IMG/VR virus record: IMGVR_UViG_3300009512_000012
From: an uncultured virus (IMG/VR IMGVR_UViG_3300009512_000012)
Lineage: Duplodnaviria; Heunggongvirae; Uroviricota; Caudoviricetes
Strand: one strand, 5' to 3'
Length of the DNA: 64,000 nt
Shown: positions 1 to 64,000 of the stretch, piece after piece
Layout: every line of letters starts with the position of its first letter
Numbering within the stretch: position 1 is the first letter of the stretch
Program-made: the position numbers and the translations under genes
The notes under the pieces: model-generated
What the model was told of the DNA's origin: nothing
The model's input: only the letters and a program-made list of their open reading frames with translations
Databases searched by the model: none

Positions 1-45
1 GTATTCTCCATTCGCCATTGGGAAATGCTTTTCTTAATTCATGTT

Positions 46-228
46 TCATTGTTGTTCCTCATACCTACTCCATGCCGGCATGAGAAAGAGTATTTTGTCA
101 TAGTTCTCATTGTGTTTTACATAGAGATGAAACATGTAGTCAAAAGTGTTTCCAGCAGACGCTAAATTGGTATTCTCGAACTTGTCAGTCCACATCTCAA
201 AGGTGTTTTCTTTTGTAATCTCTCGCAC
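46..228 (-). CDS. hypothetical protein
   Basis: 60 aa ORF co-oriented with neighbours; start uncertain. Confidence 0.4.
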   Translation of the reverse strand: MREITKENTFEMWTDKFENTNLASAGNTFDYMFHLYVKHNENYDKILFLMPAWSRYEEQQ

Positions 229-234
229 TTCCAG

Positions 235-882
235 CTATCGCCCAATACGAGCGTTTTCTTTGATGTATTCATAAATTGCTTTCTGTCCTTTCTCGTTCGG
301 GTGACCATCTGGGTCGTGTTGTGTCTTGATACCATTTCTATTTTCTGTACTATAACCCTTTTCCGATATCTTCCAAGAGTTTCCTTGAAAATGTTTTTTG
401 AGTTGTCGTTTCATATTGAAACCATTGAAATGTTCCAACAGAGGCCAACCATGGACGGGTATATCTGGCGTATCCCTTTCAATAAATTCTTTTGTAAGGG
501 TTAGTAGAATGTTGTTTTCTTTTTGAATATCTGTATGACCTGTGATATCTGTTCCTTGCATACTAAACAAATCAGGTCGTATTTTGTGAGAAGAGTACAT
601 ATAATTGACTGTTTTAAACATTTCGGAAACAGTATAATTCCATTTCGATGTTTGTTCTTCCATTTCCGAAGCTATTCCGTGGCGATGCCATTGTGTCCAT
701 AGAATAATGACTTTATCGTACTTCTCATGATGTTGAACGAACTGATTGTATATCCAATCGTTAGAACACCCACACAAAGCCTTTATATCGGCGTTTTCGA
801 AGTATTGTGGCCATGTCTTCCAATTGTAATACCAATAGTTCGGGTCAGTCCAACTATCGCCTATGCAGAGTATTTTTTCCAT
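235..882 (-). CDS. SGNH/GDSL hydrolase-like protein
   Basis: N-terminal ILCIGDSWT (GDS) and C-terminal DGHPN (DxHP) motifs. Confidence 0.65.
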   Translation of the reverse strand: MEKILCIGDSWTDPNYWYYNWKTWPQYFENADIKALCGCSNDWIYNQFVQHHEKYDKVIILWTQWHRHGIASEMEEQTSKWNYTVSEMFKTVNYMYSSHKIRPDLFSMQGTDITGHTDIQKENNILLTLTKEFIERDTPDIPVHGWPLLEHFNGFNMKRQLKKHFQGNSWKISEKGYSTENRNGIKTQHDPDGHPNEKGQKAIYEYIKENARIGR

Positions 883-1060
883 AATTCTAAATCTTTATAT
901 ACATTCGCATTCTTCAAAATCGAAGCCGCAGATATAACAATAATCCCATTCGAGTTCGTCCTCGTCTTCCATGTTTATTCTTTAATGACTAAGGGAAACT
1001 GTGTCCAACCAAATTTTGTCTTTAATATTTCTTGTAAGTAGGTATAAGTGTATTTCATTT

Positions 1061-1342
1061 TTATTCACCTCCTAATAGTGTGTTTGATTCATACCTGACA
1101 ACATAAGCACCTTGAGAAGTGTGTTTAATATTGTCCTCTTCTTTTCGTCCTTCTTTGTTGATACCAATTGTGTGTTTGATATCATCAACATATCCTATAT
1201 ATGTACCCCCACGAAGTTCTGCAAAGTATTTTGCCACTCGACTATTGTGGTGATAGGTATAAGAAATTTCTTTAGATGCCAAGAGCCTTTTCCATTTCTC
1301 TTTTATCCAATGGTAACTTATTACCTTCTTGAATATAATCAA
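1061..1342 (-). CDS. hypothetical protein (start probably shorter)
   Basis: Co-oriented ORF; 5' part overlaps the upstream gene. Confidence 0.4.
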   Translation of the reverse strand: MIIFKKVISYHWIKEKWKRLLASKEISYTYHHNSRVAKYFAELRGGTYIGYVDDIKHTIGINKEGRKEEDNIKHTSQGAYVVRYESNTLLGGE

Positions 1343-1484
1343 CTAGTTGTTCAAAGTAAAATGCTTCATTATGCATTTCTTCAGATTTTAAAACCTCTGA
1401 TGCCATTCTTAGAGACTTAACAGTATTCATGTCATTCATGCCACTGTCTAGTCCTTTACTAAATTTACCTGGTCGTTGATTCAT
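1272..1484 (-). CDS. hypothetical protein
   Basis: 70 aa ORF with GAGAGG SD, directly after the upstream stop. Confidence 0.6.
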   Translation of the reverse strand: MNQRPGKFSKGLDSGMNDMNTVKSLRMASEVLKSEEMHNEAFYFEQLVDYIQEGNKLPLDKREMEKALGI

Positions 1485-1486
1485 AA

Positions 1487-2002
1487 CTACCTCTCGTTTT
1501 TGTTAAATGTAATTGTCTTGAAGTAACCATCGTATTCAACGACCATAACTGTATGGGTGTATTGAACTTTTTGTACTTCGTTATATCTTGTCTCTTGAGA
1601 ACAAACTGTCTTCTTAGATGAATCAGATGTTTCGTTACCGATGTTTGAACCTATGATAACTCCAAGTACAGTTGCACCATCATTACCATTGCCTACTTTG
1701 TTACCAATAACTCCACCGATGATTGCACCAAGAAGAGAATCACCCTTTCCTTTAAGGGCCTCGTTTGTGCCAGAGAATATACTGCCAGATTGTACTTGCA
1801 CCTCTCTGCACACTTCGACTGAATAAGGTTGTTTTATGTTGACAACCTGATTCACATCTTCGATTGATATGATATTTGCTTTATCCATTTCACCTGCGTT
1901 TGCAATTCCAACGCCCATGTAGTAACCGACAAACCATGCCGATAGTATCATAATGGTATAAACAGAATACCATTTTAGTTTTTGTAATATATAATTTTTC
2001 AT
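1487..2002 (-). CDS. glycine-zipper 2TM exported protein
   Basis: Signal-like N-terminus; GAIIGGVIGNKVGNGNDGATVLGVIIGSNIG glycine zipper; AGAGGT SD. Confidence 0.75.
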   Translation of the reverse strand: MKNYILQKLKWYSVYTIMILSAWFVGYYMGVGIANAGEMDKANIISIEDVNQVVNIKQPYSVEVCREVQVQSGSIFSGTNEALKGKGDSLLGAIIGGVIGNKVGNGNDGATVLGVIIGSNIGNETSDSSKKTVCSQETRYNEVQKVQYTHTVMVVEYDGYFKTITFNKNER

Positions 2003-2023
2003 AATTATACCTCTCTGTTGTTG

Positions 2024-2281
2024 TTAATGTATAGTGGACATTTTTACGTAATCGTCATCACTTATATCGTATCCTAAACCAAGATTATCAAGTCCTGATA
2101 AGTCTACCAAACCTTCACAATTTTTGACAAGAATTTCATCTTTATCAAAAACTTTGATTGCTGAGAAAGCATAACTTTCTAGCATTTTGTTGATTGTGGA
2201 AACCGCATCTTTGTGAGAGCGAACGATAACAGATTCCCAAGAACGAGAATCATGTTGTTTGTAACATATTGTGTATTTCAT
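2024..2281 (-). CDS. hypothetical protein, probably leaderless early gene
   Basis: ATG at 2281 lies 6 nt after the -10 box of an early promoter. Confidence 0.6.
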   Translation of the reverse strand: MKYTICYKQHDSRSWESVIVRSHKDAVSTINKMLESYAFSAIKVFDKDEILVKNCEGLVDLSGLDNLGLGYDISDDDYVKMSTIH

Positions 2282-2287
2282 AATTAT

Positions 2288-2317
2288 AATATAACACACT
2301 TTTTGGTGTGTTGTCAA
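2288..2317 (-). promoter_or_regulatory. sigma70-type early promoter
   Basis: CCC-TTGACA-N18-TATATT on the minus strand. Confidence 0.7.
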
Positions 2318-2372
2318 GGGTTAAAAAGGCGTTATTTTAGTAGTGTTTTAGTGCGACAATCTGTCAGGCAGA

Positions 2373-2537
2373 TTAGAATCTGCCGGCAATTGGTAGTTTT
2401 TTATTCTTTTGATAATGTGCATATGCGGCTTGCCAGTTGGAGCCGTATTCTGCTTGACAAAATCCTCTTACACCGTCTTCGGTTGTATTGAAGAATGACT
2501 TTAGTACATAATTAATTTTTCTTGATAATTGTTTCAT
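2373..2537 (-). CDS. small hypothetical protein (54 aa, MKQLSRK...FCQAEYGSNWQAAY)
   Basis: Translated by hand; AAGGA SD; below the ORF-track cutoff. Confidence 0.55.
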   Translation of the reverse strand: MKQLSRKINYVLKSFFNTTEDGVRGFCQAEYGSNWQAAYAHYQKNKKLPIAGRF

Positions 2538-2545
2538 TTTTTTCC

Positions 2546-2716
2546 TTAATAGATGTTGTTAACATATTTCCATTTTGCAATTTCTTTTTGTCTAAGTTCT
2601 AAGTCATAGTGGTCAACTGATTGTGCAAGATATTTTTCTTCTCTTGCTTTGGCTGTTATTTGTTCATTTGAAAACAAACCCATGAATAAATGTGTGACTG
2701 CTGTAAATATATTCAT
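2546..2716 (-). CDS. small DUF3563-like protein (56 aa)
   Basis: EEKYLAQSVDHYDLELRQKE resembles the DUF3563 core; translated by hand. Confidence 0.55.
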   Translation of the reverse strand: MNIFTAVTHLFMGLFSNEQITAKAREEKYLAQSVDHYDLELRQKEIAKWKYVNNIY

Positions 2717-2932
2717 TATTTTACTCTCTTACTTTTATTTGCTGGAAGTATTGTACCTGCAAATTTAATTCGTAAAGGGTTAAAAGATGAATATTTGTAT
2801 TGTATTGTTTTTGACATTTCTTTTCTCCTCATTACAATTTATATTAATAAGGTGAAAAACTCAAGAGCTCTTTCGACATCATAGATGTGCAAAAAAAAGA
2901 CTGCATTTAAAACATGTTATGTATGCAAAAAC

Positions 2933-3009
2933 TGGCGGGAGCGAAGGGATTCGAACCCTCGGCCTCTTGCGTGACAGGCAAGCGTTCTAACCAACTGAAC
3001 TACGCCCCC
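2933..3009 (-). tRNA. tRNA-Asp(GTC)
   Basis: Cloverleaf GGGGGCG...CTTGC-CT-GTC-AC-GCAAG...GGTTCGAATCC...CGCTCCCGCCA with encoded CCA. Confidence 0.95.
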
Positions 3010-3019
3010 TAATTGAAGA

Positions 3020-3095
3020 TGGTGCCGTGTGCCGGAATCGAACTGGCCACCTGATGATTACAAATCAACTGCTCTACCGAATGAGCTAACACGGC
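3020..3095 (-). tRNA. tRNA-Thr(TGT)
   Basis: GCCGTGT...GTTGA-TT-TGT-AA-TCATC...GTTCGATTC...ACACGGCACCA. Confidence 0.93.
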
Positions 3096-3099
3096 ATAA

Positions 3100-3175
3100 T
3101 GGTGGAGGTAACAGGGTTCGAACCTGCGACCTCTTGAATGCAAATCAAGCGCTCTCCCAACTGAGCTATACCCCC
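3100..3175 (-). tRNA. tRNA-Ala(TGC)
   Basis: GGGGGTA/TACCTCC acceptor stem with G3:U70, anticodon TGC, encoded CCA. Confidence 0.95.
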
Positions 3176-3876
3176 ATTCGTATTAATGTATTATATATCT
3201 CAATTTGCTCTAAAACTTTTTTAGAATCTGTAGATATTTGGTCTTTCATCATTGCAATATTTTTTGGTAGACATTTTCCACCATAACCTGTGTGTCTATC
3301 TGGGCCAGGTACATCCCAATGGGTATTGCCCATTCGTGTATCTTGTTTCAAACAATGTTTTAATTCGTTAAATGACATACCCTCTTCTTGACAAGTATCG
3401 TAAAGCATGTTTGCATAAGATATTTTCATACAGTAAAAAGTATTGGTTGCATTCTTCATAAATGCAGCATAAACATTTTCTGTTAAATGCCATTCACTCC
3501 AACCTGTAAGTTCTACTAACATTTGTTTTTGGTCTACGTTACCACCAACAACTAATGTTGTAGGATTTAAAGCATCATGTTGCCATGTTCGTTCTGTTAA
3601 GAACTCTGGCCAAACTGCAAAGTCTGTATTTTTAACTAATGCAAATGGTATGGTACTTCTAACAAATACATATGGTTTGTTTTTTAATTCTTTTAGATAT
3701 TTTTCTACTTCGTTAGTTGGTGTGCATATGAAGACAACATCAGCATCTTTGTAATTACATTTTAAATCTTGTTCTGGGTCATGAACACCACATAACATAC
3801 GATTGTTATTATTAAATAAAATTTGTTCAGTTGCTTTACCAACAACACCGTATCCGATAATTGCTACTTTCATCAT
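3166..3876 (-). CDS. UDP-glucose/GDP-mannose dehydrogenase-like protein (short form)
   Basis: Rossmann GYGVVG, PEFL, and catalytic GYGGKCLPK motifs. Confidence 0.85.
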   Translation of the reverse strand: MMKVAIIGYGVVGKATEQILFNNNNRMLCGVHDPEQDLKCNYKDADVVFICTPTNEVEKYLKELKNKPYVFVRSTIPFALVKNTDFAVWPEFLTERTWQHDALNPTTLVVGGNVDQKQMLVELTGWSEWHLTENVYAAFMKNATNTFYCMKISYANMLYDTCQEEGMSFNELKHCLKQDTRMGNTHWDVPGPDRHTGYGGKCLPKNIAMMKDQISTDSKKVLEQIEIYNTLIRMGV

Positions 3877-4178
3877 TGTTTTTTAAACCCCACTATCTCA
3901 CATTTGTAATAGTCACCTGCAATTTCTAATGAATCTCCTACGTTAGTACTTCGACAAAATTCTGATGTGAAGTATTTCTTGACATCATTATTGTTCCACC
4001 AACCATCGTTAATACTGTTAGTCTGCATATATGCATATTCAAGTTGTTCTGATATGTTTTTACTCTTATCAACAAAGACCTCTGCGACTTTTTGTCTTCT
4101 CCCACTAGCCAGTCTATGATAGACGCTAACAGTGTCTTTTCTTGTCATTCGTTCAAGGTTTTGCAAAAGCTTTGTCAT
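3873..4178 (-). CDS. hypothetical protein, near-leaderless early gene
   Basis: 101 aa; ATG 8 nt after the -10 box. Confidence 0.65.
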   Translation of the reverse strand: MTKLLQNLERMTRKDTVSVYHRLASGRRQKVAEVFVDKSKNISEQLEYAYMQTNSINDGWWNNNDVKKYFTSEFCRSTNVGDSLEIAGDYYKCEIVGFKKQ

Positions 4179-4186
4179 AATATTAT

Positions 4187-4215
4187 AATATACTGTATTT
4201 TAGTCATATTGTCAA
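4187..4215 (-). promoter_or_regulatory. sigma70-type early promoter
   Basis: CCC-TTGACA-N17-TATATT. Confidence 0.75.
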
Positions 4216-4218
4216 GGG

Positions 4219-4848
4219 TTAATTCCACCAAGGTTTAGGATTTATTGTATATTCATGCCACCAACCTCTTAAAAGCATTGTGGTATAGTGTCCATTGAAT
4301 AGAATAACATCATGATTCGCATAATTTGCCATAGTTCGTATGGACGTATATCCGTCTGTGTATCGTTTTGGATTGTGTTCTTGATAGATATAGGAATCTA
4401 TACCCTTATGATATTTGACATAATAGTAGTCTAAATCGTCAACAACTTTTTGATAGATATGTGAGTAATCACCAGACCATGATACAATATCTGTACTGAT
4501 AGAATTGACAGCGTAACTCTCATCACTTTGCCACTGTCTACCATCACAAACATGTAATTCTTCTTTTAGAAATTTGTTACAATCACCTTTGATAATAACA
4601 TCTAAGTCAAATGCTAGATTAATCCAATCGTCTTCACGATACCTATCAAACATAATAAGATTATTAAATGTACCATATTCATCTTCAAATTTGTTTTCTT
4701 TGATGACTATAAATTCATCATACTCTATACCAGAGTATGTGTCTATCATGTGTTTGAGATTGTCTTCCCACCACTGGTCAAACTTGTCACCAGTTCGGGT
4801 ACAGATTATTCTTACCTTTTTTTTAGGTCTAATTGTGTTTGTATCCAT
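4219..4848 (-). CDS. glycosyltransferase-like protein (GT-A)
   Basis: ICTRTGDKF N-terminus and FDLDVII DxD motif typical of phage GT-like proteins. Confidence 0.6.
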   Translation of the reverse strand: MDTNTIRPKKKVRIICTRTGDKFDQWWEDNLKHMIDTYSGIEYDEFIVIKENKFEDEYGTFNNLIMFDRYREDDWINLAFDLDVIIKGDCNKFLKEELHVCDGRQWQSDESYAVNSISTDIVSWSGDYSHIYQKVVDDLDYYYVKYHKGIDSYIYQEHNPKRYTDGYTSIRTMANYANHDVILFNGHYTTMLLRGWWHEYTINPKPWWN

Positions 4849-5474
4849 TGTTTCGCTCTACCATTTTGTACTGGTTTCTTTAAAAGACCTCTAAGTCTTT
4901 TATAAACCGTTGTGAATACTTCTTCGTCAGCATCATTGTTATCTACAATAAGCATTCCTTGCTTAAAGAACAATGAAAATTTTCCTATATTGGCTTGTAC
5001 ACTTTTCCAAGATGACGCCACAAGATTTTCTGGTATACTTCTTTGTCGTGATGCGTTTCTTTCCAACGCAACATCAAGTGAAGTGTTTACAAATATCATA
5101 TAGGTATCATAACCTAGTTGTTGAAGTTCAGATGCTTGTTTTGTAATCTTGTTATAGTCTTTACCTGTGCCATCAATAACTAGGCCTAATCTTCCTTCAA
5201 TATAATTGGTTGTACGTGCCTTTGTCAAGGCCTTTGCTCTATCTCTTTGTTTATTTCTTGGACCCTTTTCGTTTTCAGGCATTTTAAGAGACAACCCTGC
5301 CTTTTTGAGAAGTCTCTCAAATGCATCATCTGAATTAACCATCTTGAGGCCTTGACCTCGAATAGTTTTTCCAGCAACATAAGACTTACCAGAGCCTGGG
5401 CCTCCAGCAAGGAATATTGCTTTAAATATGTTGGGGTCGTAAACGCCCTCTCGTAATTGCGATAAGGTAATCAT
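4812..5474 (-). CDS. P-loop kinase (AAA_33/zeta-toxin-like)
   Basis: FLAGGPGSGKS Walker A, VIDGTG Walker B, ALERNASR lid. Confidence 0.8.
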   Translation of the reverse strand: MITLSQLREGVYDPNIFKAIFLAGGPGSGKSYVAGKTIRGQGLKMVNSDDAFERLLKKAGLSLKMPENEKGPRNKQRDRAKALTKARTTNYIEGRLGLVIDGTGKDYNKITKQASELQQLGYDTYMIFVNTSLDVALERNASRQRSIPENLVASSWKSVQANIGKFSLFFKQGMLIVDNNDADEEVFTTVYKRLRGLLKKPVQNGRAKQWIQTQLDLKKR

Positions 5475-5642
5475 TTTTTGTTTTCTCTATAAACGTTTTA
5501 TCTTTGTCTTTGTATTTATCATCTGTTAGTCGGTGTGTATTTAAGAAAGTCATCTTACGTAATCTTTGTTTTTGTGATTTTGTCATGTTAAACTCCTTGA
5601 CTATTTTTCAGAATAATATAATGTGTTTATAGTGTTTTCTCC

Positions 5643-7031
5643 TTATGTAATTTCTAAAACTTGGTCGCCAGCACTTTTAGGTATAATATTAGGACCGTCT
5701 TCTTTACCTGTTGAAGAATCCTTAACAAGAGACAAAATAACTTCGTGCTTTCTGTCTGCTTGTCTAAATGTGTGTCTAAGTTTGGTTACTAAAAATCTTC
5801 CGTTGTATTCAGTATCTACACTACCATCTGAACCAGGTCTATTTAAATTAACTATTTGACCAACTTCTTGCATACAATGACCATTTACTTTCATTGTTGC
5901 ACCAATGGACGAATTTAATTCAAACATTTTTGACTTTCGATAAAGATTATTTTTTGGTGTGTTGTTTTCTGAATAAGTGTATGAAGAGGTATTGTAGTTG
6001 TAGAACGTAGCATCTCTACCTGCAATGTCCGTATGTACGGAGTGAAGGTATCTTTTAGAGTTTGTAAAACTACCAAGATTGTTGCCATTCTCATCTATCT
6101 CGCTCTCTGTATATATAGGATTATCTAGATTTCTAGCTTCTCCGTTAATATGTGTAAAGTCATTAAAGTTATTAAAATAACTATGATTAATTTGTTCATA
6201 TGTTTTTGTATAGGAATTATATTTAATGGTATTTGCACCAAGCATACCACCCATGACATTTAGTAATTGGTCTGCATCATTAGAAATATTAAAGTTAATT
6301 ACTCTGGCAAATTCTTCTTCAACATTAACAACTTTGGTTGTAGTACCTTCTAATAAACCAATATCACCATCATTATATTCCATAGAAACATCTTGGTCGT
6401 ATAAATTCTGTAATGTTCTAAAATTAAAACCTTTTGTTGTTTCATAAAAACAATAGTGAGGTGAACCATCATAAGCAGCAGAACGTGAATCACGCATCAA
6501 TTGAGCTATAAAATCAAATGGGTGTAAATTAGGTACAACATATTTACGTGAATCTAACGTTGGTTCAATAACTATTTTTTTCCTAACATCTAATAAAGTT
6601 TTATCCTTTAAAATTTTCTTTATGATGTTTGAGTTTGTATCTGTATAACTTTTTGATATTTTTAATCTTTTATTTAATAACATTTCTGATGAACAAAAAC
6701 TTAATTCAAAGACCTCTGAATTTTTTGATGTGTCAAATCTCTTACCAATTCTATAAACACAAAGAGCATTTTCCGTATAATCAATCTTAGCAAAGTTTTC
6801 AATGCCTGGTGTTGTGATTTTTAGTAGTAGATAATCTTGGCCATTGATTTGACCTTCAGTAAGTAAGTTGTTGGTATCAAATATTGTAATACTACCACTT
6901 AGAGCAAACTTATTTAATTCTTCAAAAATATCTATTTGAAATATACTATCTCGTAAATCTATAGATAACCCTTTTGAAGTTATTAAAGTTGCTTGTTGTA
7001 TATCATATTCGCCTGCATATTGTATAGTCAT
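5643..7031 (-). CDS. baseplate hub protein (gp27-like)
   Basis: Position after gp53; IDIFEE...SGSITIFD start and YNGRFLVTKLRHTF end typical of hub proteins. Confidence 0.6.
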   Translation of the reverse strand: MTIQYAGEYDIQQATLITSKGLSIDLRDSIFQIDIFEELNKFALSGSITIFDTNNLLTEGQINGQDYLLLKITTPGIENFAKIDYTENALCVYRIGKRFDTSKNSEVFELSFCSSEMLLNKRLKISKSYTDTNSNIIKKILKDKTLLDVRKKIVIEPTLDSRKYVVPNLHPFDFIAQLMRDSRSAAYDGSPHYCFYETTKGFNFRTLQNLYDQDVSMEYNDGDIGLLEGTTTKVVNVEEEFARVINFNISNDADQLLNVMGGMLGANTIKYNSYTKTYEQINHSYFNNFNDFTHINGEARNLDNPIYTESEIDENGNNLGSFTNSKRYLHSVHTDIAGRDATFYNYNTSSYTYSENNTPKNNLYRKSKMFELNSSIGATMKVNGHCMQEVGQIVNLNRPGSDGSVDTEYNGRFLVTKLRHTFRQADRKHEVILSLVKDSSTGKEDGPNIIPKSAGDQVLEIT

Positions 7032-7561
7032 TAGATAACATTCTCTCTTGTTAACCTCTTAAACTCTTCTACAAAATCTGTTATGTATGCTGGGTCTAAT
7101 AATCTAATTCTTCTTTTATTGTCTTGAAGTGTTTCTTCATATTCACGATTTGTTATTGGTGTTGCCGATGCATAATCTGTATTAACCGTACCAATATCTA
7201 TTTTTTTTGTGCCATGACCAGATTCCTCTGTAATTTCATAATGGTGAATTGCATCAATAGTTGAACCATATTTTTCATTTATATATTCGTTGAATTGATT
7301 GCCTGACATTGGCCAATCATGAAATCTATCAGTAACATTATTAAAAAGTAATACTACCCAATGTAAATTAACGTTACCATATAACTTATGTGCAATCATT
7401 TCAGGTGTCTCACCTTCAACAATATCATATGTATCATAGAGTGCTGTGTTAGATGCTATTTTTGTTCTGACAGCAACTCTTCTTAAAAGATTAGTTACAT
7501 CTTTTGTGGTACCATCACCAACAGAATCATATGGTATTATAGGAAAGTTTTCAAAATACAT
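7031..7561 (-). CDS. gp53: baseplate wedge subunit gp53
   Basis: MYFENFP, GETPEMIAHKLYG...HWVVLLFN, DWP, HHYE motifs. Confidence 0.9.
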   Translation of the reverse strand: MYFENFPIIPYDSVGDGTTKDVTNLLRRVAVRTKIASNTALYDTYDIVEGETPEMIAHKLYGNVNLHWVVLLFNNVTDRFHDWPMSGNQFNEYINEKYGSTIDAIHHYEITEESGHGTKKIDIGTVNTDYASATPITNREYEETLQDNKRRIRLLDPAYITDFVEEFKRLTRENVI

Positions 7562-7562
7562 T

Positions 7563-8780
7563 TTAGTAACCCTCAAATACTCTTTCTCTTGTAATGAGTT
7601 CTAGTTCTGCAAAGTTTAATGTGATTTGTGTTTCTACAGGTGGAGCTCCTTCAGCATTAGGTTCAAATGTTCTATATCTATCACCACCATAGGATACAGT
7701 AACGTTTTCACAAACACACGTTGAAACTTTTTGTAAGTATTGATTCTCTGCGCCATTATACATGTATTGTATATCAAATGTATTTGGTACAACCATTTTT
7801 CTACCTGCTCTATTACCACCAACAAACTCTGGTAACATATTTGAACGGAATGCAAATATTATATTTCTTATTTCATTTGCTTCTTGCAAATTTTTTGGAA
7901 TCATCTTAAAATTAAATTGAAACTTTCTTTTTGCTATGCCTTTGAATGCCAACTCCATTCTATCAGCAATGATAGCACCTGCAGCCATTTCTGCAGCTTC
8001 TCTTGCACCTTGAAACCCTGGTAATGCTCCAATTGTACCCATTAATGTTTTTATCAAACCTTCACTAACAGCTGAACCAGATGTATCTAAAAAGTTTTTC
8101 ATGGCTGATGTTGCAGATTTACCTGACATGATATCATTGTATGTGTTTACACCTAACTTAGCACCAAAACCAATTTCTTGGTCTGTGTAACTTGCATTGT
8201 CAACATACGTTGCAGTTGGTGGCATGTATAAAGCAATTGCAGTATCTAATCTTACAGTTGGTGCTCTTTCAATAAAAAGAGTGTTACCACCACCTCTTTG
8301 TTCGGCAGCACCTTGATTAACATACGATTGTGATTCTTGACCTGGAGCCGTGGATTTTACATTATCATTTTGTTGAGCGCCGTATAAATTTGATGCATCT
8401 TGTTTTGTATATGCACTTGATTGACCAGTTAAATTTTTTATGTAAGTAGGTATGTTAGATTCACTTTTTGATTTGTTTAAATCATTTTGAGATGTCTTAC
8501 CAACAGGACTACCAAAACCTAATTTTGCCTTTTCTTGTTTGTTAATGTAAAACATAACATAGTGACCTTGATTACCTGTGCCAGGAGCACCAGCAACATC
8601 TCTAGGAAATTGTAATATTTTTGTTGTACCTTGAGCAGTAGATTGCCCATTTAAACTTTGTCCAGCACCATTTGCCGAAAATGGTGTACTATTTGTAACT
8701 TTGGATGCAGCTGAGGTGCCTGAAAATGATTGAAATTGTTGAGTTGCTACTTTAACGTTGTCTAATATTTTTGAATTCAT
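7563..8780 (-). CDS. gp48: baseplate tail-tube cap gp48
   Basis: IALYMP, FKGIAKRKFQFNFKMIPKN, ITLNFAELE motifs. Confidence 0.85.
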   Translation of the reverse strand: MNSKILDNVKVATQQFQSFSGTSAASKVTNSTPFSANGAGQSLNGQSTAQGTTKILQFPRDVAGAPGTGNQGHYVMFYINKQEKAKLGFGSPVGKTSQNDLNKSKSESNIPTYIKNLTGQSSAYTKQDASNLYGAQQNDNVKSTAPGQESQSYVNQGAAEQRGGGNTLFIERAPTVRLDTAIALYMPPTATYVDNASYTDQEIGFGAKLGVNTYNDIMSGKSATSAMKNFLDTSGSAVSEGLIKTLMGTIGALPGFQGAREAAEMAAGAIIADRMELAFKGIAKRKFQFNFKMIPKNLQEANEIRNIIFAFRSNMLPEFVGGNRAGRKMVVPNTFDIQYMYNGAENQYLQKVSTCVCENVTVSYGGDRYRTFEPNAEGAPPVETQITLNFAELELITRERVFEGY

Positions 8781-8803
8781 CTAAATAGTCCTTGTATATA
8801 ATC

Positions 8804-8811
8804 TATTTATA
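8804..8811 (-). promoter_or_regulatory. T4-type late promoter TATAAATA for gp48
   Basis: Exact TATAAATA about 25 nt upstream of the start. Confidence 0.7.
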
Positions 8812-8830
8812 TGATAACATGGAGGCTAAT

Positions 8831-9280
8831 ATGGCATATAGTGGCAGATATAATCCAAGTAACCCAAATAAGTATAAAGGTAATCCCATGAAGATTATTT
8901 ATCGTTCTTTATGGGAAAAAAGACTTATGGTTTATTGTGACAAACAAAACAGTGTAATTGAATGGGGTAGTGAAGAGATTATTATACCATATTACTCACC
9001 TATGGATGGTCAAATGCATAGGTATTTTCCTGACTTCTATATGAAAGTCAAACAAAAAAATGGTACAACTAAAAAGTTTATTGTTGAAGTTAAACCTAAA
9101 AAAGACATGAAACCACCACCTGCAAATCCAAAAAGAAGAACAAAATCGTGGTTTAGACAAGTAAAAACGTATGCAGTAAATAAAGCAAAATTCAAGTATG
9201 CTGAGAACTTTTGTAAGGATAAAGGTTTAGAATTTTTAATACTTAACGAAGACCATCTCGCTCCTAAGGCATATAAATAA
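8831..9280 (+). CDS. gp4: head completion nuclease gp4
   Basis: KYKGNP..IIYRSLWE, WGSEE, HRYFPDF, EVKP motifs; GGAGG SD. Confidence 0.92.
   Translation: MAYSGRYNPSNPNKYKGNPMKIIYRSLWEKRLMVYCDKQNSVIEWGSEEIIIPYYSPMDGQMHRYFPDFYMKVKQKNGTTKKFIVEVKPKKDMKPPPANPKRRTKSWFRQVKTYAVNKAKFKYAENFCKDKGLEFLILNEDHLAPKAYK
9272..9279 (+). promoter_or_regulatory. T4-type late promoter TATAAATA for gp2
   Basis: Exact TATAAATA 16 nt upstream of the ATG. Confidence 0.7.
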
Positions 9281-9294
9281 AGGATAGGTACAAT

Positions 9295-9852
9295 ATGGCT
9301 GTCAGTAAATATATTCAACAAGTACAAAAAGCAGTAGGGGGTAGACCTCGTTCAACTGCATGGTACAGAGACAAAATTAAAGAGTTGGGTACACCTTCAT
9401 CTTTAGACTTAATTCGTGATGGTAAGAGAGCATCAAGACCTTTCTTTGGTCGTTTAAATATGTTTATCTATGACCCAAAGTTAAAAGCAAAACTACCATA
9501 TTACGATTCCTTTCCATTGGTATTACCAATAGAACAATACAAAGACGGATTTCTAGGATTAAATTTACATTACCTTCCTATGGGTCTTAGAGTAAGATTA
9601 TTAGATAGATTAGTTGACTTTGCAAACAATGATAACTTTGATGAAACAACTAAGTTAGTGGCTGATTATGCAAAATTAAAAAATGTGAGATTAATTAGAC
9701 CTTGTATAAAAAGATACTTATCAAGTAAAGTTAAATCTCAATTTAGAAGAATAGACGCAGACGAATTTACAATTGCCACATTGTTACCTGTCGCAAGGTT
9801 TAAGAAGGCAAGTGCTAATGAAGTTTATCGTGATTCAAGAAGGATGATTTAA
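9295..9852 (+). CDS. gp2: DNA end protector gp2
   Basis: YDPKLKAKLPYYDSFPLV...GLNLHYLP motif. Confidence 0.92.
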   Translation: MAVSKYIQQVQKAVGGRPRSTAWYRDKIKELGTPSSLDLIRDGKRASRPFFGRLNMFIYDPKLKAKLPYYDSFPLVLPIEQYKDGFLGLNLHYLPMGLRVRLLDRLVDFANNDNFDETTKLVADYAKLKNVRLIRPCIKRYLSSKVKSQFRRIDADEFTIATLLPVARFKKASANEVYRDSRRMI

Positions 9853-10532
9853 TGGCAAGAAGTAATTTATTAGACATAGGTGCTATTTCAAGCATCTTAA
9901 TATATCTCGCAAAAGGCAGAGATGGTGGTTATGCATCTCCAAGTAGATATGAAGTTGTAATCACACAACCACCAAAGTTACCAGGCAATACAGATGTCCT
10001 AAGAGAGATTAATATGGAAACAACTCAAGTTTCATTTCCAGGTATGACCCTTGAAGTACAAGAAGATGTTAATATCTATGGCCCTGTTCGTAAAGTTGTA
10101 ACTGGTCAAACATTTTCAGAAGTATCTACACAAATTCGTTTATCAGCAGATTTAAAAGAAAGAAATTATATCGATAGTTGGCAGAGAATGGGTGCAAACA
10201 GACAAGACTTTTCCGTTGGTTACTATGATGACTATGTTGGTCAAATGGAAATATATCAATTAGATAAAAGAAATAGAAGAACTCATGGTGTTAGATTATT
10301 AGAATGTTATCCACAATCCGTAGCAGAAATTGGTCTTGACTATGCAACAAATAATTCATTGTCCTTTATGAATGTAACATGGGCATATAGATATTGGATA
10401 AACTTAACTGATGAATCACAATTACCTCAATCTTTCTTAGAAGAGGTAGGTCAATTAGTTGGTGGGTTTGTCAAAAGAGAGATTGCTGGTAATTTACCAC
10501 CAGTTATTAGAAGATTGAAAAACAATCTTTAA
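9852..10532 (+). CDS. gp54: baseplate tail-tube initiator (gp54/gp19-like)
   Basis: Tube-fold motifs YYDDYVG.MEIYQLD, LLECYP, VTWAYRYW; synteny. Confidence 0.7.
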   Translation: MARSNLLDIGAISSILIYLAKGRDGGYASPSRYEVVITQPPKLPGNTDVLREINMETTQVSFPGMTLEVQEDVNIYGPVRKVVTGQTFSEVSTQIRLSADLKERNYIDSWQRMGANRQDFSVGYYDDYVGQMEIYQLDKRNRRTHGVRLLECYPQSVAEIGLDYATNNSLSFMNVTWAYRYWINLTDESQLPQSFLEEVGQLVGGFVKREIAGNLPPVIRRLKNNL

Positions 10533-10564
10533 TTAAATAATGCAATTTATTATAGGAGTATATC

Positions 10565-11260
10565 ATGGCATTACCAGTACTAAACACACCAAAATATAAT
10601 TTGGTGTTGCCTTCGACAGGCAGAGAGATTGAATTTAGACCTTTTCTTATGAAAGAGCAAAAGATTCTTATGTTGGCTCAACAAAGTGAAAGTTCAAAAA
10701 TGATATCAAAATCAACAATGGATATTATCAAAGCATGTACGTTTGATACTGTAAACGAAAAAAATCCTTTATTTGACATCGAATATGTGTTTTTAAACAT
10801 ACGAGCAAAGTCTGTGGGTGAAACAGTAAGTCTTACTATGACATGCCCAGATGACAAAAAAACTAAAGTTACTGTAGATGTTAATCTAGAAGAAATACAA
10901 GTACAAATCACAAAAAATCATTCTACTGATATAAATATTGGAGACGGTATTAAAATGGTGATGGGTTATCCTACTATTAAGGATATTGACTTCTCTACAA
11001 AAGATGACCCAGATGCAGCCTTTAAGGTTATTAGAGCCTGTGTCAAAGAAATACACAATGGTGATGAAATAAGTAAAAGAAGTGATTTTAGCGATAAAGA
11101 GTTAGATGAGTTTATGGATTCATTTAACAGTGTACAGTTTGAGAAAACTATGGAATTTTTTAACACTATGCCTAAACTAAGACATACGATAGAATTAAAA
11201 AATCCTAAGACTAAAAAGACATCAAACGTTGTGTTGGAGGGTCTCGATAGTTTTTTTTAA
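10565..11260 (+). CDS. gp26: baseplate hub subunit gp26
   Basis: MALP..NTPKY.L.LPS, FRPFLMKEQK, FDIEYVFLNIRAKSVGE motifs. Confidence 0.9.
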   Translation: MALPVLNTPKYNLVLPSTGREIEFRPFLMKEQKILMLAQQSESSKMISKSTMDIIKACTFDTVNEKNPLFDIEYVFLNIRAKSVGETVSLTMTCPDDKKTKVTVDVNLEEIQVQITKNHSTDINIGDGIKMVMGYPTIKDIDFSTKDDPDAAFKVIRACVKEIHNGDEISKRSDFSDKELDEFMDSFNSVQFEKTMEFFNTMPKLRHTIELKNPKTKKTSNVVLEGLDSFF

Positions 11261-11451
11261 TATGCCTTTCTCATGATAGTGTGGAAAACTACATGTCAAC
11301 TAATTTTAACATGATGCAACACCACAAGTATAGTTTGACAGAATTAGAAAATATGATGCCATGGGAAAGAGAAATCTACGTTAAACTTTTAATCCAATGG
11401 TTAAAAGACGAAGAGATGAGAATTAAGGCAGAAAATAGAAAACAAGGATAG
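11251..11451 (+). CDS. gp51: baseplate hub assembly protein gp51 (first ATG 11293; frame opens at 11251)
   Basis: NFNMMQHHKYSLTELENMMPWEREIY; not in the ORF track. Confidence 0.85.
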   Translation, partial: FFLICLSHDSVENYMSTNFNMMQHHKYSLTELENMMPWEREIYVKLLIQWLKDEEMRIKAENRKQG

Positions 11452-11455
11452 TAAA

Positions 11456-11746
11456 ATGGTCGAAACAAAAAAAGTAAACCTAGAGTTAGAAATTGATACA
11501 AGTACAGTTGATTCTAGTAAAAATAAGTATCAGGGTTTAATCGACCTTGCTAGAGCAGTAGATGCTTGGAGAATATTTCCAAGACTATTCTTATCTGTCT
11601 ATATTGTATTGTTATACAAGTGTGTTATTTGGTATATGAACTTGTCTGCTCCTACTATGGAACAATCGGGTTTAATAAGTATTGTTGTAGGTGCTGGAGC
11701 CGCATGGTTTGGTTTATATACTGGTACAAGTAAAGGAAAGAAATAA
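11456..11746 (+). CDS. small two-TM membrane protein
   Basis: WRIFPRLF followed by two hydrophobic helices. Confidence 0.65.
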   Translation: MVETKKVNLELEIDTSTVDSSKNKYQGLIDLARAVDAWRIFPRLFLSVYIVLLYKCVIWYMNLSAPTMEQSGLISIVVGAGAAWFGLYTGTSKGKK

Positions 11747-12171
11747 TGGCAAAATTAGGTGACCAAACAGACTTTAGTTACAGAGTAAGCAAAGTAACAA
11801 AAGTTGTTGATGGTGATACAATAGATGTTATCATTGATTTAGGATTTGATATCATGTATAAAAGTAGAGTTAGACTATTTGGTATTGATACACCAGAAAG
11901 TAGAACTAGAGATTTAGTAGAAAAGAAATATGGTTTATTATCTAAAGAGTTTTTAAAGACACAACTTAAAGAAGGTAAGATTGTTATTAAGACACATAAA
12001 GATGAAGAGACAGGTAAGTTTGGTAGAATACTAGGCGAAATCTTTGTTGATGGTGTAAATGTCAATCAATTAATGTGTGATGAAGGACATGCTGTTTTGT
12101 ATGAAGGCCAAAACAAAGCAGACATAGAAGATTTACACCTAAGAAATAGAAGTATTCATAAGGTAGACTAA
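11746..12171 (+). CDS. staphylococcal nuclease (thermonuclease)-like protein
   Basis: VVDGDTIDV, VRLFGIDTPE, KFGRILG motifs. Confidence 0.9.
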   Translation: MAKLGDQTDFSYRVSKVTKVVDGDTIDVIIDLGFDIMYKSRVRLFGIDTPESRTRDLVEKKYGLLSKEFLKTQLKEGKIVIKTHKDEETGKFGRILGEIFVDGVNVNQLMCDEGHAVLYEGQNKADIEDLHLRNRSIHKVD

Positions 12172-13916
12172 TGGCTGAAAAAGACGTAATAAAAGGACAA
12201 GAGAAAATGTCCAAAGGACAAGAGAAAATGTCTGATATCCTTTTAAAGATGAAAGGTATCGATGAAAAGCGTCTTGCGAAAATCGAACAACAAAATGAAT
12301 TATTTAAAGAAAGACAAACAACACTAGACGAACAAAAAGCACAACTAGAATCATTAGGTTTAACTGCATCAGAAAATAAAGAATTTAGTCAAGCACAAAA
12401 TAAACTAACTCAACAAAAAACTAAGTTTGAAGCACAACAAACTCAAGAAATTAATCGAAAAACTTTTGGTGAAAAAGTTAAAGATAGAGCAGGTAGTATT
12501 AAAAACTTTGAAGGATTAAAAGATTCTATTGGGAATTTAGGTAAAGGTCTCGCAAAAGGTATTGGTGGATTCTTTAATAATCTTGGTGGAAAAGGTTTGG
12601 CTGGTCTTAAAACTGTTTTAGCAACAGCAGCCATTACCGGATTTTTAATTGCTACTATCGCTTTCTTAAATAGTGAATATTGGGAAACCACAAAAGACTT
12701 TATTGTAAACGATATGTTACCTGTTGTTCTTAAATTTAAAGACTTTTTAGTAAATAAATTATTTCCAGCAGTAGGAAGTTTTTTTGGTGCCTTTGGAGAT
12801 TTTGCAGACGAATTAGAAAAATTCAAAGAAGACCCAAGTGTTGAAAATGCTAAAGGATTGCTTAAACCTGCAGGTACAATTGCATTAGGCCTTGGTGCTT
12901 TGTCATTAATATTTGCACCATTTAAAACAATAGGTTTAGCAACAAGTGCCGTAGGAAAGGCTGGAGCAGGTTTAGTTAGTATATTTAGTAAAGGTGGTGT
13001 TATTGCTAGCAGTTTAAGTAAGGTTGGTGGTGGTATTTCAATAGCAGCTAGAGCGGCCGCCACAGGAGCAAGATTCCTACCTGTCGTAGGTCAAGTCTTA
13101 ACAGCCGCAATAGGTATCTTTGGTGGAGCAAAAGCAGCTATACAAGAAGTTAAAGATGGTGGAAGTTTTGGTGATGCATTAAAAGCAGGCATCGGTGGTG
13201 CCATTGATATATTGTCTTTTGGTTTTATTAAACAAGAAAAAATTGAAGAACTATTAACTAAAGGTACTGATTTTACTAAAGATTTAGGTATAAAGATTAA
13301 AGGTATATTTACAGACCTTATGGCAAGTCTACCAACATGGGATGATATATCTGCAAAAATTGGCGATGGTATGGATTTTGTTTCTGATTTTGTTCAATCT
13401 TTTTTAGATTTAATACCCACATTTGAAGACATCAAAGCATTACTTCCTAGTCCAAAAGAAATAATTGATAAAGTTTCAAGTGGTATTGGTGACTTCTTCA
13501 CATTTGGTGATAATGAAAAAAGAAAAGAAGGTAATACAAGTAAACGTGGTAAAGGTGTTGGTGGTAAAAAAGAAGTATTGGGTGAACCAGTTACAACATT
13601 GACAACAACAGAAAAAGATTTTTTTGGTAATGCTAGAAATACTGTCATACATAAAGCATCCGAATCAGAAAATGCTTTTAGTAATTCTATTAAACCAGAT
13701 GCAACTTTAAAAACATCAACAAATCCAAATAATATGAGTGGAGCATTAGATGCGATGCAACGAATGACTAAAGAAAATGCTAGTCAACAAGTTGTCTCAC
13801 CTCCTATTATTATTAACAATTCAGATAATTCTCAAAAATCTGAAACTAAAAATACTTTTCAAGAATCTATTGTAGATAACAATGGCGTACTACAAGCCGC
13901 AGGCGTCTATTTCTAA
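12171..13916 (+). CDS. tape measure / baseplate hub protein (gp29-like)
   Basis: 581 aa; coiled-coil N-terminus, Gly/Ala-rich hydrophobic middle; follows gp26/gp51. Confidence 0.65.
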   Translation: MAEKDVIKGQEKMSKGQEKMSDILLKMKGIDEKRLAKIEQQNELFKERQTTLDEQKAQLESLGLTASENKEFSQAQNKLTQQKTKFEAQQTQEINRKTFGEKVKDRAGSIKNFEGLKDSIGNLGKGLAKGIGGFFNNLGGKGLAGLKTVLATAAITGFLIATIAFLNSEYWETTKDFIVNDMLPVVLKFKDFLVNKLFPAVGSFFGAFGDFADELEKFKEDPSVENAKGLLKPAGTIALGLGALSLIFAPFKTIGLATSAVGKAGAGLVSIFSKGGVIASSLSKVGGGISIAARAAATGARFLPVVGQVLTAAIGIFGGAKAAIQEVKDGGSFGDALKAGIGGAIDILSFGFIKQEKIEELLTKGTDFTKDLGIKIKGIFTDLMASLPTWDDISAKIGDGMDFVSDFVQSFLDLIPTFEDIKALLPSPKEIIDKVSSGIGDFFTFGDNEKRKEGNTSKRGKGVGGKKEVLGEPVTTLTTTEKDFFGNARNTVIHKASESENAFSNSIKPDATLKTSTNPNNMSGALDAMQRMTKENASQQVVSPPIIINNSDNSQKSETKNTFQESIVDNNGVLQAAGVYF

Positions 13917-13917
13917 A

Positions 13918-13943
13918 TAAAAAAAAGGGCGCCTAAGCGCCCT
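13918..13943. terminator. intrinsic terminator between convergent genes
   Basis: AGGGCGC-ctaa-GCGCCCT hairpin with an A8 run (U-tract on the minus strand). Confidence 0.85.
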
Positions 13944-13969
13944 CTCTCTAAGACTATAATTAAAATTAA

Positions 13970-14281
13970 TTATGCATATATGCCATCAAGTGCAGCTAAA
14001 CCTGCAGCGATGATTTCTTTGGAAGGTTTTCCAATTCTGTATGACGTTCCGTTCTTTACGGATTTGTTTGCATACACACAGTGACCTTCTTCACGTAGTT
14101 TTTCTACTACTGCTCTAGGTCTTGCAAGAGCAAAGTTTGCCTTTGCTTCTGACCAAGTTACTTTGTCGCCTCTTAATAGTGCATTAAGAAACTTTGTTGA
14201 GTTTGCTAGTTTTTTTCTTCCCATGATATTCTCCTTTTTGTTATCAATTGTTGATTCTAGTGTTTTGAAAAAGTTAATCAT
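13970..14281 (-). CDS. small winged-helix DNA-binding protein
   Basis: PRAVVEKLREEGHCVY HTH-like segment; two in-frame starts (14281, 14224), each with AAGGAG. Confidence 0.6.
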   Translation of the reverse strand: MINFFKTLESTIDNKKENIMGRKKLANSTKFLNALLRGDKVTWSEAKANFALARPRAVVEKLREEGHCVYANKSVKNGTSYRIGKPSKEIIAAGLAALDGIYA

Positions 14282-14312
14282 TATGATTACTCCTTATTTG
14301 TTTATTAATATT

Positions 14313-14341
14313 AATATACCATAAACAATGGACATTGTCAA
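14313..14341 (-). promoter_or_regulatory. sigma70-type early promoter
   Basis: TTGACA-N17-TATATT with extended TG. Confidence 0.75.
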
Positions 14342-14376
14342 CACCCTTTTTACAGGGTGCGACAATCTTGACCAGA

Positions 14377-15264
14377 TTAGTTATTTGCTAACTTCTCGAA
14401 ATAAGTCATTGTTTCGTCAGTGTCCTCATCCGTTGCAGCCGCAGAAGGTATCTCTTTAGGGGATACTTCTTTTGGTTGAGCAGGTTTGGATTCAGCAATA
14501 TCATCTGTGACATTACCGACCGATACTGTACCAGAAAGTACAACATCTAGACGTGTTTTCAATTCCTCATATGATTTAAAGTTAGATGTAGCAGTAAAAT
14601 CAGAAAGTGCATATGCTTTTTGACATACTGTTTCTGTCTTTGCTTCATCTTCAAATAACTTAGAAGGTGCTTCGAACTCTGATTTATCATAATTCCAATA
14701 GCCATCTACTTTGCGAATTTTCAGTTTGAAGTTCGCACCAGAGAATGGGTCAAATGGATTGATAGGTGATTCGTCTTCAAACTCTGGTTGCATTGCAGCC
14801 AAAAGTTTGTCGTAGATTTTCTTACCATATTTGAATAAGAATACCTTACCTTCGTTATCTGGGTGTTTTGGGTCACTCACAACATAAACGTTAGAGTAGT
14901 ATGATAACTTTCTCTTTTGTTTACGAGCGATTTCTTTATCAGATTCAACACCTGTATTCCACAATTTAGAATTGTATTCTGATACAGGGTCTTTTGAACC
15001 GACAGTTGTAAGTGAGTTCTCAATAAACCATTGACCCGTTGGGCCTTGGAATGCATGAGAGTATACCTTTGCCCAAGGTAAATCTTCACCATGAACGGAA
15101 GGTAGGAATCTTAGAACAGCGTATCCGTTACCAGACTTATCTAATTCAGGTTTCCACAACCTTTCATCAGTGTATGATTTCTTTTCTTGGGGTTGGTTTT
15201 CCTCCTTGACAGCACCAAGTAGTTTGTCAAGTGAGTTATTCTTTCGAATTGTATCGATAGTCAT
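14377..15264 (-). CDS. gp32: single-stranded DNA-binding protein gp32
   Basis: DERLWKP.LDKSGNGYAVLRFLP, GANFKLKIRKVDGYWNYDKSEF, acidic tail. Confidence 0.96.
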   Translation of the reverse strand: MTIDTIRKNNSLDKLLGAVKEENQPQEKKSYTDERLWKPELDKSGNGYAVLRFLPSVHGEDLPWAKVYSHAFQGPTGQWFIENSLTTVGSKDPVSEYNSKLWNTGVESDKEIARKQKRKLSYYSNVYVVSDPKHPDNEGKVFLFKYGKKIYDKLLAAMQPEFEDESPINPFDPFSGANFKLKIRKVDGYWNYDKSEFEAPSKLFEDEAKTETVCQKAYALSDFTATSNFKSYEELKTRLDVVLSGTVSVGNVTDDIAESKPAQPKEVSPKEIPSAAATDEDTDETMTYFEKLANN

Positions 15265-16043
15265 CGTATGTCTCCTATGTTAGCGTATGTTAATAGATTT
15301 ACATTATCTAGTCTTTTGGCAGTATCCACAATATCGTGTTTATGCCCGACCCAATTAAATTTAACATCTGAATATTTTCTAAATGTCATATGTAATTGAA
15401 GTCTCCAATTGACAGGGTTGAATCCTTTTGCTGTTGAAGGCAAGTAATTCTTACTGTCCTTGTATATATTATTTATACTATCGTCATAAGACGAAAAGTC
15501 AAATCCAAACATATACACTTCACTCGCACCATTTTGACAAGCAAGATTAACTGCTGTACTTCCAGCAGACCAATCTCTAGGGTTGTAAATTGGTACTATT
15601 AGGTCTTTCGATTCATTATTGTAAATGATATGAAGACCTAAATCTTTTTTCACTTTTAGTTCCAAATCGTCTGGGTCTAAATGTGGGAATCCTTTTTTAA
15701 TTAAATTAATTTTATTGTTCACAACTGTTTCATGTGAACCATTAATAACGCATGTTCCTAAATCAAATCCGTATGTGTGTCTATCTTCTTCTTTAAAATC
15801 ATGATTGAAACTCTCTAACATAAATGGGTCACTAGGAACTGGGTTCCAATCAGTAAACCAACATTTATATTGTTTTACATAATCACTATCATAGACTTCG
15901 CCTTGCATTCCATAATCAACGACAACTAAGTTATCGACTGGTGTGTCTCGATAGATTGCATTACAACCCCATGAGACACCACCGTAATTCGATACTTTAA
16001 AGCCCTTACGACTTTCGCCGTTTCCATAAACAAAATGTTTCAA
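15261..16043 (-). CDS. conserved phage protein (GNGESR/GCNA family)
   Basis: GNGESRKG, GCNAIYRD, SAGSTA, YMFGFD motifs; function uncertain. Confidence 0.55.
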   Translation of the reverse strand: MKHFVYGNGESRKGFKVSNYGGVSWGCNAIYRDTPVDNLVVVDYGMQGEVYDSDYVKQYKCWFTDWNPVPSDPFMLESFNHDFKEEDRHTYGFDLGTCVINGSHETVVNNKINLIKKGFPHLDPDDLELKVKKDLGLHIIYNNESKDLIVPIYNPRDWSAGSTAVNLACQNGASEVYMFGFDFSSYDDSINNIYKDSKNYLPSTAKGFNPVNWRLQLHMTFRKYSDVKFNWVGHKHDIVDTAKRLDNVNLLTYANIGDIR

Positions 16044-16045
16044 TA

Positions 16046-16273
16046 TTATCTCGTTGATGAATTGTAAGTATTTGTCTTTTTGACAAATGGTTTTTTGAAT
16101 GGACGATTAGTAATTTTTGCAAATTTCTGACCGAGGTCACTCAATTGCCTTTGATATAAGGCACAATCAAATTCTAATTCTTTGACTGTTTCTTCCAAAG
16201 ATATTATTCTTTGTTTTGCAAGTTCAAGTTCATCGACACCTGCGTTTTCTAAGGCTTGTTTCAAATCATTCAT
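16046..16273 (-). CDS. hypothetical coiled-coil protein
   Basis: 75 aa ORF coupled to gp59. Confidence 0.6.
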   Translation of the reverse strand: MNDLKQALENAGVDELELAKQRIISLEETVKELEFDCALYQRQLSDLGQKFAKITNRPFKKPFVKKTNTYNSSTR

Positions 16274-16841
16274 GATTAGATTCCTTTACTGCGTTAATTA
16301 AAGCTACTTTACACTTATTCTTGTCTATTGTCAAGAACTTTTTATAATTATTTAAGATTTTTTTTATATCTTTCCAAATCATATCATTGTCTTTCCAATT
16401 CTTTTGAAAATGCGTCAATTCGTCTAATATAATCATTGTTTCCATTGATATTCTTTTACCTAGATATTCTCTTAATAATAGTGGGTGTGTATCTTCCCAT
16501 TTAAATAATTCTTCAAACCTATTAGCATAAGGTTCTATTTCATTGATAAATGTGTATGATAAAGACTGTGTTTTTCTTTTCCAATCTATATAAACATCAT
16601 CCTCAAACTTACCGACCCAGCCACCCTTACATGCGACATAATTGGACACTAGATAGTTTTCTATCTCTTCCTTTGTTTGATACTTTCTGGCTAATCGTGC
16701 AAAAAAGAATCTGTCTTTTCTTTTATAGTAACTATCTCTTTTTATTTTTGTTTTCCCACCATATTGATGGTAATCGTAATTCTCTCTACTAAAATGTGCT
16801 TTTAAAGCACAATACATTAAATAGACATCAGCCGCTTCCAT
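16266..16841 (-). CDS. gp59: helicase loader gp59
   Basis: YLMYCALKAHF..YDY..YGGK, KRKDRFFF motifs. Confidence 0.9.
   Translation of the reverse strand: MEAADVYLMYCALKAHFSRENYDYHQYGGKTKIKRDSYYKRKDRFFFARLARKYQTKEEIENYLVSNYVACKGGWVGKFEDDVYIDWKRKTQSLSYTFINEIEPYANRFEELFKWEDTHPLLLREYLGKRISMETMIILDELTHFQKNWKDNDMIWKDIKKILNNYKKFLTIDKNKCKVALINAVKESNHE
16306..16334 (-). promoter_or_regulatory. intragenic sigma70-type promoter upstream of the gp32 block
   Basis: TTGACA-N17-TAAAGT inside the 3' end of gp59. Confidence 0.55.
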
Positions 16842-17080
16842 TAAACGGGCAATTTACCTACACCAACATTATTATCACTTATCAGTAAATTTAATTCTCT
16901 AGCATTGACTTCAATTTTATCTTTTAGTCCTTTTGTAATTAACTTTTTAACACTCTCTACTTCTAGTGAATTTTTATCACAGTAATATAGTATTGCATCC
17001 AAGTGTGTCATTCTCTTTTCTGATGCTAACTTTTCTATTTCTAATGAAAAGATTTTTGGTGTCTTTTTAAATAAGTCCAT
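16841..17080 (-). CDS. gp33: late transcription coactivator gp33
   Basis: FSLEIEK...LDAILYYC...LKDKIEVNARELN; synteny with gp59. Confidence 0.85.
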   Translation of the reverse strand: MDLFKKTPKIFSLEIEKLASEKRMTHLDAILYYCDKNSLEVESVKKLITKGLKDKIEVNARELNLLISDNNVGVGKLPV

Positions 17081-17278
17081 TTATATTTTCTCCATAGTAT
17101 CTAACAATGTTTGTTCTGGTCTTCTCATCATTAAGTTTTTATAATTGTATTCTAATATATCGTAATTGTCAACAACTAATTGTTTTAAATCAATTGTACT
17201 TAAATGTGATACTAACTTAATGATGGCATTCATTCTTTTATTAGTATCTCGTATTTCATCATAACTTTCATCCCACAT
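17081..17278 (-). CDS. hypothetical protein
   Basis: 65 aa ORF in operon. Confidence 0.5.
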   Translation of the reverse strand: MWDESYDEIRDTNKRMNAIIKLVSHLSTIDLKQLVVDNYDILEYNYKNLMMRRPEQTLLDTMEKI

Positions 17279-17291
17279 ATGGTTAAAAGTT

Positions 17292-17588
17292 TTATATCCT
17301 ATCAGTTATAGACATATAATCTATTTCTTGAGAACTTGATAAAAATAGATACTCATCATCTTCTAATTTAACATCAATAATAGGATTGTATTGTAAAAAA
17401 TAATGTAGAGAATGCCCAATACTACACCATACTATTTTTTTATCTGCAAATGGTTTAAATAATTCTTTTACTTTAACATGTTCCCTACTACTACCAAGTA
17501 TAAAATCAGAATTGTTATTTTGATTGACATTGCTACGGTCAGAATGTTTTAGTGTTCTAGCAGAATGTTTATTGTTAATAAATCTCAT
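17292..17588 (-). CDS. hypothetical protein
   Basis: 98 aa ORF downstream of the tmRNA. Confidence 0.5.
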   Translation of the reverse strand: MRFINNKHSARTLKHSDRSNVNQNNNSDFILGSSREHVKVKELFKPFADKKIVWCSIGHSLHYFLQYNPIIDVKLEDDEYLFLSSSQEIDYMSITDRI

Positions 17589-17597
17589 TATAAATTT

Positions 17598-17815
17598 TAT
17601 AGGGCTTTCTGTTGCCAGGTGCCCTAAACCCCGGGTGCCTAATTAGGCAGCCATTGCATACTCATATTGGTCTGCGTGTAAAAATGAACTCTCGGTTAGG
17701 ATACTTACTATTAGTCAATCCTATTTCACCCCCTAAATCGAGGTTTAAACTATGGTGGAGGTGGAGGGTACTGCCCCCTCGTCCTCAATAGCGTTTTACA
17801 GAACTTCAACGAATT
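17598..17815 (-). ncRNA. ssrA: two-piece (permuted) tmRNA, alphaproteobacterial type; tag (A)ADQYEYAMAA*
   Basis: Acceptor piece ends GAGGG-GGCAGTA-CCCTC-CACCTCCACCA at 17753; 19 nt spacer; coding piece starts GGGGGTGAAATAGGATTGAC at 17733; G3:U70; tag ORF 17675..17643; 3' CACCTGGCAACAGAA. Confidence 0.9.
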
Positions 17816-17821
17816 CAAGTA

Positions 17822-17852
17822 TATTTATACCATACTTGAATGTGAAAGTCAA
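17822..17852 (-). promoter_or_regulatory. composite early/late promoter of the tmRNA
   Basis: TTGACT-N17-TATAAA whose -10 box is also TATAAATA. Confidence 0.75.
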
Positions 17853-17855
17853 GGG

Positions 17856-18089
17856 TTAAATTGGTGGTTGTTCTTCTAAAATCATAGGACGCCATTCTGT
17901 GTAATTTTCAATCAATTCAGCCTCAATACACGATAACTCTAAATTTACATCTGATAATTCGTTAGAAAAGTTATATCTTGCGTATTCACAATAAGCTTGA
18001 CTGTTATACTTAAAACCCGATGCAATATTGATGCATTGGTTACCCATTGGCCCTAAACATAGAAATCCTATTAAAAAATATGTTGTCAT
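17856..18089 (-). CDS. small Cys-containing hypothetical protein
   Basis: 77 aa; hydrophobic N-terminus; 4 Cys. Confidence 0.55.
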   Translation of the reverse strand: MTTYFLIGFLCLGPMGNQCINIASGFKYNSQAYCEYARYNFSNELSDVNLELSCIEAELIENYTEWRPMILEEQPPI

Positions 18090-18157
18090 ATTACTATTTA
18101 TGTTCTTTTGTAATCAAATGTCATACAATGCAGTCCACCATCCCACATTCTTCAAGT

Positions 18158-18817
18158 TTACCGTACTCTGTCGAAATCATTTCTTACATCCTTTAACATT
18201 TCAATGTACTTAGGGTCTTTATTTTTAACAAACTCTTGAACAGTACCATCCTCTGTTACAACAAGAATCACTATTTGATTGATTGGTGTACCAGTTCTTT
18301 CTTCATACATTTCAGCATATGCTGATGCTTGAATATAATAGTTCTCATTGTATTCATCGTTTCGTTCTTTTTTTGAAGTTTTAAAATCTACGATAGATAG
18401 AACACCATCGTACTCTGCGATACAATCTACTCGACCTGCAACTTTCAATGTATCTGAATATAAACCACATTCTTGAAAGTGTATATTATTAATTCTTTTT
18501 TCTAGGACAGGTTTCAATTGACCAAACAAACATGTTGCTAAGAAATTACTTTTATCATATTCTTGATTGTTTAAAAAGTCTTCACACATGTGGTGAACTT
18601 TTGTACCTCTTGCAGCTGCAGTTCTAGCAACATAGTTAGCAACTTCTTCGCCAACTCGTTTACGCCACTCAAATAGTCCTTTTTTATTTCTATTTGATAA
18701 TACAGTTGTAATAGACGGGTATTTTTCGCCCTCAGGCGTTACATAGTATCTTTTCTTATCAATCGTTTCAGTAGTAAGTTCTGGTAGTTCTTTCAAGTCC
18801 ACATGATTAAATGTCAT
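18158..18817 (-). CDS. PD-(D/E)xK exonuclease (Cas4-like, T4-type)
   Basis: YPSITTVL, RGTKVH, AGRVDCIAEYDG..SIVDFKTS, Q..AYA motifs. Confidence 0.88.
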   Translation of the reverse strand: MTFNHVDLKELPELTTETIDKKRYYVTPEGEKYPSITTVLSNRNKKGLFEWRKRVGEEVANYVARTAAARGTKVHHMCEDFLNNQEYDKSNFLATCLFGQLKPVLEKRINNIHFQECGLYSDTLKVAGRVDCIAEYDGVLSIVDFKTSKKERNDEYNENYYIQASAYAEMYEERTGTPINQIVILVVTEDGTVQEFVKNKDPKYIEMLKDVRNDFDRVR

Positions 18818-18831
18818 TATATATCCTTTGT

Positions 18832-19338
18832 TTATAGCATTTTGATTGCTGTCTCTGTCGTCTCATCAACTCTTCTAGTCCAACCTTTACCAAAGGTGTC
18901 AAATGTAGATAATTCTTCGTAATATTCTTGTCTTGCTTCTTGGTACTTTTTAATTGTATCTTCTACACCCCATGTTTCTAAATGCAGTTGTAGTTTTCTT
19001 AATGTATTTGGGCCAATGCCTCCGTCAACAGTTGTGCCGATAATTTTTTGTAAGAATTTAGCAGCTCTACCTGGGCCAGCATTTACAGCAAAGTCAAATA
19101 CGCATAAGTCTAAACCTTCTGCAATGTCTTCACATTTTGTTCTACCCCAATAATTTTTTTCGTAGATAGGTGCAACATCATCAACTGTTAAGTCTTTCAT
19201 GTCTTTTGCTCCACCCCATTCTTCATAAACTCTTTTGGTTACTCCTAAGTTAGTTTCGCCACCAGGGTCTTTAGGATGATTAACATAACCACCTTCGTGA
19301 TGTAAAATAATTTCTAAACATTTTTTAAAGTTGCTCAT
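18832..19338 (-). CDS. endolysin, glycoside hydrolase family 108 with PG-binding domain
   Basis: HEGGYVNHPKDPGGETNLGVT; FGKGWTRR. Confidence 0.92.
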   Translation of the reverse strand: MSNFKKCLEIILHHEGGYVNHPKDPGGETNLGVTKRVYEEWGGAKDMKDLTVDDVAPIYEKNYWGRTKCEDIAEGLDLCVFDFAVNAGPGRAAKFLQKIIGTTVDGGIGPNTLRKLQLHLETWGVEDTIKKYQEARQEYYEELSTFDTFGKGWTRRVDETTETAIKML

Positions 19339-20042
19339 AGTTCTACTCCAAAACCTAACTTTGTTTTCTCTATTAAATACTCTCTAACAAATCCACTTCT
19401 TACAATGTCACCAATATTAAATTCAGTAACATTAAAAGATGACATGTTATCTAAAATCTTCACAAAATCATGAAGACCATTTCTCTCGTTTGACTTTGTT
19501 AAGTCTGTTTGAAAAAAGTCACCTGCAAAGGATATCTTAGAATTTTGACCTATTCTTGTTACAATAGTATCTAACTCATGAAAGTTTAAGTTTTGACATT
19601 CATCTACTATAACGATTGTATTATCAAATGTCAACCCTCTTAAAAATGAAGTTGACATAAAGTGTAATGTTCCTTGATTTTTTAATCTTTCAAAGAGCAT
19701 TGAGAATGCTTGTTCATTTGGTTGTTGAAACATAAAACGAACCATATTCATATAATTTATTTGATACAATGCTGATTTATCTTCTTCATCACCAGGTAAG
19801 AAACCTATTTCTCTAGTAGGTATAAGAGAACGAACAATAATAACTCTATCGAAAGGTGTCTCTGGGTTTAATACATCTTGAAGTGCCTTGTATAAAAGAA
19901 TAAATGTTTTACCAGTACCTGCAGCACCATAAACAAATTGATTATTACCTTTATCCCAAGTATCAAAAACTGTTTTTTGATTATCACCAATTGGTTTGAT
20001 TGACAATAAATCTTTTGCTTTTACGTCTTGTTGTTTAGCCAT
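19335..20042 (-). CDS. phoH: PhoH family ATPase
   Basis: GAAGTGKT, IGFLPG, RGLTF, VDECQN, GD..Q.D motifs. Confidence 0.93.
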   Translation of the reverse strand: MAKQQDVKAKDLLSIKPIGDNQKTVFDTWDKGNNQFVYGAAGTGKTFILLYKALQDVLNPETPFDRVIIVRSLIPTREIGFLPGDEEDKSALYQINYMNMVRFMFQQPNEQAFSMLFERLKNQGTLHFMSTSFLRGLTFDNTIVIVDECQNLNFHELDTIVTRIGQNSKISFAGDFFQTDLTKSNERNGLHDFVKILDNMSSFNVTEFNIGDIVRSGFVREYLIEKTKLGFGVEL

Positions 20043-20280
20043 TTATGTTTACCACTGCATCACCAGCTGGAAAATATTTCTCCAATACTTCGATTTGTTC
20101 TGCATACTTACCAATTGCGTTAAGTTCTTTTTCAACACTTTCAAGTATATCAGTATGTTCACCTACACCAACTGCATTTTGCATATAAATTTCTACATTT
20201 ACTTGATGTTTTGCAATTTGCCCTTCGGCATGTTTAATTAAAGCTTTTCTCATTGTGTCTTTTCTGGTATCCATTTTCAA
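20035..20280 (-). CDS. conserved phage hypothetical protein
   Basis: NVEIYMQNAVGVGEH.D motif. Confidence 0.65.
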   Translation of the reverse strand: MKMDTRKDTMRKALIKHAEGQIAKHQVNVEIYMQNAVGVGEHTDILESVEKELNAIGKYAEQIEVLEKYFPAGDAVVNING

Positions 20281-20284
20281 CTCC

Positions 20285-20587
20285 TTATTTAATTATCCCA
20301 TGTTTTTTTAGAACGTCTTGGGTCTTTCCTTGTTTTGTACTCTTTGAACCATATCTATCTGCAAGTGCCGATGTTGGATGTGCTTCAGCAATCCTTGATA
20401 AGTTCTCTTTAAATCCGTCATCAATCTTAGGGCCAACACCCATAACATGGTCGCCTACTAATGCGGCTGCCGTTGGTACCTGTACATATTTAGGATTCTT
20501 TTTAAGTATATCTTGTAGTTCAGACCAAGAGCAAAACTCTTCAAATTCTTTATTTGTTTTTTCATCTCTAATGATGTACGTTGGCAT
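20285..20587 (-). CDS. FmdB-like small regulatory protein
   Basis: MPTY start, DDGFKENLSRIAEAHP; lacks the Zn-binding Cys. Confidence 0.6.
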   Translation of the reverse strand: MPTYIIRDEKTNKEFEEFCSWSELQDILKKNPKYVQVPTAAALVGDHVMGVGPKIDDGFKENLSRIAEAHPTSALADRYGSKSTKQGKTQDVLKKHGIIK

Positions 20588-20819
20588 TATCTGTTTCCTC
20601 TATTTTTTGTTCTATTAGTGTTAGTGTTGTTTCAACATTAATTAAATGTTCTTGTTCATTTTCTTCAATTATGATACCAAACTCTTCTTCAATATCCATA
20701 ACTAACTCGACAGCAGTTAAACTATCAAAGTCTAGGTCATCAATAAAATGAGAGTGCATTTCAATATCTCTGTCTGTAAATCTTTTTGTTATTTCTATTA
20801 ATTTATGTTGTAATTCCAT
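20568..20819 (-). CDS. acpP: acyl carrier protein
   Basis: DDLDFDSLTAVELVMDIEEEFGIII with the DSL phosphopantetheine Ser; acidic. Confidence 0.85.
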   Translation of the reverse strand: MELQHKLIEITKRFTDRDIEMHSHFIDDLDFDSLTAVELVMDIEEEFGIIIEENEQEHLINVETTLTLIEQKIEETDNANVHH

Positions 20820-21348
20820 TTGTATACCATTCTGGTGCCACTCTGTTCTTCCAAGTAGCAAAATCCTTTTTATATTTTATATAGTAACTATGATAAGCAT
20901 CAATAACATTTGAAGTTTTACACTCCTCTGGCATACATTGAGGTAACTCTGTAACAGGCCCATAAGGCAAGTTCTTAGGTGCTTTTTGTAACCAAAACGA
21001 TGGTTTAGATGCACCATGTTTCTTACCATATCTATAAGTAAACTCTTGTAAAAGTGCAATATATAATTGTAACAACTTGTAATAGTTACCTGTAGATTGT
21101 CTTAACCAAATACTGTCTGGGTGTTTAACATGAGACGCAAGGTATAAATGATTTTCTCTTTCGTCTAAAAGTTTCCAGCGTTTTGCTTTTCTACCTGTTT
21201 TAGTTTGACCAATATATTCTTGGCCATCTAAAACTCTATGAGTTGTACTTAACAATTGTGCATACTCGATAGGCATTTTTACTACATGCTTATCACAATG
21301 CATTTCTGCACACACAATAGGGTCTGTATTTAATTCAAATATATTCAT
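20803..21348 (-). CDS. pyrimidine-dimer DNA glycosylase-like protein (DenV-related)
   Basis: MNIF.L...HCDKHVVKM..EYAQLLST, HP..IW, PQCMP motifs. Confidence 0.75.
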   Translation of the reverse strand: MNIFELNTDPIVCAEMHCDKHVVKMPIEYAQLLSTTHRVLDGQEYIGQTKTGRKAKRWKLLDERENHLYLASHVKHPDSIWLRQSTGNYYKLLQLYIALLQEFTYRYGKKHGASKPSFWLQKAPKNLPYGPVTELPQCMPEECKTSNVIDAYHSYYIKYKKDFATWKNRVAPEWYTNGITT

Positions 21349-21647
21349 GCTTTTAAGTTCCTCTCTTTTTTCATCATCTCGAAAAGTGCATCTTTCCATA
21401 AAAAACTATATTCACAATTGCGATACTCTTTGAACCAAGGGCCGCCTTCTGTAAAGTGTAGTGCTTTAGGTGTTGCAATGTTTTCATACCAACCAACTAA
21501 ATAATTCCATTCTAATGATATATCTCCAATTTCGCTGTCATCTAACCATCCAAATCGATGAAAGTACTTACCATCATAACTCATATCATTGATATTGTCA
21601 AGGGCTAATTCTTGTCTTGTATCATAACCTATAAAAATTTTATTCAT
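21345..21647 (-). pseudogene. internally deleted glycosyltransferase remnant
   Basis: N-terminal KIFIGYD.R joined almost directly to C-terminal HRFGWL...EWNYLVGWY...HFTEGGPWF; central DxD core absent. Confidence 0.6.
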
Positions 21648-21907
21648 TTATTTTTCTTTTTATCCACACCATTGATTTTAGAATCATCATAGGCATCTTT
21701 TCTAATTGGGTTACCGTCAATATGTTGTTTAAAACCAAAATGACCATAGTCTCTTGAATCTGGTAATGTTTCCCACCACTTACCATGAAATTCTTTATTA
21801 TCATTATAACCATCAGAGCCACCATCTTCTAAGTAGATATACTCTTGATGCCTTTTACCAGCATCAAATCTGAATGGTACTTTATCTAATCTTTTACTCT
21901 TTACCAT
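21644..21907 (-). CDS. hypothetical protein
   Basis: 87 aa ORF coupled to neighbours. Confidence 0.5.
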   Translation of the reverse strand: MVKSKRLDKVPFRFDAGKRHQEYIYLEDGGSDGYNDNKEFHGKWWETLPDSRDYGHFGFKQHIDGNPIRKDAYDDSKINGVDKKKNK

Positions 21908-22215
21908 ATGTCGTCATATTTCCCCATTAACTTTTCGTATTCTTGTCCTTTAAAAAACTTAGGATTTCTTTTTGCTGTTTCAAATGATGCTACTGTAACA
22001 AATATCGCTGCTACAAAAACTAAATGTGCTATTGCAGTATAACCAAAAACAGTCCAACTGCCTACTAAAAGAGAAAACACAATACACCACATCCAACATA
22101 AAACTTGTGTTACCATATGGCGTGTGTTAAAATCTTCAATATGTCGTAGTGGATTTTTATTCCAACCCATAACACTTTCGTAACTCTCGTATATAAATTT
22201 TTTCATTTTTCCCAC
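21901..22215 (-). CDS. two-TM membrane protein
   Basis: NPLRHI...WMWCIVFS followed by two hydrophobic helices. Confidence 0.65.
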   Translation of the reverse strand: MGKMKKFIYESYESVMGWNKNPLRHIEDFNTRHMVTQVLCWMWCIVFSLLVGSWTVFGYTAIAHLVFVAAIFVTVASFETAKRNPKFFKGQEYEKLMGKYDDIW

Positions 22216-22667
22216 CTATAAAATATATGGTCGCCAAAAACTGCTGTCTTCGTTTTTGTTGCGGCCCATGCTGGCGTAACATAGTGTGCATGATAGTGAG
22301 TTGCACCACCTGTGCTTACGGCACTTCCATAATGTGCAACCTGCATTGCAACACCTTGTGCTTTTTGCCATGCTTGTTGATTTCTTGGTTCATCACCCTT
22401 ACCATCACAATACCAACTAAATTGACATCTATGTTTTACTGGGTAATAAATCGCATCGTTAGGGTCTTCGGTTTGTCTTGTCTTCCAAGATTCCCTTGTT
22501 GGCCCTTGTTTAACAACTTCACAAACTGAATTAGGATACCTATGGTCTTCTACTCTATTCATAACTACATCTGCTACTGCAAACATACCATTGACATCTT
22601 GGTTCTTTGCTTCGTGATAAACATTAAGTGCCAAACACATGACACCTATACTAAGTGTTTCTAACAT
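22203..22667 (-). CDS. cell wall hydrolase (SleB / Hydrolase_2)
   Basis: CLALNVYHEA, VMNRV...YPNSVCEVV, CQFSWYCDG, GATHYHA motifs. Confidence 0.92.
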   Translation of the reverse strand: MLETLSIGVMCLALNVYHEAKNQDVNGMFAVADVVMNRVEDHRYPNSVCEVVKQGPTRESWKTRQTEDPNDAIYYPVKHRCQFSWYCDGKGDEPRNQQAWQKAQGVAMQVAHYGSAVSTGGATHYHAHYVTPAWAATKTKTAVFGDHIFYRWEK

Positions 22668-23079
22668 TTTTCTTTTTCCACTCCTTCAATAATATATCTT
22701 GCATTCTATACGCCTGACGTTCCCATGGTTGTCTGCAATAAGGATAATTTGTATATTCATATCCACGCCAATATACCTTAGAACCATCAGAGTTTCTATC
22801 CTTCATCATACCCTTGGCATATTGCATAATATGAACCATTTCGTGAAAGATAGTAGTTAAAAAATCTTCTTCATTAAGAGTTTGTCTGAGAACCATATCA
22901 AACTCATTTCTTGAACTTGCTACCGAACATTCGCCATGAAATTCAAAGTCTTTTTGTATTTCTACATTTATACAAATCGTACGATGTCTAGGTGTTAGTC
23001 TTTTAAAACACCAAGTAATCGCATCTTCTACTATTTTTTTCTGTTTTTTAGTACCACCATAGACGTGACATACATTCAT
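22651..23079 (-). CDS. zinc metallopeptidase-like protein (HExxH)
   Basis: TIFHEMVHIMQY, QPWERQAY; start moved to 23079 by the GGAGGT SD. Confidence 0.75.
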   Translation of the reverse strand: MNVCHVYGGTKKQKKIVEDAITWCFKRLTPRHRTICINVEIQKDFEFHGECSVASSRNEFDMVLRQTLNEEDFLTTIFHEMVHIMQYAKGMMKDRNSDGSKVYWRGYEYTNYPYCRQPWERQAYRMQDILLKEWKKKNVRNT

Positions 23080-23107
23080 TGTAGACACCTCCCTATGATA
23101 ATATTTA

Positions 23108-23234
23108 GTGTTGGGGCATTGTATAAGACTATCAATACCCCACACATCTAGGTCGTTCACATTTTCATCATATATTATATACGACCTACTAGACACTTGC
23201 ATTTTGTGATGATGATTGAGAGGTCGCAAGTGTC
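23108..23234 (-). ncRNA. candidate structured RNA (three tandem hairpins)
   Basis: Stems GACACTTGC/GCAAGTGTC, TAGGTCGT/ACGACCTA and GGGGTATTG/CAATGCCCC in an intergenic gap. Confidence 0.45.
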
Positions 23235-23240
23235 AAACTG

Positions 23241-23411
23241 TTAATTCTGTTTAATAGACAATCCAATTGTTATGACCCCACTCATAATCATTATTACTGA
23301 AAAAATCAAGGCACCCAACCAATTGTTACTTTCTGCACCAGTTGGGCCATCGATAGAACCGACCGCCATCATGGCGGCCAGAAAAGTCATTGTTCCAAAA
23401 AAATATTTCAT
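23241..23411 (-). CDS. small two-TM protein (56 aa)
   Basis: MKYFFGTMTFLAAMMAVGSIDGP...; AGAGGT SD; translated by hand. Confidence 0.6.
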   Translation of the reverse strand: MKYFFGTMTFLAAMMAVGSIDGPTGAESNNWLGALIFSVIMIMSGVITIGLSIKQN

Positions 23412-23425
23412 AATTTACCTCTCTA

Positions 23426-23782
23426 TTAGTTTAAGTATAATGGGCCTGTCCATTGAATAGGATAGTTACCCTCTAAGATATTTCCTCTGGCTCTGTTCTT
23501 TGCCGGAGCAGACCAACTCGCAGGTTTAAGAATATCACCCTTTTTAAACATTGGTTGTCCATACTTTGTTTTCATGTCTTCTTTTACGATAAAGGCAAAT
23601 ACACTATTTTTTGAAATAACCTTTGCGTATTTTAATCCTTTTTCTAATCTGAAACTTGAACGAAACTCGGCTTTCATAGAATCGTTATCAGAAATAAAAG
23701 CATTATAGTCTTGGATTGCTGCTTCTTTTAGAAACTCAAATCCCTCTTCGATAGTCTTTGCGTCTTGTTTAACATAAATCAT
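23426..23782 (-). CDS. conserved phage early protein
   Basis: KGDILKPASWSAPAKNRARGNI...WTGPLYL motif; AGAGGT SD. Confidence 0.7.
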   Translation of the reverse strand: MIYVKQDAKTIEEGFEFLKEAAIQDYNAFISDNDSMKAEFRSSFRLEKGLKYAKVISKNSVFAFIVKEDMKTKYGQPMFKKGDILKPASWSAPAKNRARGNILEGNYPIQWTGPLYLN

Positions 23783-23799
23783 AATATATACCTCTCTAA

Positions 23800-24087
23800 T
23801 TATTGTTTGTTTTGTAGTAAGAAATTTTCTGACATGAAGTCGTAATTTTCTTCAAGTCCGTTAAAAGCAATCATTTCATCAACTTGCTCTTTTGATAGTG
23901 CGTAATATTCCATTGGATTAACTTCCTCTGTCATATTCTCATTCCAAAAAGGATTTGTGATAAACTCATCATCTGTCATAAATCCTAAAGTAATTTCTTC
24001 TTTGGTAGCAGGTCCGGTAGAGTTACTTGGTAGTAACATATTTCTTAGTTGTGGTCTCATTTTTAATACCTCGTTATCATCATTCAT
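23800..24087 (-). CDS. hypothetical protein, probably leaderless
   Basis: ATG 6 nt after the -10 box. Confidence 0.6.
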   Translation of the reverse strand: MNDDNEVLKMRPQLRNMLLPSNSTGPATKEEITLGFMTDDEFITNPFWNENMTEEVNPMEYYALSKEQVDEMIAFNGLEENYDFMSENFLLQNKQ

Positions 24088-24093
24088 AATTAT

Positions 24094-24122
24094 ATATTAC
24101 CAGATAAAGGGGGTATTGTCAA
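24094..24122 (-). promoter_or_regulatory. sigma70-type early promoter
   Basis: CCC-TTGACA-N17-TAATAT. Confidence 0.7.
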
Positions 24123-24131
24123 GGGTTATTG

Positions 24132-24656
24132 CTAAACTTTTTTTCCTAAAACCCATCCTACAAGAGACTTTCGAATGCCCGATTTTACAGGGTTTACACG
24201 ATGCCAATAGTCTGATTTGAAGAAAATTACTTCATTTTTGCCAAGACAGAATGTCGCATGTCGAGGATTTTTGTTAGGATGTTCGTATTCTAAGTCAAAT
24301 TCACCACCCTCAAATTCATCATTTAATATTAAAGAAAATGATATCTTTCTAATTCTTCCGTCTGCATATGGTTTTGAACTTTGGTCTATATGCCAACCAT
24401 ATTGGCCATCACTTTTATACTCTGTATATTGTAAAGGTTCGATAGCATCAATATCGAAATTCCAACCTGTGGTTGCATTGATGTCTTTAGTAAATTCTAA
24501 AAACTTATTTAAAGTTGGCTTATCATTAATCCAACTTATCTCTGAATCTCTAACTGTATACCCACTACTGCCTAGAGTTTTGGCATCTTCTAATTTACCA
24601 ATATCTTTAGCAGTAAAGGGTATTTTTGTTAAATGATAATGAGGGCCTACTCTCAT
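24132..24656 (-). CDS. 2OG-Fe(II) oxygenase
   Basis: YGWHID, RKISFS, FEGGEF, HRVNPV..G.RKSLVGW motifs. Confidence 0.92.
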   Translation of the reverse strand: MRVGPHYHLTKIPFTAKDIGKLEDAKTLGSSGYTVRDSEISWINDKPTLNKFLEFTKDINATTGWNFDIDAIEPLQYTEYKSDGQYGWHIDQSSKPYADGRIRKISFSLILNDEFEGGEFDLEYEHPNKNPRHATFCLGKNEVIFFKSDYWHRVNPVKSGIRKSLVGWVLGKKV

Positions 24657-25117
24657 TAAGGTTTAACGAAATTATCATTCCAACCAAATGCTTCTTTTAC
24701 TACCTCTTTGGATAGTCCTTTGTACATTTGATGTATTTTTTTATCTTTTGTTTTTACTAAGAGGTTTGCTTCACTTTGATGTAAACCTTCTAACAATTGT
24801 ATAAACATCATTTCTTTTTTATGTTGTGGGGTATCACTGTCAGCACCTTTAATATAATGCCATAACTTTCTTGCCTCTGTAGCAAGTCTTGTATGTTCTG
24901 TACCTGCAGGTGCATCATTAGGTGTAAATGGAACATCACCTTCTGGTAAGACCCATTGTATATTTGGGTCGAATGATGCTTTAATAATTATTCGTAAAGA
25001 TGCGTTATCATGTTTTTTTAATATATTAATCTTATCGTTTTTTGTTTTTGCCTTGTGTACTTTGTCTAACACTTCTGAAAATAACAAAGTAGCATTTGAC
25101 ATATTAGTCATTGCCAT
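24656..25117 (-). CDS. conserved T4-like hypothetical protein
   Basis: FDPNIQWVLPEGDVPF, EMMFIQLLEGLH motifs; adjacent to rnh. Confidence 0.75.
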   Translation of the reverse strand: MAMTNMSNATLLFSEVLDKVHKAKTKNDKINILKKHDNASLRIIIKASFDPNIQWVLPEGDVPFTPNDAPAGTEHTRLATEARKLWHYIKGADSDTPQHKKEMMFIQLLEGLHQSEANLLVKTKDKKIHQMYKGLSKEVVKEAFGWNDNFVKP

Positions 25118-25965
25118 TAAAAATCTCCTATCGAATCAGTTAACTCTTTTAATTTATTTTCGATAAAGTAAGTTAACATTTTACTTCTATCGCCACATGG
25201 TGCTTCAACAAACTCTTTTAATATTGTTGTAGATATTTCAGAGGGAATACATTCTAAATCAATAAGGTTTTTGTTACGAGTATAATTTCGTATAACCTCA
25301 TCGGTTGCCATTGTATTCACAAAGTTACCATCTTTCCATGCATCTATCTTCTTTTTACTTAGGGGTCTTTGTCTAAGTTTTTCTACAAACACATTATCAT
25401 TTGATAATACATTTGGTACTCCGTCAGATGAATCCCCTTTTAAAATATGTATCTTTATATATTCAATTGGGTCTTCACCATTTACTTTCTTTTTAAGTAT
25501 TGGTGAATACTGCGAAACATTTGGATATTTTTGAAGTTGAATAAAGTCTTTATCACCAGACACAATCATAATCTTTTGGTCTAGGTATTCCTTTACAATA
25601 GTAGCAATAACATCATCTGCTTCTGCACCGTGTACTTCAATAGTTTTGTAAGGTAAATAATCTTTTAATTCTTGTTTGATTTTGTTAAGACATTCAAAAA
25701 TTGATTCCCAATCTTTATTGTCTTTGTCTCTGGCTCTTCTACGATTTTGTTTGTAGTTAGGAAAGTAATCTCTACGCCAATAGTGTTTACTATCATATGC
25801 AAGTACCACTTCGCCAAATTCACCTTTGAACTCTTGTCTATGCATACGAATAGAATTAAGTATCATGTGTCTAACGATACCTTCGTCAGGTTTAGTACTC
25901 TTTTCCATTGTTAAATGCATCATCAAACTTGCAAGTGCAATTTGATTCATATCCAAAATTATCAT
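25117..25965 (-). CDS. rnh: T4-type RNase H (5'-3' exonuclease)
   Basis: MIILDMNQ, YWRRDYFPNYK, EADDVI, SGDKDFIQL, GDSSDGVPN motifs. Confidence 0.95.
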   Translation of the reverse strand: MIILDMNQIALASLMMHLTMEKSTKPDEGIVRHMILNSIRMHRQEFKGEFGEVVLAYDSKHYWRRDYFPNYKQNRRRARDKDNKDWESIFECLNKIKQELKDYLPYKTIEVHGAEADDVIATIVKEYLDQKIMIVSGDKDFIQLQKYPNVSQYSPILKKKVNGEDPIEYIKIHILKGDSSDGVPNVLSNDNVFVEKLRQRPLSKKKIDAWKDGNFVNTMATDEVIRNYTRNKNLIDLECIPSEISTTILKEFVEAPCGDRSKMLTYFIENKLKELTDSIGDF

Positions 25966-26342
25966 GTATCCTCTATCAATTTCTTAACTTCATTAATATT
26001 TATACTATGATACGAGGCAACGTCCTTATTGTCAAGTTTATTCTCAAACATAATTTTATCAACTAAATCGTTTAAAATGTGTTTATAACCCAGTTCTTTG
26101 TATGTTACTGCCCTAATACATTCATTTAAAAAAGGAATATATTTTTTCATATTTTCAGAACCAATGTCAAATGCATTCTCTTGAAATATAGAAATTGCGT
26201 TAACAACTATCTGTTCGGCAAGTTCTTCAACAAATTCAATATCATCTCTAACTTGATTTTCCTCTTGAGGTGATATGTTTGCCACTCTTTTCCATGGCCC
26301 TTTGATTATGTTGTTCTTTTTTATTTCCGATTCTATTTCCAT
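25962..26342 (-). CDS. hypothetical protein
   Basis: 126 aa; NIIKGPWK motif. Confidence 0.65.
   Translation of the reverse strand: MEIESEIKKNNIIKGPWKRVANISPQEENQVRDDIEFVEELAEQIVVNAISIFQENAFDIGSENMKKYIPFLNECIRAVTYKELGYKHILNDLVDKIMFENKLDNKDVASYHSININEVKKLIEDT
25997..26035 (-). promoter_or_regulatory. tandem early and late promoter upstream of rnh
   Basis: TTGACA-N17-TATCAT followed after 2 nt by TATAAATA. Confidence 0.6.
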
Positions 26343-26448
26343 ATTTTTCCTTTAGTTCAAAATATCGTACGGCATCTTTAACACTCATAGACATGTCATT
26401 GTCTAATGATTTTCTTTTTAATTTTTCGTATTCGTTATCAATAGTCAT
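26248..26448 (-). CDS. hypothetical protein
   Basis: Coupled to the rpsU stop; 3' part overlaps the next gene. Confidence 0.4.
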   Translation of the reverse strand: MTIDNEYEKLKRKSLDNDMSMSVKDAVRYFELKEKYGNRIGNKKEQHNQRAMEKSGKHITSRGKSS

Positions 26449-26689
26449 TCTCTGATTTTGCGAGTTTTTTTAACCATCTTTTTTTACCTGCATTTCTTGC
26501 CAGTCTTTTCTTTTCTGACTTAGGGATAAAATGTTGTCTATCTTTTATCTCTTGTACAAGACCTGCATTTTTTACTTTTTTCTTGAGTTGTCTTAATGCC
26601 TTTTCGACATTACCATCTCTCACAAAAACTTGAAGGCCTTCTGGTCTTTCAAATTTCTTATTTTTATCTTGGTTATTATATGTTCTCAT
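26438..26689 (-). CDS. rpsU: ribosomal protein bS21
   Basis: VFVRDGNVEKALRQLKKKV...EIKDRQHFIPKSEKKR matches the bS21 pattern; AAGGAG SD. Confidence 0.88.
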   Translation of the reverse strand: MRTYNNQDKNKKFERPEGLQVFVRDGNVEKALRQLKKKVKNAGLVQEIKDRQHFIPKSEKKRLARNAGKKRWLKKLAKSENDY

Positions 26690-26798
26690 AGCACTCCTTG
26701 TTTTTTTATTTAGTTAAATTAATAGTAAAATTGATAAACCTAATATCCATGGCATTAACCACCATAGAACAATAGCAAATATAATATAAAATAATATC

Positions 26799-27044
26799 TT
26801 AATCATACCACACCGTTTCATATCCATAAGGTTTATGGACAGGCCCATGTATTTGATAAAGTAAATGACTAAACTCTCCAGCCTCACCATAGAGGTTAAT
26901 TAGTTTTTCTTTTGCATTATCAATTGTTTCGAAAGGGCCTTCAACTGTATCAGATGAAATTAATTTATAACCATCACCTGTGTCACCGTAATTCATGTTT
27001 GCAATGTAGAACCCTTCGGTTACTGTATAGGGATTAATTGTCAT
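26799..27044 (-). CDS. hypothetical protein
   Basis: 81 aa; TAATG coupling. Confidence 0.6.
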   Translation of the reverse strand: MTINPYTVTEGFYIANMNYGDTGDGYKLISSDTVEGPFETIDNAKEKLINLYGEAGEFSHLLYQIHGPVHKPYGYETVWYD

Positions 27045-27358
27045 TATGCGGCCTCCTGATTTTCATCCATAAACATATCAAGTTGTACTTCGTCATCTTT
27101 TTCAACAACTGTACCCAGATAGTCTAGGTCAACTGTTATTTGATTAAATGCCGCAGTTACATATTCAGTTTCAACTCCATGCGTTTGAAGAGTAACTGAA
27201 TTGTTGATTTCATCATGGTTAATTCCACCACCATTGAGAAATAAGTTATCTGCTTCCATTCGATTAGAAGCAAGTACAGATTGTTGAATGAGTACTTTGT
27301 ACTCAATAGTTTGTTGGTAAAGTTTCTTTCCAACATCGTCTGAATAAAACATTCTCAT
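27044..27358 (-). CDS. hypothetical protein
   Basis: 104 aa; TAATG coupling. Confidence 0.6.
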   Translation of the reverse strand: MRMFYSDDVGKKLYQQTIEYKVLIQQSVLASNRMEADNLFLNGGGINHDEINNSVTLQTHGVETEYVTAAFNQITVDLDYLGTVVEKDDEVQLDMFMDENQEAA

Positions 27359-27627
27359 TAAGCAGCCTCCAACATTGACATTGGTACACGATAGACAGTA
27401 CCAGATAAGTTAACAAGACATTTCGTTTGGTTAATCTTTTCGACAACCCCTAACTGTCTCTTAGTCTTTTGGACAACATAAACTTTCTGTCCAACCGTAA
27501 TGGATGCTTTCGCATTCATAACTTTCACTTCCCTAATAAACTGTGAAAGTTCATTAAGTTGAGAAAGATTCATTTTTTGTATTTGCGTTTTCACGTTTAA
27601 CATTATATTACCTCTTTTCTTTATCAT
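27358..27627 (-). CDS. small SH3-like early protein (alternative start 27603)
   Basis: ITVGQKVYVVQKTKRQLGVVEKINQTK beta-barrel pattern; follows an early promoter. Confidence 0.6.
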   Translation of the reverse strand: MIKKRGNIMLNVKTQIQKMNLSQLNELSQFIREVKVMNAKASITVGQKVYVVQKTKRQLGVVEKINQTKCLVNLSGTVYRVPMSMLEAA

Positions 27628-27635
27628 CTATATTC

Positions 27636-27665
27636 AATGTATCAGGCTTTAGAGGTATTTGTCAA
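27636..27665 (-). promoter_or_regulatory. sigma70-type early promoter
   Basis: CCC-TTGACA-N18-TACATT with extended TG. Confidence 0.65.
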
Positions 27666-27762
27666 GGGTTAATTTTTCCCTTATTTTTCGGGCATTTTGA
27701 TTGGATAGTATCACTAGGGCAGACCATTAACCACCCGTTCAGCGGCCCTTAAAACGGAAAAA

Positions 27763-27864
27763 TTATTTGGTATTTTCGCATTCACAGTGAGAACACGCAC
27801 AATCCATGCAAGTCATTCCACAGTGACATAAATGGTCACATTTGACACATGTATTTCCACTCAT
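27763..27864 (-). CDS. metallothionein-like Cys-rich microprotein (33 aa)
   Basis: MSGNTCVKCDHLCHCGMTCMDCACSHCECENTK*; 9 Cys and 3 His; ATG directly follows the upstream TAG. Confidence 0.6.
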   Translation of the reverse strand: MSGNTCVKCDHLCHCGMTCMDCACSHCECENTK

Positions 27865-28005
27865 CTATTTCCCCTGACCATTATACTTTTTATATGAACG
27901 TCTTTTACTTTTGTTCATAGAACTCATCTTCACTTTTCCATTTCCAATAGAAGTCCTTTTAATCTTAGGTTCGTATACCGAACTCGTATTCAGTGCTCTT
28001 GCCAT
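27865..28005 (-). CDS. small basic protein (46 aa)
   Basis: MARALN...KRTSIG...MNKSKRRSYKKYNGQGK*; translated by hand. Confidence 0.6.
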   Translation of the reverse strand: MARALNTSSVYEPKIKRTSIGNGKVKMSSMNKSKRRSYKKYNGQGK

Positions 28006-28007
28006 AA

Positions 28008-29870
28008 TTATGTCCTTTCAATTAATGGTTTATATATTGTTATTAGTTCTGCTTTTCCTTTTACTTTGATTTTATCTACTTCTACTGATTTAGTATTATA
28101 AAGTTGTTTCATAGTATAAGAAGAGTACAGTGTTGGCAATATCTTGCCATCTTTGTCCTTGTAGTTTCTAGTTGCTGATTCCAATCTAGCTGCAAGATTA
28201 ACTGCATCACCAATAACAGAATAGTCAAATCTAGTATCACTTCCCATATTACCAACAATACAAGTACCTGTGTTAACACCTGAACCTATATTGATTTCTG
28301 GTAACTTTTTTTCTTTAAATTCTTGTTTTAGTTTTTCTGTTTCCTCTGCACATTCAATCGCAGTCTTAACTGCCATTTCAGCATGATTAGGATTATCTAA
28401 TGGTGCATTCCAAAAGGCCATAATACAATCACCCATGTATTTGTCTATAGTTCCACCATTGTCTAAAACAATTTTACTCATACGATTTAAATAATCATTA
28501 ATAACTTCTACCAAACCTTCTGGGTCATTATTATTTTTATAGTGTTCAGAAATTGGTGTAAATCCTACTATGTCCATAAACAGAAAAGACATCTCTCTTC
28601 TTTCGCCACCAAGTTTTAATTTACTTGGGTCTTTCTGTAATATTGCAACCTGTCTAGGGTCTAAGTAAGTTTCGAATTGTTTTCTAATTTGTTGTTTTAA
28701 TTGAAACTCTAAAATAAATCGATTAAAGATACTATGTAATCCTACAAAGAGTATTGTAACTAATATCCATGTAGCATCAACTAACATCAATTTGTTTGTA
28801 AAGAAATAATATGTTCCGTACACAGCACCTGCTGAGAAACCAATCATTATTAAACCAACTAACCAATATGCCGTATATCTTGTTAATATAATAATTAATG
28901 CACCTACTAGGAATGCTGTTACTAATTCTGCAAGGAAAGATATATCAACTCTTTCTATATTTGTACCATCAACAACTGTTTGTAAAGTAGAAGCAAGAAC
29001 AACATAATCATATTGAGCACCAGTTGGTGTAGCAATTACTCCACCTAAACCTTCTGCCTTCATACCAATAACAATTGTTTTTCCTTCTAAACTAATTTCG
29101 TTTGTATCTAAATCTGCAAGAGATATTTCTGGGTAAGACTTATTCCATGTTAACCATATTCTTGCGTTTGCATCAGTATTGATTGTTGCAAACCCAGGTA
29201 CTCTCATTGCAATAATACCTGCATCCCCTGATTTGACTTGATAACTCGGGTCACCAACTGCAACTCGAATAACTTCTATTGCAATATTTGGATAAACATC
29301 GTTTCCTATCTTCATCAATAAAGGCATTCTTCTAACAACACCATCGACTTCTGGTGCTGTATTTGTTGTACCAACACCTGCGGCGTTATCACCGATTTGT
29401 GGAATTGGCCCAACCATACCTGGCCATTCAAATAACCAATCTAAGGGATTACCAATTTTAGCAACTCCTCTTGGGTATCCGTTTTGACTTGTTTGATGTG
29501 AACCTGTCTGTGCGACAACAACAAAATTACCATTAAGTGTTTGACTAAAAAATTCATCACCACCCATTCTATCTTGTTCTGAAAATAAGATAGGCATAAC
29601 AATAACACCTGCACCTTGTTGTCTTAATTTTATAATTGTATTTGCCATGACAGTTCTATCCCATGGCCATTGTCCATTTTCTTCAATTGCTTTTTCATCA
29701 ATCGTTACAATTACAATTTCATTAGATATAATTTTATCTTGAGATTGAAAGAGAAGGTCGAATGATTTTAGTCTAAGAATTTCTTTGATTTGTGGGTCTT
29801 GTAGTCCTATCCATATTAAGGTAAATAAAGTTACAAATGCAACTGTCCAATGTGTGAATATTTTTTTCAT
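28008..29870 (-). CDS. CHASE2-domain class III adenylate cyclase
   Basis: GQWPWDR, DGVVRRMPL (CHASE2); 3 TM; FMDIVGFT, DKYMGDCIMAFW, YSVIGDAVNLAARLES. Confidence 0.93.
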   Translation of the reverse strand: MKKIFTHWTVAFVTLFTLIWIGLQDPQIKEILRLKSFDLLFQSQDKIISNEIVIVTIDEKAIEENGQWPWDRTVMANTIIKLRQQGAGVIVMPILFSEQDRMGGDEFFSQTLNGNFVVVAQTGSHQTSQNGYPRGVAKIGNPLDWLFEWPGMVGPIPQIGDNAAGVGTTNTAPEVDGVVRRMPLLMKIGNDVYPNIAIEVIRVAVGDPSYQVKSGDAGIIAMRVPGFATINTDANARIWLTWNKSYPEISLADLDTNEISLEGKTIVIGMKAEGLGGVIATPTGAQYDYVVLASTLQTVVDGTNIERVDISFLAELVTAFLVGALIIILTRYTAYWLVGLIMIGFSAGAVYGTYYFFTNKLMLVDATWILVTILFVGLHSIFNRFILEFQLKQQIRKQFETYLDPRQVAILQKDPSKLKLGGERREMSFLFMDIVGFTPISEHYKNNNDPEGLVEVINDYLNRMSKIVLDNGGTIDKYMGDCIMAFWNAPLDNPNHAEMAVKTAIECAEETEKLKQEFKEKKLPEINIGSGVNTGTCIVGNMGSDTRFDYSVIGDAVNLAARLESATRNYKDKDGKILPTLYSSYTMKQLYNTKSVEVDKIKVKGKAELITIYKPLIERT

Positions 29871-30226
29871 TGATTAATTTCTAACCCACACCAAGTATGA
29901 TTACAAAATAATGTGGAGTTATATGTTTTGTCATTACCTGTTTGATAGATGTTTAAAAAACTGCCACTACCACTACCTCCACTTACTGTTACATCAACAT
30001 CATTATTGTTACCGACTTGTTGAACATCTAAACTACCACCAATCCATGAGCTACCTGAAACATCAATATCGTTATCAATACCATCTTGCAAAATATTAAC
30101 TGTGGCTGTATTACCTGTGACTGATAGTGTTAAGTCATTGGCTTCTGTGTTTTCAATTTTAAATGTGCATGAAACTAATAATGTGATTATTAATATACTA
30201 CTGATTTTGTATAATATTGATTTCAT
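29867..30226 (-). CDS. small curlin-like exported protein
   Basis: Signal peptide or lipobox (LVSC); repeats Q.G..N.(I/V)DV. Confidence 0.55.
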   Translation of the reverse strand: MKSILYKISSILIITLLVSCTFKIENTEANDLTLSVTGNTATVNILQDGIDNDIDVSGSSWIGGSLDVQQVGNNNDVDVTVSGGSGSGSFLNIYQTGNDKTYNSTLFCNHTWCGLEINQ

Positions 30227-31334
30227 TACTTCCCTCTCCTAATGTGTAATCTCGAATTTCGAAATCTTGTTGTGTAACATTTATTATATATCCATTCTCT
30301 TGGTCTAACTTTAATCTAATTATGTTTCCTGATGCATCTTCTCGTTCCCATATATAGTTTCCGTCTTCTATTATCAATAAGACACCAAACTCGTCTCTAC
30401 CTTCTTTTCTTTTGTCTTTTACTTTATCAAATTCACTTCTCATTTGCAAGGCCAATTGTTTATTTAACTCTGCCAATATGTCACCTAAAAAGTTTTGTTC
30501 TAAAAAATCAATGTCTAATCTATTAGAATATTCGTCTTCTTCAACTTCTAGTAAATCAACATCTAAATCATCAAACTTTAAAAAGTCAATATCTAGTGCG
30601 TTTCCTATCATTTTTAGATTCTTTTCGTATTGAATCTGGTCGTCTAGTTTTGGCGGTCGTCTTACAATTAACAAGTTGTTAATAAGTGATTCATCTAAAT
30701 CCAAAATCACTGGTGATAATGGTTTACTTTCAGGTGTATCAACTTGTGTTGCCTGAAATGCTTGATTCATTACAACAAACCCAGCGTCAGATTCTACACT
30801 AATTTCACCAACAAAACAATTACCACTTGTGTCGCAACTTGGTAATAATATAATTGTTGATGAACCTATCTCATCAACTGTCATTGCAAAATCTGTACCT
30901 CTAACTGATACAGTAGCAGTTGGTGTCTCTATATTTATATTCTGTGCTGAGTTCTTTGCAATTTGACCTGAGGCATATCTCACCGTTCCTAAAGTTGCCT
31001 TTAAGGATAGTTTACCTGTCTTTGCTTTTGGGTCATAGACAAATTCATCTATGATTAATTTAGAATGAGAAGTAACGTCAACTCTTGTATCGTCTAAAAA
31101 CTCAATAGCAAGTTTTCCTTTGCCTGTTTTAACTGTATCATAAGAAAAAATATCTAAGTCTTTTTCTACTGTAACCTCTGAGTTATCTTCTCTTTCGATT
31201 ACTGAATTTCCTTCTTTCAGTACTACATCACCTATACTTGATGCATAAAGCGTAGTACTGAATAAGATTAGGAAAATACCTAAAACGACTGTTTTAGTCT
31301 CTTTGAATAATATCGATATTTGCATTGTCACCAC
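30198..31334 (-). CDS. FecR-domain exported protein
   Basis: D.VKTGKG...F.DDT.V, IETPTATVSVRGTDF FecR motif. Confidence 0.85.
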   Translation of the reverse strand: MVTMQISILFKETKTVVLGIFLILFSTTLYASSIGDVVLKEGNSVIEREDNSEVTVEKDLDIFSYDTVKTGKGKLAIEFLDDTRVDVTSHSKLIIDEFVYDPKAKTGKLSLKATLGTVRYASGQIAKNSAQNINIETPTATVSVRGTDFAMTVDEIGSSTIILLPSCDTSGNCFVGEISVESDAGFVVMNQAFQATQVDTPESKPLSPVILDLDESLINNLLIVRRPPKLDDQIQYEKNLKMIGNALDIDFLKFDDLDVDLLEVEEDEYSNRLDIDFLEQNFLGDILAELNKQLALQMRSEFDKVKDKRKEGRDEFGVLLIIEDGNYIWEREDASGNIIRLKLDQENGYIINVTQQDFEIRDYTLGEGSNEINIIQNQ

Positions 31335-31980
31335 TTGTTGTTAAGTTAATCATATTATCATATACACCTGATTGTGTAATATCGACATCTGCTATCGAAC
31401 CTGTATGTGAATGAATTAATGTGTGACCTACAGAATCACCATCGCCGTCTATATCAATTAAGTAATTGTTAGTGTCGCCATTTACTGTAATAGTTAAAAT
31501 AGCACTTACACCATCAACTGTTGCCGCTATGGTATTACTATCTGAGCCTGAAGCACCTGTAATATTTACAGTTGAACCTGCGGCTGAAGATGTTTCACCT
31601 ATGTCTAGGTCTATATCATTTGATGAACCTGTCATGGTTATGTTAGCAGTTACGTTTCCACATGAACTGTTATTATTACCACTATCACAATTTAGGTCTA
31701 CATCGTTTGAGTTACCAGTCAAGTTTATAACACCTGTATAAGTGGCACCATTAATTTGATATTTGATAACATTACTATCACCGACTTGGTCAATATTCAA
31801 ACTAGTGGTAGCACCAGAAGATGCAGAAGCAGTTGTACTATTACCTATCGTGTTATTTTGTCCGTCTTGTAAAACATCAAAGGTTAATGATGCACCCGAC
31901 TGTGTTACATAAATGTCGTTTGCGTTAACCGGAATTATTAAAAACATAACAAACATGACGAAACCTATTATTTTTACCAT
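31294..31980 (-). CDS. curlin-like beta-repeat protein (CsgA/CsgB-like)
   Basis: Signal peptide then NDIYVTQSG; Asn/Ser/Gly/Thr-rich repeats (Q/T).G.SN.I. Confidence 0.65.
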   Translation of the reverse strand: MVKIIGFVMFVMFLIIPVNANDIYVTQSGASLTFDVLQDGQNNTIGNSTTASASSGATTSLNIDQVGDSNVIKYQINGATYTGVINLTGNSNDVDLNCDSGNNNSSCGNVTANITMTGSSNDIDLDIGETSSAAGSTVNITGASGSDSNTIAATVDGVSAILTITVNGDTNNYLIDIDGDGDSVGHTLIHSHTGSIADVDITQSGVYDNMINLTTSGDNANIDIIQRD

Positions 31981-32013
31981 GTCTTTCCCTCGTTTGAACT
32001 ATGTTGTTCGTTA

Positions 32014-32967
32014 TTATTTATGTATTGGATGGTTTTCATCGGTCGATTCTATGGACTTTTCGATGACTTCTACCTGTTGATTTTCCACATTATTGGTGTT
32101 TTTATCAACTTTATTTTCGTTTTCTTTTGGTATTTCTATTAATTCATTCTTAAATTTCCAAAATTCTTCTTTTTCACCATCCATTATAATATTTAAAACT
32201 GCATATTCGATTGCAGTTCGAATTGCATAATTTGTGGGTTCATTTACTGCGACACCTGTTTCAACTTCTAATGCCTTAGTTCCCATATCTAAAAACTTAA
32301 AAACATCACCACCTTCACTATGGCTTGCAATTGTTTTAGTTACATTTGTTGTAAGTAATATCTCACCAGTTTGTACTGATATAAGTCTCATGGCAACTGT
32401 TACTTGGTCAACTCTATAAGCATCATTTATACCGATACCAAAGTATCTTGCACCAAAACCACCAGAGTTAGTATTACTGTCGTATCCTACAATTCCACCT
32501 TCAACTATTAAACCTGCAAAGAGAAGTGGTTTAAGTATATTTTCTATTTCTTGTTCACCGTCATATAAATCTCTTGTTGAACGAATAAGTTGTCTTTCTT
32601 TAACAAGATTGTCTAAATTTTTTCTTTCGATGACTTGAAACCAATCACCACCAGATACACTTTTCAATGCATTAATAACAAAGACATCAGCACCTTGTGT
32701 TACTGCTGTAGATAATTGAGAAAACTTTGTACTTGGTTTTCTTTGTCCTGTCTGGTCTGTAAAATCATAAACTGCAATAGTAATTACTGGTTGATTATCT
32801 AAATCAGGTATTTCACGCAACAAGACTATTGTTGGTGTACCTTCAACATAAGGCATAGAACCTTTGTATGTTGATTTATTTCCTTGAGAAGTTTGACAAC
32901 CACTTAATAACAAGGTCAATGTAATCAACACTATCACCCCAATGTATGACTGAATATTTGATTTCAT
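32014..32967 (-). CDS. csgG: curli secretion channel CsgG lipoprotein
   Basis: LLSGC lipobox; AVYDFTDQTGQRKP, STAVTQGA, ER..LDNLVKERQLIR, EGGIVGYD. Confidence 0.93.
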   Translation of the reverse strand: MKSNIQSYIGVIVLITLTLLLSGCQTSQGNKSTYKGSMPYVEGTPTIVLLREIPDLDNQPVITIAVYDFTDQTGQRKPSTKFSQLSTAVTQGADVFVINALKSVSGGDWFQVIERKNLDNLVKERQLIRSTRDLYDGEQEIENILKPLLFAGLIVEGGIVGYDSNTNSGGFGARYFGIGINDAYRVDQVTVAMRLISVQTGEILLTTNVTKTIASHSEGGDVFKFLDMGTKALEVETGVAVNEPTNYAIRTAIEYAVLNIIMDGEKEEFWKFKNELIEIPKENENKVDKNTNNVENQQVEVIEKSIESTDENHPIHK

Positions 32968-32969
32968 CT

Positions 32970-33254
32970 TTAGTCTCTCCTTGCGTCTTCTTTACCATCT
33001 GCCCTACTTATTCTCTCTTCATCTTGTCTCAAATTCAATGCATCTGATATTTGAATATCTAATTTAATCATATCATTATTCATGTTTTTTACTCTATTGT
33101 CTAATGCCATAATAATTCCATGCATTCCTGATACTTGACCTATAACGGATTCAAGTATATATTTTAATATTAAAAATATAAAGTATCCCATAACAACTGC
33201 AGCTGCTACAGGTAATCCAAATTCAGCAAGTATAGTAAAGAATATATTGTCCAT
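32970..33254 (-). CDS. small membrane protein (paralog of 33769..34029)
   Basis: EFGLPVAAAVVMGYFIF TM, then ALDNRVKNMNNDMIKL coil. Confidence 0.7.
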   Translation of the reverse strand: MDNIFFTILAEFGLPVAAAVVMGYFIFLILKYILESVIGQVSGMHGIIMALDNRVKNMNNDMIKLDIQISDALNLRQDEERISRADGKEDARRD

Positions 33255-33262
33255 TATCTATC

Positions 33263-33760
33263 TTAAAATACAAAATCCCCTATCGGTACTGTTATAACAG
33301 TAATCGTACCATCATCAGAAGTAACAGTCAATGTTATTATATCGGAAGTTGTATCTTTAACCCAAGCAATTGTAGCACCCTCTATCTCTGAAGTACCACT
33401 AGTTGGACATGTTGTTGTACTACTATCACAACTTGTTCCAAACATATTATCTACTAATTGTTTTGATAAGTTTGCGTAGATTCTTGATTCGACATTTGCA
33501 ATAAACTTATTGACAGTTTTATTTTTTTCTGCTCTTTCTGCAGCTGAGGCTGCTGATTTTCCCTCATCTTTCATTTTTTGCCTTCTTTGTTCTTGTAATT
33601 GGTCAACAGATAGTACATGAGAAGAGTAACCATCTCCACTAAATGCAGGGTTACCAAATTCAAAATACATTTCACTTGCATAGACAGGTTTTACTGACCA
33701 TGCTATAAATACGATTATTAGGATAAAAAGACCGGGTAAATATTTTTCTTTATTGTTCAT
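33263..33760 (-). CDS. csgF: curli assembly protein CsgF-like
   Basis: Signal peptide; mature N-terminus SEMYFEFGNPAFSG; TITVITVP C-terminus; next to csgG. Confidence 0.8.
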   Translation of the reverse strand: MNNKEKYLPGLFILIIVFIAWSVKPVYASEMYFEFGNPAFSGDGYSSHVLSVDQLQEQRRQKMKDEGKSAASAAERAEKNKTVNKFIANVESRIYANLSKQLVDNMFGTSCDSSTTTCPTSGTSEIEGATIAWVKDTTSDIITLTVTSDDGTITVITVPIGDFVF

Positions 33761-33768
33761 ATTAGTAT

Positions 33769-34029
33769 TTATTCTTTATCTTCTTTACGTTTCTCTATTT
33801 CTCTTAAAGTTAGGACTGTATTCAGTTTAGAACGCAATCTAATCAAATCATTATCTAACATACGAATTCTATCGATTAAAGCAATAAGAACTGTACTCAT
33901 CTCTGATAATTTAACTTTAACTTGAGTTGTTATATACGTATAAATGAAGTATATAAAGTAACCCATACCTATTGCGGCTAGGGTTGCAAAACCGTATTGA
34001 TTTAATACTTCAACAATATCCATAGACAT
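33769..34029 (-). CDS. small membrane protein (paralog of 32970..33254)
   Basis: QYGFATLAAIGMGYFIYF TM, then ALIDRIRMLDNDLIRL. Confidence 0.7.
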   Translation of the reverse strand: MSMDIVEVLNQYGFATLAAIGMGYFIYFIYTYITTQVKVKLSEMSTVLIALIDRIRMLDNDLIRLRSKLNTVLTLREIEKRKEDKE

Positions 34030-34034
34030 TACTC

Positions 34035-34613
34035 CTATACGATAAGAGTATCTACTTTAAATATTTCTGCATGTTGGGTTTCAATAAAAGCCCCACGATA
34101 AGCAGTAAGATGCTCTGTATCTTTCGTCCACTTTGTTGATACATTTTTGTAACATAAAATGGAATTTTTCTTTTGCTCTATGTATTTAGTAATATCTACG
34201 AAGACATTTGCATCAAAACTAGTGTACTTTTGACAATAAGGATATGCATTCATATACCATACATTTAAAGGTTGTTTTCGTCTTAAACTGTTTCCTAAGT
34301 TATGACAGAATCTATGGTCTTGATGCCAATCTTCTTTCCAATGCGTTATGAGTAAGTCATAGGATGATATATCAATTAATCCCTCAATTTCTGCGACAAC
34401 TTCTCTTGTTATTGATTCATCTCTATGTTCAAGATATAGTGGATTAAAACCAAGTATCTTCGAAGATTCAGGTACATATTTTTTATGAGGTACATTTGAA
34501 CAAACAATTAAGTTTGTTACTTCAACACCTTCATCAACAAATCTTGCAACTGTTCCACCACACGCCAGTTCTAAATCATCTGGGTGTGCAGTTAATACTA
34601 AAACTTTTTTCAA
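34035..34613 (-). CDS. PIG-L/LmbE family deacetylase
   Basis: AHPDDLELACGG and DWHQDH motifs. Confidence 0.9.
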   Translation of the reverse strand: MKKVLVLTAHPDDLELACGGTVARFVDEGVEVTNLIVCSNVPHKKYVPESSKILGFNPLYLEHRDESITREVVAEIEGLIDISSYDLLITHWKEDWHQDHRFCHNLGNSLRRKQPLNVWYMNAYPYCQKYTSFDANVFVDITKYIEQKKNSILCYKNVSTKWTKDTEHLTAYRGAFIETQHAEIFKVDTLIV

Positions 34614-35323
34614 TGGGTATCCTTTCTAGAATGTGTCCAAATTGCTTTATCATACCAATCTAGATACTTGTCGCCTGTGTAATCTTCAAATGCATAGATA
34701 TATCTTTCGGGGTATTCGGGTGATTCTTTGAAACACCAATGTGCAGGTTGTAATAAAAGTTCAGCATGTTTAACCATATCCCAAACAAAGTTTTGTTCAC
34801 CCAAATCTTTTCTCTCTACAAATCCATTTTCATAGTAGTACTTTTGATAATACTCATAGTGTATTTTAAATATTTGTGCAACATGTTTAAAATCATGAGA
34901 TTTAAACTTATAGTAGTTACCACTAATAGGACAATCTTTCATCTTATCTTTTGCCCACCATCTTGGCATACTTGCAAATTGACCTTCTTTAATAGGAAAG
35001 TTGATAACACAACTAGGGTCATCATGCCAGAACATATCAATATCTACTACGATGGTTTCATCGTGTTTATCTGCATTTAACATCTCTGGGTCAAAGAAAT
35101 AAGATTTAACCCAATGATTATGTCTTTTGATTTCTTCTTCTTTTAAATAATGATTAACAATTTGAACATCATTTGAAAAATCAACCATTGGTGTATCTGA
35201 TAATAAGTGAAACTTTACATTTTCAACATTGTTATTTACAGGTTCTATTAAGTCCTTAACTAGTTTACTAGTTTGATGGCCTTTTAGTTCTTCGCCATAT
35301 TTTACCATACAAAAGTGTATCAC
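34610..35323 (-). CDS. glycosyltransferase-like protein
   Basis: CMVKYG N-terminus, VDID motif, GEQNFV. Confidence 0.6.
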   Translation of the reverse strand: MIHFCMVKYGEELKGHQTSKLVKDLIEPVNNNVENVKFHLLSDTPMVDFSNDVQIVNHYLKEEEIKRHNHWVKSYFFDPEMLNADKHDETIVVDIDMFWHDDPSCVINFPIKEGQFASMPRWWAKDKMKDCPISGNYYKFKSHDFKHVAQIFKIHYEYYQKYYYENGFVERKDLGEQNFVWDMVKHAELLLQPAHWCFKESPEYPERYIYAFEDYTGDKYLDWYDKAIWTHSRKDTH

Positions 35324-35655
35324 AACTTATCATGCAATCTTACAAAATAATCTGCATCTACTAAGACTAGGGGTTTAGTATTATTTCTTTTTAATACTAC
35401 GATAGGTTCATACTTACCAGAGTTCTCTTTGGCTTGGTCATAAGACTTCCAAATATTAAGTGCCTCTTGATTTTTGCATTCTATAGAATAAGGAAACTTT
35501 TCCCTAGCCGCACGGGCCATGATGAGGTCTTCCCCACCTGCGCCCATACTTCTAGATTCTATATCTTCTTCATGTATATTAAGCTTTTCAATCAGTAAAT
35601 CACGAAACCATTGTTGTAATCTACGACCCTTTGCTTTGGCCGATTGTGTTTTCAT
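35320..35655 (-). CDS. PD-(D/E)xK Holliday-junction-resolvase-like endonuclease
   Basis: SAKAKGRRLQ, GAGGEDL, SIECKNQE motifs. Confidence 0.8.
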   Translation of the reverse strand: MKTQSAKAKGRRLQQWFRDLLIEKLNIHEEDIESRSMGAGGEDLIMARAAREKFPYSIECKNQEALNIWKSYDQAKENSGKYEPIVVLKRNNTKPLVLVDADYFVRLHDKL

Positions 35656-35810
35656 TCATCCTCATCTTCTTCATACGAAACATATTCATTCTCATTATCT
35701 TGTTGAGTACCACAAAATGGGCAGTACTCAATGATAAAATAATTTGAATCTAAATCATGTTTAATCTCATATGTTGCTTCACATTCCTCACATAAGATAT
35801 TTTTTTTCAT
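35652..35810 (-). CDS. small zinc-ribbon protein (52 aa)
   Basis: CEEC...CPFCG with acidic tail; translated by hand. Confidence 0.65.
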   Translation of the reverse strand: MKKNILCEECEATYEIKHDLDSNYFIIEYCPFCGTQQDNENEYVSYEEDEDE

Positions 35811-37148
35811 TTAAAATAGACTTTCTTGTACATGTTTGTCATGGGTATTTTCATGGTTATGTTCTTCTATTGTACATGTACCTTCATCTGCGTCACAATT
35901 AACTTTAGAGTTTGGGTCTTCATAAGCAACACCCCAATCACCAGTTAATCCAGCGACTTCATACTCGGTCACTCTATTTTCAAAGAAGTTCGTATGGTCT
36001 GCGGCATTTAAAATCCACTCTAACCATGGTATCGGATTTTCTTTGACTTTAAAGTTTGTCTTCAATCCAAGTTGTAGTAATCGTCTGTCTGCGATATATC
36101 TTATATATGTCTTAACATCTTCCTTAGGTAGACCTTCTGGTTCACCCATTTTGTATGCTAATTCAATAAACGCATCCTCAAGGGCAACAACTTTTCTTGA
36201 CATCTCGTAGATTTCTTTCTTTAATTCATTATCAACTAAAGACGCATTTTCAGCACAGAATGCTCTGAATAAATGTGCAATACCTTCAACGTGCATTGAT
36301 TCATCTCTTACTGACCACTCAACAATCTTACCAGAACCTTTCATCTTACCGAATCTTTGAAAGTTTAGTAACATAACAAACGATGCAAATAATGAGATAC
36401 CTTCGTTCATAACTGATTTAGCAAGTGCAAGTGCCATTCCTCTTTTTGTATTTACGTTAGAATCCATCATAAAATCTACTTTGTCAGCCATCTCTTGATA
36501 CTCTAGGAATGCGTGAAACTCTTCGTCTGGTAAACCAAGTGTTTCATTTAATAATGCATATGCTCTTTGATGTATTCCTTCTCTTGATGCAAACGAACCT
36601 AACATGTTTCTTATTTCATTGTTTTTAAACTTTGGTAAGAGTTGGTCGTAATAGTTTTGTCCAACAGCAACATCTGATTGTGTGAAAAGTCTAAGAACAT
36701 GTGTTACAAATTCTTTATCAATATCAGTCATCTTGCCGCCCTTCCAATCAGTTACATCTTCGGATAGGTCAACCTCATCTTCAATCCAATGAACTTTTTC
36801 ATGTTTTTGAACAAAGTCAACTGCCCATGGATAATGGAAAGGTTTGTATGTTTCATTAAACTTGTAAAGTCCACCACCTCTTTTTTTAAGAATCTTTTCT
36901 GAACTTTCAAGCAATTGTGCATAACCACCAATTCTTTCACCATTCACAAAAATTTGGGGAACAGACATAATACTACCTGTCTTGTTTCCTATTTTTTCCT
37001 CTACATTATTAACTCTTTGGAAAAATTCTAACTTCTCTTCTTCATTGATTATTGAGTGTTCAGTAAACTCAATTCCGTGTTCATTAAACCAATTCTTTGC
37101 GTTTAGACAGTAACCGCAAGTTGGCGTTGAATATATTTGTACGTCCAT
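35811..37148 (-). CDS. nrdB: class Ia ribonucleotide reductase beta subunit with N-terminal glutaredoxin
   Basis: CGYC...SVPQIF...IGGY Grx domain; EGIH, DESMH iron ligands; NFFE. Confidence 0.93.
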   Translation of the reverse strand: MDVQIYSTPTCGYCLNAKNWFNEHGIEFTEHSIINEEEKLEFFQRVNNVEEKIGNKTGSIMSVPQIFVNGERIGGYAQLLESSEKILKKRGGGLYKFNETYKPFHYPWAVDFVQKHEKVHWIEDEVDLSEDVTDWKGGKMTDIDKEFVTHVLRLFTQSDVAVGQNYYDQLLPKFKNNEIRNMLGSFASREGIHQRAYALLNETLGLPDEEFHAFLEYQEMADKVDFMMDSNVNTKRGMALALAKSVMNEGISLFASFVMLLNFQRFGKMKGSGKIVEWSVRDESMHVEGIAHLFRAFCAENASLVDNELKKEIYEMSRKVVALEDAFIELAYKMGEPEGLPKEDVKTYIRYIADRRLLQLGLKTNFKVKENPIPWLEWILNAADHTNFFENRVTEYEVAGLTGDWGVAYEDPNSKVNCDADEGTCTIEEHNHENTHDKHVQESLF

Positions 37149-37165
37149 TTATTTCTCCTTTATGT

Positions 37166-38929
37166 TTATGCTTGACAAGCCAGACATTCTTCTTCGTCTT
37201 TTTTGATGTCTGAAAAATCACTTAATTTATCTAACTTCACTTTCGAAGCAATATTTTCTGCTCGATGTGAAACTTCCGTTCTTAAATAGTAAAGTCCTTT
37301 ACAACCACTTTCCCATGCTCTCATGTGTACTGACTGTACATACTTCTTTGATGCTCCAGCTGGAAAAAACAAATTCAACGATTGACCTTGGTCTAAGTAA
37401 GTTTGTCTTTGTCCACCAAGTTCAACCAATCTCATTTGGTCTAACTCAACAGCAGTTTTGAATACTTCTTTAGTTTCATCATCTAAAAAATCAAGATGAT
37501 GTATAGAACCTGCATTAGTAACAATACCTGTCCAAACTTCAGCGTTATTCATTTTGTGTTTTTCAAGTATCTGTTCAAGATACTTATTTTTGATTAAATG
37601 CGAACCTGCTCTAGTTCTATGTGTGTATGCATTTGCTTTATTAGGTTCAATAGATGGTGATGTTCCTACTATCATTGAACTATTAGCATTAGGTGCAATT
37701 GCAAGACAATGAGCATTTCGTCTTCCGGTGCCTTCCATATCTGGTGCAACACCCTTTTCTTTTCCTAAGAGTACAGTTTGTTCGTCTGCTTCTTTTCTTA
37801 TCCAAGAAAAAATTTCTTTATTAATATGTCCTGATTTTTCAAATGGTATCATATGTTTTTGTAGATAAGAATGATAACCCATAGCACCAAGTCCAAGACT
37901 TCTTTCTTGCGTTGCTGAAAACTTTGCTCTTCCTAAATCGTCAGGTGCATTATCTATAAAGAATTGTAATACATTATCTAAAAATGTAATGAGGTCTTTT
38001 ACAATATTTGAATCTTTGAAATCATCATACTTTTCTAAGTTAAGAGATGACAAACAACAAACTGCTGTTCTATCTTCACTAGTAGGTAAATGTATTTCGT
38101 TACATAGATTTGAACCATGAATTTTTAATCCTTTGTCTTTTAAAGCCTTTGGCATTTTATCATTTGCAGTATCAATAAAGTTAACATAAGGTTCGCCTGT
38201 TCTAAATCTTGTTTCTAAAATTTGTTCCCATAACTTTCTTGCCTTAACAACTTCTCTGATAGTACCATCATGTGGGTCAATAAGTTCCCAATCTAAACCT
38301 TTTTTAACTGCATCCATAAATTTATTTGTAACATTAACTGCATTATGTAAGTTTAGACACTTACGACCAATGTCACCAGTTGGAATACGAATTGTTAAGA
38401 ACTCTGCAATGTCTGGGTGTGATACATCTAAGTAAGCCGCATAACTTCCTTTTCTAGTTCTACCTTGACGATACGCCAACATATCTGCATCTACTGTATG
38501 CATAAATGGTAATGGGCCTGGTGCAACATCTGATACAGAACGAACGCCTGACCAATGTCCACCAACTCCTCCACCTTTAACAGATAACCATCTAAGTTCT
38601 GATGTGTGAGAAATTAATCCTTCTAATGTATCTGGTACATAAGTTAAAAAACAAGAAATAGGTAATGCCTTTGGTTTTTTGTTTGGAAGAGGTGCATTTG
38701 ATAAAACTGGCGATGCAAACGTAAACCAACCTTTGGATGCGTAATCGTAAATTCTTTGTGCAAGTTCTCTGTCACCATAACAGTATGCGTTTGATGCTCT
38801 TGCTAGTGCGTATTGGGGGGAAGCTTCTTCCTCTAAACAATAATAATCTTTTAAAAGTTTCTGTGCTTGGTCTGAAAAGTTTTCGTCTCTGGCGGTGTCG
38901 ATTTTGATATTGCAGTATTGTTTTTTCAT
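37166..38929 (-). CDS. nrdA: class Ia ribonucleotide reductase alpha subunit
   Basis: PISCF, GSNLCNEI, AIAPNANS, KGLYYLR, C-terminal CLAC. Confidence 0.95.
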   Translation of the reverse strand: MKKQYCNIKIDTARDENFSDQAQKLLKDYYCLEEEASPQYALARASNAYCYGDRELAQRIYDYASKGWFTFASPVLSNAPLPNKKPKALPISCFLTYVPDTLEGLISHTSELRWLSVKGGGVGGHWSGVRSVSDVAPGPLPFMHTVDADMLAYRQGRTRKGSYAAYLDVSHPDIAEFLTIRIPTGDIGRKCLNLHNAVNVTNKFMDAVKKGLDWELIDPHDGTIREVVKARKLWEQILETRFRTGEPYVNFIDTANDKMPKALKDKGLKIHGSNLCNEIHLPTSEDRTAVCCLSSLNLEKYDDFKDSNIVKDLITFLDNVLQFFIDNAPDDLGRAKFSATQERSLGLGAMGYHSYLQKHMIPFEKSGHINKEIFSWIRKEADEQTVLLGKEKGVAPDMEGTGRRNAHCLAIAPNANSSMIVGTSPSIEPNKANAYTHRTRAGSHLIKNKYLEQILEKHKMNNAEVWTGIVTNAGSIHHLDFLDDETKEVFKTAVELDQMRLVELGGQRQTYLDQGQSLNLFFPAGASKKYVQSVHMRAWESGCKGLYYLRTEVSHRAENIASKVKLDKLSDFSDIKKDEEECLACQA

Positions 38930-39999
38930 TGTTTCCCTCTATGCGTCTTTAACGCTTGTATATATAAGATTCCCTTATTATACTCATCATCGTTTTTTTC
39001 TTTCATAATTTCGTTCTTTATCAAATCATTTGGTATGTACTTTATCTCTTCTTTGTTTGGTAAATTCTTTACAGACAAAGATGCTGGACTATATACAGGT
39101 TCATAATTAACTCTAAAGTCTTTATAATATTCCTCTATTTCTTTCAAGTCAAATGCATTTAATATACTTACAGTACAATTAATCATCATGACATTGTCTT
39201 TCATAATCTCTAGATTCTTTTCAAACTCTTTTACGTCTATGGGATATCTAATAAATTCAAGTTTATCACCAAAGTGGTCACAGGAAACAATAAGCTTAAG
39301 TGACTTAAATTTTCTATCAATTTCTTTTAATGACCATTTCTTATATTCTATCTGCGTCAAGTTCGTACATATTTCTAAATCAATCTTTCTTGATTCGTGC
39401 CAGACTATCTTATCTAAGAACTGCCACATTCTATCTAGTAAAACAGGTTCTCCACCAAATATTTTAATCTTTCTTACTTTATCAAGATTGTCTAAAATAT
39501 TTTGATTAAATGTATCAACCTCTGTCGATGATACATTTGTCACCCATTCTCTTTCAAACTCTGCAAGACCCAAATCATTCCATGTATCTACTAAGTTTGC
39601 AGCTTTTAATTCTTGTCTTCTTGTCGATGAATCATAAGGACGACACATATAACATCCAAGATTACAACGACTACCAAAATTTTTTAACTTTGTAATAACA
39701 TTGTTAACTTCAATATTATTTTTTGTAATACTATTAAAATGAGTTCTATGACTAGAACCTGTTCGCTCTTCACTTTCATAACATCCTTCACAGCCTTGTA
39801 TCTTTTTACCCGATAACATATCATTGCGAATTTCTTCCATTGCATCTGATAAAAAATAATCAAATGGTAATGTGTTTGTTGTATTCATATGAGATATCGT
39901 TTTATTAATATCTGCATGACAACATAATCTATAACGACTTGCATTATCAGAATAGATTTCATCAAAGGCCTTTACACAATAAGTCAAACTTTTTTCCAT
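38926..39999 (-). CDS. radical SAM protein with N-terminal twitch/SPASM-like Cys cluster
   Basis: CNLGCYMC, GGEP, LCC...CEGCY..E. Confidence 0.85.
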   Translation of the reverse strand: MEKSLTYCVKAFDEIYSDNASRYRLCCHADINKTISHMNTTNTLPFDYFLSDAMEEIRNDMLSGKKIQGCEGCYESEERTGSSHRTHFNSITKNNIEVNNVITKLKNFGSRCNLGCYMCRPYDSSTRRQELKAANLVDTWNDLGLAEFEREWVTNVSSTEVDTFNQNILDNLDKVRKIKIFGGEPVLLDRMWQFLDKIVWHESRKIDLEICTNLTQIEYKKWSLKEIDRKFKSLKLIVSCDHFGDKLEFIRYPIDVKEFEKNLEIMKDNVMMINCTVSILNAFDLKEIEEYYKDFRVNYEPVYSPASLSVKNLPNKEEIKYIPNDLIKNEIMKEKNDDEYNKGILYIQALKTHRGKQ

Positions 40000-40991
40000 T
40001 GCAATAATTTTGTTTTTGCTAATAAACCATTAAAGGTATTTTGAGCAATTAAATCCTTTATATCTCTTTCAGTTTTACCTGAGAGAATCATTTCATTTAT
40101 ATCTTTTTCTTTTACGTGTTCTGGCCAAATAACAACATCATAATTTTCTTCAATATACTTTTCAATTTGATTCACAACCTCTAAGTTGCGAGGTTCGTTA
40201 TCTGGTATTAAAACTGTATTGCCCTTAATCCTTAAATCTGATTGAGCAGTTGCAATACAATTATCCACAAATAAACTGTCAATAGGCCCTTCGACCACAA
40301 ATACTTTGTGTTTCCAAGATACTCTTTCAAGTCCATATATTTTTTCTTGATTACTATCGAGTTTGATAGTGATGTATTTAGGAGTTTCATTTCCAAAGGC
40401 CCTTCCTTGTATAGCAAATAATTCATTTTTCTCATTAAAGAAAGGTATCACTAATCTAGGATGGTCAGATTCTAAACTAGGATATTTGTTATCGCTAATT
40501 GTATTTACAAACTTATAAAACTGTGGTGCATAATATAGTAGATAGTGTTTGTCTGATGGTATCTTTCTATCAACTACAAACTCTTTAACCGGGTGAGTGT
40601 GTTCTAATTGTGAAACTTTCTTTAAACTTCTTATCTTAGAAGTTGATTCTTTCAACAACTTCTTAACATTTGTGGATAACTCACTTATACTATCTATACT
40701 AGTATCTTTTGGTAAATCTGAACGATATGCCTCTGTACAAAATTCATTGTACAAGACTTCATCTACATGTTTGATTAGTTTAGGAACATTTGTGCCTACG
40801 CCACAATTGTGACATTTAAATATTAGAGTATTTGTTTTTTCGAAAACATAACCTCTTGCTTTGTTCTTATGTTTTTGAGAATCACCACAGTACGGACATC
40901 GAAAGTTATAAAGATTGTTATTCTTTTTCTTAAACTGCCCTAATTGTGAAGATAGCAAAAGTAGATACTTTTGTTGTAGATACATGTCCAT
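39984..40991 (-). CDS. gp61: DNA primase gp61
   Basis: FRCPYCGDSQK..KARG, FKCHNCG, VEGPIDS, DNEPRN, KDINEM motifs. Confidence 0.95.
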   Translation of the reverse strand: MDMYLQQKYLLLLSSQLGQFKKKNNNLYNFRCPYCGDSQKHKNKARGYVFEKTNTLIFKCHNCGVGTNVPKLIKHVDEVLYNEFCTEAYRSDLPKDTSIDSISELSTNVKKLLKESTSKIRSLKKVSQLEHTHPVKEFVVDRKIPSDKHYLLYYAPQFYKFVNTISDNKYPSLESDHPRLVIPFFNEKNELFAIQGRAFGNETPKYITIKLDSNQEKIYGLERVSWKHKVFVVEGPIDSLFVDNCIATAQSDLRIKGNTVLIPDNEPRNLEVVNQIEKYIEENYDVVIWPEHVKEKDINEMILSGKTERDIKDLIAQNTFNGLLAKTKLLQWKKV

Positions 40992-40997
40992 GATGAA

Positions 40998-41026
40998 ACT
41001 ATACCACACTTAGGTGGGATTGTCAA
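40998..41026 (-). promoter_or_regulatory. sigma70-type promoter for primase (leaderless)
   Basis: TTGACA-N17-TATAGT, then 6 nt to the ATG. Confidence 0.7.
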
Positions 41027-41205
41027 TTAATTTCTTTGACTTTTCTTATACTTTTTAATTTTTTTTCGTACGTAACTTTAGGTACTTGGTGCGTTAAGCC
41101 GTCCACTATCTTACGGGCAACTTCAATCGCCTCTTTTTCTGAATCAGCATGAACTTCTAGATGTCTCACATGTATTTTATGAGTTTGTACCTTGTACTTC
41201 GTCAT
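41023..41205 (-). CDS. hypothetical protein
   Basis: EVHADSEKEAIEVA motif; preceded by TTGACA-N17-TAGTAT. Confidence 0.55.
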   Translation of the reverse strand: MTKYKVQTHKIHVRHLEVHADSEKEAIEVARKIVDGLTHQVPKVTYEKKLKSIRKVKEIN

Positions 41206-41238
41206 TTTTTCCTATACTAGAGGGTTAATAAGTGATTG

Positions 41239-41688
41239 TCAAGAGATACTTATGCCGAAATTCATTAATTTGTGAATAACAAATCCAGCTACTATTGAAC
41301 CACCTATTAGTAACCATCTAAACTTATCTAACACTGCTACACGCCCAAAAATATCGGATTTGAGGCCGTTTAGCGCCTGTGTTTGTTCAAGATGTTGTTC
41401 AGACATCAATTGAGTAAGTTGTTTGTTATTACTAGTAATACGGTCGTGAATTTCCTTGATTTCATTGGAAAACTCTGCTCTTCGAGTTTCAACGAGTGAT
41501 TGTGAATTTATGATTGCGTCTTCTTGAGATGTGAGTTTTTCTTCATGAACTGCGAGCATTCTATTAATAGAGTTAGATACATTGGATATCTTATCTATTG
41601 CATTATCTATACGACTGTGAATAAGTTTCATTTCTGAAACATCTCTTTTCAACATTTCAATATCTAATTTGTATTGGTCGTCAGACAT
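41239..41688 (-). CDS. coiled-coil protein with C-terminal TM
   Basis: MLAVHEEKL coil, RWLLIGGSIVAGF TM; late promoter at 41712-41719. Confidence 0.7.
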   Translation of the reverse strand: MSDDQYKLDIEMLKRDVSEMKLIHSRIDNAIDKISNVSNSINRMLAVHEEKLTSQEDAIINSQSLVETRRAEFSNEIKEIHDRITSNNKQLTQLMSEQHLEQTQALNGLKSDIFGRVAVLDKFRWLLIGGSIVAGFVIHKLMNFGISIS

Positions 41689-41719
41689 TTATAGTTCCCC
41701 TCATCGAAGTATATTTATA

Positions 41720-42112
41720 TTATTCTGTTTCTGCAATTTCTTCAGATTCGTAGTAGTCTTTATATTGGTCAAGTATCTTATTTGTTAAATATAATTGATT
41801 ACGAATAATTGCAAAATTCTTAGCTAACATTTCATAGTCTATATCTGTTATGCCAAATAGAACTGGGTCAATACCATCTTTTTCAAGTTTTGCGAAAAGT
41901 TCTTCAGATGTTTCACTTGTCATGACATGCCACTCTATTCTTTCAAGAACTAAAGGTTTAGGACTTTCCAAGTTAAGTTTTGCTCTTGGTACTTCCTCTT
42001 TAAATATCTCTAATTTTTTAACCGAACTACAACTAGTAAGAAATGTAATTAGGATTAGCGATACTAGGACACTCTGTATTAATTTCAGATTTCTTTGTAG
42101 CATTCTTTTCAC
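41720..42112 (-). CDS. o-spanin-like lipoprotein
   Basis: FLTSC lipobox; overlaps the upstream TM/coiled-coil gene. Confidence 0.65.
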   Translation of the reverse strand: MKRMLQRNLKLIQSVLVSLILITFLTSCSSVKKLEIFKEEVPRAKLNLESPKPLVLERIEWHVMTSETSEELFAKLEKDGIDPVLFGITDIDYEMLAKNFAIIRNQLYLTNKILDQYKDYYESEEIAETE

Positions 42113-42500
42113 TTTCTGTTAACGGCGAACCACTAGCAATTTCAATACAACGAGTTGCTCTATCACTAGCGCTGTTCGTAATTCTCTGAATTGATTCTGT
42201 TCTTTCAATTGCAAGTTTACCAAAATCTCTGTTCTTTTTATTAAATCTTTTATCTAAGTCTGTTAAATCTTTTTTTAGTGTGTCAATAAGAACTGTCATT
42301 TCCTTATTAGCATTTAGAATCTGTTCAAAGTCTTTTTGTTGATTTTCGATTAACTGTTTTTGGTCAGTAATCGCATCTTCCAACTTAATGGCATTTGCTT
42401 TTAATATTTCGTTATCACTTCTTAATTTCATAACATAGAAGCCAGCGCCTATTAAAGCACTGGCGACTATACCAATTAAAAATAATCTAATGCCTACCAA
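42033..42500 (-). CDS. i-spanin-like protein
   Basis: N-terminal TM, long coiled coil, two C-terminal Cys. Confidence 0.65.
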   Translation of the reverse strand: MVGIRLFLIGIVASALIGAGFYVMKLRSDNEILKANAIKLEDAITDQKQLIENQQKDFEQILNANKEMTVLIDTLKKDLTDLDKRFNKKNRDFGKLAIERTESIQRITNSASDRATRCIEIASGSPLTESEKNATKKSEINTECPSIANPNYISY

Positions 42501-42504
42501 TTAA

Positions 42505-42663
42505 TTAGTCTTTCTTAATTATGGATAGAGCTCCCCAAACTACAGCTGCGTATGCTAGTATGTTTACGAAAGGGCCTCCAAGTATTATCAACATGCCTAA
42601 GGCAATCAAGCTTGCGCCTGACCAACTTGACATTTCTTTTATTCTTCCTTTTATCCAATTCAT
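42505..42663 (-). CDS. small two-TM protein (holin-like)
   Basis: MNWIKGRIKEMSSWSG plus 2 TM; AAGGAG SD; next to the spanins. Confidence 0.55.
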   Translation of the reverse strand: MNWIKGRIKEMSSWSGASLIALGMLIILGGPFVNILAYAAVVWGALSIIKKD

Positions 42664-42685
42664 AAGATTCTCCTTATAATGGTTG

Positions 42686-43303
42686 TTATATCTTGGCACC
42701 GTTTTTTCGATGTTTATTCCAAGCCATGAATCCACCTAGTCTTAAAGACCAATATGCTAGATAGTTCATTAAGAAGAAACCATTTACTTCGATGTTTATA
42801 TCTCTAAAGATTTGGTCTGCTCTTTTTTGAGATAACTTACCCATGGTATCCTTCTTATTACTTCTTAATAAGGTTTCATACTTGTACGCATAATCGTGTA
42901 CAAGACCACCTATTAACAGCACCCCGACTGGTGATAAAAACATATGCAAGAATTTTGGAATACTTGCACCATCGAACTTAAAACCTGCTGGTATGATAAA
43001 CTTTTTTCCTTCTACTGAAAATGAAAAATCTGTTGTGATTTCCCAATGTCTTACTCCTAGAAGCCACATTTTAATCATTGCAAAAAAACCTTTGCCTTTT
43101 GTAGCAATTCTGATTGGTTTCATATGTGGGTAATCTGTGTATTTAAAATTGACACGACCATCTGTCTTTTTCTTGTCGAAAAGATTGATGATAAATCCTA
43201 CAATAATTAATGTGATTAATACTGTCCACATCCAAAATTTAGTTGCCAATGCTTTTACTGTTAGCAAATATTCATTCGCTAGTAATAAATCTATTATTTC
43301 CAT
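42686..43303 (-). CDS. DUF1353 family protein
   Basis: IPAGFKFDGASIP, LVHDYAY, ADQIF, LRLGG motifs. Confidence 0.8.
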   Translation of the reverse strand: MEIIDLLLANEYLLTVKALATKFWMWTVLITLIIVGFIINLFDKKKTDGRVNFKYTDYPHMKPIRIATKGKGFFAMIKMWLLGVRHWEITTDFSFSVEGKKFIIPAGFKFDGASIPKFLHMFLSPVGVLLIGGLVHDYAYKYETLLRSNKKDTMGKLSQKRADQIFRDINIEVNGFFLMNYLAYWSLRLGGFMAWNKHRKNGAKI

Positions 43304-43304
43304 T

Positions 43305-43907
43305 TTAATCTCCCTTAGCTCTTTTTAATTGTGTAGGTGTTGGAGCTCCCTTGTCACCCTTCTTCCTCATCTTTTCACCAGAACCTTGTTTGATTCTTTG
43401 TCGTTTTTTATGTATGTTCGCCCACAAACTTTCGTTTCTGAACTGTTCAAAACTCATCTTTGGGCCCTTCGTCTTAAAGTCTTTTTTTCTCATTACTGTT
43501 TTTGCAATAAGGTCAAGTTCTTGTCCGTCTAATTTTAGTGCAAAGGGCATATTGATATCTGTTTGCATATCATTGATAACTGCTTCTGCATCTGGGCCTA
43601 ATTTAGCAATCTTCTTACCATACTTTTTATAGGATTGTTTGAAAAGTCTTGTAAGTTCTGCTGGGGTAATTTGTTTTTTATTTCTTGCATCGTTTACTCT
43701 GTCCATAAAATGTTTAGTAAACTCTACGTCAATATTTAATGATGCAAATAATCTATCTGCGTATTTTTCTAATTGATTGATATCTGATTGGGTAACTTTT
43801 TTTTCATTATTGGCATTTAAATCAGCGATAGGTTCATACAGTCCATATGCTTGACTTCTACCTGAAGGCTCATAAGCCAGACCGTACTCTTTAAGTGTTA
43901 GGGGCAT
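43305..43907 (-). CDS. modular putative internal virion protein
   Basis: FTKHFMDRVND.RN...AKTVMRKKDF module, then MSFEQFRNE/SLWANIHKKR module. Confidence 0.6.
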   Translation of the reverse strand: MPLTLKEYGLAYEPSGRSQAYGLYEPIADLNANNEKKVTQSDINQLEKYADRLFASLNIDVEFTKHFMDRVNDARNKKQITPAELTRLFKQSYKKYGKKIAKLGPDAEAVINDMQTDINMPFALKLDGQELDLIAKTVMRKKDFKTKGPKMSFEQFRNESLWANIHKKRQRIKQGSGEKMRKKGDKGAPTPTQLKRAKGD

Positions 43908-43908
43908 A

Positions 43909-44406
43909 TTACTTTTTGTTGGCTAGAGAATATACAGCGTTAGATATTTTTAGAAAGTCTCTCTTAGAGCCGTTAACCATGTTTCCAATTTTCTTTTTGT
44001 TTGTTGTATTTACTTTATCATATACTTGAGTAATTGTACTTGCAGTCATTAAGTCAACTCTCATTTGACCATCTTTAAATTTAATTGATTTGTTTTGTTT
44101 CTTCTTTACAATATCTCTTAACATATCAATATTGTCTTCAACCATGTATAATGCTCTTTCAAAGTTATCTGCTTTGTTAAGAACAGTTTCTTTTAATTTA
44201 CTTCTTCTCTCACGCATCTTTGCAAGTTTTTCAGCATGTGTTCTATATGCTTTAGTTCTTGCGTCTAAAAATCTTTTTTTCTTTTTTACTGGTACAACTG
44301 AACTATCATCACCTGTTCCAGCGACAGCAGTACCCGTTGCGTTTGTTGGTGCGTCTTCTTCAACTGGTCTACCTGTGAACGGTGTTACTTCTATAAATTT
44401 ACGCAT
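43909..44406 (-). CDS. hypothetical virion-associated protein
   Basis: VEEDAPTNATG; KFKDG..RVDL.TAS module. Confidence 0.6.
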   Translation of the reverse strand: MRKFIEVTPFTGRPVEEDAPTNATGTAVAGTGDDSSVVPVKKKKRFLDARTKAYRTHAEKLAKMRERRSKLKETVLNKADNFERALYMVEDNIDMLRDIVKKKQNKSIKFKDGQMRVDLMTASTITQVYDKVNTTNKKKIGNMVNGSKRDFLKISNAVYSLANKK

Positions 44407-45013
44407 TTTCTAAATCCTCCAAACTAACATAGATTTTCTCTTGCGACTTTTCATGTACTACTGAAAAAATCTCTAATCCTAATACTGTATCTACAGGTGC
44501 TTCATCATCGAATGCGATAACAACATCACCTTTCTTAGCAGTTAATTCTTCTTCCTGTTTATTTAGTATATCTTGTTTTAAACGATATCGTCCTTTTGGT
44601 AATTGTTCACCAAATCCTATGATTTCCTCTGATATTTCGTCATCAAAATCAATATTATTCTCTTTAAGATACTTAACAAACTCTTTTTCAAACATATCTG
44701 GGTCTGATACGGATTCTTTAAATGTATCTTTAAGTAGGAATAGTGCGGCCGCATATGTTCCGACTTTTGTTTTTAAACCTGGTATTTTGTTAAAAATTTT
44801 CTTAATATTAAAAACTAATTTGTGTAAAATTGTATAGGAACTTTGTAATTCAGATGTTGTTAATTCAACTTCTGGTTTTGAAGATTTTTCTTTTCGAATT
44901 CTGTTACCATCTTTGTCAATGACACCCAACTTATACGCAGGCATCTTTTCAAATGGTGTTGTAAGTAACTTAATAAAACGATAAGTTACAAATAAATCTA
45001 CTGCTCTACCCAT
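44399..45013 (-). CDS. conserved T4-like hypothetical protein
   Basis: DLFVTYRFIKLLTTPF..AYKLG.ID, YAAALFLLK motifs. Confidence 0.75.
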   Translation of the reverse strand: MGRAVDLFVTYRFIKLLTTPFEKMPAYKLGVIDKDGNRIRKEKSSKPEVELTTSELQSSYTILHKLVFNIKKIFNKIPGLKTKVGTYAAALFLLKDTFKESVSDPDMFEKEFVKYLKENNIDFDDEISEEIIGFGEQLPKGRYRLKQDILNKQEEELTAKKGDVVIAFDDEAPVDTVLGLEIFSVVHEKSQEKIYVSLEDLENA

Positions 45014-45375
45014 TATATTCCCCTTAAAATTTCCAACGCATGTTCGTCATGTTGAACATCTATTAATTCGTGTTTCTCAATCATATTTAGATAAACTAGG
45101 AAAGATTTCATCACACCCCAATGTTGTTTCTCTACTTTAAACAAGAGTAACGTCACCGCGGCAGTTGAGGTAAATACATTGTTAATAATAATAAAGTGAT
45201 TTAGTAACAAACGTTCTCTTAATTCGCCTGTTTCTGAATACTTCTTAAACAACCTTTTAATATATTTAAACCTATTCAAATCATCATGAAACTCTAACTC
45301 ACCCTCACATTGTGGGTTGTTATAGTTTTTTATCGCAAACATAATGATATTTTCGGAAGTAATCTTCTCGAACAT
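45013..45375 (-). CDS. conserved T4-like hypothetical protein
   Basis: YNNPQC...EF.DDL.RFKYIKRL..GEL.ERL.LNH motif. Confidence 0.75.
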   Translation of the reverse strand: MFEKITSENIIMFAIKNYNNPQCEGELEFHDDLNRFKYIKRLFKKYSETGELRERLLLNHFIIINNVFTSTAAVTLLLFKVEKQHWGVMKSFLVYLNMIEKHELIDVQHDEHALEILRGI

Positions 45376-45381
45376 ATTTAA

Positions 45382-45816
45382 CTATTCTATTTTTGCGAAA
45401 ATCTTATAACAATTTGCCTCTGTCATTTCATAACTAAGTTTAAGTGATAATCCACCTTCTACTTGACTAGAAATACCATCATCGTCTAGAAACTCATTAT
45501 GTGGTGTATTTTCATCTTTTCCGAATCTTCCACCAAACAGTGATAGAGGTAGTGAATATGAACCAGTGTTACCTTCAAACATAGGTACTTCACCGAATTG
45601 TAATCCTACTCTCATTAACTTACTTCTTAACATTGATATTGCATCTTCAGGTATCTTAGTTTGTTCATTAACTATAGCACCAACAAATGCATTTAATCTT
45701 TGTATAACAAGAGGATTAGCAAGTGCAGCTGGATTAATCTGATTATCAAATTGAAATCCTTGATTTTGTGTGCCTACGCCTGCAGCTTCTTCGATATATT
45801 TTTTAAAATTTTTCAT
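45382..45816 (-). CDS. conserved hypothetical protein
   Basis: Start MKNFKKYIEE after a terminator; FGGRFGKD motif. Confidence 0.65.
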   Translation of the reverse strand: MKNFKKYIEEAAGVGTQNQGFQFDNQINPAALANPLVIQRLNAFVGAIVNEQTKIPEDAISMLRSKLMRVGLQFGEVPMFEGNTGSYSLPLSLFGGRFGKDENTPHNEFLDDDGISSQVEGGLSLKLSYEMTEANCYKIFAKIE

Positions 45817-45841
45817 TTTATTTTTCCTAACTTTTTTAAGA

Positions 45842-45860
45842 GTGGGGAATAAATCCCCAC
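45842..45860 (-). terminator. terminator-like hairpin
   Basis: GTGGGGA-tttat-TCCCCAC just after the stop at 45876. Confidence 0.6.
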
Positions 45861-45875
45861 CCATAAAAGTATATA

Positions 45876-46349
45876 TTAGTTAGCAATATCCACTAAGCCA
45901 CTATCAGCTGCCATTGCAACTGTTGATAGAACTGCCCAAGCAGAACCTGTCCACAACAAGGTTGCTGTATCACCATCGTCTGCGAAGTTGATGTCTGCAT
46001 AACCTAATCTTGTTGCAGGTGTCAGAACAGATGTACCACCATCAGTATCGTGTACGATGATTTTTATTTGTCCAACTACTGTACCGTTAGCAAGAGTTGT
46101 TGCATTAGAACCTGCTGTTTGTAACAGTGTTAATGCTGTTGAAACAGAGATTGCTGTTTGTGAACCATCAGAAATATCTTCAACTGAGTTTGAAAATCCT
46201 ATGAATGATGGTAGATTGTTAATGAAGTTTGCTACTGAAACTTTCTTATTAATCGGTGTACCTGATGGGTCATCGATTACGTGTAATAAATCAGCTGATG
46301 CAATACCTGTTGAAAGGTCTGTTAAAGCTGTAATTTTCTTATCGGCCAT
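45876..46349 (-). CDS. putative head fibre/decoration protein (MADKKITALT family)
   Basis: N-terminal about 40 aa shared with 46771..47325; beta-rich C-terminus. Confidence 0.6.
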   Translation of the reverse strand: MADKKITALTDLSTGIASADLLHVIDDPSGTPINKKVSVANFINNLPSFIGFSNSVEDISDGSQTAISVSTALTLLQTAGSNATTLANGTVVGQIKIIVHDTDGGTSVLTPATRLGYADINFADDGDTATLLWTGSAWAVLSTVAMAADSGLVDIAN

Positions 46350-46408
46350 TACCGTCTCCTTAATTTATACCTCGTTATGAGGAATTTTACTTATAGCATA
46401 CACTATAA

Positions 46409-46702
46409 TCACATTGGTGCTTCAGTGTCATCCTTGTCTTGATTAGTATCGTACTTATCTTCGGGTGCATCAGGAAGTTCTCCCATGTCACCAGGATTTT
46501 CACTCGAGGCCTTTTCATTATTAATTTCTACAAGAAACATTTGACATTGTTGAGCCGCACCTTGAAATGCGTTCAACTGAGCAATTGCTTCTAATTTTTT
46601 TTGTTCAAGTTCTTTGATACTAACTTGTAGTTTTTGCATATCTGCTTGTAGAGTATCAAGTCTTGCCTTAATTTTGTTTGTTTCCAAACTCATAATTATC
46701 AC
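46409..46702 (-). CDS. coiled-coil hypothetical protein
   Basis: AQLNAFQGAAQQC heptad region; AAGGAG SD. Confidence 0.6.
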   Translation of the reverse strand: MIIMSLETNKIKARLDTLQADMQKLQVSIKELEQKKLEAIAQLNAFQGAAQQCQMFLVEINNEKASSENPGDMGELPDAPEDKYDTNQDKDDTEAPM

Positions 46703-46731
46703 TCCTTTGTAATAAAGTTATTGATTAAATA

Positions 46732-46751
46732 GGGGCTCATAAAAGAGCCCC
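46732..46751 (-). terminator. intrinsic terminator
   Basis: GGGGCTC-N6-GAGCCCC then TATTT, after the stop at 46771. Confidence 0.7.
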
Positions 46752-46770
46752 CAAAAAGTATTAATTACTC

Positions 46771-47325
46771 TTAGTCAGCGAATGCTGGTGCTGTATCAGA
46801 TGCAACAAAACCAGATAGTTGCCATGTAGTAGTTGATGTACCAATACATGTAATATCGTGTGCTTGTCCAATTGCTAAAGTTAGTGTCTCATTTGAGTTT
46901 TGGTCACTAAAAATAACTGCTGATGTTTGACCAGTTTGGTTTGTATCGTGGTGTACTAATTGTCCTTTAAAGAAAATTGAGTTACCAGCGCCTGAAGCGA
47001 TGACCACAGAATGACCATCAGCCGCAGCTAAACCTGTAGGACCAATAAATCTAAATTCCATTCCAACTTTTGGTGTTGGTAATGTATATGTTCTAGCACC
47101 ACTTACGTTTGGTGTAATACAAATTCTTCCAGCGTGTAGCGCTTCTGTTAAAGTTACGTCACTGTCTGCAAGTGTTACTGGTGTTGAAAGTGCGTTGAAA
47201 AAATCTCCAACTGTTTCTTTTTTGTTAATCGGTGTTCCTGACGGGTCATCGATTATGTGCAATAAATCTTCTCTCGCTGAAGCAGCTGCTAGTGAAGTTA
47301 ATGCCGTGATTTTTAAATCAGCCAT
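46771..47325 (-). CDS. putative head fibre/decoration protein (MADLKITALT family)
   Basis: DLLHIIDDPSGTPINKK shared with its paralog; late promoter at 47466-47473. Confidence 0.6.
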   Translation of the reverse strand: MADLKITALTSLAAASAREDLLHIIDDPSGTPINKKETVGDFFNALSTPVTLADSDVTLTEALHAGRICITPNVSGARTYTLPTPKVGMEFRFIGPTGLAAADGHSVVIASGAGNSIFFKGQLVHHDTNQTGQTSAVIFSDQNSNETLTLAIGQAHDITCIGTSTTTWQLSGFVASDTAPAFAD

Positions 47326-47477
47326 TTAAGGTCTCCTTTTATGTTAACCACCATATTATTGGTGGGATTCTACTGTAAGAAATCAGGTTGCCCCTATCTT
47401 ACATCACGGAGCCTTTTTTAGGGGCCCCATATGTATTAATACAACGGACGAATCCGTTATAAACTTATTTATACGCC

Positions 47478-48746
47478 TTATGAGGCAGCCACATCTACAC
47501 CTCTTAGGATGTTTGCAGTACCTGATGAAGAACCAGAAGCAAGGAATGTTGCAGAATCACTTAATGATGTCTCCACTTCAAGTGCGTCTCCATTGATTAC
47601 TTCGGCGTTTCTACCGTCACTATTGTTATCGGCAGCGTTACCAGATTCTTGTACCAATTGGAAAGTATGTCCGTCTTGGTTAGAGATACCTGCTAAGTCA
47701 GTAGTTGCTTCCTCTAATGTGAAACCTACTGATTCATCGGCACCAGTTCTAGTAATTGTCATAACATCGCTTCTTGTAGCAAATGCTGGACCTGCTACTC
47801 CAAAACCTAGAGCATCTACAATAATTTCTTCACCACCGTTAGTGTTGAATATTAAATCTACATTGTCTGCGATTGTAATTGCTTCACTTAATGTTACAGA
47901 TGTTGAACCATTAGTTGCAGTTACAGTTAAGTCATTGTTTGTAGAAATTGCAGTATTGCCATCAGTATCATTAATTGCAAGAGTTGATGTATCTTTTACA
48001 GTTACAACATCGCCTACTGCGATTGTACCAGAGTTGTTATCTAATACTAATGCTGTTGTTGCAGTTGTGATTGCACCGTTAACTTTTGCAGATTTACCAG
48101 CACTACCTTCAGCAAGTAATTTTCCACCAAATGAAGTTCCGTTTTCTAAACGTAAACTTAATGCTGAAGAACCATCTTCCTCGTCTAATGTTGCTGAACC
48201 ATCAAAGTTAATACCTGTTACAATACCTGCATCCCCTACGCCTTCGCCGTTGAAAGCAAGGTGACCTGCAGCTGCATTAGTTTGAGCTGTTCCTCTGAAT
48301 ACTAATTGGTTTGAACCTGAACCAGAGAAATACATACAAGCCATTGTACTATCTTCTACCATGTCTGTTTTACCAACTCTTGATAGTAAGATATATGCTT
48401 TGTTTGTAATTGTTTGGTTAGCACTCCAAGCAGCTGATGTTACATCTACTGCTTCATCAAATGTTATTGTGATGTCGAATAGACCAGTATCACCGACAGT
48501 TGCGTCAGTCCAATTCATACCTATGATTGATGCAGAACCAAATGCTTCTGCTAAATTCTTTACACATACCAATACTTCTGGTTGTGCGTTTTTGTTATCG
48601 TTACCACTAGCAGCGAGACCAGGAGTTAATCCCCAGCCGCCTGTTACTGCAATGGCGTGTTCTTTGGCACCAGACGAACCACCAGCATTCTTGTCATCAG
48701 GCAAGAACTTAGGTTTTTCGGCTGTTGTTACTCCCCATAATCCCAT
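47478..48746 (-). CDS. virion structural protein (MGLWG N-terminus)
   Basis: Thr/Gly/Ala/Asp-rich beta protein; late promoter at 48787-48794; AAGGAG SD. Confidence 0.65.
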   Translation of the reverse strand: MGLWGVTTAEKPKFLPDDKNAGGSSGAKEHAIAVTGGWGLTPGLAASGNDNKNAQPEVLVCVKNLAEAFGSASIIGMNWTDATVGDTGLFDITITFDEAVDVTSAAWSANQTITNKAYILLSRVGKTDMVEDSTMACMYFSGSGSNQLVFRGTAQTNAAAGHLAFNGEGVGDAGIVTGINFDGSATLDEEDGSSALSLRLENGTSFGGKLLAEGSAGKSAKVNGAITTATTALVLDNNSGTIAVGDVVTVKDTSTLAINDTDGNTAISTNNDLTVTATNGSTSVTLSEAITIADNVDLIFNTNGGEEIIVDALGFGVAGPAFATRSDVMTITRTGADESVGFTLEEATTDLAGISNQDGHTFQLVQESGNAADNNSDGRNAEVINGDALEVETSLSDSATFLASGSSSGTANILRGVDVAAS

Positions 48747-48794
48747 GTTAGTCTCCTTTATTTGATTTTATAAAATCTTTTAACATTATTTATA

Positions 48795-49316
48795 CTATTT
48801 AAACCCTTGTCTTTTAAGTTCAGATAAAGTTTTCACAGTGTTTATATGCAATATTCCTATCCCACCCGCAGATTCCCACTCTTTGATGTTCTTTTCATAA
48901 TCATCTATAAGGATATTAGGTCTATCCTTCGTTACTGCGAATCTTTTCTTTTGGTCACGTAACACTAAATTAGTGTCTTTTTTCTTTATATTAGTAAGTT
49001 TCTGTAACCATTGCAACTTTCCCTTTTTAGAGGAAGCCGCCATTTTGTCTGAATAAGCAGATAAAATCTTAGGATTATATCTTGCAATAAATTGATATAA
49101 TTTCTTTCCACCAGACATCCACTCTAAATCAGACCAAAACTTTGAACCACCAGAGACAATCTTATCCCAACGTGTTTTTCTATCAGCAGTTGCAAATATA
49201 CCACCTACAGCATTATTTGCACCTCTTATGAAATCACATAGTACTCCGTCCATGTCACAATATATTTGTGGCAAATCTTCCGTACTTGTCTTCATTGCTT
49301 CGACAAGTGATATCAT
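48795..49316 (-). CDS. HAD 5'(3')-deoxyribonucleotidase-like phosphatase
   Basis: YCDMDGVLCDF, ILIDD...NIKEW..AGGIGI motifs. Confidence 0.88.
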   Translation of the reverse strand: MISLVEAMKTSTEDLPQIYCDMDGVLCDFIRGANNAVGGIFATADRKTRWDKIVSGGSKFWSDLEWMSGGKKLYQFIARYNPKILSAYSDKMAASSKKGKLQWLQKLTNIKKKDTNLVLRDQKKRFAVTKDRPNILIDDYEKNIKEWESAGGIGILHINTVKTLSELKRQGFK

Positions 49317-49317
49317 A

Positions 49318-50037
49318 TTATACCTTTGGGTTAACTTCTACTTTGGTTTCTTTCTTACCAGTCATAGTTTTTTCTTGTTTATCCTTTGGTTTTTCGCCTT
49401 TTTCTTTTTTAGAAATTGCTATAGCAGCTTGTTGTGCTGGATTCATTGCTTCATTAGCCCAAATCTTAGCAACTGCATCTTTCATAGATGAATGTTTTGC
49501 GGTCCAAGCGTCAGCCATTTGCTTTAAAGCATTAGTTTCTTCATTCTTTACTGCTTTAGAGATTGCTTTACGTCTTTTATGTAAATACTTATCAGTAGAA
49601 TCTGTATCACCATCATTATCGATATCTTTATCTTTTCTGTCAGCGAACTTTTTCTTTACTGCCTTAGGTTGAACTGCGTCCATACCTTCACCATCGTCAG
49701 ACTTATCATTCTTATTAGTCTCTTTAACATTTGGCTTTTCATGTGAGTAACCCATTTTCTTCATTCTTAGGTGGTCATCCATAACTTTTGCCATAGTGCC
49801 TTTACCTGTTTTTGGGTCATACATCATATGAGGTTTGAAATCATCTTTTTCTTCATTGTAATTTTTATATGATTCTGTTTCGTATTGTTTACCGTTAACT
49901 GCAAAGAATTTTTTACCATTCTCTCTTGCAGCCATTAGTTCTTTTGTAAATTTGTTGCCTTCTTTTGCAACTGTTTCACCGAAAATCTGTTTGATTTTAT
50001 TCTCAAGACCTTCAGAGTTTCTATTAAAATAAGTCAT
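49318..50037 (-). CDS. modular putative internal head protein
   Basis: DFKPHMMYDP and DKDIDNDGDTDSTDKYLHKRRKAI modules separated by x-x-E linkers. Confidence 0.6.
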   Translation of the reverse strand: MTYFNRNSEGLENKIKQIFGETVAKEGNKFTKELMAARENGKKFFAVNGKQYETESYKNYNEEKDDFKPHMMYDPKTGKGTMAKVMDDHLRMKKMGYSHEKPNVKETNKNDKSDDGEGMDAVQPKAVKKKFADRKDKDIDNDGDTDSTDKYLHKRRKAISKAVKNEETNALKQMADAWTAKHSSMKDAVAKIWANEAMNPAQQAAIAISKKEKGEKPKDKQEKTMTGKKETKVEVNPKV

Positions 50038-51654
50038 TTATTTCTCCTTTAATGCCTTAAGTAAATCTTTATAGGACTTTCCAGCAGCCTTTTGAAATTT
50101 TTCTTTTTCTGCTGGTCTTTTAATCATATTATACTTATTACTTACTGCTCGTGCGATATCTAATGGTACCTTTTGTTTCTTTCCGTCTTCGAATTCTACT
50201 TTAAAGTTACCTTTCAAATCAACAGACTTTCTCATTTGCATAATGATATGCTTGTTAGCACTTTCATCATCATGTATTTCACCACTATCTGGGTCATATC
50301 TTTTCTTTGAAGGTGTTACTCCATATCGTGATTTTCTTCCCTCTTCTACTGGTGTAGTAATATAGTCTCTTAATTTGTTCATCGAGTTACTTGCAACAGC
50401 AAGTTTATTTGTCCACCATGTGTCTAAATTTTCATCACTTCTTGATGAAAGAGATTGTTCTATTTGACTAGCATCTTCACTAATTGTTTTACACATTCTT
50501 ATTGAACTTGGAACATCCATGTGTCCGTCTTCTTTTATTGATTTTTCTAAATCAGATGCTTGTCCAGCATGTGCTTTACTTGCACCCTTGAGTTCCTTGA
50601 GTTTTTTAATAATTTCTTTTACTTTAGGTTCATCTTCTTTATCTAATGCTTCTTTAATTCTAACATAAAATTTACTATTGAAAGGTGATTGATAGGCATC
50701 TGCTTTTGCACCTTTGTGTTGTTTCATTAAAGAACTAGCCGCATTGTCAGCCTGTGTTCTGTTTGTATAAATTTTGTCTAGTACTTTAGCACCATTTTTA
50801 AGTTTGATAGTTTTCATATTTGGTATTTTTAATTTTTCTTCTATTTCTTCTTTTACATAAGTGTTAAACATACCAACTTCTTTTTTAATTCTATTAAGTA
50901 ACGGTTGTTGTTTATCTTTAGAAACGCCTTTTATTACAAGTCCGTTAGAACCACTTTTTTCATATTCAATTTTTTCTTTATCTAACATAACAATAACTTT
51001 TACTCTATGATTAGGATTTGAAGAAATACCAAACAGTTCTTCTAATTCTTCTTTTAAACCAGATAATTTACTTGCTTGTATAAGTTTTTTCATTAAATCT
51101 TTTAATTCTTTTTTATCTTTAATAAAAATGCTTCCACTCATACCACCAGACTTATTAATTTCTAAACCTTTCTTAGATGGGTCTTTTGCATTTTTGTAAG
51201 GTTTGATTGAAATAGATTCTTCTATTTCTTCTTTACTTAATCTTATTTTTGCAGGTGTTTCTAAACTACCCCCTTTAATTGTTTTATTAAAGAGAATATC
51301 AACAACAGTAGTTAATGATTTAATATCACCATCTAACTCAATACCACCTGGTATCTTTGTTGCTTTAACATCCTTCGCTTTTTTTAATGCTTGTGAAATA
51401 GTTTTCATAACACTTGCATCTTTCATATCTGTAATTTTAACCTTTTCTTCGTTAGCAGCTATTTGAAAATTTTCATTCTTGTCTTTTGCATCTAAATATG
51501 CAGCTACTGCCATCTTATCTTTTTCCTTTTCAGTTTTTCCTTTGAACTGTGGGGCATCAGATTTTCTAAAATCTTTAACATATGCACCAGCACCATCCTT
51601 CGGATTTAACACCTCATTGTAGAGTTGTGTGTCTGTTTTACTATATTTTGACAT
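50038..51654 (-). CDS. modular putative internal head polyprotein
   Basis: Short modules separated by EEIEE/EELEE/IKE linkers; late promoter at 51673-51680. Confidence 0.6.
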   Translation of the reverse strand: MSKYSKTDTQLYNEVLNPKDGAGAYVKDFRKSDAPQFKGKTEKEKDKMAVAAYLDAKDKNENFQIAANEEKVKITDMKDASVMKTISQALKKAKDVKATKIPGGIELDGDIKSLTTVVDILFNKTIKGGSLETPAKIRLSKEEIEESISIKPYKNAKDPSKKGLEINKSGGMSGSIFIKDKKELKDLMKKLIQASKLSGLKEELEELFGISSNPNHRVKVIVMLDKEKIEYEKSGSNGLVIKGVSKDKQQPLLNRIKKEVGMFNTYVKEEIEEKLKIPNMKTIKLKNGAKVLDKIYTNRTQADNAASSLMKQHKGAKADAYQSPFNSKFYVRIKEALDKEDEPKVKEIIKKLKELKGASKAHAGQASDLEKSIKEDGHMDVPSSIRMCKTISEDASQIEQSLSSRSDENLDTWWTNKLAVASNSMNKLRDYITTPVEEGRKSRYGVTPSKKRYDPDSGEIHDDESANKHIIMQMRKSVDLKGNFKVEFEDGKKQKVPLDIARAVSNKYNMIKRPAEKEKFQKAAGKSYKDLLKALKEK

Positions 51655-51685
51655 ATTTTTTCCCCATATACCTATTTATAAGTTC

Positions 51686-51988
51686 TTAGATACTACCTGA
51701 CTGTCCTAAATCTAGGTTATTATCCGTATTAGCACCAATTGGCTCCATTGCATCAAATACAAATCCTATAGAAACACCAAATACATCCTGTGCGCCTGAT
51801 TCAAATCCACTTTCAACATCACTATCTGTTTGTGGGCCAAATACTCCGTCTGAAACAAAAACTTGTTCGGCATTAGCCGCATAGAAATGTATTTCATCTG
51901 CTGTTTCGAAATCTATTTTAGTTTGGTCGTCTTCACCAATTTTAATATCAGTTGCAAGAGACATAAAATCTGTTAAAGTTTCAGCCAT
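51686..51988 (-). CDS. short tail-fibre-like fragment or remnant
   Basis: DIKIGEDDQTKIDFETADEIHFYAAN segment typical of long fibre proteins, but only 100 aa. Confidence 0.45.
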   Translation of the reverse strand: MAETLTDFMSLATDIKIGEDDQTKIDFETADEIHFYAANAEQVFVSDGVFGPQTDSDVESGFESGAQDVFGVSIGFVFDAMEPIGANTDNNLDLGQSGSI

Positions 51989-51989
51989 A

Positions 51990-53870
51990 TTATCCCTTCA
52001 TCAAGTCCGTTACGGATTTCGTACTCCAAAATTTACAAGACCAATAACCTGCTGTTGTTTTGTCAGTCTTTTGGTCACAGTTATGTCTTGCTCTAAATGA
52101 GGCTCTTCTTTTTGGGTCATCTCTTTTAATAGACATATTTGGGTCACCAAACTCTACTTTGACGACATTACCTTTGTCATTTTTTACATAAACTTTATAT
52201 TTTTTTCTATCACCTGTTGTAGGATTATTAAGTTTAACTTTTCTTCCTTGATACTCTGCATCTTCGGTTATTTCGCCCCATGCATTTTTAAGTATGAATT
52301 GTCCGAATGAATCTCTTTTCTCTTTAATAGGTTTAACTACAACTGTTTCAGCAGTATCACATTGCATACAACAATCTGGTGTGCCACAGTTTTCATGAAC
52401 AACTGGTTTAACTTTTTCAAGTAACTTTTTATATGTTTCCGTTAACTTAATATACCATTCATTTCCATATTTTAATTCATATTTTTCTTGAACAGTTTCA
52501 CTCTTATACCATTTTTCAATTTCTTCTTTTGTAGTTTTTTTATTCTCGCCCGGTGTTATTTCTTTCGTGTGGTCGGCATAAGGTTTACCTATATCGTAAG
52601 CCTCTTTTGTTCCTCTTGCTTTTGCAGCTAAATCTTTATCAGCTCCACCCCATGTTCCTTTAGATTTAGTTACAAAAGAATTAACTCTTGCAAATGCCCA
52701 TTGTTGTGGAGTAGTACCAGGTCTATGACCAGTTCTCCATGCAGCCATTCCTCTGTTGTAAACTTGTTTTAGTATTCCGTAAGAAATACCTGACTTTTCT
52801 GCTTTCTTTACTAAACCTTCAATTTTTTCTTGTAAGTCTTTGTCCATAGTTTGTGGCATATCTTCACCAAACATTTGTTTATATTTCTTAGTATGTTTAC
52901 TTGGTTTAGTTTTCCCTTTTGCATCACCTGGTGCTGGAGCATATGCAGCTGGATTATCATCATCCATTTTTGAACCTTTTTTAAAGTGAGCATCTCTAGC
53001 ATCTTTACTTTTTTTAGAAACACCTGCAAAGTATTTCGCAGGTTGTGTACCTGCCTTATCTTTAACATCTTTATCTTGTTTTACTTCATGCAACCATGCT
53101 TTGTGAACTTTTCCGTCTCTGTCATTAAATGTAATATAGTTTGTTCCTCTTTGAATAATTTTTCCTTCTATTCCTTTTGCTTCGACTAAATCACCAATGT
53201 TCCAAATTTGACCTGTGAGATAATTGTCTCTTAGTCTCTCATAATCATTCATACTACCCATATCTTTCTGTTCTCTAATTCCCATATATTTTCTTAAATC
53301 TCTAAATAATTTTTTTCCGTCTTTAAATGAAGTTGGAAGACCATCAACAAAATCATCGTACTCACCTTTGTTTGCATGATATCTCATTTTAGAAGCAGAC
53401 ATACCAGAAACACCTTCAGCGTCTGGGTCTCTTTCTCCAGCAGATACTACGTCTATATTATCAAATTTATAATAACCGTGTCTCTTACCATTAACTCCAT
53501 TGTATTTTTTTAGTAACGTTTCAAACTCTTTTACTCTATCAGAACCTGCAACCATTTTTAAATCTGTGTACCCTTGGTCATATAACTTAACTGCAATATT
53601 AATAGCAGTAATTGCCTTTTTGTCAGCAATAATATTTTTTTTATGTTTTGGAAACATCTTTCTCATATATGCTATTTTTAATGCATGAGGTAAAGGGTCT
53701 TTGTTTGGATTCTGTGAAAAACTCGGATAGATTCTATAATCATTAGAACCTGCAACTTGTTTTGTTTTGTCTATTAATTTTTCATGACCAGTTGTTGGTG
53801 GATTAAATCTACCAAATGCAAATACAACACTCTTACCTGGTGCTTCAAATACGTTAAATTTTTTAATCAT
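51990..53870 (-). CDS. HxGH-class nucleotidyltransferase (cytidylyltransferase-like) with multiple C-terminal modules
   Basis: FGRFNPPTTGHEKL, VAGSDRV, GMSASKMR; then further modules (QQWAFARVNSF; FRARHNC...YWSC). Confidence 0.8.
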   Translation of the reverse strand: MIKKFNVFEAPGKSVVFAFGRFNPPTTGHEKLIDKTKQVAGSNDYRIYPSFSQNPNKDPLPHALKIAYMRKMFPKHKKNIIADKKAITAINIAVKLYDQGYTDLKMVAGSDRVKEFETLLKKYNGVNGKRHGYYKFDNIDVVSAGERDPDAEGVSGMSASKMRYHANKGEYDDFVDGLPTSFKDGKKLFRDLRKYMGIREQKDMGSMNDYERLRDNYLTGQIWNIGDLVEAKGIEGKIIQRGTNYITFNDRDGKVHKAWLHEVKQDKDVKDKAGTQPAKYFAGVSKKSKDARDAHFKKGSKMDDDNPAAYAPAPGDAKGKTKPSKHTKKYKQMFGEDMPQTMDKDLQEKIEGLVKKAEKSGISYGILKQVYNRGMAAWRTGHRPGTTPQQWAFARVNSFVTKSKGTWGGADKDLAAKARGTKEAYDIGKPYADHTKEITPGENKKTTKEEIEKWYKSETVQEKYELKYGNEWYIKLTETYKKLLEKVKPVVHENCGTPDCCMQCDTAETVVVKPIKEKRDSFGQFILKNAWGEITEDAEYQGRKVKLNNPTTGDRKKYKVYVKNDKGNVVKVEFGDPNMSIKRDDPKRRASFRARHNCDQKTDKTTAGYWSCKFWSTKSVTDLMKG

Positions 53871-54246
53871 CTTTATTCGCCATCCTTGCCTTTTTAACCT
53901 TTTCTATCTCGCCCTTTTTAACTTTGATTAAACTTCTCTTTGCAATCTTATCAATCGTAGCTCCATATTTTGCTTTAATCAATTGGTCAACTTTCATTCG
54001 TTGCATAGGTGACATATTGTCATAGTTCTTATAAAATTTGTTAATGATAATTTTCTTTGCCATCTTATTTGCCTTGATACGTTGTTTCATAGGCGAAGCA
54101 ATCTTTTTCATTGCTCTTTCTTTTTTGGCTTTAAATGCTGATGTTTTGGCTAGACGAGCCATTCTTCTACCAATCTTTCTTCTTTGTGCGACTGATATAA
54201 CTCGTAGTTCTTTGATTGTCGAAACTAAGTCTTTAAATGTTTTCAT
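53863..54246 (-). CDS. basic helical prohead-core-like protein
   Basis: MKTFKDLVSTIKE N-terminus; very Lys/Arg-rich. Confidence 0.55.
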   Translation of the reverse strand: MKTFKDLVSTIKELRVISVAQRRKIGRRMARLAKTSAFKAKKERAMKKIASPMKQRIKANKMAKKIIINKFYKNYDNMSPMQRMKVDQLIKAKYGATIDKIAKRSLIKVKKGEIEKVKKARMANKDD

Positions 54247-55484
54247 CTATCCCATGACTTTACTGCTGTGAAGTTATTGAAAGAAAATTCCATTCTATCA
54301 ACTAGTTTTACAGCATTACCAGATACTCTATCTATTGCAACATAACCCTCTGGGTTTACCACTTTATAACCATTATTTGTTCGAATAAACGTATCTGTTA
54401 ATTGTTTAACACTATTTAGTTTCCTGACGATTTGCATCTTTGCATCAATTAAGAAGTTTTGATACTTTACCAGTTCAACTAGATTTTTAACGTGTTTTTT
54501 CATTTCAATACTATATTGTTTCTGAATATTCTCATATTTCTTCTTACCTGCAGCTGATTTGACTTTATCTATCTGTTTTTGTATAGAATCTTCTACCCAC
54601 CCAACATATTCTGATGCGTGTTTATTAGGATTTGTTATCTTTTGTCCTCTACGAACTTTGCTATTTGTATATGTTTTCCATGATGCACCTGCAATTTGAC
54701 CTGTCATAGATTCTTGTAACTTAAGAAACTTCTTCAACATAGTGGCATTAATCTTTTGAAATGTCTTTCCAACTAATGATAGTGAAGATGTAACGGCATC
54801 TGTTTCTTTGGAATTCATTGTTGCCTCACCTGATACATCTTTGTATGTCGCATCATCTTGCCAAACGCTTGATACTTTAGTCAACTTACTAATGTCAGCA
54901 CCAAAGGAAGCTTTCATACCCTGTAAAGTTTTTCCTGTGTATGTTGTATGCCAGACAATACCAACTTTTGCTTTTTTTATAGTCTTTGCAAAATCAGAAT
55001 CGACAGGTACAGCATAAACAATTGTATTGGGTTGAAATGTAATAAACTTTTCACCATCGATTGTATCTGTTTCTAAATCATCTGTAAACATAAGGTCACC
55101 CTGAAGTACATTCTCAATACCAAGTTTTGAAAATTCTTTTAATGCAACTTTAAACTTTGCATTTAATTCGCCAGATAAATCGGCATCTATCTCTTCATTT
55201 GTTTTATATAATTTTGGATTAACATTGAAAACTGATTTCTTTGCAACAAAAAACTTATCATCCTCTGGGTCAATACCTGCAAAGATAGCTGGAGCACCAT
55301 CCCACTTAACAGTCATATTAACAGATGAACGACTATTACCTGCCAACATATCTCTTAATGAACGCAAGAAATTAATTGCAGCTCTTCCACCATCAACACC
55401 AAAGTTAATAATCTCATCTTCTAAATGTTCTAGGTGAAGATTCTTACCTGCTTTGTTTTCTTGTAAATCTGTAAACTTCATCAT
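54243..55484 (-). CDS. conserved T4-like protein with ligase-type KxDG motif
   Basis: NLHLEHLED, TVKWDGAPA, LQGDLMF, PEGYVA, KLVDRMEFS. Confidence 0.7.
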   Translation of the reverse strand: MMKFTDLQENKAGKNLHLEHLEDEIINFGVDGGRAAINFLRSLRDMLAGNSRSSVNMTVKWDGAPAIFAGIDPEDDKFFVAKKSVFNVNPKLYKTNEEIDADLSGELNAKFKVALKEFSKLGIENVLQGDLMFTDDLETDTIDGEKFITFQPNTIVYAVPVDSDFAKTIKKAKVGIVWHTTYTGKTLQGMKASFGADISKLTKVSSVWQDDATYKDVSGEATMNSKETDAVTSSLSLVGKTFQKINATMLKKFLKLQESMTGQIAGASWKTYTNSKVRRGQKITNPNKHASEYVGWVEDSIQKQIDKVKSAAGKKKYENIQKQYSIEMKKHVKNLVELVKYQNFLIDAKMQIVRKLNSVKQLTDTFIRTNNGYKVVNPEGYVAIDRVSGNAVKLVDRMEFSFNNFTAVKSWDR

Positions 55485-56815
55485 TTTGCCAATCCGTTGT
55501 ATTTAACTGCAAGACTAAACTGTCCTAACTTTTTCATTCCAGCATGACCTGATTTATTTGTTCTTACTGTCATGTTCATTTTAAGTGAATCTGGGCCAGA
55601 TGTCAACTCAATAAACCAATTTTGTTTTGACTTTCCAGCATATGCTTTAATAAATTTAACTTGTGGTAAGAACACACCTATAGCATCTTTATCAGTTACT
55701 TCTTCATAACTACTATCAATTGCTTTAATAACAATTGTAGGAACATCTGGTGCATCTCTTAAAATTTCAGATTTAATATAGTTAATCGAACCTTGTTTGT
55801 TTTTATTAAATAAATTAACTAATCCTTTTCTCATAATTTCTAGATACTGATTATAATACTCTTCGTATTTTTCATTATTTTTTTTATCAAAATCTTTTAA
55901 TATTAATTTTGTTTTTTTATCTCGTATAAAAGATTTTGCATCTGATATGCCTGGTATCTTTGAGTAAACTTCTTTGTGTGCTTGTTGAATTAATTTTCCA
56001 TAAGTTCTATCTTTAAATACATCAAATACTCTTCCAACATAGGTATTTAATTGTGGTTCAGATGTTTTCTTTCCACCTGCTTTTAAACTGACACCTAACA
56101 TTTGTTTATCAAAATATTCAATAAACATGTCACCTGGATGATTGCCTGGCACCCCGGGTGGTTTTGAACTTGACCTATAACCCCAATAGACATCTTTAAT
56201 TTTTTTGTTTTTGTTTTCTTGATTTAAATATCCTAATATTCCAATTGCATTTTCCATTTTTTCATCAAACTTAGATGATGTATCTGCTTTGTTTATAGTT
56301 TCTTGTGCAGCCACAACATCTTTTGTATGAACGCAGTTTAAAGATTTAATATCTACATCTAATAAAAATTTATGAAAGTCTGTTGGATTGGAAGGTTTGT
56401 ATTTCTTTTCAAATGCAATACATGGGAATAACTCTGTGATACTTGAGTTTAAAGTTGTTTCTTGCATACCACCTGATTTTGGTTTGACAAAAATACGGAA
56501 TTTTCTAAATCCAATTGTGCCATCAATTGGGTCGACTGATGATGAACTTGTACCTAAAGCAGATTTGATACCTTGTTGTTTAAGGTTTCGAAGTATCTCG
56601 TCTCTGTCGTTTTCTCTATCACCAGAACGAGCAATATAAACATCTCTTATTGAAGTTGTTAGTTTTTCAGATTTTTCATAAGGTAATTCAGCAAATACTC
56701 CTTTAGGAAGTACTTCCTCTGAAATAATCTCTTCAACAATATCTAGTTTTTCTAGAATATGTTTAGATTGTTTTGTATTTCTGACTTGTTGTACATATTG
56801 TCTAATAGACATCAA
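55481..56815 (-). CDS. putative PD-(D/E)xK endonuclease
   Basis: TELFPC...PGDMFIEY...GVSLKAG restriction-like motif arrangement. Confidence 0.55.
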   Translation of the reverse strand: MMSIRQYVQQVRNTKQSKHILEKLDIVEEIISEEVLPKGVFAELPYEKSEKLTTSIRDVYIARSGDRENDRDEILRNLKQQGIKSALGTSSSSVDPIDGTIGFRKFRIFVKPKSGGMQETTLNSSITELFPCIAFEKKYKPSNPTDFHKFLLDVDIKSLNCVHTKDVVAAQETINKADTSSKFDEKMENAIGILGYLNQENKNKKIKDVYWGYRSSSKPPGVPGNHPGDMFIEYFDKQMLGVSLKAGGKKTSEPQLNTYVGRVFDVFKDRTYGKLIQQAHKEVYSKIPGISDAKSFIRDKKTKLILKDFDKKNNEKYEEYYNQYLEIMRKGLVNLFNKNKQGSINYIKSEILRDAPDVPTIVIKAIDSSYEEVTDKDAIGVFLPQVKFIKAYAGKSKQNWFIELTSGPDSLKMNMTVRTNKSGHAGMKKLGQFSLAVKYNGLAK

Positions 56816-56851
56816 TAGCTCCCATTTATTATAATATAATCTTGAAAGTAT

Positions 56852-57073
56852 TTATGCTTTATACATTCGCATCATTTTAGGTATTTCGCCAGTTCCGAAC
56901 GTAGGTTCGTGATTTTGTTTATGACACCATAATTCAGCGTCCTCTTGAAACTCAAAATTCCATATAATGTTGTCTGTTTTCTTATCAATTGCAACAAAAG
57001 GATAGTTTAAATTAGAATCGTCAACACCAACATAGTATCTTTTTTTAAACTTTGATACCTTGAAATTTCGCAT
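56852..57073 (-). CDS. hypothetical protein
   Basis: GGAGG SD; FQEDA motif. Confidence 0.55.
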   Translation of the reverse strand: MRNFKVSKFKKRYYVGVDDSNLNYPFVAIDKKTDNIIWNFEFQEDAELWCHKQNHEPTFGTGEIPKMMRMYKA

Positions 57074-58433
57074 ATTTCCCTCCACTATTTGACTTATCAA
57101 ATACAGGTATTTCATTATCTTGACCACTATCAGATAAATCTTGAGCGTTAAGTTCTACGTCATACAGTTTCATTTTAGACCTGTCAATTCCTAATACAAA
57201 TCTCTTATTTACAGTAGGGTCATTATATCTGTTTTTCAATTGTTTTACAGATATCTGATTTAACTCATCCATTTCCTCTGTCGAGATAAGAGCAAACATA
57301 AAGTCTGCTGTCGCAGGCAATCCAAAAGATTCTGATGTATCTTCAAGTCCAATATCAGTTGACACAAAACCACTTCTAGTTGTCTGTGTAGCAGATACAA
57401 TAGGTAGATTACACTCTACAGCAAGGCCTCTAAGTTCCTCTGCGATTGCTTTAATGATTGTGTAAGAGTTTACATTTGAGCCACCTTTAAAACGACTTGA
57501 AGCACATATATTTAAATAGTCTACAAAGATAATGTCTGGTTTAAAACTTTTCTTTATTGATAGTTCTTGTATTAATGCACGAAAGTGATTTGTATGTGCC
57601 GATGCAGTTGGATATTCTTTAATGATAAGTTGACCAACATTCTTATTAGTAATTGCTTCAATCTTATCTTCATACATCTTTTTAGGTAAGTCATGAAGAT
57701 TGTCTATACTGACATTCATAAGATTTGCATCTATTCTTTCTGCGATTCTTTCCTCTGCCATTTCTAAGGTGATGTATAAAACATTACGACCTTGACTAAT
57801 ACAGTTTGCAGCCATATGACACATAAACAAAGATTTACCTACACCTGTACCTGCAAGTGCAATGTTTAATGTTTTTTGTGGAAGTCCACCTTTTGTAATT
57901 TTGTTAAAGTAATCTAAATCAAAAGGTATTCTTTTTTCTATACGATGATAATAGTCAAAACGATTCTTAGCGTCTTCAATATAATCATGGCCAACTCTAT
58001 TGTCAAATGAAACTGCTAGTGCATCTGTTAATAAACTAGGCAGTACATCAGGTGTCTTATTTTTATCTCGACCTTCAATGATACCAATACCTTCAACGAT
58101 TGCATTGTAGATTGCTTTGTCTTTACAGAATTTTTCTGTAGTATCAATTAACCATTCGTTATCAACTTCATTGCTAGTAAAATCACCAACAATAGTTGTA
58201 ATCTCTTTATATTGTTGTTCTGAAATATCTTTTCGATTATTCAGTTCAACTTCTAAAGAAGTCTTAGTAGGAAACTTAGAATATTTTGTAGCAAAGGATA
58301 CAATTTCTTCAAAAACTATTTTTTCATTTTTATCTTGAAAATAATCTTTTTTTATAAATGGTAAAACTTTTCTAGCATAATCCTCATTCGTTATCAGATT
58401 TTGTAGTATCGTTAATGTTATATTTTTCATCAA
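57045..58433 (-). CDS. gp41: replicative DNA helicase gp41
   Basis: LAGTGVGKSL, ITLEMAEE, VDYLNIC, SATQTTRSG, SESFGLPATAD. Confidence 0.97.
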   Translation of the reverse strand: MMKNITLTILQNLITNEDYARKVLPFIKKDYFQDKNEKIVFEEIVSFATKYSKFPTKTSLEVELNNRKDISEQQYKEITTIVGDFTSNEVDNEWLIDTTEKFCKDKAIYNAIVEGIGIIEGRDKNKTPDVLPSLLTDALAVSFDNRVGHDYIEDAKNRFDYYHRIEKRIPFDLDYFNKITKGGLPQKTLNIALAGTGVGKSLFMCHMAANCISQGRNVLYITLEMAEERIAERIDANLMNVSIDNLHDLPKKMYEDKIEAITNKNVGQLIIKEYPTASAHTNHFRALIQELSIKKSFKPDIIFVDYLNICASSRFKGGSNVNSYTIIKAIAEELRGLAVECNLPIVSATQTTRSGFVSTDIGLEDTSESFGLPATADFMFALISTEEMDELNQISVKQLKNRYNDPTVNKRFVLGIDRSKMKLYDVELNAQDLSDSGQDNEIPVFDKSNSGGKYAKFQGIKV

Positions 58434-58674
58434 TCACTTCCATTAATATGTCGCCAATGAGTTTAAAAAATTCATCATTGAACTGGTCTCTCGGTATTGC
58501 GTTATTCTCAACAATATCATATTCAAATTCCATTGTCAAGGAATCATTTTTAACAACAGGTGTAACTTTGCCATACTTGTAAACTACACCTGCATATTTA
58601 CCTGTATTGATTCCAATACAAGTTTGGTCTTTATACTTTTCAGTTTCTATATAACTAAAAGTTTTTTCGTCCAT
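58384..58674 (-). CDS. conserved protein between uvsX and gp41 (gp40 position)
   Basis: GVVYKYGKV, IGDIL motifs; synteny. Confidence 0.6.
   Translation of the reverse strand: MDEKTFSYIETEKYKDQTCIGINTGKYAGVVYKYGKVTPVVKNDSLTMEFEYDIVENNAIPRDQFNDEFFKLIGDILMEVIDEKYNINDTTKSDNE
58511..58539 (-). promoter_or_regulatory. intragenic sigma70-type promoter upstream of gp41
   Basis: TTGACA-N17-TATTGT with extended TG. Confidence 0.5.
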
Positions 58675-58958
58675 TAAGTTACTAATCCACTTACAACTTC
58701 CGTATATGCTTTTGTGATGTTTGGGTTACTTGGTGTAACTAATATTACTCCACCACTACGAAAACAAACTGACTTAGGATTTTCTTCAGCAGTCATACAA
58801 ACTCCTCTTGCAAATCCCATTGTTCCTTTTTCAGTGCCTACCATCATTTTAGGACTAGTGAGATGAACACCTGTTTCATCATTCTTTTCTAGTCTTCCAA
58901 TAAATTCACCGTGTGGTGTTAACACAGTTACTAAATCACCTTTTTTAAGTTCACTCAT
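58674..58958 (-). CDS. Sm-like fold small protein
   Basis: [17 protein letters not shown]...L..P; SGLVT C-terminus. Confidence 0.6.
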
Positions 58959-59991
58959 TATTATCTCCATATAAAAATTCTTTGGCCGCAGCCTCATCTA
59001 GTTGTTTCATAATTTCATCTGTAAAGTATTTTTCTGGGTTGTCATTAATTGACTTACCGAAAACTTTACTGCCATCTGGTAACTCAAACTTTGTAGATAC
59101 TTTTTTGAATATATTATGTTTTTCTGCAAGTGCAAGTAAACCATAGTACTTATCAAGTCCTTTAGAATAAGTAAGTCTAACTTCACATTGAGAATTTTCT
59201 TTTGTTAATCTAGACTTTTGATTCTTTGCTTTGATAATATTACCAACAACTTCCGTTCCGTCTTTTTCCTTTTTCTTACTAAGATACACAATACTACTTG
59301 CGGCATATTTTAGTCCACTTCCACCACCCATTTCTTTCATAGGTACATATGAACCTACAACATCATAAGTATGATTTGTTACAACCATTGGAACTTTTGC
59401 TTTTCCTAATTTTAAAGTTAATATTCTAAATGCAGCCTTGAGAACTTGAGCTCTTGTCATATCTCTTGTTTCTTTACCTTCGGCAGTATCTTCTACTTCT
59501 TTTGTAGTTGATAACATACCTAAAGAATCAAGACACATAAACATAGGTCGTTTTACATCAACGTCTTGCTGTGTGTATCTATCAAGAACTTTAATTGCCT
59601 GATGTCTAAACTCTTGAACAGTTGCAACAGGTAAGACAACTAATCTTGATGCATCAATACCTCTATCAGTTATCATTTTCTTTGTAATTGCTGATTCAGA
59701 TTCAAAGTACACAACACCACCTTCTGGGTTTGCGTCTAAGAAATGTTTAACTATTCCCATAAGAAAATATGTTTTACCAGTAGCAGATTCACCTGCTAGT
59801 GCTGTAATTTTGTTTTGAGGAAGTCCACCATAAATTGAACCACTTAACATTCCATTTAATATATAAGACCCTGTGTCAATAAAATTATCGACATCACCAG
59901 AATCAATTCCGTCATCTGCCAAGTTAGCATATTCGTTGCCAGATGTTTTAATAATCTCTTTTAGGAAATCATTGTTAGTATCTTTACTCAT
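58951..59991 (-). CDS. uvsX: UvsX recombinase (RecA-like)
   Basis: [38 protein letters not shown]. Confidence 0.96.
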
Positions 59992-60268
59992 AGATTTTAC
60001 CCTCCTTAGTAATTTTGGTTAGTTTATTTTTTTTAATATCATACATACTATTATTTGGTATGTCTCTAGTATCAAGAACTTCTTTAATGTATTGTTTAAA
60101 AAGTTCAGCACCTTTAAATCCTTTTTCAGGTGGATAGATGTTATCTTCATTTTTCATAAAGAATAAACACATCTTTGCTACGTCTTCAAATTTAACTGCA
60201 ATACCATTAAATAACATAATGCAATCCTTTTCAGACTTTCTTCCTTTAATAAATTTAAAGTTACTCAT
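59984..60268 (-). CDS. hypothetical protein
   Basis: 94 aa; NEDNIYPP; coupled to the CmoA-like gene. Confidence 0.6.
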
Positions 60269-60975
60269 TTGACTGCAATCGCACCTAAAAAATTATGATT
60301 ACGCCAAAAGACTTGTACATTTTTAAACCCTGCACCTGTTAAGAAACTACTGATTTCAGGCCAAGTGTTTGGTTTTAACATATGTCTTAATGTTTTTTCT
60401 TTATCAAGAATATCTTTATCATCAAAGTGTTCTCTCTTATGGTCATAGTACATAAAAGTTAACATGTCTTGTAAGTTTGCATTTTCAGCATAAACTTTTT
60501 CTGCGAATACAAATGCACCACCTGGGTTAAGACTATTGTATATTTCTCGTATAAGTTTTTCTCTGTTTTTCTTTGGCATAAACTGTAAAGTAAAAATAGA
60601 TGTTATAAAGGAATAGTTTCTACTCCATGAATGGTCTCTAATATCTTTTTCTTGAAATGATACTACCGGAAAATCACTTTTACCAGTCATGGCAAAAATT
60701 TCTTTTGACCTTTTTGAAAGGTCTTCTTTAAAACCTTCTGCGTACTCGATACCTTCATAGAAAACATTTTTTTTATGTGGAAAGTTTTCTTCAATAATTC
60801 TTTTTGTAAGTTTACCAGTTGAACAACCAATGTCCATAACAAAACTGCTTTCTTCAACAAAGTATCTTGAAAATGATACAACATCATTCATTAAGTCTCT
60901 GTATCCTCTAATTGATTTATCGATATGATTATCGAATCCTTCTTCTCTATGTGCAAATGTAAAATCGTTTGTCAT
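60265..60975 (-). CDS. CmoA-like carboxy-S-adenosylmethionine synthase
   Basis: FDNHIDKSIRGY, DIGCSTG, FTLQF, L.PGGAFVFAEK, FW...NF...IA.K match the CmoA pattern. Confidence 0.8.
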   Translation of the reverse strand: MTNDFTFAHREEGFDNHIDKSIRGYRDLMNDVVSFSRYFVEESSFVMDIGCSTGKLTKRIIEENFPHKKNVFYEGIEYAEGFKEDLSKRSKEIFAMTGKSDFPVVSFQEKDIRDHSWSRNYSFITSIFTLQFMPKKNREKLIREIYNSLNPGGAFVFAEKVYAENANLQDMLTFMYYDHKREHFDDKDILDKEKTLRHMLKPNTWPEISSFLTGAGFKNVQVFWRNHNFLGAIAVK

Positions 60976-62111
60976 TATATATTCCTCAATACTTTCTCAT
61001 ACATCGATGTTGCAAGACGACCCATCATAAGACTTGGTACCATTCTACCACATCGTTCTGCCTTTTGAGCCCACTTACCTGTTAGTCTAAAATCATCTGG
61101 TAATGAAGTTACTCTTTTCAGTTCACCCAATGTAAACTTTCTGTCATCATTCCAATGACAAACTCCAGCAGTTTTTTCTGTAGCACCCATTGCAGTAATT
61201 GTAGGTGACGGCTGAAACTCTGAAGCAATCTTTAAATTAAAATGCCATCCTTTAGGATGATAGTCTGTACCAGTAATAACCTTCTCAGGATTTCTTGGCA
61301 TTAATGTACATGTTTGTTTATAGTATGCTGTGTCTTTCCACTTAGTAGTAAGCATATCAAGTTCTTCTTGGTCATATTCCAAACCATCGAATGCACCTTG
61401 TAAAGTAGTAATTGTTTTATTCTCTTGTGGAAATAATGATGATAAAGTCATAAAGTTTAATCCTACTTTATCCATAATATCATCTCTTACTGCCATAAAA
61501 AAAACTCTTCGTCTTCTTTGTGGAACACCAAACTTAGAACAGTCATGTACTTTTGCAACTACTTGATATCCAATGTCTTCAAATGTATTTAGAATTTTAT
61601 TAAAATATTGTTTTGCTTCACCAACTGTAAGACCTTCAACATTTTCTGCAATGATAGTCTTTGGCCTAATGACTTCAGCAACTCTTAAAAACTCAAAGAA
61701 TAAATCCTCAATATTAGTTACTTTTTTGCCATCTGAATAATTTTTAGTTTTACCAAAGCCATCACTATGAACAGTACCTTCTCTTGCGAGAGTACCACAC
61801 ATACTAAATGCAGAACAAGGTGGACTACCATCAAGTAATTCTAATTCACCCTCTTTTAGTTTTGTTAGTTCTAGAAAGTCTTTACCTGATAACTCTTTAA
61901 TATCGCCATCAAGTATAGGTGTGTTAGGATAATTATCTCTGTAAGTATTTCTTGCCTCTTCGACAAATTCATTGATTGCAAGTATCTTTCCACCTGCAAG
62001 TCTGTAACCTGTGGACGAACCTCCACCTCCAGCGAAAGTAGAGATTACTCTAAACTTTTCTAATGCTTCTCCAGCATAAACGTCTTTAAGTAAGTAGGGT
62101 TTGTATTTCAT
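60975..62111 (-). CDS. C5 cytosine DNA methyltransferase-family enzyme (putative carboxymethyltransferase)
   Basis: FAGGGG (motif I), GSPPCSAFS (IV), ENV (VI), PQRRRR (VIII); motif X reads CGRMVP instead of GNAVP. Confidence 0.88.
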   Translation of the reverse strand: MKYKPYLLKDVYAGEALEKFRVISTFAGGGGSSTGYRLAGGKILAINEFVEEARNTYRDNYPNTPILDGDIKELSGKDFLELTKLKEGELELLDGSPPCSAFSMCGTLAREGTVHSDGFGKTKNYSDGKKVTNIEDLFFEFLRVAEVIRPKTIIAENVEGLTVGEAKQYFNKILNTFEDIGYQVVAKVHDCSKFGVPQRRRRVFFMAVRDDIMDKVGLNFMTLSSLFPQENKTITTLQGAFDGLEYDQEELDMLTTKWKDTAYYKQTCTLMPRNPEKVITGTDYHPKGWHFNLKIASEFQPSPTITAMGATEKTAGVCHWNDDRKFTLGELKRVTSLPDDFRLTGKWAQKAERCGRMVPSLMMGRLATSMYEKVLRNI

Positions 62112-62929
62112 ATAAAACTTTCAAGTGTGCCTTTTGATTGAACTATATTAGACCAATCTCGACATACATCCATTATTCTTTTTCTATTGTATAGGTTTAT
62201 CTCTCTATTGTCAAGGAGTTTTTCAAAAATAATTGGTATATCTGCAACTAATTGTAAATTCAAGTGTTTCTTGAGTTTTAACTCATCAAACTCAGGATAA
62301 TGTTGTCTAATTAAGTGTTTTTCATAAGGTTTATTGATACCATCCCAATCAAACTGTATGAAATAATCAAACACTTCCTTATTTAAATAAGGGGCAATAA
62401 AGATTTTATCGTACTTTTTACTCAATAGTTCTAATTGTCGCACCCCAGCTGGATTATCAATTTTAAAGTAATCAGTTCTAAATTTATCAAACTTTTCTTT
62501 TGTGTGTTTGAAATGTATCATTGCCTTTTTACTTAAACCATAATGGCCATCAGCGGCAACACCAGATATAACAACTTTTTCCTTTATCTTTGGAAACATG
62601 TATAAAAATGGCCAAGTACATTCAAAGTGAACTTTCTTTTTACAATTCATTTCATAAGCCATCATTTTAAAGTCTTCAACCAAATTATCTATTGGTACTG
62701 CAACACTTGTAAATGGAATATTAAACTTTTCGCAAACCTCTTGTGCCTTTAGTGAATCATATGTAGGATTGCCTTCTATGTGAAAAGAGTAACCATGAAC
62801 GGATAGACCTAGTTTGTACGATGTAAATAAACAAGTATTACTATCAACACCACCAGAGAGCAACACAGCGATATCATTATTTTCATTTCTTTCCTTTTGT
62901 ATAATATTTTCTAATAATTTATTAATCAT
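62108..62929 (-). CDS. asparagine-synthetase-like ATP-dependent amide ligase (synthetase domain only)
   Basis: PP-loop LLSGGVDS, SGVAADGHYG, APYL, K..IR; no glutamine amidotransferase domain. Confidence 0.8.
   Translation of the reverse strand: MINKLLENIIQKERNENNDIAVLLSGGVDSNTCLFTSYKLGLSVHGYSFHIEGNPTYDSLKAQEVCEKFNIPFTSVAVPIDNLVEDFKMMAYEMNCKKKVHFECTWPFLYMFPKIKEKVVISGVAADGHYGLSKKAMIHFKHTKEKFDKFRTDYFKIDNPAGVRQLELLSKKYDKIFIAPYLNKEVFDYFIQFDWDGINKPYEKHLIRQHYPEFDELKLKKHLNLQLVADIPIIFEKLLDNREINLYNRKRIMDVCRDWSNIVQSKGTLESFI
62186..62214 (-). promoter_or_regulatory. intragenic sigma70-type promoter upstream of the MTase and CmoA-like genes
   Basis: TTGACA-N17-TACAAT. Confidence 0.65.
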
Positions 62930-63147
62930 CTTTTCCTCCTAAAGTATCTCCTCCATAATGCTGACCTTGTCATTGACACTATGGTAAATATTATTGCAAT
63001 TTGAAAATTCTCAAAAATAGTAGGATGCATATCAAACAATGGAAACACAGTTAGTTGTATTATAATGGCTAAAAAGAAACCACTACCTACATCTATTACA
63101 CTTTCAATTATATCTCTATTGCCAAACATCAAAACTCTCTTTACCAT
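62926..63147 (-). CDS. small two-TM membrane protein
   Basis: ESVIDVGSGF...QL.VFP.F...R..WRR.F. Confidence 0.65.
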   Translation of the reverse strand: MVKRVLMFGNRDIIESVIDVGSGFFLAIIIQLTVFPLFDMHPTIFENFQIAIIFTIVSMTRSALWRRYFRRKR

Positions 63148-63259
63148 GAACTATACCTTCGATATTGCATATATCAATAGGATTAATTTGTACACTTCGT
63201 AAAGAAGAAAGTTTATCAATTGCACCTGATGATTGTTCTTTCCTAATACTATTTAGCAT
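63116..63259 (-). pseudogene. internally deleted radical SAM gene remnant (47 aa)
   Basis: LRSVQINPIDICN joined to IEG...GKESFDVW; TAATG-coupled to gp43. Confidence 0.45.
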
Positions 63260-64000
63260 TACGAAAAGAAGTCCTCTAAAGAACCTGATGTACCATAAGT
63301 TCTATCAACATTCCAATGAATCTTTTCAATAATAAAGTTTAATGGTTCAATAAATGATTTTTCAAACTGCAATTCATAATCAACTTTAAAGTCAAGTTGT
63401 TTAGGAAGTTTTGTAATAAACGAAATGGCTGATGATTGATATATATTTGGAAGTTTAAGGTATAAGAATTTAATTTTATCACCCTCGTTGATATAAGGAA
63501 AAATATTTCCTAAATTGTTTTTCTTAATTAAATGATTGTAAAGAATACCACCCTTAACATGTATGGGAGCACCTTTTTTAAATAACGTGTGTGTCTCTGA
63601 CCATTTACCTATACCATTTACACTTCTAGGATATGCAATCTCTTCAGGTGCAAGTGTAAGAAACTTTTTACGAAAGTCTTGTATAAATGTATTTAATTCT
63701 TTTTCATCACCAGACATCATAATCTTTAATGCCTCTTTAATCTTTGCACGACAAGGTGCTGGTGTTGATGACTTAACTGCTTCAATACCCATAATCTTTA
63801 GAGTTGGTTCTTTGTAACGTACTCCTTCAACATCCCATGCATTGAGGATATATCTTTTCTTTGCAGTCCAAATACCTTTATCAGCAATTACTTCTCGTTT
63901 CATTTGCATTTTATTTTCATATGCATGAAGATAATCAGCAAGTTCTTGATATGATTTATCAATGAAAGGTTCTATCTTTTCTTTTGCGATGGTATTTAAA
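63259..64000 (-). CDS. gp43: family B DNA polymerase gp43, C-terminal part (runs off the window)
   Basis: MKREVIADKGIWTAKKRYILN, KIMGIEAVKSSTP, GDKIKF. Confidence 0.97.
   Translation of the reverse strand, partial: LNTIAKEKIEPFIDKSYQELADYLHAYENKMQMKREVIADKGIWTAKKRYILNAWDVEGVRYKEPTLKIMGIEAVKSSTPAPCRAKIKEALKIMMSGDEKELNTFIQDFRKKFLTLAPEEIAYPRSVNGIGKWSETHTLFKKGAPIHVKGGILYNHLIKKNNLGNIFPYINEGDKIKFLYLKLPNIYQSSAISFITKLPKQLDFKVDYELQFEKSFIEPLNFIIEKIHWNVDRTYGTSGSLEDFFS

Follow-up and report, generated by a model that had tools for sequence, protein, structure and literature searches.

A probable CmoY-CmoX-CmoA DNA hypermodification module in an uncultured marine T4-like phage

Introduction

Three overlapping genes on the minus strand of a 64,000-nucleotide stretch of DNA from an uncultured virus (IMG/VR record IMGVR_UViG_3300009512_000012, here called the window) very probably form a CmoY-CmoX-CmoA DNA hypermodification module as in Synechococcus phage S-B43. 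The enzymology of that system, its key arginine, the crystal structure of CmoX and its wide metagenomic spread were described in December 2025 by Yang et al. (Nat Commun 2025;17:281, PMC12783734), whose set holds 5,615 CmoX sequences. In S-B43, carboxy-SAM (Cx-SAM) made by CmoA is the donor with which CmoX converts cytosine at GC sites to 5-carboxymethylcytosine, to which CmoY then ligates glycine (PMC12783734).

A first-pass annotation of the window, made from the sequence alone, had suspected that similar triads were reported in cyanophages, and S-B43 bears this out. As the S-B43 pathway is already published, the novelty of the triad chemistry falls accordingly; the window is a further instance of that system, in an uncultured marine T4-like phage. 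What it adds is small: the genes stand in the order Y-X-A, between the polymerase and recombinase genes of a pelagimyophage-like virus; a promoter-like motif ahead of cmoX is conserved; and a very divergent CmoY accompanies a highly conserved CmoX.

Results

Organization of the locus

By its ORF coordinates the module spans 60265–62929 on the minus strand in the order cmoY-cmoX-cmoA. The cmoY-like gene (62108–62929) is predicted to encode a 273 aa stand-alone AsnB-type ATP-dependent amide ligase, with the codons of the PP-loop SGGVDS at 62840–62857. The cmoX-like gene (60975–62111) would encode a 378 aa cytosine-C5 (carboxy)methyltransferase, with Cys99 at 61817–61815 and Arg356, codon AGA, at 61046–61044, and the cmoA-like gene (60265–60975) a 236 aa carboxy-SAM synthase homologue with E193 at 60399–60397 and R197 at 60387–60385. 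HMM searches, which the first-pass annotation had suggested as a check, returned a match for each of the three (PF00733, PF00145 and TIGR00740, respectively).

The cmoY and cmoX genes overlap by 4 nt (ATGA), and cmoX and cmoA by 1 nt (TAATG). The chain of overlaps is longer than three genes. On the same strand a 73 aa ORF of the DUF7220 family (62926–63147; PF23858, 2.3e-18) shares 4 nt with cmoY; its DNA has 79% identity to part of Pelagibacter phage Mosig. At the other end a 94 aa ORF (59984–60268, minus strand), with no match in Pfam, NCBIfam or PHROG, shares 4 nt with cmoA and 8 nt with uvsX. We considered both ORFs as module members and rejected them as probably not part of it, because they lie beside the cassette only in three near-identical relatives (loci L003–L005).

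Beyond these ORFs, again on the minus strand, lie the 3′ part of the gp43 DNA polymerase gene upstream (63259–63999; DNA match to gp43 of Synechococcus phage S-SSM7), which continues past the end of the window, and the RecA-like recombinase gene uvsX downstream (58951–59991; PF00154, 8.7e-14; DNA match to the UvsX gene of cyanophage P-RSM6). Homologues of gp43 adjoin the cassette in related loci. The triad had been described as translationally coupled between gp43 and uvsX; the coupling and the position were found as stated, although the triad itself abuts neither gene.

The transferase retains the determinants of carboxy-SAM use

The CmoX-like protein matches PF00145 (2.1e-49) over profile positions 1–322 of 324 and so contains a complete C5-cytosine methyltransferase domain, as had been claimed. 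A match at E=1e-142 links residues 5–376 to the structure of the S-B43 enzyme, SpCmoX, with Cx-SAM (PDB 8YF3), and by tblastn the window protein is 59.5% identical to SpCmoX. The catalytic motif S96-P97-P98-C99 corresponds to the SPPC of SpCmoX (S95–C98), and FAGGGG, ENV and QRRRR motifs are also found.

Motif X reads C-G-R-M-V-P, as the first-pass annotation had noted, and the alignment of its ERCGRMVP to the ERVGRMVP of 8YF3 pairs R356 with R350 of SpCmoX, where HhaI-type enzymes have Asn. The Cx-SAM contacts F26, E48, F49 and D70 are identical to F25, E47, F48 and D69 of SpCmoX, so that in the alignment the window protein keeps every Cx-SAM contact reported for SpCmoX, R350 included. Arg stands at the motif-X position in all 83 of 83 aligned CmoX-type sequences. 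Wild-type SpCmoX takes Cx-SAM only, and its R350N variant is dead (PMC12783734). The target-recognition region of the window protein differs from that of SpCmoX, which makes a GC specificity of the window enzyme an extrapolation.

The CmoA homologue belongs to a phage branch without Arg199

The third gene had been described as CmoA-like, and its product does match TIGR00740 (CmoA; 1.5e-31), although at 110.0 bits it falls under the curated NCBIfam cut-off of 193.3 bits. This cut-off misses a verified phage enzyme too, since SpCmoA, which is biochemically active and makes Cx-SAM from SAM and prephenate (PMC12783734), scores 115.6 bits. The window protein is 54.6% identical to SpCmoA by tblastn and matches PDB 4GEK at 1e-22. 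The cofactor contacts given for E. coli CmoA, Y39, D62, G64, S66, D89, D117, F137 and E164 (PMC3663124), correspond to Y25, D48, G50, S52, E77, D111, F132 and E159 in the window, all identical save for Glu in place of D89.

The column of E. coli R199, which forms a salt bridge to the carboxymethyl carboxylate, holds no Arg in the window protein; E193 (DKEKTLR) stands there instead, and R197 follows four residues further on. The first-pass annotation had entered this Glu, with an Arg one helical turn later, as a caveat to its own reading. The same feature is present in the verified SpCmoA (E188) and in 77 of 77 phage CmoAs, the Arg four positions later being invariant throughout, so Arg199 does not define the phage CmoA branch, and by this comparison the substitution in the window protein is harmless. 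Glu at this position is general in phage CmoA and compatible with high activity, which aids the annotation of genes that curated CmoA models miss.

The low TIGR00740 score, together with matches to generic methyltransferase domains and a PHROGs family label of “tRNA methyltransferase”, would also fit a protein that serves tRNA cmo5U or is a plain SAM-dependent methyltransferase, next to an ordinary 5-methylcytosine methylase. We regard this as very improbable. A tblastn search of the window revealed no CmoB-like user of Cx-SAM (best E=5.7), the transferase keeps the motif-X Arg and every Cx-SAM contact, its orthologue is specific for Cx-SAM, the verified SpCmoA is likewise under the cut-off, and a CmoA homologue adjoins CmoX in 80 of the 82 loci examined.

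CmoA homologues and the motif-X arginine occur together

The two loci that have no adjoining CmoA match are one that stops 183 nt past cmoX (L008) and one in which 1.4 kb downstream is without a match (L071). The order gp43-(cmoY)-cmoX-cmoA-uvsX-gp41 recurs in IMG/VR contigs, and 30 of the 82 loci, some of them truncated, have no CmoY match. The nearest record, a 19 kb fragment (G001), had no CmoX or CmoA match, which carries no weight in either direction.

A comparison of motif X between phage transferases with and without a cmoA neighbour had also been proposed. In a “phages” collection searched by tblastn (E≤1e-30) we obtained 11 records, seven non-Melnitz and four Melnitz. A CmoA-like gene adjoins the transferase in each of the seven; motif X was checked in three of these, S-B43, S-CRM01 and Moraxella phage Mcat8, and has Arg in each. 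Melnitz EXVC044M, the one inspected out of the four, encodes a transferase with 37.8% identity to the window CmoX and with Leu, not Arg, at motif X; its neighbour is a Tet/JBP oxygenase, and no CmoA is annotated in the 13 kb locus. With Arg at motif X in 83 of 83 aligned sequences and a CmoA homologue beside CmoX in 80 of 82 loci, the observation made in the window goes far beyond chance.

A promoter-like motif precedes cmoX

The first-pass annotation had placed a promoter ahead of the last two genes, at 62214–62186. A sigma-70-like motif, TTGACA-17-TACAAT, is indeed found there (62186–62214, minus strand), within the 3′ end of cmoY; it matches the consensus at 11 of 12 positions, is the top site in the 4.6 kb scanned and lies 103 nt ahead of the cmoX start. 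Among 78 related loci, 60 have an exact TTGACA-N16–18-TANNNT in the 200 nt ahead of cmoX, as do 37 of the 52 upstream sequences that are distinct, against 112 of 3088 control windows. Expression was examined in public runs, all of them contigs: two RNA libraries, a DNA run and a further library that is probably DNA. The two RNA libraries cover the stretch in a few short pieces (for example 60160–60466 and 60598–60835), uncovered parts carry no meaning, and because such contigs cannot show a transcript start, strand or transcription, we infer the promoter before cmoX at the level of sequence.

A divergent stand-alone amide ligase

The match of the CmoY-like protein to Pfam Asn_synthase (PF00733, 1.9e-8) stops after position 131 of the 354 in the profile. 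Its length of 273 aa is close to the 271 aa of SpCmoY, it carries SGGVDS at residues 25–30 and it has no glutaminase domain, all in line with the stand-alone asparagine-synthetase domain described earlier. Structure prediction, a further suggestion of the first-pass annotation, gave an AlphaFold2 model with a mean pLDDT of 90.4 and an AsnB-type synthetase fold. The best Foldseek matches of this model are the C-terminal synthetase domains of beta-lactam synthetase (1MC1), human ASNS (6GQ3) and AsnB (1CT9), with TMq of 0.70–0.75, and hhalign places the protein on AsnB residues 229–439 with a probability of 94%. A PDB sequence search had given a single match, the repeat protein 4MKM, which we judged spurious, and the fold search was used instead.

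The protein is not an asparagine synthetase, since it has no N-terminal Ntn glutaminase domain, scores 39.4 bits on TIGR01536 against a cut-off of 267.1, and has lost recognition residues. The aspartate-recognition residues of AsnB are given as E348, D351 and E352 (PMC6748925); AsnB SGEGSDE aligns with SGVAADG in CmoY, where the Asp alone is kept.

Identity to the S-B43 ligase is 44% (E=4e-82, single BLASTP comparison; 43.8% by tblastn), and the tblastn E-value against the phage collection is 9e-69. In the ligase network of Yang et al. an edge requires E≤1e-56 (PMC12783734). The window protein passes this edge to SpCmoY, a member of the largest ligase cluster, a comparison that is approximate because E-values vary with database size. 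Of the 41 columns invariant in the marine CmoY set, 37 are kept in SpCmoY, and so are all of its invariant basic residues but K175.

The chances that the amine used by the window phage is glycine are about even. It is possible, if not favoured, that the same pathway ends with another amine (an amino acid, a small amine or ammonia), giving an amide of 5-carboxymethylcytosine as yet undescribed. The modest identity to SpCmoY would agree with this, as would the distinct pocket residues of several ligase clusters (PMC12783734). Ligases from marine contigs form nine clusters with identities below 70% to one another, even where the adjoining CmoX proteins are 89–93% identical. A conserved S-G is followed by V, L, I or W according to cluster, in a column that aligns with AsnB Glu348, which corresponds to human Glu-364. 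Against another amine stand the direct link to SpCmoY at the published network threshold and the basic residues that SpCmoY shares with the marine set.

The CmoX proteins of related marine contigs, at 89–93% identity to that of the window, have the lowest non-synonymous divergence in the neighbourhood, while CmoA also drifts among the marine relatives. Synonymous divergence (pS) is only modestly lower for cmoX (0.44–0.51) than for the flanking uvsX, gp41 and gp43 end (0.50–0.65). Most of the conservation of cmoX is attributable to strong purifying selection, and we do not claim a recent transfer of cmoX as its source.

Discussion

Proposed pathway

We infer every chemical step of the pathway, as well as its GC specificity, amine and biological role, from the S-B43 orthologues. 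CmoA would convert SAM and host prephenate to carboxy-SAM. CmoX would flip a cytosine out of double-stranded phage DNA, Cys99 attacking C6 and the carboxymethyl group passing to C5 while Arg356 holds the carboxylate of the cofactor; the product would be 5-carboxymethylcytosine, most likely at GpC sites, which comprise 15.8% of the cytosines in the window. CmoY would then adenylate the carboxylate of 5-carboxymethylcytosine and couple an amine, presumably drawn from solution as the protein has no glutaminase domain. There is a high probability that the pathway runs in this way as far as an amide of 5-carboxymethylcytosine. The first-pass annotation had proposed the same sequence of carboxy-SAM synthesis, post-replicative carboxymethylation and ATP-dependent amidation, which stands here by homology; its amine donor, given as ammonia or an amine, can be refined in that S-B43 uses glycine and not ammonia.

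Comparison with known systems

The module shares with that of S-B43 the same three families in overlapping genes, the SPPC motif, the motif-X Arg and Cx-SAM contacts, the Glu of CmoA with an Arg four residues on, and a ligase that lacks a glutaminase domain. It differs in gene order, which is A-Y-X in S-B43, and in location, the S-B43 module following a primase-helicase and a pyrophosphatase while that of the window lies between DNA polymerase and uvsX. The genomic background is also different, being a virus of 32–33% GC rather than a cultured cyanophage.

Synechococcus phage S-CRM01 has a CmoA-CmoX pair without the ligase, and its CmoX and CmoA are 58.7% and 54.2% identical to those of the window. 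Ligase-less IMG/VR contigs carry CmoX-CmoA in the same polymerase-uvsX neighbourhood, to which the window adds the ligase. Loci without cmoY would be expected to stop at 5-carboxymethylcytosine.

Phage cassettes of a C5 methyltransferase with TET/JBP enzymes are described as post-replicative, with a GpC-preferring C5 transferase whose handle is extended by tailoring enzymes (Burke et al., PNAS 2021, PMC8256090). They resemble the present system in that a C5 transferase sets the handle for tailoring after replication, and differ in that the handle is not carboxymethyl but hydroxymethyl, formed by oxidation of a methyl group, and in having no CmoA. In Melnitz a cassette of C5 methyltransferase, Tet_JBP and P-loop kinase genes occupies the same polymerase-recA slot as the module of the window, so that in a related phage this slot holds an alternative methyl/TET pathway for cytosine.

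Two further systems share single elements. In the engineered M.MpeI N374K, a basic residue at the motif-X Asn lets a C5 methyltransferase use carboxy-SAM (cited in PMC12783734), although this enzyme is no natural phage system, has CG specificity and carries Lys rather than Arg. The E. coli CmoA/CmoB pathway to tRNA cmo5U has in common with the window the CmoA chemistry from SAM and prephenate to Cx-SAM and most cofactor-binding residues, whereas the window has no CmoB, R199 is replaced, and the proposed acceptor is DNA cytosine instead of tRNA U34.

Host and role of the modification

The CsgG protein of the window is 72% identical to that of Pelagibacter phage HTVC008M, which hints at a SAR11 host, and gp41 is 68% identical to that of Methylophilales phage Melnitz. 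Of more than 100 SAR11 genomes, a single one is reported to encode a restriction-modification system (PMC7029224), and if the host is SAR11 this rarity makes an anti-restriction role less obvious.

The modification could be made and serve mainly some other purpose, as a self/non-self mark for phage nucleases, in packaging or in the control of transcription. The window does encode nucleases (SNase at 11746–12171, PD-(D/E)XK at 18158–18817 and a TnsA-like protein at 8792–9280), and Yang et al. raise effects on RNA polymerase as a question in their Discussion (PMC12783734). We nevertheless think such a main role unlikely, since 5-carboxymethylation blocks HhaI in vitro (PMC12783734) and GATC is totally avoided in the window, with 0 sites against 190 expected. 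This avoidance indicates a host with active sequence-specific attack on DNA, which in turn makes the assignment to SAR11 uncertain. Among the literature matches listed, none was relevant to GATC avoidance in marine myoviruses.

Implications

The cassette is present in pelagimyophage-like viruses, presumably of abundant marine heterotrophs, as well as in cyanophages. More speculatively, within this group of marine T4-like phages the enzyme that installs the handle, CmoX, may stay almost unchanged as the ligase is exchanged or diversifies, so that lineages including that of the window attach different amines, the window's being other than glycine. We hold this only tentatively, and on balance doubt it. 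If this is true, the adduct of the hypermodification would vary between lineages, under pressure from an arms race with host nucleases able to read it. The ligase is far more variable than the transferase, and these contigs may therefore offer a natural panel for new amide adducts of DNA.

Gene organization and virus background

The three genes are read from the minus strand as part of a longer chain of overlapping genes. In the ORF listing cmoY (62929..62108, 273 aa) is followed by cmoX (62111..60975, 378 aa) and cmoA (60975..60265, 236 aa), and the junction sequences of the coupled chain, read out from the strand, are ATGA, TAATG and ATGA. The chain continues beyond these genes on the same strand, with a 73 aa DUF7220 ORF (63147..62926) overlapping cmoY by 4 nt at the front, and behind cmoA a 94 aa ORF without a family (60268..59984) that overlaps cmoA by 4 nt and the downstream uvsX (59991..58951) by 8 nt. 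Upstream, the DNA polymerase gene flanks the chain with its 3′ end (63999..63259, minus strand). ORFs, family scans and motif positions confirmed all that the first-pass annotation had stated of the sequence of the three overlapping genes and their motifs.

The window is a T4-like virus, with Pfam matches to gp32, gp59, RNase H, a gp41-type helicase, baseplate proteins, RNR and PhoH; CsgG, CsgF and a CHASE2-cyclase were also found. Its CsgG shares 72% identity with the Pelagibacter phage HTVC008M protein, the helicase is nearest that of Methylophilales phage Melnitz (68%) and the GC content is 31–38%. The window is a pelagimyophage-like virus, distinct from S-B43. A CHASE2-adenylate/guanylate cyclase (620 aa), a FecR-domain protein, CsgG and CsgF form one block at 28008–33760; curli genes in pelagimyophages are already described in a passage of PMC7029224.

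Relationship to the S-B43 system

A pathway built from these three enzymes has been published for Synechococcus phage S-B43 (Yang et al., Nat Commun 2025;17:281; PMC12783734). In that system SpCmoA converts SAM and prephenate to carboxy-SAM (Cx-SAM) with a kcat of 2.33 per s, and SpCmoX, for which Cx-SAM is the sole cofactor used, writes 5-carboxymethylcytosine at GC motifs of double-stranded DNA. SpCmoY, an asparagine-synthetase homologue without a glutaminase domain, then ligates glycine to the carboxyl group at the expense of ATP, and the glycine amide is present in S-B43 phage DNA. In the SpCmoX structure (8YF3) Arg350 replaces HhaI Asn304 and contacts the cofactor carboxylate, and the R350N variant is inactive. 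The same study lists 5,615 CmoX, 4,257 CmoA and 2,251 ligase candidates from IMG/VR, UniProt and MGnify (PMC12783734).

The transferase of the window matches PF00145 over almost the full profile length (2.1e-49), with motifs at residues 26 (FAGGGG), 96 (SPPC), 156 (ENV), 198 (QRRRR) and 355 (GRMVP). Its best PDB match is chain 8YF3_A (E = 1e-142, residues 5–376), the runner-up being HaeIII methylase (4.5e-16), and identity to the S-B43 gene product is 59.5% (tblastn). The CmoX alignment has 83 sequences, 81 from related loci plus those of SpCmoX and the window. The SpCmoX contacts named in the paper correspond in the window to F26 (F25 in SpCmoX), E48 (E47), F49 (F48) and D70 (D69), and the SPPC motif to S96–C99. 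The unusual motif-X arginine singled out by the first-pass annotation is R356, which occupies the position of SpCmoX R350, and arginine is found there in 83/83 sequences.

The CmoA-like protein matches generic methyltransferase domains and the CmoA models TIGR00740 and PRK15451. It scores 110 bits against TIGR00740 (1.5e-31), below the cut-off of 193.3, as does the verified SpCmoA (115.6 bits), and is 54.6% identical to the S-B43 gene product (tblastn). As reference we used E. coli K-12 cmoA with the cofactor contacts listed by Byrne et al. 2013 (PMC3663124), namely Y39, D62, G64, S66, D89, D117, F137 and E164. In the alignment all are retained except D89, which is Glu. It had been noted as a caveat that the residue aligned to E. 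coli R199 is also Glu. This column is Glu in the window (E193), in SpCmoA (E188) and in 77/77 phage sequences, and is followed at a distance of four residues by an invariant Arg (R197 in the window, R192 in SpCmoA). Since the verified enzyme shares both features, and likewise falls under the model cut-off, the caveat carries no weight against activity. A CmoB-like protein was sought across the window and none was found (best E = 5.7).

For CmoY the family scan gives an Asn_synthase match (1.9e-8) to the first 131 profile positions only and weaker QueC and MnmA PP-loop matches, while BLASTP against SpCmoY gives 44% identity (E = 4e-82; 43.8% by tblastn). SGGVDS lies at residues 25–30. By Foldseek, an AlphaFold2 model built from 24 sequences (mean pLDDT 90.4) comes closest to beta-lactam synthetase, human ASNS, E. 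coli AsnB and carbapenam synthetase, in each case to the synthetase domain (E about 1e-9 to 1e-10, TMq 0.67–0.75). In hhalign CmoY aligns to AsnB residues 229–439 (probability 94%), with AsnB S346-G-E-G-S-D-E352 opposite CmoY S122-G-V-A-A-D-G128. The aspartate-recognition acids, given for human ASNS in PMC6748925 as Glu-364 and Glu-368, are therefore replaced in CmoY, which is what a change of acyl substrate would predict. SpCmoY shares 37/41 of the columns invariant among the marine ligases.

We regard the three genes as orthologues of the S-B43 CmoA–CmoX–CmoY system. By homology, these comparisons support the interpretation that the window phage would make Cx-SAM, carboxymethylate cytosine and amidate the product. 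The system is already known from print and the window adds another example. The gene order differs, being A-Y-X at another genomic site in S-B43 and Y-X-A between the polymerase and uvsX in the window; S-CRM01 has the order A-X without Y, whereas the window has the ligase.

Distribution among related loci

A scan of IMG/VR with CmoX gave 266 confirmed relatives, of which 80 loci were kept, and ten window proteins were mapped onto 82 loci. The recurring order is gp43-(cmoY)-cmoX-cmoA-uvsX-gp41, and the contigs nearest to the window (L003–L005) are 94–100% identical to it. The first-pass annotation had expected the motif-X arginine to occur together with cmoA and amide-ligase neighbours. This held for CmoA, which adjoins CmoX in 80/82 loci, the exceptions being L008, which ends early, and L071, with no match in 1.4 kb downstream; CmoY was found in 52/82. 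Moraxella phage Mcat8 also combines the arginine, in a transferase 42.5% identical to that of the window, with an overlapping CmoA-like gene. Melnitz, by contrast, carries in its polymerase–recA slot (L084:4010-8090) a C5-MTase with a motif-X Leu, together with a Tet/JBP oxygenase, a 427 aa protein and a P-loop kinase. C5-MTase with Tet/JBP makes up the second of the two known routes to post-replicative cytosine modification, and PMC8256090 reports a preference for GpC there too.

The polymerase-to-RecA/UvsX slot was seen to carry differing cytosine-modification cassettes among related phages; in the window the slot (60265–63147) holds CmoY-X-A, and in HTVC008M it holds a 374 aa “putative cytoplasmic protein.” Mcat8 is a 40.7-kb Moraxella catarrhalis siphophage whose CmoX-type transferase (motif ERMGRMVAP) is unannotated. 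Its CmoA-like protein is distant (22% identity to window CmoA, E = 1.5e-10), and the pair (L086:3441-5148) sits directly upstream of terminase.

Promoter-like sites

A putative early promoter had been placed at 62214–62186, and the promoter-like TTGACA-17-TACAAT found there is the top match of the region, in which promoter-like sites overall show no clear enrichment (30 vs 22.1 ± 4.3 in shuffles). Of 78 loci with sufficient sequence upstream of cmoX, 60 have an exact TTGACA-N16-18-TANNNT in the 200 nt that precede the gene, a count that inflates independence because the loci are mutually related, and so do 37/52 distinct sequences; the control rate was 112/3088 windows on the same strand of the same loci. 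The motif occurs in varying backgrounds: within divergent cmoY alleles, at the gp43 end where there is no cmoY, and between genes. Where it falls inside cmoY it coincides with a conserved peptide, LLDN...LYN; since the minority codons CTT and GAC are used, coding constraint accounts only partly for its conservation. A second promoter-like site, TTGATA-16-TATAGT (63150–63177, 10/12 matches), stops 3 nt short of the ATG of the DUF7220 ORF, so that a normal leader would not fit.

GATC avoidance

The tetramer GATC is absent from the window (1–64000) against 190 expected under a second-order Markov model (z = −13.8), by far its strongest 4-mer deviation. There are also no GATC sites in L003–L005 (33 kb) or in the 13-kb Melnitz locus. 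Sister contigs with 89–93% identical CmoX have ordinary counts, such as 35 sites over 13 kb, and HTVC008M has 30 in 50 kb. The loci entered under this observation were L003–L005, L049–L050, L054, L056, L060–L067, L071–L073, L075–L082 and L084. The avoidance is lineage-specific and separate from the putative GC-directed modification; it points to a host nuclease that acts on GATC. A search of the literature on GATC avoidance in marine myoviruses gave nothing relevant among the best 10 of 165 results.

Uneven divergence of the cassette genes

Divergence was calculated between the window and loci whose CmoX is 89–93% identical to its own. For CmoX pN is 0.044–0.071 and pS 0.44–0.51, and no other protein encoded nearby is as well conserved (window vs L006–L026, L036 and L046); UvsX is 79–83% identical (pN 0.12–0.16, pS 0.51–0.59). 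CmoA, at 58–64% identity (55–62% by tblastn; pN 0.24–0.28), and CmoY, at 46–55% (45–58% by tblastn; pN 0.29–0.37), diverge far more than the core replication genes (73–86%). The ligases form nine clusters at <70% identity, with 36–67% between clusters and 44–52% to SpCmoY, and two CmoA types occur inside one CmoY cluster (e.g., L012 vs L014). This pattern fits a transferase under strong constraint and a ligase that would have been diversified or replaced. The lineages may differ in the amine attached, and the use of different amines by other ligase clusters has been raised as a possibility in PMC12783734.
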